Part shown: piece by piece, positions 1 to 64,000 of the stretch
Layout: the number at the start of each line of letters is the position of its first letter
Position numbering within the stretch: position 1 is the first letter of the stretch
The notes under the pieces: generated by a model
What the model saw: the letters and a program-made list of their open reading frames with translations, nothing else
The model's database searches: none
Told to the model about the DNA's origin: nothing
Program-made: the position numbers and the translations under genes
From: Eledone cirrhosa
Lineage: Eukaryota
NCBI GenBank assembly: GCA_964016885.1
Contig: OZ024741.1
Location: 171,058,001 to 171,122,000 of the forward strand
DNA: 64,000 bases
Direction: 5' to 3'

Positions 1-1027
1 GGAAAAAGGTTGGCAACCATCTTGCCCAGGTTTATGAGCATGAAAAAAGAAATATCATTAGAATAGCGACTGATCTGGAGGAGAGATATGGAATAAAGCC
101 TGATATAAATATCTCACCCAGAGAATTCGGAAGATCCTATTCAATGTTCAAACAAGATAAAAAAATTGACCAATTTACAGAAAAAGTTGTGCATGGATAC
201 TTGAGGCGTAAAACACAGACCATAGAGGGGATAAACCACTCAAAAAGCCTGGCATGGAGTTCCAACAAGTTTATGACATCACACCTTGAGGGATATCTCT
301 ATGCAATACAGGAACAAGAACTCCCTAGCAAATATCTGCTGCACAAAAAGCAGGGCCAGCAGCTGACAATAAATGAAGGCTATGTAAAACAAAGATCGAG
401 GATGTAAGCCACATTGTTGCCAGCTGCGAAAGAATGTCATCTCGCTACTACCTCCCCATGAGACACGATGGGATAGCTAGAACCATCTGGAACGCACTTC
501 GGAAAACAAAATTAACAACAAACGAGGAAGAATATATTGAGACAGATGGCACTAAGGAATACTGGTGGAACCGGAAAATAAAAACTGCCACCAAATTAAA
601 GCACAACCGACCTGATATTGTAGTTTGGGACCACACATTGAAAACGTGTTCTGTTGTGGAGATCAGCTGCCCACTTGATGTAAACGTTGTCAGAAAAATA
701 CAGGAGAAGGAGGACATCTACGGACGATTGATGAGGAGTTTACAAATCCAGTATCCAAGATACACCTTTAGCTTCGTACCCATCATTATTGGTGCTACGG
801 GTTATATACCAACCCGCTTGGACCAAAGTATGACTAAACTTGGATTTGCGGACAAAAAGCGCAGCTCCCTAATTCATAGTCTACAAATGGCTGCGATAGC
901 TGGCACCTTCAAAATTTGCAAAACATTCTTGCGATTCAAGGGATAACAATTTCTTTTCCTCTACAACCTTGCCACCAGGAAGGTGGCCGGTCAAAAAAAT
1001 ATACTCGAAATTAAGAGAAAGACAAAA
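1..1027 (+). mobile_element. 3' part of an R4/Dong-like RT-REL non-LTR retrotransposon, running off the window start, with a frameshift near 350
   Basis: Near-identical to the reverse complement of ~41530-42556. The short 3' UTR ends ...aagagaaagacaaaa and is followed directly by (CATA)n at 1028. Confidence 0.92.
434..946 (+). CDS. Restriction-like endonuclease (REL) C-terminal domain of the retrotransposon ORF (fragment)
   Basis: RHD, RPDIVVWD, VEIS..P and KEDIY motifs of the PD-(D/E)xK REL domain. Matches the C-terminus of the 1169-aa ORF. Confidence 0.85.
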   Translation: MSSRYYLPMRHDGIARTIWNALRKTKLTTNEEEYIETDGTKEYWWNRKIKTATKLKHNRPDIVVWDHTLKTCSVVEISCPLDVNVVRKIQEKEDIYGRLMRSLQIQYPRYTFSFVPIIIGATGYIPTRLDQSMTKLGFADKKRSSLIHSLQMAAIAGTFKICKTFLRFKG

Positions 1028-1058
1028 CATACATACATACATTCATACACACATACAC

Positions 1059-1132
<74 letters not shown>

Positions 1133-2279
1133 GACAATAGGAAAGATAGTTTTAAACATATATATACAATTATGTGCATGTGTATGAGAATGTGCACATA
1201 TAAATTGAAAATAATCTGATTTATTGACATCAGAAAACACCATTACTAAAACTATAAAAACAACATCCTCCAAAATACAAGAAACAAAACGGCCTTCTAT
1301 ATATAAATTTGAGCGACTTCCGTCCGTCAAACAATATGTGTGTTTGTGTTTGTAAAAGGAAGGAAGGGGATGGTGAAAAGATTATAGAAAAACAGTGGCT
1401 GGCGTTCCATTTGCAACGCTGTGTCTGAGTGTATGTGTATATTTGTGTAAATGTATGTATGTGTGTGTGTGTTTGTGTAAGTGTATGTGTATAGTTGTGT
1501 GCGTGTGTGTTTGTGTGAATGTACGTGTTTTTGTGTGAACGTATATCTGTGAATGAGCATGTTTATATGTATTGTCATACATGTAAATGTATGAATGTGT
1601 GTGTTTGTGTGAATATATCTGTATTTGTATGAATGAATGTATCTCTGTGAGTGGTATTTTTGTAAGCTTTTCTGTGTTTGGGATGTTTATATTTATGTAG
1701 TCATACATATAAATGTACATATGCACACACACACAGGTACACACATATACACACTCACGTCAGCGTGTTGAAAAAATTTCTAGTTAATAAAAAAATACTA
1801 AGTTCATGTAGAATATGATGTCATGTATTCACTCTCACAAGCACTTTTTCTCTCTTTGTCTTTTTCTCTGCCTCGCTTACGCACTTTCTTTATCTCGACT
1901 TCTCTCACTAACTCTCTAACACAATCATTCACTATCTCTCTCTTTTTCTCTATCTCCCTCGCCCCACTCACAATCTGTGCGTGCGTAGGTGTACATTCAC
2001 TGTTCACTGCAGTTTAACTCTTGAGGTTTAAGGAAATGGCTCTGAAGAACATAAGATATCGCAGTCGATTTTTGAGAAATGTTTGAGATGATGTTTAGCA
2101 GGTGATTGGAGAAAGTAGATAGGCCAGAAATATTTGTTCTGCCTCATTAGTGTGGGCGTGGGTGAGAGGTTTCAAAGAAAAGTAGTTTTGCTTCGTCTTT
2201 GTTTTTTTAATGTGTTTTTAATTTGCATAATTCTTCATCTTCTTCTTCTTTATTTTATTATTCTGATTATTAGTAAGAA

Positions 2280-2667
2280 TAATAATTGTTTCTACTTTTG
2301 GCACAAGGCCAGCAATTAAGCAGTGCATTACTGGTACTTTATTTTATCGACACCGTAAGGATGAAAGGCTACAGTTAACCTTGGCGGGATTTGAACTCAG
2401 ATCATAAAGGGGCGTAACTCTGTGCTGCAAAGCATAGCGTCCGATCCTCTACCGATAATGCCAATCCAACGCCAGTAAGAATAATAATTGTTTCTACTTT
2501 TGGCGCAAGCCCAGCAATTACCCAGTACATTACTGGTACTTCATTTTATCGACCCCGTAAGGATGAAAGGCAAAGTTAACCTCGGCCGGATTTGAACTCA
2601 GATCGTAAAGGGACGTAACTATGCTGGAAAGCATGTCCGACCCTCTACCGATACTGCCAATCCACCA
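2280..2667 (-). mobile_element. Two tandem tRNA-derived SINE copies (family A)
   Basis: The minus strand shows an A-box-like tggcagtatcggtag, B-box gagttcaaatcc, central gcctttcatccttacggggtcgataaaa..gtaccag domain (Meta/Sauria-like from memory) and an aacaattatt tail. Confidence 0.85.
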
Positions 2668-2814
2668 GTTAAATTGGATTGATTATATTTGATAGCCAAT
2701 GAGATGTTATCAAGATAGAGACAAACATTAGAAAAAAAAAACTAAACAAGCACAGACTCACTCACTCATATATATACATACACACACACAAACGCACACA
2801 CAAAACACACACAC

Positions 2815-2869
<55 letters not shown>

Positions 2870-2912
2870 CATATATATATAAATATGTATATTCATATGT
2901 ATGTATGTATAA

Positions 2913-2949
<37 letters not shown>

Positions 2950-3379
2950 TATATATGTATACATATATAGGTATATATATATATATACACACATATATAT
3001 ATATATGTGTGTGTTTGTCCTATTTCTTTTTTTTTTTTAAACTACATTACAAAGAAAACAGTTGATTCAAATGTAGAGTTATATTTATTTGTTTCTTCTG
3101 CCACAATATTTGATACATTTCAAGTTTCTTTTCCGTTCAGTTTTTACAATTACTCATTGTAGAGAAAAAAAATTAAATTAAATTAAAACAAGTGGAAAAA
3201 ATAGGAAATCTACAATAATGTCAGGTGAAACAGACAGGCACACATACACACACACACACGTACAAACACGCACACACAGGCAGGCACACATACACACGCA
3301 CACACACACACACACACACAACACACACGCATACTCACACATACACACAAACATATATATATATACACATTGATGCAAT

Positions 3380-3900
3380 TCGATTCAAGTACTCTACGTA
3401 ATTTCTCCAAGTAGGATTGACGGAATATATTTAGAATAAGAAAATGCGAAATAGTTTCAGATGTCAAAGTCCTTTATTGATAAGGCTGTGATACATATTT
3501 CAATGACGACAGTGGCCATACGATTCCACGTACCCATTGCCATGATCTCATCAGACAGCTTCTTCCATAATAAGGTTACGTTCCCGAGGCAATCCAAATT
3601 AAAATGACTAGGGAACGGACAAAAGTGATGTTCTTCAAGCCTTCGCCCGTTGCTTCTGAGCCCCAATTCACCCCCACACCCTTGCGCAGGCGCATATGTG
3701 AAGAAAGTTGACAAGCTAACAACCTACCCCAAACACAGCAAAACTAGCCTAGGCAGATTCCACCACCATAAAAAAAACAACCAATCTACCCCAGCCAAGT
3801 CGGTAAGGTGACACGATCATAGGGTTCATGCCTACAACTAAGTTGTAGCTTACCACCACTGCACGCCTAGTGGCAGCCGCCCAAAACTCTGTGGTTGTAG
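3380..3900 (-). mobile_element. Possible decayed 5' end of an APE-type LINE (RTE-like)
   Basis: MAMGTWNRMAT resembles the APE domain start (xIGTWNV) and lies downstream of a more GC-rich putative 5' UTR. Weak evidence. Confidence 0.3.
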
Positions 3901-4329
3901 CAGACTATAATTTTCAATAGGTTTCAATACTACCCTTAAATTATGCTTGGACAATAGAATTGACCATCACCCGCGAAGATAATATAAACTTAATTCTAGG
4001 TTCTAGATATGATGGTTTCACAATGGATAATTAGATTGAAAATTAGAAACTAAGTATTAAAATCTTGATTGAAGTAAATAAAAAAAAAATATTATAAATA
4101 GAAAGATGTGTAAATTATAGTTAGAAATTATTAAAGGGGGTCAATATTTGATATTACAGATATATTATCCATATATATATATTTAGGTCTGCTAGCAACG
4201 GATTGATTATAACAGGAAAATGGAACTGAAAGTTCGTAAGGTAATGCAGTTTAATTTTCCGTAAATTGTCGCATAACATCGCTGAAGCCAGATATGATGT
4301 TGATCCCAAACGTTTCTGGGCAGCTAGTC

Positions 4330-5150
4330 ATATATAACTTACCATTCCCCGTGAGGACCATTGAGGAGGCTAAAGAAAAACAGGTGAAAGATAGCTGGAG
4401 TAACTAACTGCAACAACGAGAATTGCTTGAGATGTCGGTACATGAAGGCAGGTTTCATGAGGGTCGAAGGCCAGTCCCCCAACAGAGTTTTCAATTTGAT
4501 GAATACCTCAGAAGATACACAAAAGGACAGTGTTGCTGTCAAAATTCCTATGACATCCATTTACACATTATTTTTTTTACTAAACCTTCCCACAATGACA
4601 ACTTATTACAATGAATTTTATTGCTGTCAAAAAATACCTAGTGTTGTAAAGTAAATATAAATTAACCCATAACGCAGAAGGATGTATAGAGAGATATACA
4701 AGAAAACTTATTTGAGCTGAAAAATACCAAACCAGGTCGACCTAATTACAGAACTAAAAATCACATGCGCTCGTTTCAAATCAGATGGTGTAAACAGGTT
4801 GATTGGTTGTGCAACATAACCAAAATACATCTTCGTGTAAAAAACAAAAAATAAATGTGTCTTAAAAGATATTAAATGAAATATTTATTTATTATAAAAA
4901 ATGTCGGTTCCAAGTAAATGCTTTGCTGATTTATGTACATTCGAAAACTGTCGAATATTTTGAGGTTCTCACCAAATGACACATTAAGTATAAATGTCTA
5001 CCTACCGGTTATATGAAATGATCACATGCTGGTGAAGCAAAATACCGAGAACTATACGACATAATGTGCAACGTAACTATTTGTAATGCCAAGACATTTT
5101 AAAAACACTCCGCCAATATTTATCCTCAGTTTGTACAATGTTATTTTCTT
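4330..5150 (+). mobile_element. Possible highly decayed Penelope-like 3' region
   Basis: A C..CRYM segment, a GRP..R.K.H-like GIY-YIG remnant near 4730-4770 and a ctggtgaagc..ccgagaac core-like string near 5029. All are degenerate. Confidence 0.25.
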
Positions 5151-5897
5151 CATATTATCTCTATCTCTTCTCTAATACCACTTATGTCTGTAGTTTTTGT
5201 ACAGAATATCTTGAAAATGTTTCGTCTGTTACTAAATAGATATTTCTTTCATTATTCTAAACTTTCCGAAAGTAAGTAAGAAGCGCAAGTTTTCTAACTA
5301 AATATACATTCCTGATCAGCAACTGAAGCAAACGAAATAAAATGTTTGTGTATTATCTTGATTTCTCTGTTGCATTTCCTTCCGTTACAAAATAGTTATT
5401 TCTCAATGTTCTGTTGTCCCTGATAAAATGCCAAAACTTCAATCTGCCCAACCGTAATGTGCCTTCTATTCCAAGAAACGAAACAATGGCATGTGAAATG
5501 AAATATTTTTCGTATTACTTCGATATATGTAATTTTAGTATTGTCATCCATTAATAACTAGACGTTCTTTCAATTATTATTCTCTTACCAGAATAACTGA
5601 ATAAAACATGTGAAACAAAAGAAAAAAAAACATATATTCAACAAAAAAATATATGAAAACAACTTGAAATGTTGTCTTATAATTCAATAAATATGTATGT
5701 ATAAAATGTATTTGAAAGTGAAAGATTACAATGCTTTCATTATTGAATACAAATTACTTTCCATATTTTGTCTAGTGTAAAATTATATAAGGAAATAAAA
5801 AAACAAAAGATATATTTTGTCGCCGGATCTTTATACCTGATGGCTAAAGCATAAAAGCTGAATAAGAAAAGTAACATTAAATTTTCATAGTAGAATC

Positions 5898-5934
<37 letters not shown>

Positions 5935-5989
5935 GCACGACCGATTTTCGTCTAATCGGACCGAGGAAACAATGTTTCCGCAGGTATTT

Positions 5990-6146
5990 CCAGTTGCTAG
6001 TACTATCTATCGGTCGCAAATCCAGGAGCAACGTGAAATAAAGTGTCTTGCTCAAGGGCATAACACATCGCCTGGTCCAGGAATCGAACTCACAACCTCA
6101 ATATTGTGAATCCAATCCTCTAAGTGCTCAGCCACACGCCTTCACA
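5990..6146 (-). mobile_element. tRNA-derived SINE head (family B)
   Basis: The minus strand reads gaaggcgtgtggct..gagttcgattcc (B box)..ccttgagcaagacactttatttc. Homologous to 57100-57416. Confidence 0.75.
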
Positions 6147-6153
6147 ATATATA

Positions 6154-6202
<49 letters not shown>

Positions 6203-6313
6203 TTTTATATATATATATATTTATATATATATATATATATATTTTTATATATATATATATATATATTTTTATATATATATTTTTATATATATATTTTTAT
6301 ATATATATATATA

Positions 6314-6390
<77 letters not shown>

Positions 6391-6392
<2 letters not shown>

Positions 6393-7754
6393 GACAGTAT
6401 ATAAATTATTAATATATAACTGACTATAACGTCAAATTGGAAAAATAGTTAACGTAAGATGTGGGAAAAAAAAATTCAAACTCAATTGAAAAAAAAATCA
6501 AGTCACATTCATCCACAGAATTGTGTGAAATCCAGGGAAAATTCAATGGAGCCTTAACTCAGAATAAAATAAAGTTTAAATACTCATCCTTCAATTTGGA
6601 AAAACTACAAATGCTCTGTATCGTCTTAAAAAGACTATTTCACGAAACTATCAGTGGGGATGATCACGTTTGGTTTCGATCATCAGCAGGGCTAAAAAAC
6701 ACGATAACCCTAGTATCACTGTTATAATATGCCAACAGTGAATTTAAAAGCAGGCTAGTTTACATCATGCGTAATTATGAAAATAAACCCGCATGGAAAA
6801 CATGGCTGGTGACGTCAGAATGAGACGAATGTCCGTTTACAGGAAACAACTGTCAACGAACATTCCGAAAAAAACTTTACAAATGTAAGGAGTTCAGCAA
6901 AAAAGCAATATTATCGCGTTTTTTTTTTTTTTTAAGACCGGGATTAGTCACAAATAATTTTAAGCACTCTAGGAAAAAGATTCCGAGTATACATATAAAT
7001 GAAAGTATATAAATTATTGTGAGCGTGAAGCCAACAGTATTTCATAATATATAACTGACTATAACGTCAAATTGGAAAAATAGTTAACGTAAGATGTGGG
7101 AAAAAAAATTCAAACTCAATTGAAAAAAAAATCAAGTCACATTCATCCACAGAATTGTGTGAAATCCAGGGAAAATTCAATGGAGCCTTAACTCAGAATA
7201 AAATAAAGTTTAAATACTCATCCTTCAATTTGGAAAAACTACAAATGCTCTGTATCGTCTTAAAAAGACTATTTCACGAAACTATCAGTGGAGATGATCA
7301 CGTTTGGTTTCGATCATCAGCAGGGCTAAAAAAACACGATAACCCTAGTATCACTGTTATAATATGCCAAAAGTGAATTTAAAAGCAGGCTAGTTTACAT
7401 CATGCGTAATTATGAAAATAAACCCGCATGGAAAACATGGCTGGTGACGTCAGAATGAGACGAATGTCCGTTTACAGGAAACAACTGTCAACGAACATTC
7501 CGAAAAAAACTTTACAAATGTAAGGAGTTCAGCAAAAAAGCAATATTATCGCGTTTTTTTTTTTTTTTAAGACCGGGATTAGTCACAAATAATTTTAAGC
7601 ACTCTAGGAAAAAGATTCCGAGTATAAATATAAATGAAAGTATATAAATTATTGTGAGCGTGAAGCCAACAGTATTTCATAATATATAACTGACTATAAC
7701 GTCAAATTGGATAAAATGGTTAACGTCAGGTGTGGGAAAATAATTCAAACTCAA

Positions 7755-7760
<6 letters not shown>
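6391..7760 (+). repeat. Direct tandem repeat, 635-bp unit, ~2.1 copies, flanked by (TA)n
   Basis: aatatataactgactataacgtcaaattgg recurs at 6411, 7046 and 7681. The units are nearly identical. Confidence 0.95.
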
Positions 7761-7811
<51 letters not shown>

Positions 7812-7957
7812 ATACTTTGGGAGGGTCATGTTGCCAATAAGAAACACACGCACCAGTTGCTTTCACTTCAATTTATTATAATAAATTTATAAATATAGGA
7901 ATTTATAAATTTCTGGTTGGTTGGTTGGTTCCACAACCAGATAGTTGTTTATATATT

Positions 7958-8000
7958 GTCAAAGTTCTTTCATCACACATTCTGTGACATCTTCAGTGAC
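7958..8000 (-). ncRNA. Type I hammerhead-like ribozyme motif in the PLE pseudo-LTR
   Basis: gtca CTGAAGA t gtcaca-gaatg-tgtgat GAAA g aa ctt tgac: stem I GTCA/TGAC, 6-bp stem II, minimal stem III. Confidence 0.7.
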
Positions 8001-8201
8001 TGGGGATTCTTTTCTTTATTTTTGTGCCTCTCCTTTGTTCTGTCCTACGCCATTTTGTTTCTGTGTGTGTGTTGTGTGCTCAGTCTGCGCATGCGCCACA
8101 TCCGGGTGTCTGTGTGTGTTTTTATTCGTATATTTATTTGTTTATTTACATGTTACCGGCTGGTTGTTTGTTCTATGTGCGTGTGTGTTTTCATTTTGTC
8201 C

Positions 8202-8519
8202 TTAATTGTAAGTTGTGATGTTGCTGTTCCACTCATATTTTCTATTTAATTTTGGTTGTAATTCTTTTACGTTTATTGCCTCTGTGATTTGTCTAAACAT
8301 TGCGTCTTTTCTGTGTGTAGATTCTATTGTTATTTCTATGTTCTCTAATTTACCCTTATGTTCTATTTTAGCATGTTGGTAGAGTACAGATGATTCTTTA
8401 CTATCTTGAAGGTCTCGCCAGTGTTCATTTATCCGTTCCCCTACACTACGAGCTGTCTCACCTATGTACACTATATTTTTGTCTCTACATTGTCCTTCAG
8501 TACATCTTATGCTATACAC
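8202..8519 (-). CDS. GIY-YIG endonuclease domain of the PLE (fragment)
   Basis: YSIRC..IVYIGETARSVGERINEH..HAKIEH..EAINVKELQPKLN. Confidence 0.85.
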   Translation of the reverse strand: MYSIRCTEGQCRDKNIVYIGETARSVGERINEHWRDLQDSKESSVLYQHAKIEHKGKLENIEITIESTHRKDAMFRQITEAINVKELQPKLNRKYEWNSNITTYN

Positions 8520-11427
8520 TACATTTCTAGTTTTACAGTTAATATGGGGGCTTATTTTACAGGTTATACATTTCTTATCTATACAGGGGGGTCTTTGAAA
8601 AGGGTATGTCTTGCTAATATGTGTTTTTACGGAGGTACCTGGTCTTTCTACTATCTTTATTTTGAGTTTATGTTTATCTAGGGCCCTTCTAAATTTGTAA
8701 GCTAATTCACCTCTAGGGTTGTATCAATGAACATTACACTCTGGTATTTATTGCTATCATACCATGAGTTTATTCTATTAGTCTTATTCCTAGTTCTTTC
8801 TGTTCTATTCCCAAATCTGCTCCTATACAAGGGGCAGGTACCATTTGCGTCATTATTTAACATTTTTTCCCATTTGGTTCTGGCTCCTCTATACACTCTG
8901 ATTTTATCTCTCTGATTGTAACCAGAGAACTGCATACGGTGGATGAAGTGTTGTATGTGTCTGTCTAGTTCTTCGGGGTTGCACATGCGGGACACGTTTC
9001 TCATCACCCGTACCAAATCCGCAATCAGTATGTTGATTTTGGTATGGTCCGAAACGGGCTGAGTTTCGGTGGATCAGATGTTTGGAAGTCATGGGTTTGG
9101 CATAATGGGAATGGAGGATTTGCTTTTTGTTATTAATGGTATGTAACCAGAGCTCTGTGTCTAGTACAGGTAATCGATGGTTGGGGTGTTTTCTTGGGTA
9201 GGCTATAGTAACTCTAATACTCTGGTGGATGGAGTTAGCTATTTGCTGGATGCTTTCCATTGTGTTTTTCTCTAGTTCCTGACTGTTCTCTAGTGGGGGT
9301 GTCTTAACTACGATGTTTATATCATCAACGAAGCGGGAGTACATCATCAGGGTTAAGGGGTCTTCTAATTGTTCTTTAAGTTTAAGTCTACTGTCCCACC
9401 ATACCATGAATAAGTTAGCTATGTCGCCTGCAATGCTAACACCAATTGCTGCTCCTTCCTCTTGGGCATATGTTTTTCCATTAAATTTGAACATATGTTC
9501 CTTAAGTGTTAATTTTATGCTGGCCCCTACCGCATGTGCAATCATTTTCTTCAGTTCATCGTGGTTTTCGGGTGTCCGCATGGCTCTGGTCCACCCATTT
9601 CATCTATCTGTGAGGGTTTTCTTGGCCATTGAGGTAATGGTAGTTGGTCTGCCTCTTGCTGGTCTTGTAGGTCACAGGTTGCTAAGGTCATATGTGTCTA
9701 GGTAATTATTACTATAGTTAAGTTTAAGTAGGAGTCCCAGCTCACTGCTATCAAGCCCACGGAACTCAACCTTGCTCTCACTGATCATTTCTACGCATTT
9801 CTCCACAGCAAAATCCACATCAATAGATCGATACAGGGACACAACATCCATACTACCTATTATGCAGTTTGTTAGGTCCCTAGATCGGTTACTCTCGCCG
9901 ATTCTGCTGAGGAGGTCCTCCGTGCTGTTACATACATCTGGGGACATTTCAATGGTGGGGCGTATGATCAGGGAGAGGAAGTAGGACAGTCTGTAGTTAC
10001 AAGCAATGTTAGCTCCACAGACTGGCCGTGTTGGTGGTCCCGCGACAGGGTCACTGCCCATTTGATGGTCTTTTCGAAGCCCATACAACGCCGGCACGTC
10101 ATTATTCTAGGCCTGGAAGTTGTTGGCAGTCCTTTTGTTGGGCTGCATTATATTCGTCCACATCACCATATGGGCATTGAGGGCTTTTCTCTATCCTCAT
10201 GCTCCTGTGGTGTTACCTCTCTTGTGTTAGTGATGTGGGGTTGCATTGCCTGGATGTAGTTTGGCAGGCTGTCAACCGACATTCTGTCAGACTTGTCTGT
10301 TGGAAAGCATGCTATCTCTCCATTACGCGAGCGCTGCATGAGCTTACGCAAGCCATTTGCAGATTTTTCTCCCAGTTGCTGGGCCTCCATTCTATTATGC
10401 TTCTTGCTATACTGTTCTATAATATTTCTAAGTTCGGATCTAGCTTTACTAAATTGTGCTTCTGTTTGTTCATCGACCTGCGACGGCAATTGCGTGCGTT
10501 TGATAAATGGTAAAGTCGTGGCGTTGACTCGTCGCAGGTCGAACGACTTATCGGAGGGATTATAAAAAGTAAAGTTCCAGGCAGCTGCTTTATGTGTACT
10601 AGTGCTATTGTTATTGTTAGTTGTGTTATTTCTATTTCTATTTCCACCAACAGCCTCATGGTTGTTTCTATGTCTCTCATTATTACTCCTGTCTCTTTCC
10701 ACTGGCTCATTGTTATTATCTACCCTAATTTGTGTGTCTGTGTGTTCGTCTTGGTTATTTTCTTTGTCCATAGTCTCCCCTCTCCTTTTAATCCTATTAC
10801 TTTCCCTTATTTCTGTGATTTCTGAGCTACTGTCATTACTTGTTTTCTGTGTCTGTGTGTTTGTTAAGATTGTGGTGGTGGTGGTGAGAGGCATTGAATG
10901 TGTGTGTGTTGTTGATGTGTGCTGTTGTTGATGTGTGTTATTGTTGTTGTCTCCGTGTGTGCTATTCTTGTTGTGTGTGTTGTTATTGCTGTTTGTGTCT
11001 GCGTGTCTGTTGTTGTTGTTTCTGAGTATGTTATTATTGTTGGTGTGTGTGTTGTTGTTATTGTTGTTTGTGTCTGTGTGTCTGTTGTTGTTGGGATGTG
11101 TGTTGTATATGGGTGTGCGTATGTTGTTACTTTTGTTTTTGTTTTTGTTTTTATTTTTGAGGCTCCAACGTAATTTTGTAAATGATTTTTCTATTTCTGA
11201 CAGACAACTAATCATATTTACCTTCTTGAATGTCGCAAATTTCGGCGGTAGTTTTAATACAGATAATTCATCAGGATCTATTGCCGTGTTGCCGTATATA
11301 TCTGTGTGTTGTTGTTGAACTCATATGTTAATGAGGTGTCGGCCATATTTATACCGTCAATTTTGTCGGGATATCTATTGGTATTCTCTACAGTATCCTG
11401 ATTTAGAGAGAAAAATCTGCAAATGGC

Positions 11428-12678
11428 TTGCGTAAGCTCATGCAGCGCTGGCGTAATGGAGAGATAGCATGCTTTCCAACAGACAAGTTTGGCAGAATGT
11501 CGTTTGACAGCCTGCCAAACTACATCCAGGCAATGCAACTCCACATCACTAACACAAGAGAGGTAACACCACAGGAGCATGAGGATAGAGAAAAAGCCCT
11601 CAATGCCCATATGGTGATGTGGACGAATATAATGCAGCCCAACAAAAGGACTGCCAACAACTTCCAGACCTGGAACAATGACGTGCCGGCGTTGTATGGG
11701 CTTCGAAAAGACCATCAAACGGGCAGTGACCCTGTCGCGGAACCACCAACACGGCCAGTCTGTGGAGCTAACATTGCTAGTAACTACAGACTGTCCTACT
11801 TCCTCTCCCTGATCATACGCCCCACCATTGAAATGTTCCCAGATGTATGTGACAGCACGGAGGACCTCCTCAGCAGAATCGGCGAGAGTAACCGATCTAG
11901 GGACCTAACAAACTGCATAATAGGTAGTATGGATGTTGTGTCCCTGTATCCATCTATTGATGTGGATGTTGCTGTGGAGAAATGCGTAGAAATGATCAGT
12001 GAGAGCAATGTTGAGTTCCGTGGGCTTGATACCAGTGAGATGGGACTCCTACTTAAACTTAGCTGTAGTAATAATTACCTAGACACATATGACCTTAGCA
12101 ACCTGTGCCCTACAAGACCAGCAAGAGGCAGACCACCTACCATTACCTCAATGTCCAAGAAAACCCACACAGATAGATGGAATGGGTGGATCAGAGCCAT
12201 ACGGACACCCGAAAACCACGATGAACTGAAGAAAATGATTGCACATGCGGTAGGAGCCAGCATAAAGCTAACCCTTAAGGAATATATGTTCAAATTTAAT
12301 GGAAAAACATGTGCCCAAGAGGAAGGAGCAGCCATTGGTGTTAGCATTGCAGGCGACATAGCTAACTTATTCATGGTATGGTGGGACAGTAGACTTAAAC
12401 TTAAAGAACAATTAGAAGACCCCTTAACCCTGATAATGTACTCCCGCTTCGTTGATGATATAAAAATCGTAGTTAAGACACCCCCACTAGAGAACAGTCA
12501 GGAACTAGAGAAAAACACAATGGAAAGCATCCAGCAAATAGCTAACTCCATCCACCAGAGTATTAGAGTTACTATAAGCTACCTAAGTAAACACCCCAAC
12601 CATCGATTACCTGTACTAGACACAGAACTCTGGTTAGATACCATTAATAACAAAAAACAAATCCTCCATTCCCATTAA
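11428..12678 (+). CDS. PLE reverse transcriptase core (truncated)
   Basis: TDK.GR, PALYGLRKDH, PTRPV, SMDVVSLYPSI, QEEGAAIG..IANLFM, SRFVDDI and LPVLD motifs. Confidence 0.88.
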   Translation: MRKLMQRWRNGEIACFPTDKFGRMSFDSLPNYIQAMQLHITNTREVTPQEHEDREKALNAHMVMWTNIMQPNKRTANNFQTWNNDVPALYGLRKDHQTGSDPVAEPPTRPVCGANIASNYRLSYFLSLIIRPTIEMFPDVCDSTEDLLSRIGESNRSRDLTNCIIGSMDVVSLYPSIDVDVAVEKCVEMISESNVEFRGLDTSEMGLLLKLSCSNNYLDTYDLSNLCPTRPARGRPPTITSMSKKTHTDRWNGWIRAIRTPENHDELKKMIAHAVGASIKLTLKEYMFKFNGKTCAQEEGAAIGVSIAGDIANLFMVWWDSRLKLKEQLEDPLTLIMYSRFVDDIKIVVKTPPLENSQELEKNTMESIQQIANSIHQSIRVTISYLSKHPNHRLPVLDTELWLDTINNKKQILHSH

Positions 12679-13202
12679 GTCAAACCCATGACTTCCAAAC
12701 ATCTGATCCACCGAAACTCAGCTGTTTCGGACCATACCAAAGTCAACATACTGATTGCTGATTTGGTACGGGTGATGAGAAACGTGTCCCGCATGTGCAA
12801 CCCCGAAGAACTAGACAGACACATACAACACTTCATCCACCGTATGCAGTTCTCTGGTTACAATCAGAGAGATAAAATCAGAGTGTATAGAGGAGCCTGA
12901 ACCAAATGGGAAAAAATGTTAAATAATGACGCAAATGGGACCTGCCCCTTGTATAGGAGCAAATTTTGGAATAGAATAGTAAGAACTAGGAATAAGACTA
13001 ATAGAATAAACTCATGGTATGATAGCAATAAATACCAGAGTTTAATGTTCATCGATACAACCCCTAGAGGTGAATTAGCTTACAAATTTAGAAGGGCCCT
13101 AGATAAACATAAACTCAAAATAAAATAGTAGAAAGACCAGGTACCTCCGTAAAAACACATATTAGCAAGACATACTCTTTTCAAACACCCCCATGTATAG
13201 AT

Positions 13203-13577
13203 ATGAAATGTATAACCTGTAAAATAAGCCCCCATATTAACTGTAAAACTAGAAATGTAGTGTATAGCATAAGATGTACTGAAGGACAATTTAGAGACAA
13301 AAATATAGTGTACATAGGTGAGACAGCTCGTAGTGTAGGGGAACGGATAAATGAACACTGGCGAGACCTTCAAGATAGTAAAGAATCATCTGTACTCTAC
13401 CAACATGTTAAAATAGAACATAAGGGTAAATTAGAGGACATAGAAATAAAAATAGAATCTACACACAGAAAAGAGGCAATGTTTAGACAAATCACAGAGG
13501 CAATAAACATAAAAGAATTACAACCAAAATTAAATAGAAAATATGAGTGGAACAGTAACATCACAACTTACAATTAA
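13203..13577 (+). CDS. GIY-YIG endonuclease domain of the PLE
   Basis: CITC..NCKTRNVVYSIRC..YIGETARSVGERINEH..LNRKYEW. Confidence 0.87.
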   Translation: MKCITCKISPHINCKTRNVVYSIRCTEGQFRDKNIVYIGETARSVGERINEHWRDLQDSKESSVLYQHVKIEHKGKLEDIEIKIESTHRKEAMFRQITEAINIKELQPKLNRKYEWNSNITTYN

Positions 13578-13778
13578 GGACAAAATGAAAACACACACGC
13601 AAATAGAACAAACAACCAACCGGTAACATGTAAATTAACAAATAAATAAACGAATATAAACACACACAGACACCCGGATGTGGCGCATGCGCAGACTGAG
13701 CACACAACACACACACAGAAACAAAATGGCGTAGGACAGAACAAAGGAGAGGCACAAAAATAAAGAAAAGAATCATCA

Positions 13779-13821
13779 GTCACTGAAGAGGTCACATATT
13801 GTGTGATGAAAGAACTTTGAC
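13779..13821 (+). ncRNA. Type I hammerhead-like ribozyme motif
   Basis: gtca CTGAAGA g gtcaca-tattg-tgtgat GAAA g aa ctt tgac. Confidence 0.7.
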
Positions 13822-14762
13822 AATATATAAACAACTATCTGGTTGTGCAACCAACCAACCAACCAGAAATTTATAAATTCCTATATTTATAAATTTATTA
13901 TAATAAATTGAAGTGAAAGCAACTGGTGCGTGTGTTTCTTATTGGCAACATGACCCTCCTAAAGTATAACAATATCGGTTTCAACACACGTTTTCAGATA
14001 AAGAATCTTGCTAAACAAATTCAGAAACGAAATATATATATATATATATATAAAGTGAAAGATTATGACACTAATACTTTTATTGGTGTATACAAATTAC
14101 TTTCACTATGTCTGAATACTCAGAAACGGAGAATGTGGGGCTATGAAAAGATTGAAAGTTTGAAAAATTGCTTTTACAGAATCATAATATCCCTTGAGTG
14201 AAAGATATTATTAAAAAATATTTTTGAAAAACATGTAAAAGATATTATGAAAAATTGGGAAGCCATATCAGAAAAAAAAAATGTATATATCTACTTGCAG
14301 AGTTGGCATCTCTCTTGTTTAAATTGATGGAATTCAAAAATATTTTGAAAACATAAATCGTAGGCGTTTCATGTTCCGAAACTCAACTTACGCTCTCAGA
14401 CGTGAACACGAGTGTGCATTTATTGTTGTGGGCTCTCTCGATCCGAGATTTGGTCTCATCCACGTCAATTGTTTTGTTTTTATCTTCTAACATAATCTCT
14501 CAAGTAGCTATAAAGACTCACATTGAAACATGGAATCGTTGATGGCTCGTTACTAGTAGTGATCAGTCTTCTTCTTCTCAGTTGACGTTTCTAGATATCT
14601 TTTTCTTTCTGTTTTGGTCAACGTATTATACATGCAGCCAAGATGATAACTATTTCTCCATTTCCTTCTATCCATTGTGACAGATGATTCGTTTTTGTTT
14701 GGTTGTTTCAAAATGTTGGGTTTCGCTTCAAAACTTCTCTCGTCTTTGCTTGTGGTATTCCG

Positions 14763-14803
<41 letters not shown>

Positions 14804-15446
14804 TTTCAACAATGTCAGTATTCCGTGTGTCATAATTCTCGATTATCATTGGTTCATATGTTTCAAACGACTCCGCCCACCTCAACGACGCCAAACTTAA
14901 ATTAATATGCATAGTACCAATGAGAGAGTGAGAGGGGAGTGTAAGAAACAGAGAGTCAAAGTGAACGGTGTGTTGGATACAATATGTATATGTGTCAGTG
15001 TAGAGACATGTGAGTTTGTGATGTGTGTGGAAATAAGAGGGGAAAGAAAGCAATAACTATTAACATGTGTGCGTGTGTATGTAGGTGCGCGTATGTTTAT
15101 GTGTGTGTGCGTGCGGCGTTCCACAGAAAGTAAAAACTATCAACATGTGTGAGTGTGTGCGTGTGTGCACGGGTGCATATGGACGTATGCGTGCGTGTGC
15201 GCGTTTCCATGCGTGTATATGTGTGTACGTGCGGCGTTCCACAATCGCCACGCAGTTTATCTGTCTGTGTGCCTGTCTGTCAGTCTAACATACATAGAGT
15301 TGTGAAGGGAGTAAATGGGGACCTTTTTTTTACATTGACATCTTTTATATTTATTATTGTGTCGTTTTTGACAATTGCTCGAAATGAATACTGATAATAA
15401 AAGCAATTCATCTGTTTACCCGGGCGAAGCTGGGTACGTCAGCTAG
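14763..15446 (+). mobile_element. Non-autonomous Helitron (3' terminus clear, 5' end approximate)
   Basis: Subterminal hairpin tacccgg-gcgaag-ctgggta at 15417-15436, followed by CTAG at 15443-15446 and then T. Confidence 0.7.
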
Positions 15447-15479
15447 TATATATAGGCTATTTTCTAAAATATACAGTGA

Positions 15480-15588
15480 CTGATCGGCCTTATTTGCATA
15501 TTAGCAGACTTGCCGACCAGTCAGATCTGCATATTAGCAGATCCGCTGATCAGCCAGATTTGCATATCAGCAGACTGGCCAGTCAGTT
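15480..15588. repeat. Minisatellite, ~32-33 bp x3
   Basis: The (t/c)tgcatat(t/c)agcaga core is repeated three times. Confidence 0.75.
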
Positions 15589-15679
15589 TCCTGTATACGA
15601 GCGATAAATGGCTGGCTTTGAAAAATTCAAATAAAAAAAATAAAAATGTTGGGTCTAAAGGCTGAACACAATAAATGTA

Positions 15680-16252
15680 TACACGTATTCATGTATACAT
15701 CGCTATTTCAGAGCACCAATACTAATACGGTACCTAATTTTTGCTGGACCGGTAATCGCTCTGTATAATCAGCTCCTGATTATTACTGGAATTCTATAAG
15801 AATCCAGCTTCTATAATTTTCGGCAGTGGTAGGGGCTGCGTGGCTCTGATGATCGCCAAACAGCGTGAAACAGACTGTTAGCTTCTCTCCCTTCTTTCGC
15901 CGGTATATTGCCAAATATACTATACATACATTCATGTATACATTGCTATTTCAGAGCACCAATCCTAATACCTAATTTTTGCTAGTCCGGCAATCGCCCT
16001 GTATAATCAGCTCCTGATTATTACTTGAATTCTATAAGAATCCAGCTTCTATAATTTTCGGCAGAAGTAGGGAGTGCATGGCTCTGATGCTTGCCAAACA
16101 ACGCGAAACAGACTGTTAGCTTCTCTCCTTTCTTTCGCCGAAAAGAAGTAAGTGACATAGTCACTACTTTAAAACCGATAGCGTATGGTCTTCAAAATGT
16201 TTTTAATTAAACATACGGTATATTGTCAAATATACTATACATACATTCATAT
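15680..16252 (+). repeat. Tandem hammerhead-containing non-coding repeat (retrozyme/PLE pLTR-like), ~2 units
   Basis: gctatttcagagcaccaat at ~15702 and ~15945 (period ~243 bp; the second unit is ~75 bp longer). Each unit has a hammerhead core. Homologous to 59190-59730. Confidence 0.8.
15842..15883 (+). ncRNA. Type I hammerhead ribozyme candidate
   Basis: ggct CTGATGA t cgc-caaaca-gcg t GAAAC agact GTT agct: stems I, II and III can all form. The second copy at 16080-16121 has a CTGATGC core mutation. Confidence 0.7.
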
Positions 16253-16254
16253 AT

Positions 16255-17745
16255 ATATAATTATAAAAAGGAAGTTTGTTTGCTTGTTTGTACAGTGACC
16301 GCCAAATAAAATTGGTAATAATTAAAGTTTTTCTTATGTTTTCAACTAATCTGACCTCCGACATGCTCTCAATTCACTTTTTCTCCCAAAACCGAATAGG
16401 GAGTGTGAGGTAGGTGATCGTCGGATTTTCCCTGTCTCTGGAGATCTCGTGTCGGAATTTTTTTCTTTTCTAGGTTTTTTTCATTTGTTTTCGACCGATC
16501 TGACATCCGCCTCACACGCAAATGACTCCTTTTTCCATAAATGGAAGCGTGGAAGGAGTGGGATTTTCGGAGTTACCGATAAACACCTCTCAGATTGGGG
16601 ATCGCGAAGAAATTTTCGTTTATTCTTTTTTTTTTTTTTTCTAGTGTATTCAACTAATCTGACCTCCGACATGCTTGCAATCATCCTTTTTCCCAAAAGC
16701 GGAATGAGAGAACGAGAGGGAAGTCTACAAAATATGTGTGTAAATACGTCAACAAGAGTTCTAATTCTGCCATGTTTGCGCTGTAACAACGAAATACGTC
16801 CTACGAGGTGTATAACGGCCGATATATCAGCATTAATGAAGCATTCTGGAATATCTTTGGATCCCCAATTCAGGACCGTTACCCACTAGTGCATGAATGT
16901 GACATCCGAGTGTAGCTTAAAGCCCAACAAGCTATAGCAGCAAGAAATACAACTTTGCTAGTATTTTTTTAACATAGTAGAACGGACAACGTTACACGTG
17001 TTCTACTATATGGACAAATATCATTCTACTACACTTTTGATAAACTGAGAGGAAAATTGGAACCGGCTAAAACAAGGAAGATCAGTAGAAAAACATCCAG
17101 AAATTCGTAAAACAACAACACTAGGTCAGATTCACACAATGCATGAAAGACAGCGCGAAAGTTTCCAGGTGAGGATGTTTTTTTAATGAAGTTAGAGCAT
17201 TTCAAGGCATTGACGGACTTCTTAAAATGAATGGTGCTCTTTGTAACACATCAAGCGGCCTGCTTTTGGAGAAGTCTGTTGGAAGGCGACAATCGGTAGG
17301 ATGCAAAACTTGGAGAGTCGTCTCTATCTCAGACCACCAAATATATTTGAAATTTGCTCGCAATCATATTAAAAAATTGTGACATAACCAATCAATCGAC
17401 GCTTTGGCTGAAGTTTAGGGACGACATGCCTGAGGATATTAAAGACGAAGTGCATTTGGGAAACCCGGACATAGACGGAACTGTTTCAGAAAAAAAAACA
17501 TTATAAAAACAACTTTGATCGAGACTTAACACAAACTAGCTGAAATTGATTGCCTTGCTCTGTATTTATTAGGCCTTCCTCGCACCGACAGAACTATCTT
17601 TATTTTGTTGTAAAATATTGAAATTATGCGAGAGGCTTCATACAACGTAGAAGAACTAATTCTCATATTTTAATGAAAACGAACCCAAACTAATAAATGA
17701 TCGAAAAGAAAAATATAACATTATTCTTCATTATGTTACGGAACA
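16255..17745 (+). mobile_element. Decayed Helitron (5' region with ~150-bp subrepeats, then Rep/helicase remnant)
   Basis: GRYISINEAFWNIFGSPIQDRYP (16826-16885), KQGRSVEKHPEIRKTTTLGQIH and ..LLY..I..YYTF match Helitron RepHel inter-domain motifs. ctgac(c/a)tccg recurs at ~16350, ~16500 and ~16660. Confidence 0.75.
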
Positions 17746-17754
17746 ATATGCCCA

Positions 17755-18303
17755 AATCCAGACTTTAATCAAAAGTAATCAACGTGAGACATCGCAGAGA
17801 TAATTCACATATCGAATACTTGGATATGTGAATCGGTATGATGACTGGGTGCCTCAAAATTTAACAGAAAAACTTTTAATAGAACGTATTTCCATCTGTG
17901 ATACGCTGCTCAAATGAAACAGAAATAATCAATTTTTGAACAAAATGAACGCGAGTGTTGAAAACTAGATTGCTTATAACAACGTGAAACGTAAAAGGAT
18001 GTGGAACGTAAAAGAAAGTGAGAAAACAAAATGAACCACCTCCAACCATTCCCAAAGTCAGTCAGTATCCGAAGAAGGTAATGCTCTGTTTCTGGTGGGA
18101 TTGGAAGGGTATTAAGTATTATAAGCTCCTTCTGCGAAATCAGACGTTATATCCAAACTATTAATATTCTCAATAAGACCGAATAAAGGAGGAAACCGGT
18201 TGAGTGTGGTTATACATCAAGGCTTCGCTACGCCAAACGTTACATTACAGACCCGGCAGATTTTGGTACAGCTTGGCTGGCATCTCCTACAGCACCCACA
18301 GTA
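17755..18303 (+). pseudogene. Mariner-family transposase remnant
   Basis: WVPQNLTEK..RISICDTLLK, IAYNNVKRKR, PKKVMLCFWWDWKGI..LL, HQ..A.P and QLGW.LLQHP motifs, with stops and frameshifts. Confidence 0.88.
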
Positions 18304-18337
18304 AGTATGTATCTATTACAAATTATACTTTTTTTTC

Positions 18338-18655
18338 ACCTGGGAGTGAAAGGCCCCTAGTTGTTCCCACAACACCTTTCTAAGAGAGGGAAACTTTAAA
18401 AAAAAAGACCACCGGCTTCGGAAGCATCCGATGATGTTAACCAGTTCTATTTTTCGGGTAGTGGTTTCGATGCTCAGAGAGTGGGATTAGACGAGTGCAA
18501 AGTCTTTCCCCACTTAAAAAGACCTTCAAAGCACAGGCATTGCTTGTTCAGGATCTGTTACAGGTTTGTGTGGCTGGTCGTAGCCTAAAAGTAAACCATT
18601 TTCTGTAATCTGACAAGCGATTGCAATACTGTTAGCAGAGTTTGCAGCCATCATG
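18338..18655 (+). mobile_element. LINE 3' UTR fragment ending GCAGCCATCAT(GTAT)n
   Basis: Has the same terminal string as the RTE-like copy ending at ~20118. Confidence 0.45.
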
Positions 18656-18669
18656 TATATATGTATGTA

Positions 18670-18752
18670 TGTTCTTCTGTTTATCTAACTTTAAATTTTT
18701 TACCAATAGAGAGAGAGAGATGGTTTCTCAGACATACACAAGACTATCGCAT
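18670..18752 (-). mobile_element. Short 3'-end fragment of a second (CATA)n-associated element
   Basis: Homologous to 40424-40520 (gttcttctg..ccaata.agagagag..ggtttct..acat..acacaagac). Abuts (TATG)n. Confidence 0.55.
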
Positions 18753-18762
18753 TCTATGTTTG

Positions 18763-18796
<34 letters not shown>

Positions 18797-18831
18797 TGTA
18801 TGTATGTATGTATGTATGTATGTATGTATGT

Positions 18832-19832
18832 ATGGTAAACGACTTGGAGTGGTTGATCAGTTTGTCTACCTGGGAAGCACTGTCAATCGATACAGCAACC
18901 TTGACAGTGAAATCTCACTTAGGATTAGGAAAGCAAGTGATGCTTTCGGAAAGCTAGAAAGGCGACTCTGGGGTCGGCGAGACATATGCAGGAGGACAAA
19001 GGTAAAGGTGTACAAGGCATGTGTGCTCTCTTGTCTTCTTTATGCCTGCGATACCTGGGTCACATATCCACACGATCTTAAGCAATTGGAGCGTTTCCAT
19101 CAGATGTGTCTCAGACGGATCCATGGCGTTCACTGGAGGGACCACATCAGTGATGTCGAGATTTTGGAAAGCTCTATGTGTGACAGTATAGAAGCTCTTG
19201 TGCTTAAGCAACGACTCCGTTGGAGTGGTCACCTTGCCAGGATGAAGGATTCTAGAATACCAAAACAAATCTTTTATGGAGAGTTGGTTAAAGGAAAACG
19301 ACCGCCACATAAACCAAAAAAGAGGTATAAGGATTCCTTGAAAGCCTCTTTGAAAGACGCTAACATCTCTGCTGATACATGGGAAAATATTGCTGCTGAT
19401 CGTAATAAATGGAGAAAGACTGTATATGAGGGAAAAGTTGCCTTTGAGGCATCTCGAATCGCATACGAGAAAGTAAAGCGGGATGTGAGGAAGGGCATTG
19501 CTGTTACACTTCCAGACGGCGAGGGTCCTCCTATGGTGCTGACATGCAGCGTCTGTGTGAGACTCTGCCTAAGCAAAGCTGGACTCGAATGTCATCTTCG
19601 CAGTAATAAAGTAAGACCAGTGGCTGACTACCAGGCTGCTGTTGGAGATGCTACTCATCATGCTTGCCAAGCAAATGGTAAATCAGCAGGAGGGCTCAAG
19701 CGACATGCAAAAGTACATGAACTCCGACCACAGCCGGCTATTCCCAGTGAATGTTTTGGTTGCCGACTTTGTGCAAGACATCTTAGATCATTGGCTGGGC
19801 TAAAAAGCCACATTCGATCGCAGCGCTGTTAG
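18832..19832 (+). CDS. RTE-like RT C-terminal fragment
   Basis: Open frame within ORF 18642-19832. The part upstream of 18832 is microsatellite read-through. Confidence 0.75.
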
Positions 19833-20118
19833 TTGCTATCGTGTGTGTGTGAGTATAGATATGTTTATGTGTGTGCGTGTGTGTGTATATATATATGTAT
19901 ATGTATATTATTATTGTTGTTATTATTATTATTATTATTGTTATTAATGTATATGTGTGTATGTATATATATATATATGTGTGTATATATGTATATGTAT
20001 GTGTATATATATATATATATATATTTATTTTATTTATTTATTTTTTTTATTAATTTATTAATATTTTTTTTTCTCCTCGTGCAATGGCCTTACTCGATAA
20101 CGCGGGAGCAGCCATCAT
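18832..20118 (+). mobile_element. 5'-truncated RTE-clade LINE (RT thumb plus C2H2-finger C-terminus), 3' UTR interrupted by microsatellites
   Basis: VDQFVYLGS, RIRKASDAFGKL, TKVKVYKACVLSCLLY, LERFHQMCLRRI, RLRWSGHLARM..RIPKQIFYGEL. Confidence 0.88.
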
Positions 20119-20369
20119 GTATGAATGTATGTATGAATACAAGGCATGGATACTTCATCATTCAAGTGTCAAACATTTACTCATCTCTGACGTCTACAGA
20201 ACCAAAAAAGGGGAACCACCGATATATATATATATATATGTATCTCTCAGAACAAAACATACGCACATACTTCTATACATAAATACATATATACGTAGAT
20301 ATATACATACATATATACATACATACACTCATAATATACATACACTGAAATATATATATATATATATAG

Positions 20370-20905
20370 AAGTGGTTACACAACAGTTAGCTCACATTAC
20401 CGAGAACAATTGTTTCACCATCCATCGCGGATCTTCAGCTCGGGATGTATATGGTTATAGGAACAGGAAGGACAACCGTACGAACGCGCATGCGCAGAAA
20501 CTCGGTCTCTTCACACAGGCAATAGTAGACTGCGTGCGGGGGTGTAAGCGAGATAACTGCGAAAGTCCGGAAAGTTTTTTGGTTGAAAATAAAATAAACA
20601 AATTTAAAAATAAAATTACAAAGAATCAGTCCGGTGCCTTGTAGTTATGTAATAGATGTTTGGAGACGTGTGGACAACGTGTGAAAAATTCACTTCTCGT
20701 GTTTAGGCAATCACTATTGCGTAATCTCTTTAGGATAGTTATTCGTTCGTCAATGCATAAGCCACACGTCGGATTTCCCTTGCGTATGGCTTGGACTTAG
20801 TGATGGCTTTCCATTGAATGGAGTACCCTATACTTGAGTCCTTGAGGGACCATACGTGGCTCGCGAGATTCGTGGATGAACGTCTGTCCGGGTATCTGAA
20901 GGTAG
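20370..20905 (-). mobile_element. 3' fragment of a PLE (GIY-YIG C-terminus plus pLTR) between (TA)n tracts
   Basis: STNLASHVWSLKD..YSIQWK..KPY and LNTRSEFFTRCPH motifs, with a hammerhead downstream. Confidence 0.8.
20400..20443 (-). ncRNA. Type I hammerhead ribozyme candidate
   Basis: CCGAG CTGAAGA tccgcgatggatggt GAAAC AATT GTT CTCGG: perfect 5-bp stem I and a palindromic loop 3. Confidence 0.75.
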
Positions 20906-20923
20906 ATATATATATGTATATAT

Positions 20924-21131
20924 CAGATAGGGTGTGGTAAAAGACCAGGTGGACTATAACCAACCAGAGTACTGGATACTTGGTGTGGTAGAGTGAGTAA
21001 TATGAAAAGATTCAGGAACCCGACGGCTAAGCTCCTGTCGCTTCGACAGCTAGATCCGAATGTTCGAATGTTCAGATCTAGCTGCCGAAACCGCCAGAGC
21101 TCAGCCGTCGGATTCCTGAGTCTTTTCATAT
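20924..21131 (-). repeat. Fold-back insertion (family X): ~130-bp imperfect palindrome plus ~75-nt tail
   Basis: Arms at 21000-21058 and 21075-21131. Homologous to 21911-22081 and 38465-38660. Confidence 0.85.
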
Positions 21132-21809
21132 ATATGCATATATATATATATAGATATGTGTGTGTGGGGAATTTACTGGAGGCAGAGGGCATTGGAAGGG
21201 GGTTCAGACTTAGGTAGTAACAACAAATTACTGTACTAATTTACGCAGGAAGGTCTACGTGATTCATATAGTGTAATCGTTATTAGGTTAAATATATGCT
21301 AGGTAGCTTACCATAACACTGCTAAACTATCCATTTTTTTGTCGTTAAGTATTTAGTACATTGATTTCGGTTAGGAAGACGGGGGAATTAGGGGCGGCTG
21401 TCAAACTTTATCGATGTAGCATGACTACATTCTCTAAATATTTATATTCTAATTATTTATAAAATCATAGCAACTGAAATTGATTACGTCGAAGATTGGA
21501 ATCTTATTCTACACATACGTATTCAAAAAGGGAGCACAGATTTGTCTTTCCAGTCTCAGAGAATCTCTACATCATCTACAGTCATTGCACAGTTTTAAAT
21601 ATTATAAAATAACGATATAATTTTGATGTGCCTACACATGAAAAGATATTTCCTTAATAAATTCAAAGAACTCCTCCTCCGACGCATCGCTAACAATAAT
21701 AATCTACAACTCTTACACCAAATAGAAATATTCATATTACTACTTATTACAATGCACAGAAGGAAGAATATATTTAACAGTGCGTATTTTAACAAATGCA
21801 GATATACAT

Positions 21810-21856
<47 letters not shown>

Positions 21857-21862
21857 TATATA

Positions 21863-22195
<333 letters not shown>

Positions 22196-22322
22196 TACGT
22201 GTACATACTTATATTTAAGTAACAGCCGTACTAAGAGTGGGAAATGAAATTTCGTTTCATTTTTTCCGTTTATATATATATATATATATACTTTTATATG
22301 GCTTTATTATCAACTCATTTAA

Positions 22323-22459
<137 letters not shown>

Positions 22460-22859
22460 GTGGTGCATCATTGTATGTGCGTGGTGGTGAATGTGTTTGC
22501 TTGTGTGTTTGTGTGTGTGTGTGTAAAACTAATTTCCCGGAGGACATGGAAAGGAAATCACGTATAAGCAGTAACATGAGATTATTACCAATACTAATTT
22601 TCGAAGCACACTCTTCACGATTCAGATCGTGTATCGGCAAAGAGATTAAACACATGCTTGACAGCTAAACATAGATGTGTGGGTGAAATTAACTATGTCT
22701 ATTTAATGAAATATTTGAAAGGTAGTTTCGGTCAGGAAGAATTGCGCAGCTTCACTTCTGCCAGATTTATTTAACGGTCTTGCATCGTGAGATTTTTCAT
22801 ACGATTTTTCATACAACAGAATAATTATGGACAAGTTGATAACGTTTGATATTGTTTAC

Positions 22860-23110
22860 AACCTGTTCCCAAACAGACCTATTATATTAAATCTTTGTTG
22901 GGTTTTTGCAATAAACAAATATCATTATTTCTGAAGACAGCATATATATGTGTAGGTATGTATATTCCCTCTGATAGTTTGTAAAAATGTTACATAGATC
23001 TATATGATATACATACCAACATACACATATATATCCTAGAAACGATTGTAAAATTATGAATTTTTTAATATAAAGAACTGTTTCTTTGTTTTTATTCATT
23101 ATTTTTATTA

Positions 23111-23114
<4 letters not shown>
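22860..23114 (+). mobile_element. PLE pLTR fragment (family Y), tail-less, ending in (TA)n
   Basis: Reverse-complement homolog of 26369-26622 and direct homolog of 58735-58915. Confidence 0.8.
22927..23054 (+). ncRNA. Hammerhead-like motif with ~101-nt extended stem II
   Basis: attt CTGAAGA [atatatatgtgta ggtatgtatat..atatacatacc aaca tacacatatatat] GAAAC GATT GTA aaat. Confidence 0.6.
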
Positions 23115-23144
<30 letters not shown>

Positions 23145-23147
<3 letters not shown>

Positions 23148-23408
23148 TATTTTATAGAAGGAGCTTCTACAGGACTAGTACTGTTTCATTCAGATGAAAT
23201 CTTCAGGAAGCTGGGTGTCATATTAAGTTCTGGTATTTTAATATAAATACCAGAACTTAATATGACACCCAGCTTCCTGAAGATTTCATCTGACTGAAAC
23301 AGTACTAGTCCTGTAGAAGCTCCTTCTATAAAATAAAATTTTTTTACTCTGCCATGTATTGAGTACCTTACTTACTGTGGTTATCCCTGACTCAACCCGG
23401 GACCTACG
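23145..23408 (+). repeat. Fold-back insertion: ~94-bp arms plus ~70-nt tail, with a hammerhead-like core
   Basis: Arms at 23145-23238 and 23244-23338. CTGAAGA..GAAAC at 23277-23300. The tail tactc..gagtacc is homologous to 32125-32190. Confidence 0.9.
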
Positions 23409-23425
23409 TATATATATATATATAT

Positions 23426-23765
23426 ACGAGAATGCTGAGGATGGCTCTGAACATTAATCAGTATACACTGAGGATGAAAAACTCAGAGCTGTATGGGAGC
23501 ATCATAAAAGTCAGCTCAAAAGTGACACAGAGGAGACTGAGGTTAGCTGGACATGCTCACCGACATCCAGAGTTGACATTGCACTCAGTGCTCCTGTGGG
23601 AGCCCCTACATGGACACACTAGAAGAGGAAGACCATGGTTAACGTATGTTGATGCCCTAAGGACAGACACTGGTCTGTTGGAGACGCAGGACATGGCAGC
23701 GATAATGAGGGACAGAGACCGCTGGAGAGAACTCGTCCATGGATCTCGGAAATTTTACCCGCCTT

Positions 23766-23767
<2 letters not shown>
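23426..23767 (+). mobile_element. 3' end of an RTE-like LINE ORF
   Basis: RMLRMALNI..ELYG..RRLRLAGH..RHPE..LLWEP.HG..RGRP..TYVD.L..DTG. Confidence 0.8.
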
Positions 23768-23851
<84 letters not shown>

Positions 23852-23859
23852 CTTTAATA

Positions 23860-24440
23860 ATTTTATTAGGTTTTGGCCAGAATTGTCCCAGGCGATAGCT
23901 AACTTAATAGCACCACCTGGCGTAGTCGTCCAAATTATGATTTGGAAAACATGGCCCACTCAAGTAGAGAGTTTATGTTTTCGTAGACATATCCAGGAGT
24001 TGGGTGTTTATCCGGAATTTCCTGGAGGAATTTGTCAATAGACATTTGAATTTTATGGGATCTCCTTTTGTTTTTATCTCTTTTAAAGAGAATGGGACTA
24101 GTTGATGTAAAATTAGTCTGCCGTAATATTCTTATGAGATGTGAGCTTGAATTTTTATTTTGTGATCTGATAGCTCGGGGCACAAGCTTTAGTTGTAGTT
24201 TGAAGTTGATGCCAACATCATTTGGGTAATGCTGATGGAATATTTTTCACATCATGCTGATAATGTAGCGCTCACGGCAGTGTTGAAGAGAGTAGAGTTT
24301 GAGCTTTTCTAGTCGCCCCCAATAGTCAACGCCTGTTATGCCGTCTACATCCAATTTCCATAATACATTGTGTGTATGTGGCGAGACAACAGTGTACAAT
24401 ATTCAAGCTGGGGTCGGGCAAAAGAAGAAACGAGAAGGAT
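23860..24440 (-). mobile_element. Decayed CR1/L2-group LINE 3' fragment
   Basis: PQLEYC, DYWGRLEKLKLYSLQ..RERYII and DKFLQEIPD..TPGY..NSL motifs. Confidence 0.75.
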
Positions 24441-24688
24441 TATGGTATGGATATCTCCCGATGAGAAAGGTCTGAGAATCCAGGAACACATCTTGTGGGC
24501 TAAGTCAACGTTGGTGTTGTTGGGGAGGCCATAAGGGTATCAACTGAGGGAAGAGAATATGATAGTTTCAAAGCGCCATCTTTTCCAAAGTGTATTAGTT
24601 CGAATGTATCCTTGTTTAGTAGCATATTGTTTTTCCACCCAAATATAACAGCAAGTAGATACAATTGAAGAAATCAGCGATCTCCCAT

Positions 24689-24781
<93 letters not shown>

Positions 24782-24786
24782 GACAC

Positions 24787-24889
<103 letters not shown>

Positions 24890-24909
24890 AGTAAATTATA
24901 AATGTAAAC

Positions 24910-25140
24910 ATGTAAGTATATTTTTGAAACGGTGCGCGAGTTTGAAAATTAGAAATTAGAAATTATAAGCTTTCACCGTATTTTATACTAAAGAAATTTC
25001 TAGCCTCATAGATGAGTGTTGCCGTACATGTACGGCAACTCTCATCTTTTTCCATTTCTCCGAGGGTTATAAACCCCACTGTCAGGCTAGAAATTTCTTT
25101 AGTCTAAAATACGGTGAAAGCTTATAATTTCTAATTTCTT
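24910..25140 (-). repeat. Fold-back insertion (family Z) with an internal deletion in one arm
   Basis: Outer arms agaaattagaaattataagctttcaccgtattt..ctagcct, with a central hairpin gatgagtgttgccgtac-at-gtacggcaactctcatc. Homologous to 48905-49153. Confidence 0.85.
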
Positions 25141-25329
25141 ATATATATATATTTACAACAGTGACATAAACACGTTCTCATGTTTCGTTGGCTTCTGGAC
25201 CCCAATTTCACCAGTCTGTCATGAGAAAAATAAAACCCTCGTCCTATGGACTGAGTGCTCTTACTCTTGGATATTGCCACTTAACTTTTACTTCACTATA
25301 TATACACACACACACATATATATATATAT

Positions 25330-25565
25330 AAATAGCTTAGAGTTTAGACTCAGAGAGGTCATTTACAATCATTTCAGCTCTAGGAATCGCTTCTGAGCAG
25401 TATAAATTAATATTTGATGAACATTTACATGTTATAGTTGCAATTGACTAATAAGATCGCTAGAGTGAAAAATCTTAATTCTTATGTTGTTGAATTAAGA
25501 TTTTTCACTCTAGCGATCTTATTAGTCAATTGCAACTATAACATGTAAATGTTCATCAAATATTA

Positions 25566-25570
<5 letters not shown>
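25330..25570 (-). repeat. Fold-back insertion: ~79-bp arms plus ~70-nt tail
   Basis: Arms 25402-25480 and 25492-25570 are perfectly complementary by eye. (TA)n lies on both sides. Confidence 0.92.
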
Positions 25571-25629
<59 letters not shown>

Positions 25630-25630
<1 letters not shown>

Positions 25631-25842
25631 ATTGTTGTAGGATGTTTAGAGCGTCCGTAAGTGGTAAGCCGTTTGAGCACTCGATGCTCTGTAAGAGCAG
25701 TGTATGATATCATATAAGAAACGGAGAATCAATGTTGCGACGAATAAAATTTATTAGACATATTACAATTGTATTACGATTGTAATGTGTCTAATAAATT
25801 TTATTCGTCGCAACATTGATTCTCCGTTTCTTATGTGATATA
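25630..25842 (-). repeat. Fold-back insertion: ~65-bp arms plus ~75-nt tail
   Basis: Arms at ~25706-25770 and 25775-25841. The minus-strand tail reads cactgctc-ttaca-gagcatcgagtgct. Confidence 0.9.
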
Positions 25843-26085
25843 TATAGGTAGATAGATATATCGTTTAAGGCAATCCAAGTAGAGGTTATAAGTAGTGTAC
25901 TCTGTGTCGAGGATAGTTCTAACGTTCGGCGTTGTTTGACTCAACAAGAAGTTTACTTAGTTGTGGTGTTCGGATGGTCGATTCCATATAGTTCCTAGGT
26001 AAGCCGTTCTTGGAGTATTAATAATAAATAAATAAACTTGGAATAAGCCCTACTGTACAACCGATCCACGTTGTCTTCACTACTT

Positions 26086-26133
<48 letters not shown>

Positions 26134-26429
26134 TAAGGCATAGATATACATATAATTACACGTATACATATAAACACACACACAAATTTATATATATATA
26201 CATATGTGTATGCATTTATGGTAAATAGACGTGCACACATGCCCCGTTTATAGTATGTTGACATGCTTAAAGTTTTTCATCATCTTTCAGGTTTCAACCC
26301 AATGGTTATGAGTCAATATATATTTACTGAAAGGCGGAATATCTGACACACCCTATATATATATATATATAAATTAATAAAATAATGAATAAACAAAGAA
26401 ACAGTTCCTTATATTAAACAAAATTCATC

Positions 26430-26561
26430 ATTTTACGATCGTTTCTAGGATATATATGTGTTAGAGTTGGTATGCATATTCTATAGATCTATGTACAATA
26501 TTTATACAAACTATCAGAGGGAATATACATACCTACACATATATATGCTGTCTTCAGAAAT
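26430..26561 (-). ncRNA. Hammerhead-like motif with extended stem II
   Basis: attt CTGAAGA..long hairpin..GAAAC GATC GTA aaat. Confidence 0.62.
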
Positions 26562-27510
26562 AATGATATTTGTTTATTGAAAAAACAAAGATTCAATACA
26601 ATAGGTCTGTTTGGGAACAGGTTTTGAATTGACCAATAGAGAGATAGTGAGGGTCCAGGTAGTAATATAGTAGTAGAAGAACCTTAAATTATGGGTAGAG
26701 GAAGGTAGATTTCAGTTTTGGATGGAAAAGAATTTTATGAATGAAGGATTATTTGACCTCAGAAATAATTTTATTTGTTCATTGAATAAAACCAACAAAG
26801 ATCTAATATATTCTGTATGTTTGGTAAGAGGTTTAGAATTAACCAATAGAAAGTTAATAATTGGCCAAATGGTAAAATAATAGTAATTGAAGCTTATTTT
26901 AGGGGTGAAAATAGGTCAGGAGGTCAGTAAAAGGTATACAAGCAGTTGCTGTTATAAAATAGTAATGCCAATACAAATATATTAGGTGACTAAAGTTTTA
27001 CGATAAGAATATTAGTGAAAAAAATACATCTATGAAAAGAATATAAATTAATTTAATTGATGGGTATATTTATATTGATAAAATTATACTAATACATATA
27101 GATATGATAAATACGAGTTAGATGCAGTTGAAAAGTGCTGTTAAAGATGAGGGGAAATTAAAAGAATATAAAAATAATATATATATACTTATATATATAT
27201 ATATATATACACATATATATACACATAGACACACACATATACACACATATATATACACATATGTATACACATATACATATATATATATATATATACATAT
27301 ACAAGCATATATACATACATACATATATATACACACATACACACTTACATATACATATAATTATTGGGGGGGGGGGTGGAATTAAATTTATTAGTGAGAA
27401 ATAATAAATATATATAGTTTTCAAGGAACATAGAGTCATAACCTGAAGTTAAAGCAAAATATAAGTTTACTTAATGGTATCAGTTTTAGGAAATGATAGT
27501 TGTAAGAAGG

Positions 27511-27740
27511 AAAGCAAAATTATGTGGTTCATCAGTAGTAGAATATTAATTATAGGTTAACTAAATTAAAAATAGTTTATATATTAATTTCTAAAGTGTA
27601 TATTAATTAGGTTTATAATATTTAAAGCAGAATTATGTAGTTCATCAGTAGTAGAATATTAATTATAGATTAACTAAATTAAAAATAGTTTATATATTAA
27701 TTTCTAAATTGTATGTTAATTAGGTTTATAATATTTAAAG
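27511..27740. repeat. 113-bp direct tandem duplication in the PLE 3' UTR
   Basis: aaagca.aattatgt.gttcatcagtagtag at 27511 and 27624. Confidence 0.85.
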
Positions 27741-27892
27741 GTTTTTCTCAGTTTATGATTACACGATATTATTAATTCCTGTCGCTTATTTAATAGGATA
27801 TCCTTAGATTTCATTATTTCAAAAAGTTCTTGCGAACATAATCTACATTCATATCTACTATTTTGATAAGGGGTGGCCCTTTTGAGCACACT

Positions 27893-28505
27893 CTAGGTCA
27901 GGTCATAATCTATATTCCTCTTTCTATAACTATTAATTATTTCAGCTAGAGATGTTGTATTAGCTAATTCAGCATTTTTAAAACTATGTTTGTGGGTATT
28001 AAATCTTACCTTAAATTTGTTAGAGGTAGCTCCTATATATGAATAAATTGAGTCCTTAGTGTTAACTTTACAATTATATACTATGTTATTAACAAGGCAA
28101 TTTCCTTTTAATGGACAGTTTGCCTTGTTTCTACAGTTACAACTTTTCGTGAATCCTGTATCTGAGGAGTTATTATGGTTAGTTTGATGTACTGGTGGCA
28201 TACTCATGGTTTTTTTAACATTTATATGCATTATAGGCACTTATATTTTGTTTTATGTTTTTGGTTGTTGAGTAGGAGAATTTAACCGTTGATCTATTTA
28301 AGATTTGATGGTATTTGTGGTTTGGCGGGAAGTTTTTCTCTAGGATATTAAAGAATTTTTTAGGTATATTATCCTTAATTTGTAAATTAAATGGAGCATT
28401 ATACCAAGTAACTCGTCTATTACGGTTTCGATGTTGTTTATTGTTTTTATAGGATACATCCTGATGTTTATTAAGAGAATTATTGTTAATGACCTCACCA
28501 CACAC
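27893..28505 (-). pseudogene. PLE linker plus GIY-YIG endonuclease (frameshifted)
   Basis: ORFs 28215-28505 and 27893-28240 carry CNC..CPL.G.C, IVY and YIG motifs. Confidence 0.85.
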
Positions 28506-28619
28506 ATTTTTAGTTAGATTTATTGATTTAGGTGTTTTAGCTTGTTTATTAGGAGTTTTATTATTAACATTTATTAGAGTTGTAGGATGAGTAGTTTTTT
28601 GAGAGTTACTATACTGTAT

Positions 28620-28764
28620 ATTATTAATTTATCTTGACTCTGTTTTCCGTTTATTTTTCACCGAAAGTAGTTTTTGAATGCATCTTTTCTTTTCATGATA
28701 TCCGAATTACATTGAGTTCTTCATACGGATTGGACACTACCGTAAACTTTTGGTAGATTTATCT
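28620..28764 (+). mobile_element. Inverted 3' tail of family Y PLE
   Basis: Homologous to 58905-59043, where the same sequence directly continues the pLTR. Confidence 0.8.
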
Positions 28765-28792
28765 ATATATATATATATATATTTATGCGTGA

Positions 28793-28838
<46 letters not shown>

Positions 28839-28863
28839 GTGTGTGTGTGTGTGTGTGCGTGTG

Positions 28864-28898
<35 letters not shown>

Positions 28899-28914
28899 GT
28901 GCGTGCGCGCGCGC

Positions 28915-28980
<66 letters not shown>

Positions 28981-30034
28981 GTGTGAGTGTGTGTGTACGT
29001 ATATTTACTTATAAAAGTCTGCGTTTATATACGTATACATATGTATTATCTAACGCACAAGCACGCAGAACCAACTACACAAACACAAACACTAAATCTC
29101 AGATGCATTTAACCGTTCCCTTTACACAGAATAACTTAGAATTTCGTAAGCAGAGTAAAATTGACGTTTAGATATATTCTGTGTAATGATGGAACTTATC
29201 TTTATTTGCATACGTGGAATGGGAATTCTGAACTCTGAGATAACCTTCACATTCAAATTAGAAATTCTTCATTGTTATATATATTTTCACAGCATGAATC
29301 AAGAATTAAAATAGCCAGTCAATCCATTCATTAATATACACTTACTTATATATGAATGTCCATTTAATCATATATGAATGTATGCACACATGCACACACA
29401 TGCACAAGCACGCACACACACACTGAAGCATACCCACTCCCATATATAGCTATACTTAGCTGAAGCCTCCTTCTGTCTCGCGTTCCTGGATAGGCATAAA
29501 GTTCAACTTCAAGCTTCAGTGCTGTACTCGGTCACTTCCTCTACGATGTTCCTGGTTATGGGATCATCTTCTCATATTACTCATTAGAAAATATGTTATC
29601 TCTCTAAGCCGGTAGTATACAAATAAATTACGATGCAAATTATTAAAATTAAGAGATGAATTATTTGTGACATGTGGAGAATATCTTTTAGAAACATTAC
29701 AACGAATAAGTACATTTATTCATTCCCAGAGCTATTCAAACTTCATTTATTGGCATTAAGGGACTATGCAATCGAGAACGTACGTGCTGCCTAAAAGAAC
29801 ATGTATACAGTACCACATGTATACAGTACCACAAGGTGCACCGTATATCCGAAGAGTTCAACATCCTAATGCAACCAAACAGTTCGTTCAATGTGAAATT
29901 TGATTCGTGTTATCAACTTTCAAGTTCCAGAAAGAATTGACTTTTCATAGATGCAAAGCTGTACCAATGACTCGACGGTCATGAGTTTACAGCTTAAACG
30001 TAAAACACTTGACCCCTCGGATCATTGGCAATGA

Positions 30035-31005
30035 GGATTTCTAGTATAGGCACAAGGCTAGTAATTTGGGGGAGGGGAAAGTCGTTTAAATCAACCCCAG
30101 TGTATTACTGGTGCTTTATTTTATTGACCTCATAAGGATGAAAGGCAAAGTTAATCCCACCGAGGTTAACTTTGCCTTTCATCCTTACGGGTTCGGTAAA
30201 ATAAAGTATCAGTCAGGCACTGGGGTCAATTTAATCGATTTCTCCTCCTCCAAAACTGCTGGTTTTGTGCCTATATAAGAAACCAATTCACGGCAATAAT
30301 GATAGTGATAATTGTTTCTACTTTAGACACAAGGCCAGCAATTACCCCAGTGCATTACTGGTGCTTTATTTTATCGACCCTGTAAGGATGAAAGGCAAAG
30401 TTAACCTCGGTGGGATTTGAACTCAGCGCATAAAGGTCCATAACTCTATGATGCAAATGAGGATATCTGACACTCTACCGATACTGCCAATAATAATGAT
30501 TTCTAGTGTAGGCATAAGGCCAGTAATTTTGGAGGAGGGAAAAGTCGATTAAATCGACCCCAGTACGTTACTGGTGCTTTATTCTATCGACCCCGTAAGA
30601 ATGAAAGGCAAAGTTAACCTCGGCAGGATTTGAACTCAGATCATAAAGGGCTGTATCTCTATGCTGCAAAGCATGGTGTCCGACTCTTTATCGATACTGC
30701 CAATAAGGGAAGGAGAAAATTTGATTAATTCAACCCCAGTGTGTGTCTGCTACTTATTTATCGACCCCATAATAATTGTTTCTACTTTAGGCACAAGGCC
30801 AGCAATTACCCAGTGCATTACTGGTACTTTATTTTATCAACCCCGTAAGGATGAAAGGCAAAGTCAACCTCGGCGGGATTTGAACTCAGATCGTAAAGGG
30901 ACGTAACTATACTGGAAAGCATGGCGTCCGACCCTCTACCGATACTGCCAATCCACCGCCCATAATCGACCCCATAATAATGAAAGACAAAACTAACCTC
31001 GGCGA
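30035..31005 (-). mobile_element. Cluster of ~6 family A SINE copies or fragments, including one inverted pair centred at ~30157
   Basis: Repeated gtaaggatgaaaggcaaagttaacctcggc.ggatttgaactcag. The segment 30161-30286 is in the + orientation. Confidence 0.87.
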
Positions 31006-31019
31006 GATAATAATAATAA

Positions 31020-31545
31020 AAGTTTCATGACAATGTTGCCCCAGTCTTGCGAGTGTATAAAAGTTTGAATTTCAACATGTGAAGAAATGTTAAACCACAA
31101 GTCAGTACTTGCTGGTATAAATGACCGCGTATAAGTATTACAGGACATGAAGATTCAAACGTCTAAGCAAATGATGAATTTACATCCAAGTAGTACTATA
31201 CTCACTAAAAGGTTAAGTATGTTGGCTAATCGATGTTGCTGGCACATTTAATACTAGAGTGACAGTCAAAAACCGCACAGAAATAAAAAAAAATACCAAA
31301 ATCTCCTAACAGAAATATAGAGTCCAGTATTGCCGCAAAGTTATAATTACAATTGCTTTAAGGACATTGGAGACAATAGTCAGATATTTGAATGGTTCAT
31401 TTAAGATATTGGTGTGGAGGGAAATTCCCTGATTCTGCATGACGTTTGTTTCCTTGGCACATGAAAAGCCATATGAAAGGTGGTAGATACTTAAAGCTGC
31501 AAGATACAGCTATGTATCTAGTGAATCAAATGCTGGCAAAGGAGC
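31020..31545 (+). mobile_element. Very decayed REL-domain retrotransposon 3' fragment
   Basis: HDNVA, D.KIQT.K, WLIDVA, KKYQNLL.EI and FLGT remnants spread across frames. Confidence 0.45.
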
Positions 31546-31572
31546 AACGAAATGGTGGCTAAAGAGAGGATG

Positions 31573-31687
<115 letters not shown>

Positions 31688-32592
31688 AGTACGTGTGTGT
31701 TTGTGTATGTGCGTGTGCGTGTGTGTTCTTGTGTGTGTATGTGTGCGTGCGGTGGCATAGAAATACTTGATTTGGAGACCGAGCGAGGTTTTAGCCAACC
31801 AGGATCGAGAGAACCCTGGTTCTTGTTAGGTCATCATCCAGATGTAAAACCTGTGACTCGGTTGCAGCCAATGATGTTGACCCGTTCTTCGTTTTGGCTA
31901 GATGTCATCGTTGTTCAGAGTGTGTGATTGATGCTGTACAAAGCTTCAAGCACAGATATCACTTGATCTAAACGACTTTAACGTGTGTTGTTGCGTGAGC
32001 AGAGTTTTTTCTTATTCCTTTCACTGCACCATATACAGAAAGGAAAATATGTATTGTCACTCGTGTATGAAGCAAAGGTCAAGGTAGAACTGTAGAAATA
32101 ATTTCTCTATAAATATTATAAAGTTGCCTATACTCTACCAATGTATTGAGTACTTCTTTTTAACTGTGTTTATCCCCGACACAACACAAGAATGTATATA
32201 TGTATGCATATATATAATATATAAACACACACATATATATATATATGACCATTATCTTTGGTTTGGCACAAAACTCTATGACAAATCATGTGACTGTGAA
32301 AACGGCTACAAAACACCCCAAATGCGAACTGGCGCGAAATGTAATGTACTTATTCACGTAACAATCATAACAAACCAAATTACATATTAAAAAAACAATT
32401 TGAGTCACTTTTGAAAGTAAAAATGAAAATAAAGAACCCTAAAACGTGAAATTATAAAGAAAAGAAAAACTACCATTTAGAGCCACTTTTTTCCACATAA
32501 AACAGAAGTAACATTCGAACACCAACCAGATGCGAGAAAAACCACAAACCCTTCATCTCAGTTCTACTTATAAAAAGCACAAGAACTGCGAA

Positions 32593-32865
32593 ACCGGTAA
32601 AAGAAACAAATAAATATTCTTAAAAGACTCCAGTTGCATCTTCGATTTCTTTTCCTTATACTTTCACTCGCGTTGGACATCACGTTTTTTTTTTCATTTA
32701 AAAAAAAACACATCATTTATATATATATATATATATAAATGATGGAGTTTTTTTTTTGAAATGAAAAAAAAACGAGATGTCCAACGCGAGTGAAAGTATA
32801 AGGAAAAGAAATCGAAGATGTAACTGGAGTCTTTTAAGAATATTTATTTGTTTCCTTTACCGGTT
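32593..32865. repeat. ~270-bp palindrome with a (TA)n axis at ~32728
   Basis: accggtaaa.gaaacaaataaatattcttaaaagactccagtt... is mirrored on the right with few mismatches. Confidence 0.92.
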
Positions 32866-32869
32866 ACTA

Positions 32870-32926
<57 letters not shown>

Positions 32927-32929
<3 letters not shown>

Positions 32930-35468
32930 TAGAAGGGATATTTAATTTGTTGGAAATACAACAAATATAAATGTTTATAACTGATTCAGAGCACTCGCCA
33001 GATTTCTGGAGTAAATATTCAATGATATTAAATAAATGGAAACTATATTTATAAAACCATATTTATTCAATTATATATATTTCAAGGGTACCAAAATGTT
33101 GATAAGCTATCATCAGATAAAATACAAAATGTTTTATAAATATTTGACATAACCAAGGATAATATATATTAACGTTTCAAGTTATCCCTAGAAAGTGAAG
33201 GGAAGAGAAAAAACAGATATTTCAAATTAATAATATGAGTATGCAAATGAGGTTTATGTAAAAGGGCTGAAAAAACGTTATTTTTGACGCTATGGAAAAT
33301 TTAAATAATTATGATAAGTTATTGTATGGGTAGGAAGGAAGAAAAAGAGAAAGGAATAACGTTAATTTATTGGGAAAAAGTTTGTTACCTGTATTATGAG
33401 TTATAATATTGTATATATAATTTATTAGATTATATGTAGAATTATGGTTGTAAGTATTTTTAACTTATTACATTAGGATAGGTTATATGTATATAAATAT
33501 CTATATATATATAAGTTGCATATGTATTGATTATTTATATATCAAATATGAGTTACGAAGGGTGTTGAAATTGTATTTTCAAGTTGTGAGATTAGAATAA
33601 TATATGGATTCAAAGATTTTGTTCAACATTGAGAATGTATTCAGAATATTGTTTATTTAACGAAGCTATATAGATCATCAAACAAAAATAAATCGTTAAA
33701 GAAGAAGGAAAATAGGAAGAAGGAAAAGGAAAAGCAAGACCACTTAAACGTTAATTTGGGGAAAATATACTCCGACATTTGTCTATATTATGTATATATT
33801 TATATGGAGAATTATTTATCTTATTATAATAATATATAAATATCTATATATATATATTAATAATAGCATATGTATTTTTATTAAAAGGATAGTTTGTTTA
33901 TAATATGAGTTACGAGGTATGTTGATTTTGTGTTTATAAATAAATATTTTAGAAGATCTGATAAAAAATCTTCTACTACCCTCTCACATGAAACTTAAAA
34001 AGCAAGAATATAGACTATTCAATATCTTGGAAAACGATTTCGAAAGCACCTGCGTACTGAAATACGGCTTTATCAAGATTCTGTAAATTGTGTATTTAAG
34101 AATTTTTTTATATAATTAATTGTAAAAACTCTATTAATCTCAGAACAGAGATATTTAGTTCTTGCAGATATCGCCAAAATTCTACAGTCAGAACGATATG
34201 TAACTTATAATATACTTATAATATTCCTAATAATCTCCAAAATGATCCTATCTGCTCTAACAATTTATATTTTTAATACTTTTAATATATTAATATCTCT
34301 AAATCATAATATCTCTAAAATTTCTCATAATATGTGTGTATGTGTATAGATATTTATATATATTTATGTACTTCTATATAATTCTAATTTTAATTTTAAT
34401 TTTAATTTTTATTTTCTTTATTTTTTTTTATTTTTATTTATTCCTTATTCTTCCAATGACAACCTCTAAAGCTAATTTTTAAATGTACATTTTAATTTAA
34501 AACATTATCAATTTTAACTACCTATTTATTTACATAAAATGCAAAATCAACATCCCTCGTAAATCATATTACGAACAACTACCTATTAATTTATTTATTT
34601 ATAAACACAAAATCAACATACCTCGTAACTCATATTATAAACAAACTATCCTTTTAATAAAAATACATATGTTATTATTAAAATATATATATAGATATTT
34701 ATATATTATTATAATAAGATAAATAATGTCCGAATATATTTTCCCCAAATTAACGTTTAAGTGGTCTTGCTTTTCCTTTTCCTTCTTCCTATTTTCCTTC
34801 TTCTTTAACGATTTTTTGTTTGATGATCTATATAGCTTCGTTAAATAAACAATATTCTGAAAACATTCTCAATGTTGAACAAAATCTTTGAATCCATAAA
34901 TTATTCTAATCTCACAACTTGAAAATACAATTTCAACACCCTTCGTAACTCATATTTGATATATAAATAATCAATACATATGCACCTTATTATATATATA
35001 GATATTTATATACATATAACCTATCCTAATGTAATAAGATAAAAATACTTACAACCATAATTCTACATATAATCTAATAGATTAAATATACAATATTATA
35101 ACTCATAATATAGGTAACAAACTTTTTCCCAATAAATTAACGTTATTCCTTTCTCTTTTTCTTCCTTCCTACCCATACAATAACTTATCATAATTATTTA
35201 AATTTTCCATAGCGTCTAAAATAACGTTTTTTCAGCCCTTTTACATAAACCTCATTTGCATACTCATATTAATAATTTGAAATATCTGTTTTTTCTCTTC
35301 CCTTCACTTTCCAGGGATAACTTGAATTTCCTTGATTATGTCAAATATTTATAAAACATTTTGTATTTTATCTGATGATAGCGTACCAAAATGTTGGTAC
35401 CCTTGAAATATATATAATTGAATAAATATTGTTTTATAAATATAGTTTCCATTTATTTAATATCATTA
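32927..35468. mobile_element. 2.5-kb AT-rich fold-back element (family W): ~0.9-kb inverted arms, hammerheads facing outward, tail on the left only
   Basis: Arms at 33021-33947 and 34591-35467. CTGATGA..GAAA at 35372-35408 (+) and ~33080-33116 (-). (TA)n on both flanks. Homologous to 61745-62062. Confidence 0.9.
35366..35425 (+). ncRNA. Hammerhead-like motif
   Basis: CTGATGA tagc gtaccaa-aatg-ttggtac cctt GAAAT ATAT ATA. Confidence 0.6.
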
Positions 35469-35473
35469 TATAT

Positions 35474-35553
<80 letters not shown>

Positions 35554-35558
<5 letters not shown>

Positions 35559-36200
35559 ACTAGAAATTGATTGACATAGATACATATATCTATAATAAAC
35601 ATATGAAACAATCACAGGGAATAATTTGTAAAAGTGTGTAAGCACACATAGCTATGTAGGTAACTAATTAAAGTTTAACTAGAACTTTAAAAATAGATAC
35701 CTTATAAATGGATTGATCTTCCTTGTATATATTTCATTAAAGAAAAATATTTCACCATCAATCTTTCGGTTAACCACAGTAGCCAAATTCCGGATTTGTA
35801 ATAAGGAAGAAGTCTTAACTATCTGTGTTTACACAGCAAATCCAAATCTGCGAATGGCTAGCAGCACGTGTTGCACTTATCAAAAATACAGACATTGTAC
35901 CAGCTTCAACCCAGTGGCGTGAATAAAGATATCAACAACTAGAAATAGCAGTCGAGTCCTTTCAACTGAGTTAGCTCAACAATTAAGGGGCCTTATATAT
36001 ATATTCAAAATTAAATTAAATTAATTTAAGAGTGTCATGTCAGAGAGACATGCACCATATCCACTATATCAATTTCTAGTTGATATAAAATGCTCGGATC
36101 TATTGATTGGAATCTTGGAGCATATTCTACAGTGGATATGGCGCATGTCTCTCTCTCTGACATGACACCGTTAAATTAATTTAATTTAATTTTTAATATA
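35554..36200. repeat. Compound fold-back: tail-less arm at 35554, tail at 36090-36200, inverted tail copy at 36001-36065
   Basis: tatcaactagaaattgat (35554) matches atcaatttctagttgata (36068). 36001-36065 pairs with 36130-36200. tgctc..gagca hairpin at 36091-36122. Confidence 0.8.
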
Positions 36201-36205
36201 TATAT

Positions 36206-36502
36206 ATGCACGCCTTCCGCTGCACCTCCTCCAACCTAGTCAATGGACTTCGCTGCACGAGGTATAGCGCAACCTACGTCGGACAGACTGGACGTCGCCT
36301 GGCATGCCGTTTTACCGAACACCTCCGGGATATTCGTCTCGGTGGTAGTTCCGCCATCGCCCACCACTTTGGCTCCCCTGGACATTCAGCGCACCACCTC
36401 ACAGTCTGTGGCCTACTCCAACGCCACGTTACACCCGCCACCCTCCTCAGGTCGAACAACGCACCATCTTCACCCTACAGACCCACACTCCCCGCGGCCT
36501 GA
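36206..36502 (+). CDS. GIY-YIG endonuclease fragment
   Basis: YVGQTGR.L..RF.EH motif. Confidence 0.78.
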   Translation: MHAFRCTSSNLVNGLRCTRYSATYVGQTGRRLACRFTEHLRDIRLGGSSAIAHHFGSPGHSAHHLTVCGLLQRHVTPATLLRSNNAPSSPYRPTLPAA

Positions 36503-37920
36503 ACTCCCCACCCCTATTCCTTTAGCCTTCGACCGCCCTGTCCCCCCTCCACACATATCCCCCACTAACACCACTAACACACTCCTCCTTTTCACCGCCC
36601 ACCCCACAACTAACAATACTAACACCCCCACCCCCGACCACCTCCCCCAACTAACAATACTAACATCCTTTCTTCCTCCCCCGTTACCCCCTATCACGCA
36701 CACACACACCGGTACATATATACACACATTCACACTAACCACGCACCCTACTACCACCACTAACCTTCACCCACACATCCACTCCCACCAAACCACAACT
36801 AATACCACTAACATCCCCCCGACCCCACGCACACGAACACACACACACCCACACTCACTTACACCACCCACTCTACACACCCTACTACCACTGACCCCCA
36901 CTAACACACCCACATTCAACCCTTTCCCCACCACAGTATACCAACGCACACTAACACCCCCTTCACCACACACACATTCAAACACGCACACACACCAGTA
37001 CACCACACTCCCTCCAGCGTCCCCCACACCTCTCTCCCTCTCCCCGCTCCACCCACACCCCTTCACACACACACACATCTCACTAACACCTCTACTAATA
37101 CACACACCTCCCTTCGCACGACCCCCTCCCCACTCCACCTTTCACACCTACCCATCCTCTCCCCCGTCCACCGCACCTCCGCACACACTGACACACAGAC
37201 TTTCTCCCCCTGCCATTCTCTCCTACTGCTGCTATGCCCTGACCCTCTGACCACTTCCTGTTTGCGCGCGCACCCCACATCTCCCCTCTTCCAACCAACC
37301 CAACCACGGATTACACACATTGGACCTCGCTCCCACGAATCAACTCCATCACAAGTAACATATCCGGCACCCCAACACACCCTCTACGGAACTACCTTAG
37401 GAACTTACCCACGGACATACACTCACAGAAATGTTTTTTCCCACACGCCACCTACATCCACAACACGTATAAAAACCACACACACGGGCGTACCCCCAGA
37501 TATTTACACACGCAGCCTCCGGAATCCTCTCCCACCTCCCCCACCTCTCTGACCCCTCCCCATCCACACACGCACACACACAGTGACCTACACCCCACAC
37601 ACACCTTTTCCTGAACATGGAACCCCGTTCTTCCCCCAACTCTCACATTCACATACACACACACACAAAACACCTTCCGCCTTCACCGCTCGGACACCCC
37701 GCATCCCTCTCCCCGCTCCACCACCCCCCTAAACGCCCCACACCCTTCCACCACTTGTTTATCTTCATGTTTATTTTTATTTTTATTATTATTTTTTCAT
37801 ATTTTTTTCATATTTATTTTCATTTGTACCACTTCCACCGTTTCCTCTCACCCCCTCTTTTCTAAATGTCCCTCCCCCACTCCCCTACACACCCTTGGAA
37901 CTCTCTTCCCACACACTTTT

Positions 37921-37949
37921 CGCCTGAAGAAGGGCTTATGCCCGAAACG
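37921..37949 (+). ncRNA. Hammerhead-like core (stem III/I disrupted by a poly-C run)
   Basis: CTGAAGA a GGGC ttat GCCC GAAAC. Confidence 0.55.
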
Positions 37950-38040
37950 CCCCCCCCCCCCACACACACTCTCAAGAGCCTGAAACTAATAAACCTTTGT
38001 TCGTACTGTCTCTCCGTTTTGTTCCCGTTCCATTTTTCAC

Positions 38041-38071
<31 letters not shown>

Positions 38072-38464
38072 ATATATATGTCTGCTACGTTAGAGTTGAT
38101 GTATTTATCTTTTTCGTATGAAATATATATTACAGATGTCAGACAATATAGCAGACTTTTGAGACATAAGACAGAAGCCATCACTAAACAGAATTCTTGA
38201 ATCAACATTAATGTGTGTCACGTGAAAAAGTTACATGCGTACCTACGGCTATGTTGAAATCAAATAGCTTAATAAAGAACTCAATACACATACACACAAA
38301 CATGCATACACACATACACACAAACATACATACACACAAACACACACACGCACACACACACACATATATATATATATGTGTGTGTATATATTCAAATATA
38401 CGTAGACATATACATATATATATTCCCACAAAAACGCATACACACACACACATATAGATATATA

Positions 38465-38660
38465 TAACGAAGAAGTTGTGGTAAGGAACCAGATGGACCA
38501 TAACGCACCAGAGTACTCAATACTTAGGGTATTAGAGTGGGTATTAAGAAAATGTATGACCCCGACGGCAGAGCTCAAGCCGTTTCGACGGCTATTTCTG
38601 GGTCCAGAAATAGCCGTCGAAACGGCTTGAGCTCTGCCGTCAGGGTCATACATTTTCCTA
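38465..38660 (-). repeat. Fold-back insertion (family X)
   Basis: Near-perfect palindrome at 38543-38660 centred at ~38602. The tail at 38465-38542 carries cactc..gagtact on the minus strand. Confidence 0.9.
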
Positions 38661-39019
38661 TATATATATATATATTTATATACATGCATACATAATTGCA
38701 TGCATACTTTCATTTATACATTCTGTCTCTACTTGAAATTTCACAATACAATGATTACCATTTAATAATCTCTTGTTGAGTTTACAACGTAAGATTTTTT
38801 TGAGACTCCTATTGTAAACACTTTTCCGCCATTTTTCTTTTTCTTTATTCAGTCAGCTGCACACATTTTCGTTAAATATCTACTGAAGCTTATGAAAAGC
38901 AGGTGTCATCATTGTCAAATAAATGGCCGTCACATTTTGATTTGATGCTTGAGGGAAGAAAATGGAACATTGGGATCGGCTTTTTATGAATAAATCATCT
39001 TTACACATCTCTCACTTTG

Positions 39020-39020
<1 letters not shown>

Positions 39021-39112
<92 letters not shown>

Positions 39113-39290
39113 TCGGTGATTATTGGCTGATTTATTTATTCATCTTCCCTTTTGTTTCTTTCGCTGCGTCTTTTTTATTTATCCACTTCTTTTTCTTATT
39201 CTCCTCCTCCTCCACCACATCCTCCTCCTCCTCCTCCTTCTCCTCCTCCTCCTTCTTATTCTACTACTACTACTACTACTACTACTACAA
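39021..39290. repeat. (TAG)n, (TCC)n and (CTA)n microsatellites
   Basis: Direct reading. Confidence 0.95.
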
Positions 39291-39399
39291 CAACGCGCAA
39301 TATCATCTTTCCATTCTTAATATATGGCATAAGTCAATTCTAAGATCTAGTTTTCGGCAATGTAACAGGCTGGTGAGTTATATACTGCAGTGTCGTGTA

Positions 39400-40180
39400 T
39401 CATGTGATATATAGAGTAATATAATGTTATATAGTGTAATATAACTTACATTAGTAAAGGGCACAGATGTATAATTTAGTAAGCTACAGTGCTGTGTTGT
39501 ATATAAAAGTATAGTGTTTTATGTTGAGTAAAATTTAGTGTAGCGTTATATAGTGTAGTGTTATATTAGCATTAGAGTTATGGCCCTTTATGATCTCATT
39601 TCAAATCCTACCAAGGTCAACTTTGCATTTCATCCTTACGGGGCCGATAGAATAAAGCACTATTAATGCAATGGGGTAATTGCTGGCCTAGTGCTGGCCT
39701 AGTGCCAAATGTAGTAACAATTATTGTAAATCAATGTATCGTACAATGTAGCATTGTTATTTAGTGTAGTGTGGTGTAGCGTTATATAGCTTAATGCTGT
39801 ATAATGTAGTGTAGTACAGATTATATTTTATTGTTGTGTAGTGGAGGATAATGTAGTGTATTGAAGAGTAGTACTATACAGTTCAGTGAAGTATAGTATA
39901 ATATAGAGTAATAGAGAGTAGCGTTATATAGCCAAGTGTTGTATTGTGTAGAATAATGTAGTGTAGTAAAGAGCTGTGTTATATTTTATTGTTTCAGGAT
40001 AATGTAGTGTATTGAAGAATAGTACTATACAGTTCAGTGAAGTGTAACATAGTATAATATAGAGTAGTGGAGAGGAGCTTTTACAGTTCAGTGTTGTATT
40101 ATGTAGTATAAATAAGATGTAAAGGGGAATAGTCTAATATAGTACAATGCAATGTAGTGTTGTATAGATTAGCGTAGATA
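39400..40180. repeat. Degenerate (TAGTG/TATAG)-like satellite with a ~151-bp duplication, containing a family A SINE fragment (39580-39725, +)
   Basis: ggataatgtagtgtattgaaga..tactatacagttcagtgaag at ~39846 and ~39997. Confidence 0.7.
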
Positions 40181-40423
40181 GTTTATCTCAAAAACAGGAA
40201 ATAATCTTTGGGGAAAATTACTAAATCAGTGCAGTTATTATTTCAATCAATTGGTGTTTCATTCTCAAGGTTAAAGCTTTTCAAGTGTTTCCATTTCTTG
40301 GTAATATTATTTTAAATCTAATTGTTGTATTCTAATTGTTGCAGACAGGATAGAAATGCCTGACGTAATGTCTGTGAGCGTTACTATCATAGATGATAAT
40401 TGTACATGTATGTATGTTTGTAT

Positions 40424-40957
40424 GTTCTTCTGGTTTTATAATTTCACAAATTTTTCCCAATAAAGAGAGAGTCGGTTTCTAACATAGACACAAGACACTC
40501 ATTGGAATGTACACAACATCACACTAGGTAGATATGTCTGCATGTCTGCATGCTTGCATGTGTAGATATGGATTTCATTGTATGTGTGGATGTGGATGTT
40601 TTGAGTTGTATGTGTGCATGTGTATATGCTTAGTATCTGTACATGTGTATATGCAGTTATTAGATGCAACATTTTTGGAATGTTTTACATATTTTTACTT
40701 GTAATTTCCTAACTAGTTGTGTTCTTTCTGTTCCTGTGAAGCCCAGCATCTCAATATTTGGATTGAGGCAGTTACTAACATACCCCAGTTCCCCAATAAT
40801 CACAGGCATAAACCTGAAGGTATAATCAGGATGGAGTATCTGCAGATTTTTCATCAGTTCTGCATAAATATTCTCCTTTTCGCTAATCTTTGATATTATA
40901 TTGGCATCAGCTTGGAAGCTACCTTCCACTACTGTGCATGCATTCTTTTCCCTGTCC

Positions 40958-40958
<1 letters not shown>
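40424..40958 (-). mobile_element. 3' fragment of a second, diverged R4-like REL retrotransposon flanked by (CATA)n
   Basis: CTVVE..KISEKENIYAELMKNLQILHPDYTFRFMPVIIG.LG..KICKTF (40660-40958), plus a 3' UTR fragment at 40424-40520. Confidence 0.78.
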
Positions 40959-40988
<30 letters not shown>

Positions 40989-41050
40989 TGTATGTATGTA
41001 TGTATGTATGTATGTATGTATGTATGTATGTATGTATGTATTTATGTATG

Positions 41051-41500
41051 TTATCTCTTTCTCTTAATTTCGAGTATATTTTTTTGACCGGCCACCTTCC
41101 TGGTGGCAAGGTTGTAAAAGAAAAGAAATTGTCATCCCTTGAATCGCAAGAATGTTTTGCAAATTTTGAAAGTGCCAGCTATCGCAGCCATTTGTAGACT
41201 ATGAATTAGGGAGCTGCGCTCTTAGTCCGCAAATCCAAGTTCAGTCATACTTTGGTCCAAGCGGGTTGGTATATAACCCGTAGCTCCAATAATGATGGGT
41301 ATGAATCTAAAGGTGTATCTTGGATACTGGATTTGTGAACTCCTCATCAATGGTCCGTAGATGTCATCCTTCTCCTGTCTTTTTCTGACAACGTTTACAT
41401 CAAGTGGGCAGCTGATCTCCACAACAGAACACGTTTTCAATGTGTGGTCCCAAACAACAATATCAGGCCGGTTGTGCTTTAATTTGGTGGCAGTTTTTAT
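41051..41500 (-). mobile_element. 5'-truncated copy of the R4/Dong-like element with (CATA)n on both sides
   Basis: Direct repeat of 41530-41979 with a few substitutions. Confidence 0.93.
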
Positions 41501-41610
41501 GTATGTATGTATGTATGTATGTATGTATGTTTTCTCTTTCTCTTAATTTCGAGTATATTTTTTTGACCGGCCACCTTCCTGGTGGCAAGGTTGTAAAAGA
41601 AAAGAAATTG

Positions 41611-44600
41611 TCATCCCTTGAATCGCAAGAATGTTTTGCATATTTTGAAGGTGCCAGCTATCGCAGCCATTTGTAGACTATGAATTAGGGAGCTGCGCTT
41701 TTTGTCCGCAAATCCAAGTTCGGTCATACTTTGGTCCAAGCGGGTTGGTATATAACCCGTAGCACCAATAATGATGGGTATGAAGCTAAAGGTGTATCTT
41801 GGATACTGGATTTGTAAGCTCCTCATCAATGGTCCGTAGATGTCCTCCTTCTCCTGTATTTTTCTGACAACGTTTACATCAAGTGGGCAGCTGATCTCCA
41901 CAACAGAACACGTTTTCAATGTGTGGTCCCAAACTACAATATCAGGCCGGTTGTGCTTTAATTTGGTGGCAGTTTTTATTTTCAGGTTCCACCAGTATTC
42001 CTTAGTGCCATCTGTCTCAATATATTCTTCCTCGTTTGTTGTTAATTTTGTTTTCCGAAGTGCGTTCCAGATAGTTCTAGCTATCCCATCGTGTCTCATG
42101 GGGAGGTAGTAGCGAGATGACATTCTTTCGCAGCTGGCAACAATGTGGCTTACATCCTCGATCTTTGTTTTACATAGCCTACATTTATTGTCAGCTGCTG
42201 GCCCTCCTCTTTTGTGCAGCAGATATTTGGTAGGGAGTTCTTGTTCCTGTATTGCATAGAGATATCCCTCAAGGTGTGATGTCATAAACTTGTCGGAACT
42301 CCATGCCAGGCTTTTTGAGTGGTTTATCCCCTCTATGGTCTGTGTTTTACGCCTCAAGTATCCATGCACAACTTTCTCTGTAAATTGGTCAATTTTTTTT
42401 TCTTGTTTGAACATTGAATAGGATCTTCCGATTTCTCTGGGTGAGAGATTTATATCAGGCTTTATTCCATATCTCTCCTCCAGATCAGTCGCTATTCTAA
42501 TGATATTTCTTTTTTCATGCTCATAAACCTGAGCAAGATGGTCGCCAACCTTTTTCCTCTGTTGAAGGTGTTGCTTCAGTGTTACTATCCGGGTCTCATA
42601 TGTTGTTAATATTGATTTTAGACCCCGGCCACCTTCCTTGCGTGAGAAGTATAGCCTATCCACATCACCATTGATGTTAAAGTTCCCAGTAACACTGAGA
42701 AGTTTACGAGTTCTAACATCCATCTCACTTAGTTCTTGCAATGACCAGTTCAGTAGGCCAAATGTTGGCGTTATAATTGGCACAGCATAGGTATTGTGGG
42801 CAATGTATTTGTTGTATGCTGACAGTTCTGATGACCATATTTTTTTTACTCTTCTGAGGTATTCAGTTCTGGTTCTCTCCTTATTTATGGGTCCATCATA
42901 TCTGACATTCTCATCCTGTCCAAGATATCTGTAGTTGTCACCTGACTGCAGAGGTTGTATTGTCAGGCCGTTCATATCTAGATTTCTAGAGGAGGGCACA
43001 GCTCTTCCACGTTTTACTGCCAAATATGCACACTTGGACTCACCAAATTTCATTTTGATGTCGGTTGAAAATTGTGTAATGAGGTCCAATTGTTTCTTGA
43101 TGTCATTGATATTTGGCCCATACAACTTCAGGTCATCAACAAAGAAAAGATGGGAGATACTTCTGGGCCCACTTCTTTGTCCACCTTGTTTCCTGAGTAG
43201 GTAAGATAGTGGATTCAGTGAGAGAACGAAGAGTAGTACTGACAAGCTATCACCCTGAAAGATGCCCTTCTGGTAATGTATCCTATCAGTCTTAACCTGC
43301 TCCTTCTCACCTCTAAGGATCAAATTGGTGTACCAGTTCTTGGTCAGGCGTTCAACAGCAGCTACTAATGGTTGTGGGACTTTAGCTAACTGTAAAGCCT
43401 TAATAATCCACCCATGAGGTACACTATCAAATGCTTTTTGATAGTCCAGCCACACGACAGTCATGTTTCTGCGATTCTTTGTTGTTTTTTCCTGAATCAT
43501 TTTGTTAGTTAGTAGGTGATCTATGCAACCCCACACCTCCCTCTTTCCACCAGCTTGCTCAGGTGTTATGATGTTGTTGGTAGCACAGTGATCCTGTAAG
43601 AACAGGTTAAGGCACCCAGTATATAATTTATACATGATGTTTTGGCAGGCAATTGGGCGGTAATTTTTAGCAAGGGTGGTTTGGCTATTTTTGGGAATGA
43701 GGAGAGTAGTGGCAGTTGATAACCATCTGGGCAGTTCTTGTGTGCCCTTAATGGTTTCTGTAAACAGCCGTATGAGATCTTGCCGATAGAAAGTGAAATT
43801 CTTCAACCAGTATCCTGTAATGAGGTCTGGGCCTGGCGATTTCCTATTCGACATTTTCTGTAGAGCTGTTTCCAGTATTGACCCATCTATGTCATATTGT
43901 TTTGTCTGGACATGTTGGCAGTAGTCCTGTTCCAGTTGTTTTAGCCAATTAGCTTGTCTGTTGAATCCGTCATCCGTTTCCCATACAGATCTCCAGTAGT
44001 TCTCAACCTGTTCTTTTGAAGGGGTGTCGTTTACAGGGATTGAGCTTTTGCCACCGAAGCTGCGATAAACTGATTTAGGATCTCTGGCAAACAATCTATT
44101 TAGCACTTGTCGTTTATGGGCTGTTGACTTATATTTTAGTCTTTCTGTTGTAGCTGTGAGTTGTTGTTTCAACTGGTGTAATTTGGAGTTCAAAGTTTTA
44201 AATTTGGTATCTCCAAATCGTCTCTCTAACTTTTTCTTTAGGTCTTCCTGGTGTCGTGTGAAGTTTCTCTCTATGTTGCATTTCATAACGACTGCGATGT
44301 GTGAGATACTTCGTCTCAGGGACAAAATTTTGGTTTTTAAATTTCGCATCCACGCTGGTTCAGGCTTTCTGTTTGTATCTTGATTGCGTGGTTTTAGATG
44401 TGTGTTATATGATAGCAATGTGACAGCTGAAACATATAACAAAACATTGAGCGTTTCAAATGTCGTTTCTACACCTTTAGATCGTATAGCCTTCAGATAA
44501 TTGCCAGCTATTTCGTTCACCGCTTCCAATTCCAATTTAGTGGGTTCTTTACTGACTCTAGTGTTGTATGGTCTGTCACTCACATTAAGGCTGTGTATCT

Positions 44601-45120
44601 CTTGAAACATATCGTTCCATATCACTTGTAGGGTGCCCACAAGTTTTTGGTGCTCTGTTTGTTCAGTAGAGTCATGAATTTCAGACTCGTTGTTGATGTG
44701 GTGACAATTACTATTAGAGTCAGCTGACCTTTCTCGCTGTTCTTCAGTGGAAGTGGGATGGATTTCAGCAAAATTGTTGGTGAGCTGTTCACTGTTAGAT
44801 TTAGCCGGCCATTCTCTTTGTCTGTCAGTGGAGGTGGGGTGGTTGTCTACAAGGGCTGTATTTGTAGTATCACTCGATTCCGTTAGATGTATCAATTTAC
44901 ATCTAATGATACGTTTTGCCTGTTCATTTAGATGCTTTGGAGAAAAGTCTAATTCTGGGTGTTTGGAGTTCCATAAAGTTTTTAGCCTTTGCATAAAACC
45001 GAACTTTTGGGGTTCAGATTGTTTGTATGCTTCATATAATTCTTTGTTAAGCTCGTAGCTCCACTGTATACAACGGTTGTAATTGCGATTTGGTCGAAGG
45101 AGACTTGTACTTTTTGCCAT
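41611..45120 (-). CDS. Reverse transcriptase with CCHC finger and restriction-like endonuclease (R4/Dong-like polyprotein)
   Basis: KSPGPD, NYRPIAC, WLDYQKAFDSVPH, GIFQGDSLS, FFVDDLK, YRYLG, CRLC..H..SC and RHD..RPDIV..EIS..K motifs. Confidence 0.96.
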   Translation of the reverse strand: MAKSTSLLRPNRNYNRCIQWSYELNKELYEAYKQSEPQKFGFMQRLKTLWNSKHPELDFSPKHLNEQAKRIIRCKLIHLTESSDTTNTALVDNHPTSTDRQREWPAKSNSEQLTNNFAEIHPTSTEEQRERSADSNSNCHHINNESEIHDSTEQTEHQKLVGTLQVIWNDMFQEIHSLNVSDRPYNTRVSKEPTKLELEAVNEIAGNYLKAIRSKGVETTFETLNVLLYVSAVTLLSYNTHLKPRNQDTNRKPEPAWMRNLKTKILSLRRSISHIAVVMKCNIERNFTRHQEDLKKKLERRFGDTKFKTLNSKLHQLKQQLTATTERLKYKSTAHKRQVLNRLFARDPKSVYRSFGGKSSIPVNDTPSKEQVENYWRSVWETDDGFNRQANWLKQLEQDYCQHVQTKQYDIDGSILETALQKMSNRKSPGPDLITGYWLKNFTFYRQDLIRLFTETIKGTQELPRWLSTATTLLIPKNSQTTLAKNYRPIACQNIMYKLYTGCLNLFLQDHCATNNIITPEQAGGKREVWGCIDHLLTNKMIQEKTTKNRRNMTVVWLDYQKAFDSVPHGWIIKALQLAKVPQPLVAAVERLTKNWYTNLILRGEKEQVKTDRIHYQKGIFQGDSLSVLLFVLSLNPLSYLLRKQGGQRSGPRSISHLFFVDDLKLYGPNINDIKKQLDLITQFSTDIKMKFGESKCAYLAVKRGRAVPSSRNLDMNGLTIQPLQSGDNYRYLGQDENVRYDGPINKERTRTEYLRRVKKIWSSELSAYNKYIAHNTYAVPIITPTFGLLNWSLQELSEMDVRTRKLLSVTGNFNINGDVDRLYFSRKEGGRGLKSILTTYETRIVTLKQHLQQRKKVGDHLAQVYEHEKRNIIRIATDLEERYGIKPDINLSPREIGRSYSMFKQEKKIDQFTEKVVHGYLRRKTQTIEGINHSKSLAWSSDKFMTSHLEGYLYAIQEQELPTKYLLHKRGGPAADNKCRLCKTKIEDVSHIVASCERMSSRYYLPMRHDGIARTIWNALRKTKLTTNEEEYIETDGTKEYWWNLKIKTATKLKHNRPDIVVWDHTLKTCSVVEISCPLDVNVVRKIQEKEDIYGPLMRSLQIQYPRYTFSFIPIIIGATGYIPTRLDQSMTELGFADKKRSSLIHSLQMAAIAGTFKICKTFLRFKG

Positions 45121-45305
45121 GATGAGTTCGTCTATTCACTAATATTTTGTATTTATTTTTTTTAAATAGTCGATGATCTTCTTTAAAAGTTACGACAAAG
45201 TTCTGTCAGAATCAAATTTAAAGTTATTCACAGCTTGGGTAATATTTCTTTTCAGTTAGTTTTTAATTCTACAACTGTGTTTTAAACGTTGTTCTTGAAT
45301 CGTTT

Positions 45306-45626
45306 GAATCGAGAACAAAAAGAACCGTTACTTAGTATATTCCTTTACGAATGTAATATAATATAACAATGCTGTATTTATATGTTAAAGTTTATGTATC
45401 ATTCATATAAATAGGTGTTCTACAACATATTCACAACATTCACAGTTCAAACACTTATATTTTTGTTTCTGAATCGAAAACGTTACTTTTATATTTCTTT
45501 ATAAATGTAATATAACAACGTTGCATTTATATGTTAAAGTGTATGTATCGTTCATATATCATAAGTGTATGTATCGTTCATATAAATAGGTGTTTTACAA
45601 CACACTTACAGTTCAAACACTTATGT
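45306..45626. repeat. ~165-bp diverged tandem duplication in the retrotransposon 5' UTR
   Basis: gaatcga..cgttactt..aatgtaatata..tttatatgttaaagt..tcatataaataggtgtt..acagttcaaacacttat occurs twice. Confidence 0.8.
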
Positions 45627-45879
45627 AGAATTATTGTATGTAATCTTACCGCGTAATGTAGCTCAACTTTTTCCAATATATGGTATGTTGCCTTCATGTA
45701 AGCCGTAATTACACACGTCCAATTATCGGACACTGACCACAACGGTCGCCATTGTATGTATGTATGTATGTATGTATGTATGTATGTATGTATGTATGCG
45801 TGTAAGTATGTATGGATGGATGGATGCATATATGTAGGTATGGATGTATTAATGCATGTATGGATGTATGTATATATAT

Positions 45880-46203
45880 ATAATTGTTTCTACATTTGGC
45901 ACAAGGCCAGCAATTATCCCAGTGTATTACTGGTGCTTTTTATTTTATCAACCCCGTAAGGATGAAAGGCAAAGTTGACGTCGACGAGATTTGAACTCAG
46001 ACCATAATGAGACGTAACTCTTTGATGCAAAGCATGGCGTCCGACCCTCTACCAATACTGCCAATCCACCGCCCTTGTATATATATATATAATTGTTTCT
46101 ACTTTAGGCACAAGGCCATCAATTATCAGTACATTACTGGTACTTTATTTTATCGACCCCGTAAGAATGAAAGGCAAAGTTAACCTCGGCGGGATTTGAA
46201 CTA
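45880..46203 (-). mobile_element. Two family A SINE copies (second one truncated)
   Basis: Same consensus as 2280-2667. Confidence 0.85.
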
Positions 46204-46253
46204 AGGACGAATGTTAAGCCTTCATTAAGTGTATTGGTTGGTGACGTTGCACT

Positions 46254-46331
<78 letters not shown>

Positions 46332-46355
46332 ATATATATATATATATATATATAT

Positions 46356-46387
<32 letters not shown>

Positions 46388-46389
<2 letters not shown>

Positions 46390-46631
46390 CAAGATGGCGT
46401 AGGACAGAACAAAGGAGAGGCACAAAAAACAAAGAAAAGAATCCCCAGTTTCTGAAGAGGTCACAGAATGTGTGACGAAAGAACTTTGACAATATATAAA
46501 CAACCATCTGGTTGTGGAACCAACCAACCGAAATTTATAAATTCCTAAATTTATAAATTTATTATAATAAATTGAAGTGAAAGCAACTGGTGCGTGTTTT
46601 TCTTATTGGCAACATGACCCTCCCAAAGTAT

Positions 46632-46637
<6 letters not shown>
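46388..46637 (+). mobile_element. Solo pLTR of the 7805-13974 PLE family within (TA)n, with a hammerhead-like core at 46452-46490
   Basis: Homologous to 13720-13974. CTGAAGA g gtcaca-gaatg-tgtgac GAAA. Confidence 0.9.
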
Positions 46638-46728
<91 letters not shown>

Positions 46729-47709
46729 TATGTATCTGTGTGTACGAAAAGTAAAGAGTAACAACAAAGCTACCAATGCACTACAACGAAGATATACATT
46801 AGTTTAACGCTTGATGGAGCAGGAAAAGAGCCTTATCGTTACGGTCAATAGTCCTTTATCAAAAAATAGAAAGTAAGAAGAGAAACAAACTGAAAAAGGT
46901 TTGCGAGAAAAATAACGTGTGTTTTAAACCAGCCATTTTGGGAAAATGCTGGTTAGTGCGTATGTTAGATATTAGAGATGCTTTAAAAGGGAAATATTTC
47001 TTGTATATTTTGAGTGGACAAGGGTGTGTGCGTGTGTGTGTTTTTTGTGTGTGTTTTGTGTGTGTGCGTGCTGGTTTCTTTGTCTGTCTGTGCGAAGCTA
47101 TAAAAGGATGTGAGTTACACTACCAAATCTAGATGATGTGTGTGTAGAGTTGTGGGTATGCGGGCGTGAGAGCTGAGCAATGCAGGCAGGTATAACTATG
47201 TAAGTAAGATCCTGCTTACACATACAGACATACACGCAGGTAGAAACATATACACACACTCACGCACACACACATACATGCACACACACACACACGCACG
47301 CACACACACACACACATACACACATTTATATGTATATTTATAAAATATCATATCATAAAGACAAAAGCTCCTGTCAAACTCTATCCGTGTATCAAAGAAA
47401 TATTCCCTGCTCCTCAACTCGACCAAACCTACCACACTAATCGTATTCTCCTGAACTAAAATGCCTCACAAACTCATTCACATACATAACAATAACCATA
47501 CGTATACCTATTAGTGGTATTTTATACATGTATACATAAAAGAACAAAACAAGGTTTCACATTAAGGTTTTTTATTGAGACCAATCAATAAATATCTCAA
47601 TGTGAAATCTCATTTTGTTCTTCATCTATACACTCTGCGATAGTATAGAATGCTAATATTGGTACCTTCCTCAGTAAACCATACATCTACTGAATCAGCT
47701 AATACATAC

Positions 47710-47759
<50 letters not shown>

Positions 47760-47762
<3 letters not shown>

Positions 47763-47992
47763 CAAGTCATGGTCAGCCGACCAGACAATGCCCGTAACAG
47801 GACAACCCGTGTAACCCATGCTAGCATGGAAGAACGGACGTAAAACGGTGATGATAATGATGATGATGATATATATATTTACACGCGTTGTCCTGTTATG
47901 TGCATTGTCTGGTCGGCTGACCATGCCTTGCTCATACAGGAACTGATTTTGGCTCATTTCTACAGCTGGATGCCCTTCCTAACACCAACCTC
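47760..47992. mobile_element. Inverted pair of SINE/RTE 3'-tail fragments
   Basis: 47760-47812 is mirrored by 47880-47933. The tail aacccatgctagcatggaa..ggacgtaaaa..(tga)n is present. Confidence 0.65.
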
Positions 47993-48081
47993 ATTTACAG
48001 TGAGTGCTGGGTGCTATTTTCCGTGGCGCCTACACGACCACTTTGCAGTGGGAGGGTGTGGGGGCGTATTGTCTATATGCT

Positions 48082-48870
48082 TCAGCTTGTACCCATGGGA
48101 GGTCGGGTACTCTGTATTACTGCGTGACGCCAGAGGTCACGGTCGTGTGTCATCGCCTTTGAGAGGTGTAATTGGGTAACGTCGGCTTTTATCACCTCAT
48201 CACAGGTCCCATGTCCATACCAACGCAACCGCCTCTCCTGCACACAGCATTTGATTCCTCCCATGCTCAGTCTCTCTCTCAATTCATTTATGCTTTGCCG
48301 TTCGCGTATATTACTATTACACATCCATCGGAGCATGCATGCTTCGTTTCTTTGTAATCTACGTAAGTCTTCCACCTTCAGCGCCTAGGTCTCACTACCA
48401 TGTAACATTGCTGTTCGTATACACGCATCATACAGTCTGCCTTTCATTTTGAGGGAAAAGCCTTTTGCAGCTAGCAGTGGCAGTAGATCCCTGAACTACT
48501 TCCATCCCGTTCTTACCCTAGTTATTGTACTTTCTGAACACCCACCTCCGCTGCTAATTCGATCACCTAGGTAGCAGAAGCTGTCTACTGTTTCTACAGA
48601 GCCCTCCCAGAGATTGGTGGTACTTGTTTCCTGTGGCTGTTTGCTGCTTGCTGTCCCAGCACAGCTGCTATATGTGAAGCCTACATTCTTAATTAAGCTT
48701 CCTGAGATCCCGCTACAACTCTTGTTTACTCATTGTTTGCATTTGTGGCAGAGAATGGAGTTCATACCTACACCTTTCCTACATACTGAGCAAGGCCATT
48801 TCCCTGAGGGGATCTGGGTTCTGTTTTACTCGTCTACTTACAAGGAACTTATTCTTTGTCTGGTTGACTT
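48082..48870 (-). mobile_element. Decayed RTE-like LINE fragment
   Basis: VDSFCYLGD..GGGCSES..RVRTGW.., RRLQRNEACMLRWMC and RRLRWYGH motifs. Confidence 0.82.
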
Positions 48871-48904
48871 TGAGACCCTTTCTTATATATATATATATAT
48901 ATAT

Positions 48905-49153
48905 ATATCGCCGTATTTTGACTAAAGAAATTAAAGACATTATTTAGCCTGATAGTGGGGTTAAGAACCCTCGGAGAAATGGAAAAAGATGAGTATTGAT
49001 GTACGTCAATACTCATCTTTTTCCATTTCACCGAGGGTTCTTAACCCCACTATCAGGCTAAATAATTTCTTTAATTCCTTTAGTCAAAATACGGCGATAG
49101 CTTAACTTTCTAATAATTTCAAACTCACTCGCTGTTTCGAAAATATTCTTACA
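48905..49153 (+). repeat. Fold-back insertion (family Z): ~95-bp arms plus ~55-nt tail
   Basis: Arms at 48905-49000 and 49003-49099, axis at gatgtacgtc. (TA)n flanks. Confidence 0.9.
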
Positions 49154-49212
49154 TATATATATATATGGAATACTGTTGGCTTCTTGCTACAATAATTTCT
49201 ATACTTTTCATT

Positions 49213-49240
<28 letters not shown>

Positions 49241-49248
<8 letters not shown>

Positions 49249-51030
49249 GTGTAAGGAATTCTTTTACAATGGAATTAGCTCGAAAGGAAATATTCCTGAG
49301 CCGTGTATAAAAGTAATATATATGAGTAATATATATGTTGAAACAGATACCAACATATCTGTATTTATATTGCAAAAGAAAGTTAGCCAGACTGAAGAAT
49401 ATTAATTATTATACCACAGTTCGTCCACATCGATTTAAAATAATAATAATAATAAATCGACAAAAACTAGTTGTGCTGCCAAATGGCAATGATGTTTATA
49501 CATATTTAAATTTCAAAGTCAAACCTGTTCAGTAGATAAGTTTAAACCTCAAAATCCAAACATGTTTCGAGATGGATATAAGTGTAGGAATATCATGCCA
49601 CTGCTCTCCTCAGTAAACATCCAGAGACAATTGATAAGCTTCACTTCTAAATAATTTAAAAGACTGTGTGACGCACATGGGTTCACAGATTCAGGCTAGT
49701 CTCATAACCGTACTGCTAGAAATAACAGTCGTATATATGAGGCGAATTTTAGCTCGACGAAGAGCCGTTATATTAAGTGTAAGGAATTCTTTTACAATGG
49801 AATTAGCTCGAAAGGAAATATTCCTGAGCCGTGTATAAAAGTAATATATATGAGTAATATATATGTTGAAACAGATACCAACATATCTGTATTTATATTG
49901 CAAAAGAAAGTTAGCCAGACTGAAGAATATTAATTATTATACCACAGTTCGTCCACATCGATTTAAAATAATAATAATAATAAATCGACAAAAACTAGTT
50001 GTGCTGCCAAATGGCAATGATGTTTATACATATTTAAATTTCAAAGTCAAACCTGTTCAGTAGATAAGTTTAAACCTCAAAATCCAAACATGTTTCGAGA
50101 TGGATATAAGTGTAGGAATATCATGCCACTGCTCTCCTCAGTAAACATCCAGAGACAATTGATAAGCTTCACTTCTAAATAATTTAAAAGACTGTGTGAC
50201 GCACATGGGTTCACAGATTCAGGCTAGTCTCATAACCGTACTGCTAGAAATAACAGTCGTATATATGAGGCGAATTTTAGCTCGACGAAGAGCCGTTATA
50301 TTAAGTGTAAGGAATTCTTTTACAATGGAATTAGCTCGAAAGGAAATATTCCTGAGCCGTGTATAAAAGTAATATATATGAGTAATATATATGTTGAAAC
50401 AGATACCAACATATCTGTATTTATACTGGCTAACTTTCTTTTGCAATATAAATACAGATATGTTGGTATCTGTTTCAACATATATATTACTCATATATAT
50501 TACTTTTATACACGGCTCAGGAATATTTCCTTTCGAGCTAATTCCATTGTAAAAGAATTCCTTACACTTAATATAACGGCTCTTCGTCGAGCTAAAATTC
50601 GCCTCATATATACGACTGTTATTTCTAGCAGTACGGTTATGAGACTAGCCTGAATCTGTGAACCCATGTGCGTCACACAGTCTTTTAAATTATTTAGAAG
50701 TGAAGCTTATCAATTGTCTCTGGATGTTTACTGAGGAGAGCAGTGGCATGATATTCCTACACTTATATCCATCTCGAAACATGTTTGGATTTTGAGGTTT
50801 AAACTTATCTACTGAACAGGTTTGACTTTGAAATTTAAATATGTATAAACATCATTGCCATTTGGCAGCACAACTAGTTTTTGTCGATTTATTATTATTA
50901 TTATTTTAAATCGATGTGGACGAACTGTGGTATAATAATTAATATTCTTCAGTCTGGCTAACTTTCTTTTGCAATATAAATACAGATATGTTGGTATCTG
51001 TTTCAACATATATATTACTCATATATATTA

Positions 51031-51038
<8 letters not shown>
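49241..51038. repeat. 528-bp unit: ~2.2 direct copies followed by ~1.15 inverted copies, hammerhead-like core in each, (TA)n flanks
   Basis: tatattaagtgtaaggaattc at 49241, 49769 and 50297. Inversion junction at 50425/50426. Confidence 0.95.
50726..50790 (+). ncRNA. Hammerhead-like motif (also on the minus strand at ~49554-49618 and ~50082-50146)
   Basis: gttta CTGAGGA gag..tgg..cca.ctc GAAAC AT GTT tggat. Stem I is weak and G-U rich. Confidence 0.5.
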
Positions 51039-51066
<28 letters not shown>

Positions 51067-51865
51067 AAAACTTACATCAATCCCCTATAATTTAATTAGC
51101 TCAAGGAATGGATTCTGAGATCTTTATAAACCAACATATAGTGAGAAATACACATAGAGATATGTGTTTAATCATATATATATATATATATATATATATT
51201 TCGCTTGGAGGTTTTCTGAAATATATTCCACATGGGTGAACATTTAGGAAAATGCAATTGGAACCTTAACGAAGGTTTATTTATAAGTTTGCCGGTTTTT
51301 ATAAGTCTTTATATGTTTCACGATTTTCAAAAGAGAGATGGAGAGATGTGTAGCTATGCCACCTTCTAACTTGCATCTAACTGATGTTGGGAATTTTCAA
51401 TTATAACCGAAGAATGTTGCTCAGATTGCTATGTTTGAAGTACAATTTGATAAGTTGAGGGAGATCACGTAACTAGGCATCGAATCTTTGGTAATGTTGT
51501 GCCCAAATTCATGGTTCTTTTATCAGTTTTATGCCAAAAAAATTACTCAAGTTTAAAGTATAGGTTGATGGGCTGAGGTTCATCACGTGATCAAGAGTCA
51601 AATTTTATGGTACTTTCGCGCCAGAACACGGGAGTGTCGTACTTGAGTGAATATGTACTGTAGCAATTATATCTATTTTCGTGTGTTCAATAGACAAGGG
51701 AGTTGGTGCTGTCTTTTTGGTAAGCTCCAAAAATCAAAATTATAGGAATTTTGTTTATGATTCTATATGTCTAGCTAGTTTTATTTATTATTTGTGGGGG
51801 GGGGGGGGCTTCCTGCTATGCCCGAATAACAATAACAATAACAATTAAAATAACAATAATAATGG

Positions 51866-51992
51866 TTTCTTATATAGGCACAAGGCCAGCAATTTTTGAG
51901 GAAGGGAAGTCGATTAAAATCAACCCCATTGCGTCACTGGTACTTCTATTTATCGACCCCGTAAATGTCTGACGCTTTACTGATTCTGCCAA
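51866..51992 (-). mobile_element. Family A SINE fragment
   Basis: aggcacaaggccagcaat..ctggtact..tttatcgaccccgtaa. Confidence 0.75.
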
Positions 51993-52038
51993 GCCATCAA
52001 TGATCCAATAGGCAAAATGAACAAGAATTGTACATGAC

Positions 52039-52107
<69 letters not shown>

Positions 52108-52289
52108 ATATGTGCGATGGGTTGTTATGGTTCAGTCAATTCAATGAAGAAACCTTTCTTGAGTAGACTGCATTAATTCACGCTTGCATTCAGTCCCGAT
52201 CACCGCATGAATTATACCATTACGGTGCTTTCAATGTTTTTCCTGGCAGCTCAGTTGGCTGTCGTGGTGTTGTGCTCTTTATCCGGCCA

Positions 52290-52510
52290 CTAGTTGTTCA
52301 TGATGGCCCGAAGTTGCCTCTGATGGAAGGCCTCCAGTATCTTTATATCTTTCCTGCAGAACGTCCAGGGCTCGCAGCCATATAAAAGTGTGGGAAGTAC
52401 CACTGCTTTAAACACAATCAGCTTTCTTTCCCTTTTTAAATCTCTGTTCTGGAAGAGCCTCTTCTTAAGTCGCCCAAACGTAGTACTTGCTGCCTGGATC
52501 CTGGTGTCTT
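52290..52510 (-). mobile_element. RTE-like LINE fragment
   Basis: RIQAAS..FGRL..KLIVFKAVVLPTLLYGCE.W..LEAFHQRQLRAIM. Confidence 0.82.
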
Positions 52511-52616
52511 TGAATGATGGTAGTAAGACTGTTATAGAACACAAAATCCCGAATTCTGCCGCAGTGAACTTGGTGATTGAAGACCGAGGTTATTTGTTTA
52601 TCATTTCCTTCAATGG

Positions 52617-52678
<62 letters not shown>

Positions 52679-52681
52679 CAC

Positions 52682-52730
<49 letters not shown>

Positions 52731-53054
52731 CATATATATATAGTGTGTGTGTAGGAATGCGTGTAATATAGTATCTCAAATTGATTGTTGGTTAATCAAG
52801 CAATACAATATTATCTTATACAATATTATCTCGTTTTTCAAGGTAGTAAGACGTAATCTGAGTGTAATTTGTTGCTATTTCTAGCAGATCAATCAAACAC
52901 TTGGTGGTTTCCTTATTGGCTTCAGTGCCAATGAGGGACATAGTATGAGGTCAGTGTTGACGGATTGAAATGCGACAAGCCTTCATTGAATTGATGAACG
53001 ATTAAAAGTGCTCCAGCTGTGATTACACTGTTTTGTTTCCATTAATTTATTCTG

Positions 53055-53240
53055 GTGATTGGCAGTATCGGTAGAGGGTCGGACGCCATGCTTTCTAGCA
53101 TAGAGTTACGTGTCTTTAGGGACTGAGTTCAAATCCATCCAAGGTTAACTTTGCCTTTCATCCTTACTGGGTCGATAAAATAAAATACCAGTAATACACT
53201 GGGTAATAGCTGGCCTTGTGCCAAAAAATAGAAACAATTT
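53055..53240 (+). mobile_element. Family A SINE
   Basis: A-box tggcagtatcggtag, B-box gagttcaaatcc, central domain and tail. Confidence 0.87.
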
Positions 53241-53329
53241 ATGCCGGAGATATATTATAACAACTGTTACATTATCTGAAGTATTTCTTTCATTTTCAAG
53301 ACAGTAGGGTGTCTCAGGTAATATTCATT

Positions 53330-53762
53330 TCAAGCAGAAAGTCTTCTTCTTTTCTTCATCATCCATTTATTCCTGGGAGGTTTATGGCGGCAGTGTTCCC
53401 AAGCACGCCTTTCAGCGGATCCTATCAGAAGCAACCTTCTCCAATTGATCCGATTGGATCTCCAAGTGACACCAGCCGAGCTCATGGACGTTATCCAAAC
53501 ATCTTGCTCAGGGTTCATCCTTTGGTCTGCTCTCGGTTGATTCTGCCCGCAAAATCTATCCAGCCATTTTTGCTGAGACATTCTAACATATATGCCCGTA
53601 GTATCGGATCTGTGACGACTCAATTTGGAGACGTAGCGGCTATACCTGGAGCGATTCTCTGATCTCCGAACTATGCAATTTATCGAGAAACGTTACTCCA
53701 AAGACCCTTCCGAGGAACCCATTTTGGTTGCTTTTATTCGCGATCATATTCTTTTGGTCATT
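53330..53762 (-). mobile_element. Decayed RTE-like LINE 3' fragment
   Basis: RIKA.KMGS.GR, ..HVRMSQ.K, R..W and aagaagaaga tail remnants. Confidence 0.5.
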
Positions 53763-53775
53763 ATAGTAGAAGGTA

Positions 53776-54031
53776 GGGCGGATGGGCTGGTTGTATCGGT
53801 AGAGGGTCGGACGTCATGCTCTGAGTTCAAATCCCGCCGAAGTTAACTTTGCCTTTCGTCCTTACATGCTTGATAAAATAAAGTACCAGTAATACACTGG
53901 GTTGATTTAATCGGCCTTCCCCTCCCCCAAAATTGCTGGCCTTGTGCTTATATGAGAAACCTTTATAGTAGTAGGTCGAACAATCAAACACAGGGATTTT
54001 TAGTGTCCCCTCACTAGTTAAATGTGATGTC

Positions 54032-54085
<54 letters not shown>

Positions 54086-54810
54086 GTCTGCTTGTGTATT
54101 TGTCTATGTGTATCAGTATGTGCCCGCACATGTGTGTATGCGAGTGTGTGTGTTTATTTCATTCTCAACTAAGTAGCAAGAAAATTCATAAGATTGTAAT
54201 TTGTGTTCCAGAAAGATATAATAATTGTTTCTACTATTATCTCAGTGTATTACTGGTACTGTATTTTATCGACCTCGTAAGGATGAAAGGCAAAGTTACC
54301 CTCGGTGGGATTTGAACTCAAACCCTAAAGGGCCGTAACTCTATGCTGCAAAGCATGGCGTCCGATTCTCTACCAATACTGCTAATCCACCGCTTTAATA
54401 ATGGCTTCTTATATAGGCACAAGGACAGCAATTTTGGGGGAGGAGAAAGTCGATTAAATCGACCTCAGTGCATTACTGGTACTTTATTTTATCGGCCCCG
54501 GTAAGGATGAAAGGCAAAATTAAACTCGGCGGGATTTGAACTCAGAATGAAAATGGCCGTAACTCTATGCGTCTACGCGTCAAAGCATGGCGTCCGCTTC
54601 TCTACCGATACTGCTAATAGAAAGAAATAATAATTGTTTCTACTTTAGGCAGCAATTACCCAGTGCATTACTGGTACTTTATTTTATCTACCCCGTAAGG
54701 ATGAAAGGCAAAGTCAACCTCGGCGGGATTTGAACTCAGATCGTAAAGGGACGTAACTATGCTGGAAAGCATGGCGTCCGACCCTCTACCAATACTGCCA
54801 ATCCACTGCC
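53776..54810. mobile_element. Family A SINE cluster (53776-53962 on +; three tandem copies at 54220-54810 on -)
   Basis: Consensus match as for the other family A copies. Confidence 0.85.
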
Positions 54811-54976
54811 ATAGAAAGAAATAATAATAAATACATCTCTGCAAAACAAACTTCTTTAATCAGTCACAATCTACTTTTGCCTTTATTTATTTACTCTTTT
54901 TACTAATTATAGTATTTTAATATTAAACTCTTACTTATTAAAACTGTGTTTTTATTTCTTTTTATCATCAACAAAA

Positions 54977-55043
<67 letters not shown>

Positions 55044-55131
55044 TCTGCCGCTACTGTTGCTGCTACTGCTACTACAACTATTATTATTACTACTACTACT
55101 ACTACAATGATACTGTAAAATGATTCTTTAC

Positions 55132-55203
55132 CATACTTTGAATCTTTCTCTGGAAATAACAGACCACACACTGATATTTCCAGGGAGAAAATCATTCTTT
55201 AAC
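55132..55203 (-). CDS. Candidate 72-nt host exon (phase 2-2), LKNDFLPGNISVWSVISRERFKV
   Basis: ttgtttacag acceptor, gtaaag donor and an open frame in unique-looking sequence. No homology recognised. Confidence 0.3.
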
Positions 55204-56619
55204 CTGTAAACAACAGACTAAGCTTCTCATGTCTGTATTTGTTTTTGTTTTGATTTATTCACTTAATTGATTTTTTTATATGCGTGTTTGGAGGAGTGGT
55301 GACACGAAGATTCAATCTAGCAACACTTGAAAGCTGAAAAAGCACTTTAACAGTAGTAATATTGATTTGTTTTGATTAGGCGCAAGGCTAAATTGCTTTG
55401 GTGGGGAGAGATAAGTAGCTGGTATATTCTATTTCAGCTATTTAACGCCAAACCAACATGATTTTTCTAAAAGTAGTGAAGTCTACACCTATACTTTGTG
55501 GGTAATCTCCAAATCGTTAATTTTATTAAGATATTAAATGATAGAGTATTTATCCATCTAAAATTTAAACACGTAATAACATTTTATTGAATTTTATTTA
55601 AAGAGATTTTATCTCGCGGAATACTAGAGTTCATCGGAACTAACTTTAAGAAAAACTGATCTATTGAATTAACTCCTATGGTACCTCGAGTAACATACTT
55701 TCAGCTACGAAGAAAGAGAAAGACAATAAATAATTTTCATTCGTCACTTTCTGCCAGCTCTCAACCCTCACTTTCCACACTACACAAATATTAATGCTTT
55801 CACATTGACACAAGTTTACGTATTCGTAGGAGTAGAGTATAGTTGACTGAATCTACTCCCATCCTTGAATAGATTTACATACGAGAGATTAAGATCTCTT
55901 CATAAGCGTAAGTTTTGGGCCTAGATTCTCATAGCAGACAACTTAGGTAAGTGTCTTTTACCATAGTGTGGGACGGCGCAAGTCATGTAAGCGAGACTAA
56001 GTTGACAGAACCGGAAAATATGTTGAAGATTCTCAGGTGGATTGTACCTGTAATTAAAAAGTCCAGCCTTGTCCCATAACGAACGACACTGATTCTCCAC
56101 AAGAACTTCGTTAAGGTCACACACATTCACACATTCACACATTCAACTATAGAGAATCCAGCACGCAAGTTTGTGGCACATTATGTCACTTACACCTTAT
56201 TTTAAGGACGTTCAGTTGTTTAAACAACTGAATACTCTTCGTTGAAGCTAACGAGGGACTGTAATCCTCATCATATTATCACTAATTTCCTGCTGCTCAT
56301 TTTTGTGTAAGTGTGTGTGGGGTGATGATGAACGAATGGGAATAAGAAAGTAGAACATTTGGAAGATTTGATCCCAGAACATATAGTGATCTAACTGAAT
56401 ACAATAAAATAATCTATGCTTCAACTTATACAGTGGAATACCTGCTTAATAATAAAATAATGTCAACGACCGATTTCTATAAAATAACGAATGAAAAACT
56501 AAAGTTAGGCATAATTACAATTTTGTCCAAACCCCGCCCCTGAATGTTCCCTCATTACCTAAAAATGCATATGTATATTAAAAAATTGTAGAGATAATAT
56601 TTTCATGGTGTAAATTTCA

Positions 56620-56713
56620 ATAATTGTTTCTACTTTAGGCACAAGACCAGCAATTATCCAGTGCATTACTGGTACTTTATTTTATCGACCCTGTAAGGAT
56701 GAAAGGCAAAGTA
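56620..56713 (-). mobile_element. Family A SINE 3' half
   Basis: Consensus match. Confidence 0.8.
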
Positions 56714-56962
56714 AATTTATTTGAATATATACATGTAGGTTTACTATGATTTTGTATATATACATGTAGGTTTACTATGATTTTGTTTATATATTCTAGG
56801 TGACGATGTAAAGTAAAATTGAGGAAATATAAAAAAAAACATATTGTCTTAATTAAATTGTTTTTAATATTGTCAACAATGTATAGTGCTTTCATTTGCT
56901 GAACACATTTCCTTTGCGTTTGCAGTAAGCTAAGAGTAAATCCGGAATTGTTTTCACCCTAC

Positions 56963-57053
56963 CTTGCAATTTCATGTTGATAAGGAATATCAATCAGGTT
57001 AATGTAATACAGCTTCTACGGGCATTCAAACTCATCTCTATGTCTCAGTATTT
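56963..57053 (-). other. Candidate 91-nt exon containing an in-frame TAG
   Basis: ttttttttcag acceptor and aag/gtaggg donor. Reads ILRHRDEFECP*KLYYINLIDIPYQHEIA. Confidence 0.25.
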
Positions 57054-57097
57054 CTGAAAAAAAAACATTTATTTTAGATGTCATCAGAATAAAGACC

Positions 57098-57416
57098 CGC
57101 TTCAGTCACGAATGACCATGGGATTTGCACCTAGAAAGTTTCACTCCGAGGCAAGGTTATTTAGGGAAGACCAGCAGTTTCCCATGCATACCAGGCTACT
57201 CTCTCCACGCCACCGATGTTGTCCAAGGGAAAGGCTATGGCCGATACAGCTTGACACCAGTGACGTTGGAACTTATTTCTCCAGCTGAGTAAACTGGAGA
57301 ACGGGAAATAAAGTGTCTTGCTCAAGGACACAATGCATCACCCGGTACGAGAATCAAACTCACAACCTTCCAATTCCTAGCCCAATGCTCTAACCTCTAA
57401 GCGATGTGCCTTCACC
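57098..57416 (-). mobile_element. tRNA-derived SINE (family B), near full length
   Basis: Minus strand reads gaaggcacatcgctt..gagtttgattc..ccttgagcaagacactttatttc..cagtttactcagctg. Confidence 0.75.
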
Positions 57417-57940
57417 GACATAAACGTAATCTAGACCTTTGTTTATGTTTGTAAATTTCATTAAAATATGCATTAAGAAAGTTGTCAGGAAACAAATGCG
57501 AAAGTATGCTAAACTGTAGATCTGCCGGTAACGAATGTTTACACGGATGCAATCACACAAATTTAATGTCGATGGGGAATTAATTGCTTTCTTTTGTTCA
57601 CACTGTTCTGTTAATAATGTGTATTAATTAAGGCAAAACAACAATAAATTGAAAGCGAACGTATTCTACATCTTTATGCTTGCAATTGATAAACTAAATA
57701 AAATATCATTATATTGTTCTTATTATATACATTTATTTTAATTTGATAGTTTGGATTTTCTTAATCTCTAAATGAATTATTTCTGTGTAGGTTTTCTGTA
57801 TTGATTTAGGGTAAGACACGAATTGTCCCCAACTACACATATCATATTTGATGTGGTAACGAATAAGATTGTAGAAGAAAATTAGATTCGTTACCAAAGG
57901 GTTAAATTTGTATTAAATGTGAACTTGTGTCAATGTGAAA

Positions 57941-58001
<61 letters not shown>

Positions 58002-58016
58002 GAGAGAGAGAGAGAG

Positions 58017-58060
<44 letters not shown>

Positions 58061-58072
58061 GTGTGTGTGGAT

Positions 58073-58166
58073 GAACAATGATCTGGTTGTTTAACCAACC
58101 AACCGGAAATTTATTATAAATTGAAGTGAAAACAAACAGGTGCGTGTGTTTTATTGTATAACAATA
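58073..58166 (+). mobile_element. Decayed 3'-end fragment of the 7805-13974 PLE family
   Basis: atctggttgt..aaccaaccaaccggaaattt..aattgaagtgaaa..ggtgcgtgtgttt..gtataacaata. Confidence 0.7.
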
Positions 58167-58251
58167 TCTTTTTCAACGCTCACACATTTTCCGATGAGAA
58201 ACCTTGTGAACCAAATTCAATATATATAAATACATACATACACACACACAA

Positions 58252-58327
<76 letters not shown>

Positions 58328-58734
58328 TACGACTACTAAAACTATGTGACTGCTTGATTGCTTGCTTGTCTGTAATGTAATACAGCAAAAAAAAAAGGGT
58401 GCATACTTTGAAAGGAAGTTGACCCTGAAATGGGAATACAAATGGAATAAAACAAGTTTCAGGTAAGTCGGAGCACGGGTTCCGGAGACACGAGGTTTTT
58501 CCGGGTACATTTATAAATAGAAAGAGAGAAGATTAGAGAGAAAGTGATGGTGGTTTTAAGATTGAAAGAGATAAATACATGGAGAGAGGAGACAGAGAAG
58601 GAAAATGGAAGAGAGGGAGAGAGGGAGAGAGGGGGGGCTGGTGGTGTTGTTGAATGAAATTATAACCGGTGACGTCAAAGAAAACGAATAGAGCATTACT
58701 GTATCCTACTAAATAGAAAGCGTTTCTATATGTG

Positions 58735-59041
58735 TGACGGCATGTATATGTGTAGGTATGTATATTTCCTCTAATAATTTGTAATATTTTTACATAGATC
58801 TATATAATATACATACCAACACACATATAAATCCGAGAAACGATCGTAAAATGAAGATCTTTTTAATATAAGGAACTTGTTCTTTGTTTTTATTTCATTG
58901 TTTTTATTAATTTATCTTGACTCTGTTTTCCTATGATTTTTATCGAAAATTTTTGAATGCATCTTCTCTTTTCATGATATTTGGATTACATTGAGTTCTT
59001 CATACGAATTGGACACTACTGTATATTTTGGTAGATTTATC

Positions 59042-59043
<2 letters not shown>
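58735..59043 (+). mobile_element. Family Y PLE pLTR including the 3' tail, ending in (TA)n
   Basis: Joins the 22938-23114 homolog directly to the 28620-28764 homolog. Confidence 0.82.
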
Positions 59044-59114
<71 letters not shown>

Positions 59115-59189
59115 GGGGGGGGGGTTATGTGTACGTGTGTCTGTGACGGTGTATATAGGTCAAAGACACCCGCATATATATATATAATA

Positions 59190-59730
59190 TAATTGGTGCT
59201 CTGAAATAGCTATATATATATATGAATGTATATATAGTGTATTTTGCAATACACTGTATACTTAATTAAAAGCATTTCGAAAACCTTATGCTATTGTTTT
59301 AGAGTAGTGACAGACTCACTTACTTTAATTTTCAGTAAACAAGGGGAGATAAAGCTGACAAGGCCCTGTTTCGCATTTATTGATGCTTATCAAAGCCAAC
59401 TACTCCTCCTGTTTGCTGAAATCATGGATGTTTGGTTCTTATAGAATTCTAGTAAATAACCGCTCTGTATAATCAGTTCCTGATTATTTACTAGAATTAT
59501 ATAAGAACCAAACATCCATGATTTCAGCAAACAGGGGGAGTAGTTGGCCTTGATAATCATCAATAAATGCGAAACAGGGCCTTGTCAGCTTTATCTCCCT
59601 TTGTTTGCTGAAAATTAAAGTAAGTGAGTCTGTCACTATTCTAAAACAATAGCATAAGGTCTTCGAAATGCTTTTAATTAAGCATACAGTGTATTACAAA
59701 ATACACTATATATACATTCATACATATATA
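59190..59730. repeat. ~510-bp fold-back of the 15680-16252 family, tail on the left only
   Basis: Arms at ~59217-59458 and ~59487-59728 with scattered mismatches. cgctctgtataatcag.tcctgatt lies in the loop. Degenerate core ttgataa..gcgaaac near 59550. Confidence 0.9.
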
Positions 59731-60364
59731 TGGGCCTTCCAATTTTATTTTACATTATATAGATGTCTATGTATATTTTAATTATTTAAAAGTTATTTTT
59801 AAGTGAACGTGACCCAATGGGTAACAGGTGGTCTGGTATATATATAAAAGTGCTCGAGCAGCCGAAATGTATATTAATGTTTTATCTGTATAAATTAAGC
59901 GTGTTTAACTGAGACTGCAGCAATGTGTATAAATAAATAAATGCTAATTTGTACGTCCATTTCAAAATAATACTATAAGCGAATCAGTATATATACGCAT
60001 CATATGCATATTTCATTCTAGTTGAGGAGAGGCTCAAATGGATTCAATATGTCTATCATTCTTTTTAATTTAGAGGGAAATTCGTTGGTGCAGTCCCGGT
60101 TACACACTGTGTATTTATACAGATATGATTTTAATACATATATAATATATATATATATATGAATAAACATTATGTCTCCGATCGAGACAAAGCAAAAGTG
60201 TGGTTAAATTCATATAAATATGAGAAAACCTATCGCTAGAACAGCTGTTAATACAGCCAAATGCTGTCAATGACAGCGATGGGCAAAATGCCTCAGGGGA
60301 AAGAGACCAGTGGCCAGTGGTCGACAAGGAGACAATCGAGGTGGGGGATGACAGGCATATGAAA

Positions 60365-61328
60365 TGTAGAAAATATTGAGGAGGAGTAGGCGTTGTGCAG
60401 CACTCAATTTCCTGCAATGAATATTCGGGGAAGCTGAACCCGTTTTGGAAGTCGTTCCAAGACATCTTTGTTGAAGGTGCAATTAACTATTTATTCTGGT
60501 AGTAAAAATTCTTTGTAACGAATACGACGGCTGTCTCTAAAAATGATAATCATCGTTTTCACTCAGGATCTGCTGGTACATGCTTTCTTCCGACATGGAA
60601 CATTTTTCAGCTTCCACGCCTCACATTGCTATTTTGTATCTGGATCGTACTCGAAAACTCATGATTTATCTTCTCTTATTACTTCATCCAAGAAATCTGG
60701 CTCAATTTCAAAGTTTTCAAGCAAATTCTGACAAATATCGATTGGGTTCTCTTGGTGCTTCACAAACAAGTGTTTGCAGAATTTTTCGCATATGCAATTA
60801 GCCTGTTAAAACTCTGTAAAATGCATCTTTATCCAAGCCTGTTTCTTCTGCAATCATCCTAACACTTAATCGTGGATCTTTCACCACCACCCCTAGCACC
60901 GCTTCCATATATATTTTTTCATTTGTTGACGAGTTTGGCCTTCCAAACGAAGTTTGTCTTCAACATATTTTCGGCTCTATTTGAAAGCCTTTTGCTACGT
61001 AAAAGCCCTACTTGGCAATAGAGTGGCATGTCTATAATCTTCCTTTAAAGAATTAAATGTTTCGGTCTCATATTAGTAGAGTTTCGAACACAATTAGGTC
61101 GAGAATCATTGTTCTATATTTTCCTGCATCGCAAATGTAAGAAAGGGTATAATCACGCCTGTATATAGACATCAATAACTCACGGCTAACTCGATCGATC
61201 ATGTTGAAACACGTATGCATGCTCCGCCAAATTCATGACTGTCAAGCCTTTATAGATCGAGAAAGTGCCGCGTAAACATGTCGTATATAAGAAAATGTGT
61301 ACCATTACTTTTAGGACAAACATCGTGT
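60365..61328 (-). mobile_element. Decayed mariner DNA transposon with one terminal inverted repeat
   Basis: TIR-like tacacgatgtttgtcctaaaagtaatggtac at 61297-61327 (-). Transposase remnants MQENIEQ, TETF, VED..R.GRP and DPRLSVRMIAEETGL. Confidence 0.75.
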
Positions 61329-61431
61329 ATATATATATATATATATATATTTATGTGTGTGTGTTTTTCCCGAGTTCAATCGGGGGTAAGGACAGTAAGT
61401 AGAAGTAAGGACAGTAAATATGTATATATAT

Positions 61432-61511
<80 letters not shown>

Positions 61512-61744
61512 ATTTATATATGTATTTATTCATGGGAGGAATTGTTGATAGAATAGTGTATTTTGATAACACGAACACTGAAGTACAATTATGGACACTG
61601 AAAACCTTCTCTTCATACGGGACCACGAACAAAACTAAAGTTATTATATGCGGACATATATATTTAGTAATAATAATTGTGAATACTACAATCCGAATAG
61701 GGCTCGATAATGAATATATATATAATATATATATATATATGCAA

Positions 61745-62062
61745 AAGTTTTATTTAAAATTGTTGGGTTACAACAAGTAAATATTTTATAACTGATATAA
61801 AGCACTCGACAAGTTTTGGGAGTAGATATACGATATTAAACAAATGGAGACTATATTTATAAAACCATATTTATTTCATTATACATATTTCAGGGATACC
61901 ATATTAAAAATATGGTACGTCAAAATTATTTATAAAACTATTTATATATTGTATTTTATCTGACGAAGGCATGCAATATTTTTAATATGGTATCCCTGAA
62001 ATATGTATAATGAAATAAATATAGTTTTATAAATATAGTCTCCATTTGTTTAATATCGTATA
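61745..62062. repeat. Short fold-back of family W, tail on the left
   Basis: Arms at 61828-61915 and 61975-62062. Homologous to 32940-33100 and 35360-35467. Confidence 0.88.
61953..62016 (+). ncRNA. Type I hammerhead ribozyme candidate
   Basis: ATTTTAT CTGACGA agg.atgc.atatt-ttt-aatat.gtat.cct GAAAT ATGT ATA ATGAAAT: 7-bp stem I, long stem II, AUA triplet. Confidence 0.7.
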
Positions 62063-62211
62063 TATGTATATATATATATATAAACCGGAGAGCAAATATT
62101 TATTAAATGTACAGATTAAAGTTTAAGCAAAAAGAGCTGCTTTCATCCTTTTACGGGTCAAATGTGAAGGCAGCGATTCTTTGCTTAATCTTTAATCTGC
62201 ACATATAATAA

Positions 62212-62269
<58 letters not shown>

Positions 62270-62468
62270 GATGTTTGTCCTAAAAGTAATGGTACACATT
62301 TTCCTATATACGAATTTATATATATATATATAAATTTATTATATGTGCAGATTAAAGATTAAGCAAAGAATCGCTGCTTTCACATTTGACCCGTAAAAGG
62401 ATGAAAGCAGCTATTTTTGCTTAAACTTTAATCTGTACATTTAATAAATATTTGCTCTCCGGTTTATA

Positions 62469-62501
<33 letters not shown>

Positions 62502-62722
62502 TATATATATATTCATTATCGAGCCCTATTCGGATTGTAGTCTTCACAATTATTATTGATAAATATATATGTCCGCATATAATAACTTTAGTCTTGTTCG
62601 TGGTCCGGTGGTGAAGAGAAGGTTTTCAGTGTCCATAATTATATTTCAGTGTTCGTGTTATCAAAATACACTATTCTATCAACAATTCCTCCCATGAATA
62701 AATACATTATATTAATTATGTT

Positions 62723-62761
<39 letters not shown>

Positions 62762-62918
62762 GTATATATGCAATGAAGGTGTCCGTAGAAAAAGGAAAGG
62801 AATACACAGTAATATATACATAAATACATATATTTATTTTTATATATTTATATATATATTTGCGTATGCATATATATATATATATATATATATATACTCT
62901 CTCACACACACACGCACA

Positions 62919-63050
<132 letters not shown>

Positions 63051-63559
63051 GTATTTATAATATACATATATATGTATATATATTATGTGTACATGTATCT
63101 ATCTACGAATATATAATCGTTTCATATTATATTTGCAATGCAATTTATTTCACAATATATTTTCTCTTTATTTTCATAAGACGAGATTAGATCACCGCAG
63201 TAAGATGTTAATAAATACTCGATGTGACAGTTTAAACCAAAAATCGATATACATACATGCAAATTGATATACATGCATACACGTTCTTATATAAACAAAA
63301 ACATCCATGCAGTTTCACACACACTCACACACACATATATATATATACATTAAAGTTTCAATTGGAACATTATCGTGGGGACTAACACACATATAGGAGA
63401 TATAAGTACTGTGATCTCTGCATCGCTGAAGGCTGGGAAATGTTATTTGCTAAAGTACATTTGCAAAAGGAAATATTGGAATAATAATATCATTTAAACA
63501 CAAAATATTAAAACAATATAAACCATTGCTATTATTTGACGTTTTATGAATTCATGTTT

Positions 63560-64000
63560 CAGGCCAGGATCGAGCAATACATTCCTAGTAAATGTTGCAA
63601 ACTAAATGTTCCATCGATTGAAACCAGCTCTTGCAATTCTTGCACTTATTTCAGCTGTCTGCCTTCCATCACTCGTGAACACTGTACTGCGATACAAGAA
63701 CTTCTCCACTGCTTCAGCGAAAATCCATTCACATATAGAGTGCACTGCGCAGACCTCCATCAGAAGACGAGTCTCAGTTTTCGCAGCATTGATATTCATT
63801 TCACCAAACATGTCGACTGCAAGTCAGAGACCACCTTCTGGCCTGTTTAGTAATACCATGTATTTTACAAATTCCAGCCGACTTATTCTACACCTGCCCC
63901 TCGTGTTACCACGTCCAACCCGGCTGCGCATGTCAATCCTCTTCATGTGAATGATGAATAGGAGAGGTGACTGTACACACCCTTTGTGGTGTCCGACTGC
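63560..64000 (-). mobile_element. Decayed RTE-like RT fragment, running off the window end
   Basis: VG..KGCVQSPLLFII.M..I, MNINAAKTE and VEKFLY..VFTSDGR..EISARIARA motifs. Confidence 0.72.

Follow-up and report, generated by a model that had tools for sequence, protein, structure and literature searches.

Layout of the focal insertion and its element family

The window analyzed here, a 64,000-nucleotide stretch of Eledone cirrhosa DNA, contains one dead head-to-head insertion of a Penelope-like element (PLE), whose two halves end at two fixed points, T and S, 133 bases apart. On the left lies a 15-nt (TA)n remnant of the microsatellite target (26354–26368), followed by the S arm (26369–28623, minus strand), a 5′-truncated PLE copy that ends at the tail-less point S (26369). 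This arm is 2.25 kb long, corresponds to −2353..0 of the natural copy L106 (0 = S), and comprises the end of the reverse transcriptase (RT) region, a linker, a GIY-YIG endonuclease, and a 1.35-kb 3′ UTR/pLTR. The opposing T arm (28621–28765, plus strand) spans 145 nt, or −11..+133 on the L106 scale (+133 = T), and consists of the last 12 nt of the pLTR (28621–28632) and the 133-nt tail (28633–28765), which runs up to T and is followed by the right (TA)n (28766–28782). The arms meet at a 3-nt microhomology, TTA (28621–28623), with loose ends at 28621/28623, and the junction, when checked for microsatellite sequence, contained no (TA)n. No read piece listed from other samples crossed the junction, which counts neither for nor against it. 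The initial annotation had described a minus-strand arm ending tail-less beside (TA)n with its tail inverted at the opposite end, and the sequence agrees. It also gave a tail of ~135 nt at 28620–28764 with an 11-nt overlap; this layout stands, with the tail corrected to 133 nt ending at 28765 and the duplicated piece to 12 nt.

Judged against open natural copies, a broken ORF remnant occupies 27716–28623 (minus strand). It retains WYNAPF, the CxCx5C linker, the VY..YIG endonuclease, CxxC, NKRxE, and CxH; it is 5′-truncated, lacks the RT core, and carries a frameshift near 28215–28240 and an in-frame stop at 27893–27895. To call this PLE coding was therefore an overstatement: the locus is a dead fragment, and nothing points to a host function. 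Two single-armed elements elsewhere in the window had been cited as copies, one ending at the same tail-less point (22860–23114) and one with contiguous pLTR and tail (58735–59043). Both structures were found, at 22860–23116 and 58736–59043 (both plus strand), and the copies are older relatives: the tail-less one is ~90% identical to L106, and the tail-bearing one, from an older subfamily, ~82%.

In the natural tandem copy L106 the unit is 4190 nt, and the tail is the 133 nt directly after S, within the 5′ UTR of the unit that follows and before its ATG. The open natural copies L144, L142, and L106 have a single ORF in which a YRDD-type RT precedes a C-terminal VY..YIG (GIY-YIG) endonuclease. 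CNCRNKANC, CRLCSQE, NKRQE, and CNH, present in both the window copy and L144, fit CxCx5C, CxxC, and CxH around conserved E and N residues, while L106 carries RWR (a conservative variant of RWK, also seen in homologue P0005) and DKT in place of DKG. A protein search returned 278 homologues at E ≤ 0.001, with YRDD in 120 of 120 among the matches listed; a Pfam search of the family ORF scored no domain. The two-armed sample and the focal locus are flanked by (TA)n. The diagnostics given for the Hydra clade in the relevant part of its description are GIY-YIG, RWK, DKT, CxCx5C, CxxC/CxH, (TA)n targets, and a hammerhead motif in the pLTR (PMC8557442). On these motifs, rather than on a tree with named references, the element is assigned to the Hydra clade as a new family, in line with its earlier description as a bona fide PLE. 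It shares with that clade the C-terminal GIY-YIG, DKT, CxCx5C, CxxC, CxH, (TA)n targeting, and hammerhead motif, and differs in its RWR (RWK in the clade), its 4.19-kb unit (<3 kb in the clade), its long linker, and its 1.35-kb 3′ UTR.

Reading the pLTR by eye, we located a type I hammerhead-like motif at 26427–26564 (minus strand), with a predicted cut between 26434 and 26433. Set against the hammerhead consensus, the motif has a CUGAAGA core, a stem II of ~100 nt, GAAA, and a palindromic minimal stem III. Stem II folds in prediction, and the z score was −3.8 for the L106 pLTR plus tail; in Rfam, no hammerhead was matched, the only matches being of microRNA models to hairpins. Stem II, at ~100 nt, is unusually long and stem III is the palindrome CGATCG, and stem length varies among sister subfamilies. 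At the predicted cut (~−63) several arms end, between −54 and −71, and a sharp peak is absent. S and T each lie directly after AUUUAU(CU), 3′ of a predicted hairpin, the motif at both being AUUUAUCU.

Pairing of tail-bearing and tail-less ends

Exact motif counts over the 3.0-Gb genome gave 1316 matches to the S motif, 499 to S followed by the tail, 633 to S followed by (TA/CA), and 7466 to a tail 27-mer, sister subfamilies included. Two unselected samples were then scored. The first, the first 100 S-motif matches on C1, represented 74 loci and 75 events (the L116 event was closed using L254). Forty-two of the 75 had two arms, one ending at T and the other at S, and neither T/T nor S/S occurred among the two-armed events of this sample. 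The remainder comprised three off-rule or disrupted events (L094, L095, L134), four two-armed events whose far end was lost, and 26 single-armed copies (15 S, 11 T). The second sample, the first 100 tail matches, contained 7 internal and 93 terminal tails, and yielded T+S in 41 new events plus 4 in common with the first. No T/T was found among its terminal tails; 48 of the 93 were single-armed or had a far end beyond the fetched stretch, and four of these 48 extend past an internal tail and may have T as their end.

Together, the unselected samples hold 83 inverted copies with one T and one S end, no T/T, and no adjacent S/S. If ends were chosen independently, about half of the pairs would be mixed, because T and S ends are about equally common (499 vs 633). 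Four events were off-rule or disrupted: L134 (T and +47), L174 (T and −47), L094, and L095. Spacers or complex junctions are present in three counted events (L121, L138, L148). From the S+tail and S+(TA/CA) lists we additionally picked nine T+S pairs and one S/S pair (L263), whose arms lie 7 kb apart with 3.7 kb of non-family DNA between them. In most copies, the position of the S end is the same to the base. Among single-armed S-ended copies, (TA)n lay within 10 nt of the 5′ end in 7 of 13, and therefore S ends arise without a hairpin.

These counts bear on whether the tail at 28621–28765 could instead be a short element that inserted independently at the 5′ end of a copy already present. Tails are abundant, as the 27-mer count attests, and tail-only fragments do occur (L018, L023, L181). 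Against such an origin, the pairing of one T with one S end in the 83 unselected copies indicates that the tail is not a separate insertion, and the same layout recurs, always head to head, at L012, L098, L114, L137, L140, L141, L150, L161, and L164. The initial annotation had held that an independent insertion would bring its own (TA)n to the junction, where there is none, or leave no genome-wide excess of inverted tail/tail-less pairings, whereas the excess is strong. Body and tail also share a subfamily. The focal tail is 97.7% identical to subfamily A and 90–93% to four sister subfamilies, the focal pLTR 99.5% and 88–95%, respectively, and subfamily A is a minority, with 10 of 100 sampled tails. 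By these identities, both focal arms are assigned to the same minority subfamily, which is more than chance. An independent insertion of the tail is thus already largely refuted, and we regard it as highly improbable.

Arm lengths, 5′ ends, and templates

Arm lengths were tabulated for 90 events (41 + 40 + 9; L116 and L207 were left out), counted in locus bases with later insertions included. The S arm was longer by >30 nt in 37 of the 90 and the T arm in 21, and in 32 the arms agreed within 30 nt. Arms often differ by kilobases; where the difference exceeded 500 nt, the S arm was the longer in 17/90 and the T arm in 8/90. In 13/90 the arms overlapped by ≤20 nt, and in the other 77 the stretch upstream of S was present twice. 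Tail-arm 5′ ends near S were rare, with 0 of 100 tail matches between −20 and +5 and 1 of 90 in the arm table; the tail arm of L164 stops near +5. Of 29 tail arms in a highest-identity sample drawn from an older subfamily, 5 ended between −21 and 0, so there may be a weak subfamily effect on tail-arm ends at S. An L1-like collision at S was considered and rejected, as tail-arm 5′ ends show no pile-up there. The initial annotation had noted the 11-nt overlap and likened the locus, as a twin-priming snapshot, to L1. An L1-type reading, with the first cDNA halting at the point where the second one starts, is not supported: the focal overlap is no signature but one point in a continuum, and arms overlapping by ≤20 nt are the exception.

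The published reading of PLE inversions is self-priming (PMC3846280), and the one-sided tail has been attributed to resolution by the endonuclease (PMC8557442). A T-primed cDNA would fold back to copy itself, the endonuclease would open the hairpin at S, and unequal arms would reflect later palindrome deletions. One T and one S end would then follow automatically, and the 32/90 symmetric events, whose arms are often identical, are explained equally well by fold-back. An S arm longer than the T arm is not directly producible in this way, so that in the 37 events of this kind, the focal locus included, the S arm cannot be a copy of the T arm. Fold-back cannot directly yield the focal locus because its long arm has 2.2 kb absent from the short one, and the short arm has a tail absent from the long one. 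Taken alone, the structure is compatible with a symmetric hairpin insertion followed by one-sided deletion; that later step aside, the asymmetric loci argue against self-priming fold-back. Further points against it are the S-only copies with (TA)n on both sides (7/13), the persistence of near-perfect palindromes with 1.5-kb arms (L117), and RT initiation at the tail-less site, reported in vitro for another PLE (PMC11167929). We judge fold-back with later deletion to be improbable.

The 5′ ends of both arms share a sharp hot spot ~194 nt upstream of S, the A within TCATT. It coincides with the 5′ edge of the hammerhead-like motif (26564). The hot-spot band holds 29 S arms and 26 T arms of the 90 events, and in 44 of 75 junction rows the templated sequence starts exactly at the hot-spot A. 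In raw reads from two other samples, the hot spot showed both loose ends and strand-switch joints, and T showed loose ends. The hot-spot motif resembles an initiator, being a partial match to the consensus. A promoter and start site have been placed within the Penelope pLTR (PMC2377424). The hot spot is likely the RNA 5′ end reached by run-off and likely a transcription start. Ten of the 44 rows were set aside (8 SINE-adjacent, 1 other family, 1 small deletion). An untemplated G preceded the hot-spot A in 10 of the remaining 34 rows (for example L154, L167, L177, L190, L244), 2 of the 10 being ambiguous. The G is sometimes on both arms and occurs at neighboring positions too; a copied RNA cap is possible, as a weak lead only. 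Separately, a SINE-like repeat has its 3′ end exactly at −194 in L037, L091:713–925, L119, L138, L143, L163, L189, and L261. Where these loci were mapped, the element resumes variably (−177 to −189), like variable target duplications, and the pattern may have arisen by insertion at ATTATT on several occasions or by template jumping upon reaching the RNA 5′ end.

Whether one RNA or two served as template was approached through arm sequence and length. In 31 subfamily-A events, an indel sub-lineage was present in both arms in 7, in neither in 24, and in mixed arms in 0; as a column test took in 14 alignment-edge columns, we rely on this sub-lineage count and not on p-values from the columns. Equal-length arms off the hot spot were in excess (9/54 vs 2.4 expected, p = 0.0004), also with both arms >260 nt (4/23 vs 0.95 expected, p = 0.01), a result consistent with two rounds of copying of a single RNA up to a common broken end, or with fold-back in some events. 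Short symmetric arms are often identical and share private variants; later homogenization could account for these. Four events combine an arm ending in the hot-spot band with a far longer partner, an arrangement that requires either a second RNA or a single RNA with two pLTR copies. Inverted insertions with arms running through complete tandem units (>4 kb) were observed at L264, L122, L116/L254, and L041/L042, which implies templates of more than one unit; in L264 both arms are of this kind.

Two RNAs from the same source locus might instead be held in a dimeric complex, whose built-in asymmetry would set one subunit at T and the other at S. This would produce the overlapping arms (77/90) without strand displacement and would account for the four events just described. 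A dimer has been predicted for the anole protein (PMC11167929), and dual priming has been postulated for L1 (PMC2837659). On the other side stand the lack of mixed sub-lineage arms (0/31) and the excess of equal-length arms at arbitrary positions, and the absence of T/T and S/S needs an additional reason. A shared sub-lineage could also come from one active source locus per cell rather than from one molecule. We consider two RNAs unlikely, if somewhat less so than fold-back.

Probable priming at two sites and its relation to published systems

The reading we favor, and hold to be probable, is priming from both target strands. The endonuclease would nick both strands of the (TA)n target, and the 3′ ends would pair with 2–4 nt of RNA, UAU at S and AUA at T. 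RT would be primed at T by one strand and at S, which lies 133 nt upstream, by the other, and the template would probably be a single RNA molecule. The two antisense cDNAs would terminate separately and be joined head to head by microhomology or filler. At the focal locus, the T-primed cDNA would have reached 145 nt and the S-primed one 2.25 kb. The PLE RT is not known to have an RNase H. The RNA would survive its first copying. Sequence upstream of S would thus usually be copied a second time, and the two cDNAs would in many cases reach a common RNA 5′ end, ~194 nt upstream of S, by run-off. What is observed is the geometry, the common subfamily of the arms, the pairing rule, and the unequal arm lengths; the nicking of both strands, the priming, the single RNA, and strand displacement are deduced. 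The initial annotation's core idea, one insertion with two primings and a fixed second priming point, is upheld by this reading.

A bolder and tentative extension, which we think somewhat less than an even chance, is that priming from two strands at two sites is the standard mode of Penelope integration, replacing self-priming. An RT dimer would hold one RNA at two AUUUAUCU signals 133 nt apart, each 3′ of a hairpin and one per target strand, and the same RNA would be copied twice, often to its capped 5′ end. If true, this single route would account for the tail and the inverted pLTR as well as for the fold-back 'mini-elements' and the kilobase-scale asymmetric inversions.

The layout itself has precedents. 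An inverted pLTR with a tail 'optionally present' on one, and inversions read as self-priming, were described in 2013 (PMC3846280), and an inverted 5′-truncated copy with a tail often at one end only in 2021 (PMC8557442). The focal locus is a limiting case of the latter layout and not a new structure. As far as these accounts of complex insertions extend, ours are alike in their head-to-head arms, one-end tail, partial tandems, hammerhead pLTR, and (TA)n targets. The published tails are 30–40 nt and that of the focal family 133 nt; here the one-tail rule was counted (83 events, T/T 0), and tail-less arms are often much longer, which published self-priming does not directly produce.

For PAc, the Poseidon PLE of Anolis, both target strands were nicked and extended in vitro, and RT started at two sites bounding its tail (PMC11167929, 2024). 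No difference in start site was seen there between the strands, which counts against the reading favored here. PAc and the focal family agree in having a tail that is the stretch between two 3′ ends, in internal priming past the pLTR, and in AT-rich targets. Hammerhead cleavage is likewise unneeded in PAc, and most focal-family arms run through the predicted cut site. They differ in that no strand bias was reported for PAc, whereas focal-family insertions use a different site on each strand, and in that the tail lies in the ORF of PAc and in the 5′ UTR of the focal family. The main text and supplement text of PMC11167929 do not connect the two sites to inverted copies.

The insertion works like twin priming but is not L1-type. 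In L1 twin or dual priming, as outlined in PMC2837659, both strands prime and two antisense cDNAs lie head to head, the geometry of the focal locus. The second site is not fixed in L1 but is fixed in the focal family, and L1 leaves non-overlapping fragments with an internal deletion, whereas focal-family arms usually overlap (77/90). The focal family further differs from L1 in having no poly(A), and target duplications are unreadable inside (TA)n.

The layout (2013, 2021) and the two in vitro start sites (2024) are thus already known; a statement linking them was not found. Our literature search turned up no paper tying PLE inversions to two-site priming (a 2004 PNAS paper and 2005/2006 reviews may hold such a model), and the passages considered from a 2026 retrozyme preprint do not address it. 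PMC8557442 treats the origin of PLE inverted repeats and tails as an unsettled question, and the 2024 in vitro work goes as far as first-strand initiation (PMC11167929). The focal family offers thousands of young insertions and a long, easily scored tail, and loci at which neither arm can copy the other separate two-strand priming from fold-back. The value of the family-wide rule and the asymmetric cases is that they make the mechanistic question testable: the prediction for the in vitro assay already in use is that any target molecule with extension on both strands carries one T-start and one S-start product.

Two-site priming would also account for the genome's many short hairpins in (TA)n. 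Among the other window palindromes inspected, 10 of 15 have a 56–94-nt extension of one arm before the microsatellite, and the one-sided tail rule looks general. Fold-backs with such tails lie at 7808–13971, 21000–21131, 23145–23408, 24888–25139, 25331–25568, 25631–25841, 33022–35466, 38548–38657, 48909–49096, and 61826–62063; the first, a large PLE in inverted form, retains remnants of RT and GIY-YIG. The window also contains an open 1174-aa LINE-type RT ORF (41611–45135, minus strand; RVT_1, zf-RVT) with a duplicated 3′ end and related pieces at 1–1118 and 40958–41976, the copy at the window start being 97% identical. A nearly perfect 1.2-kb palindrome with a 528-nt tandem duplication, 99–100% identical, occupies 49246–51034 and is either very young or an assembly feature. 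Elsewhere in the genome, L233 and L240, 5 Mb apart, match in both junction and flank, which points to either a segmental duplication or a variant of a sub-lineage.
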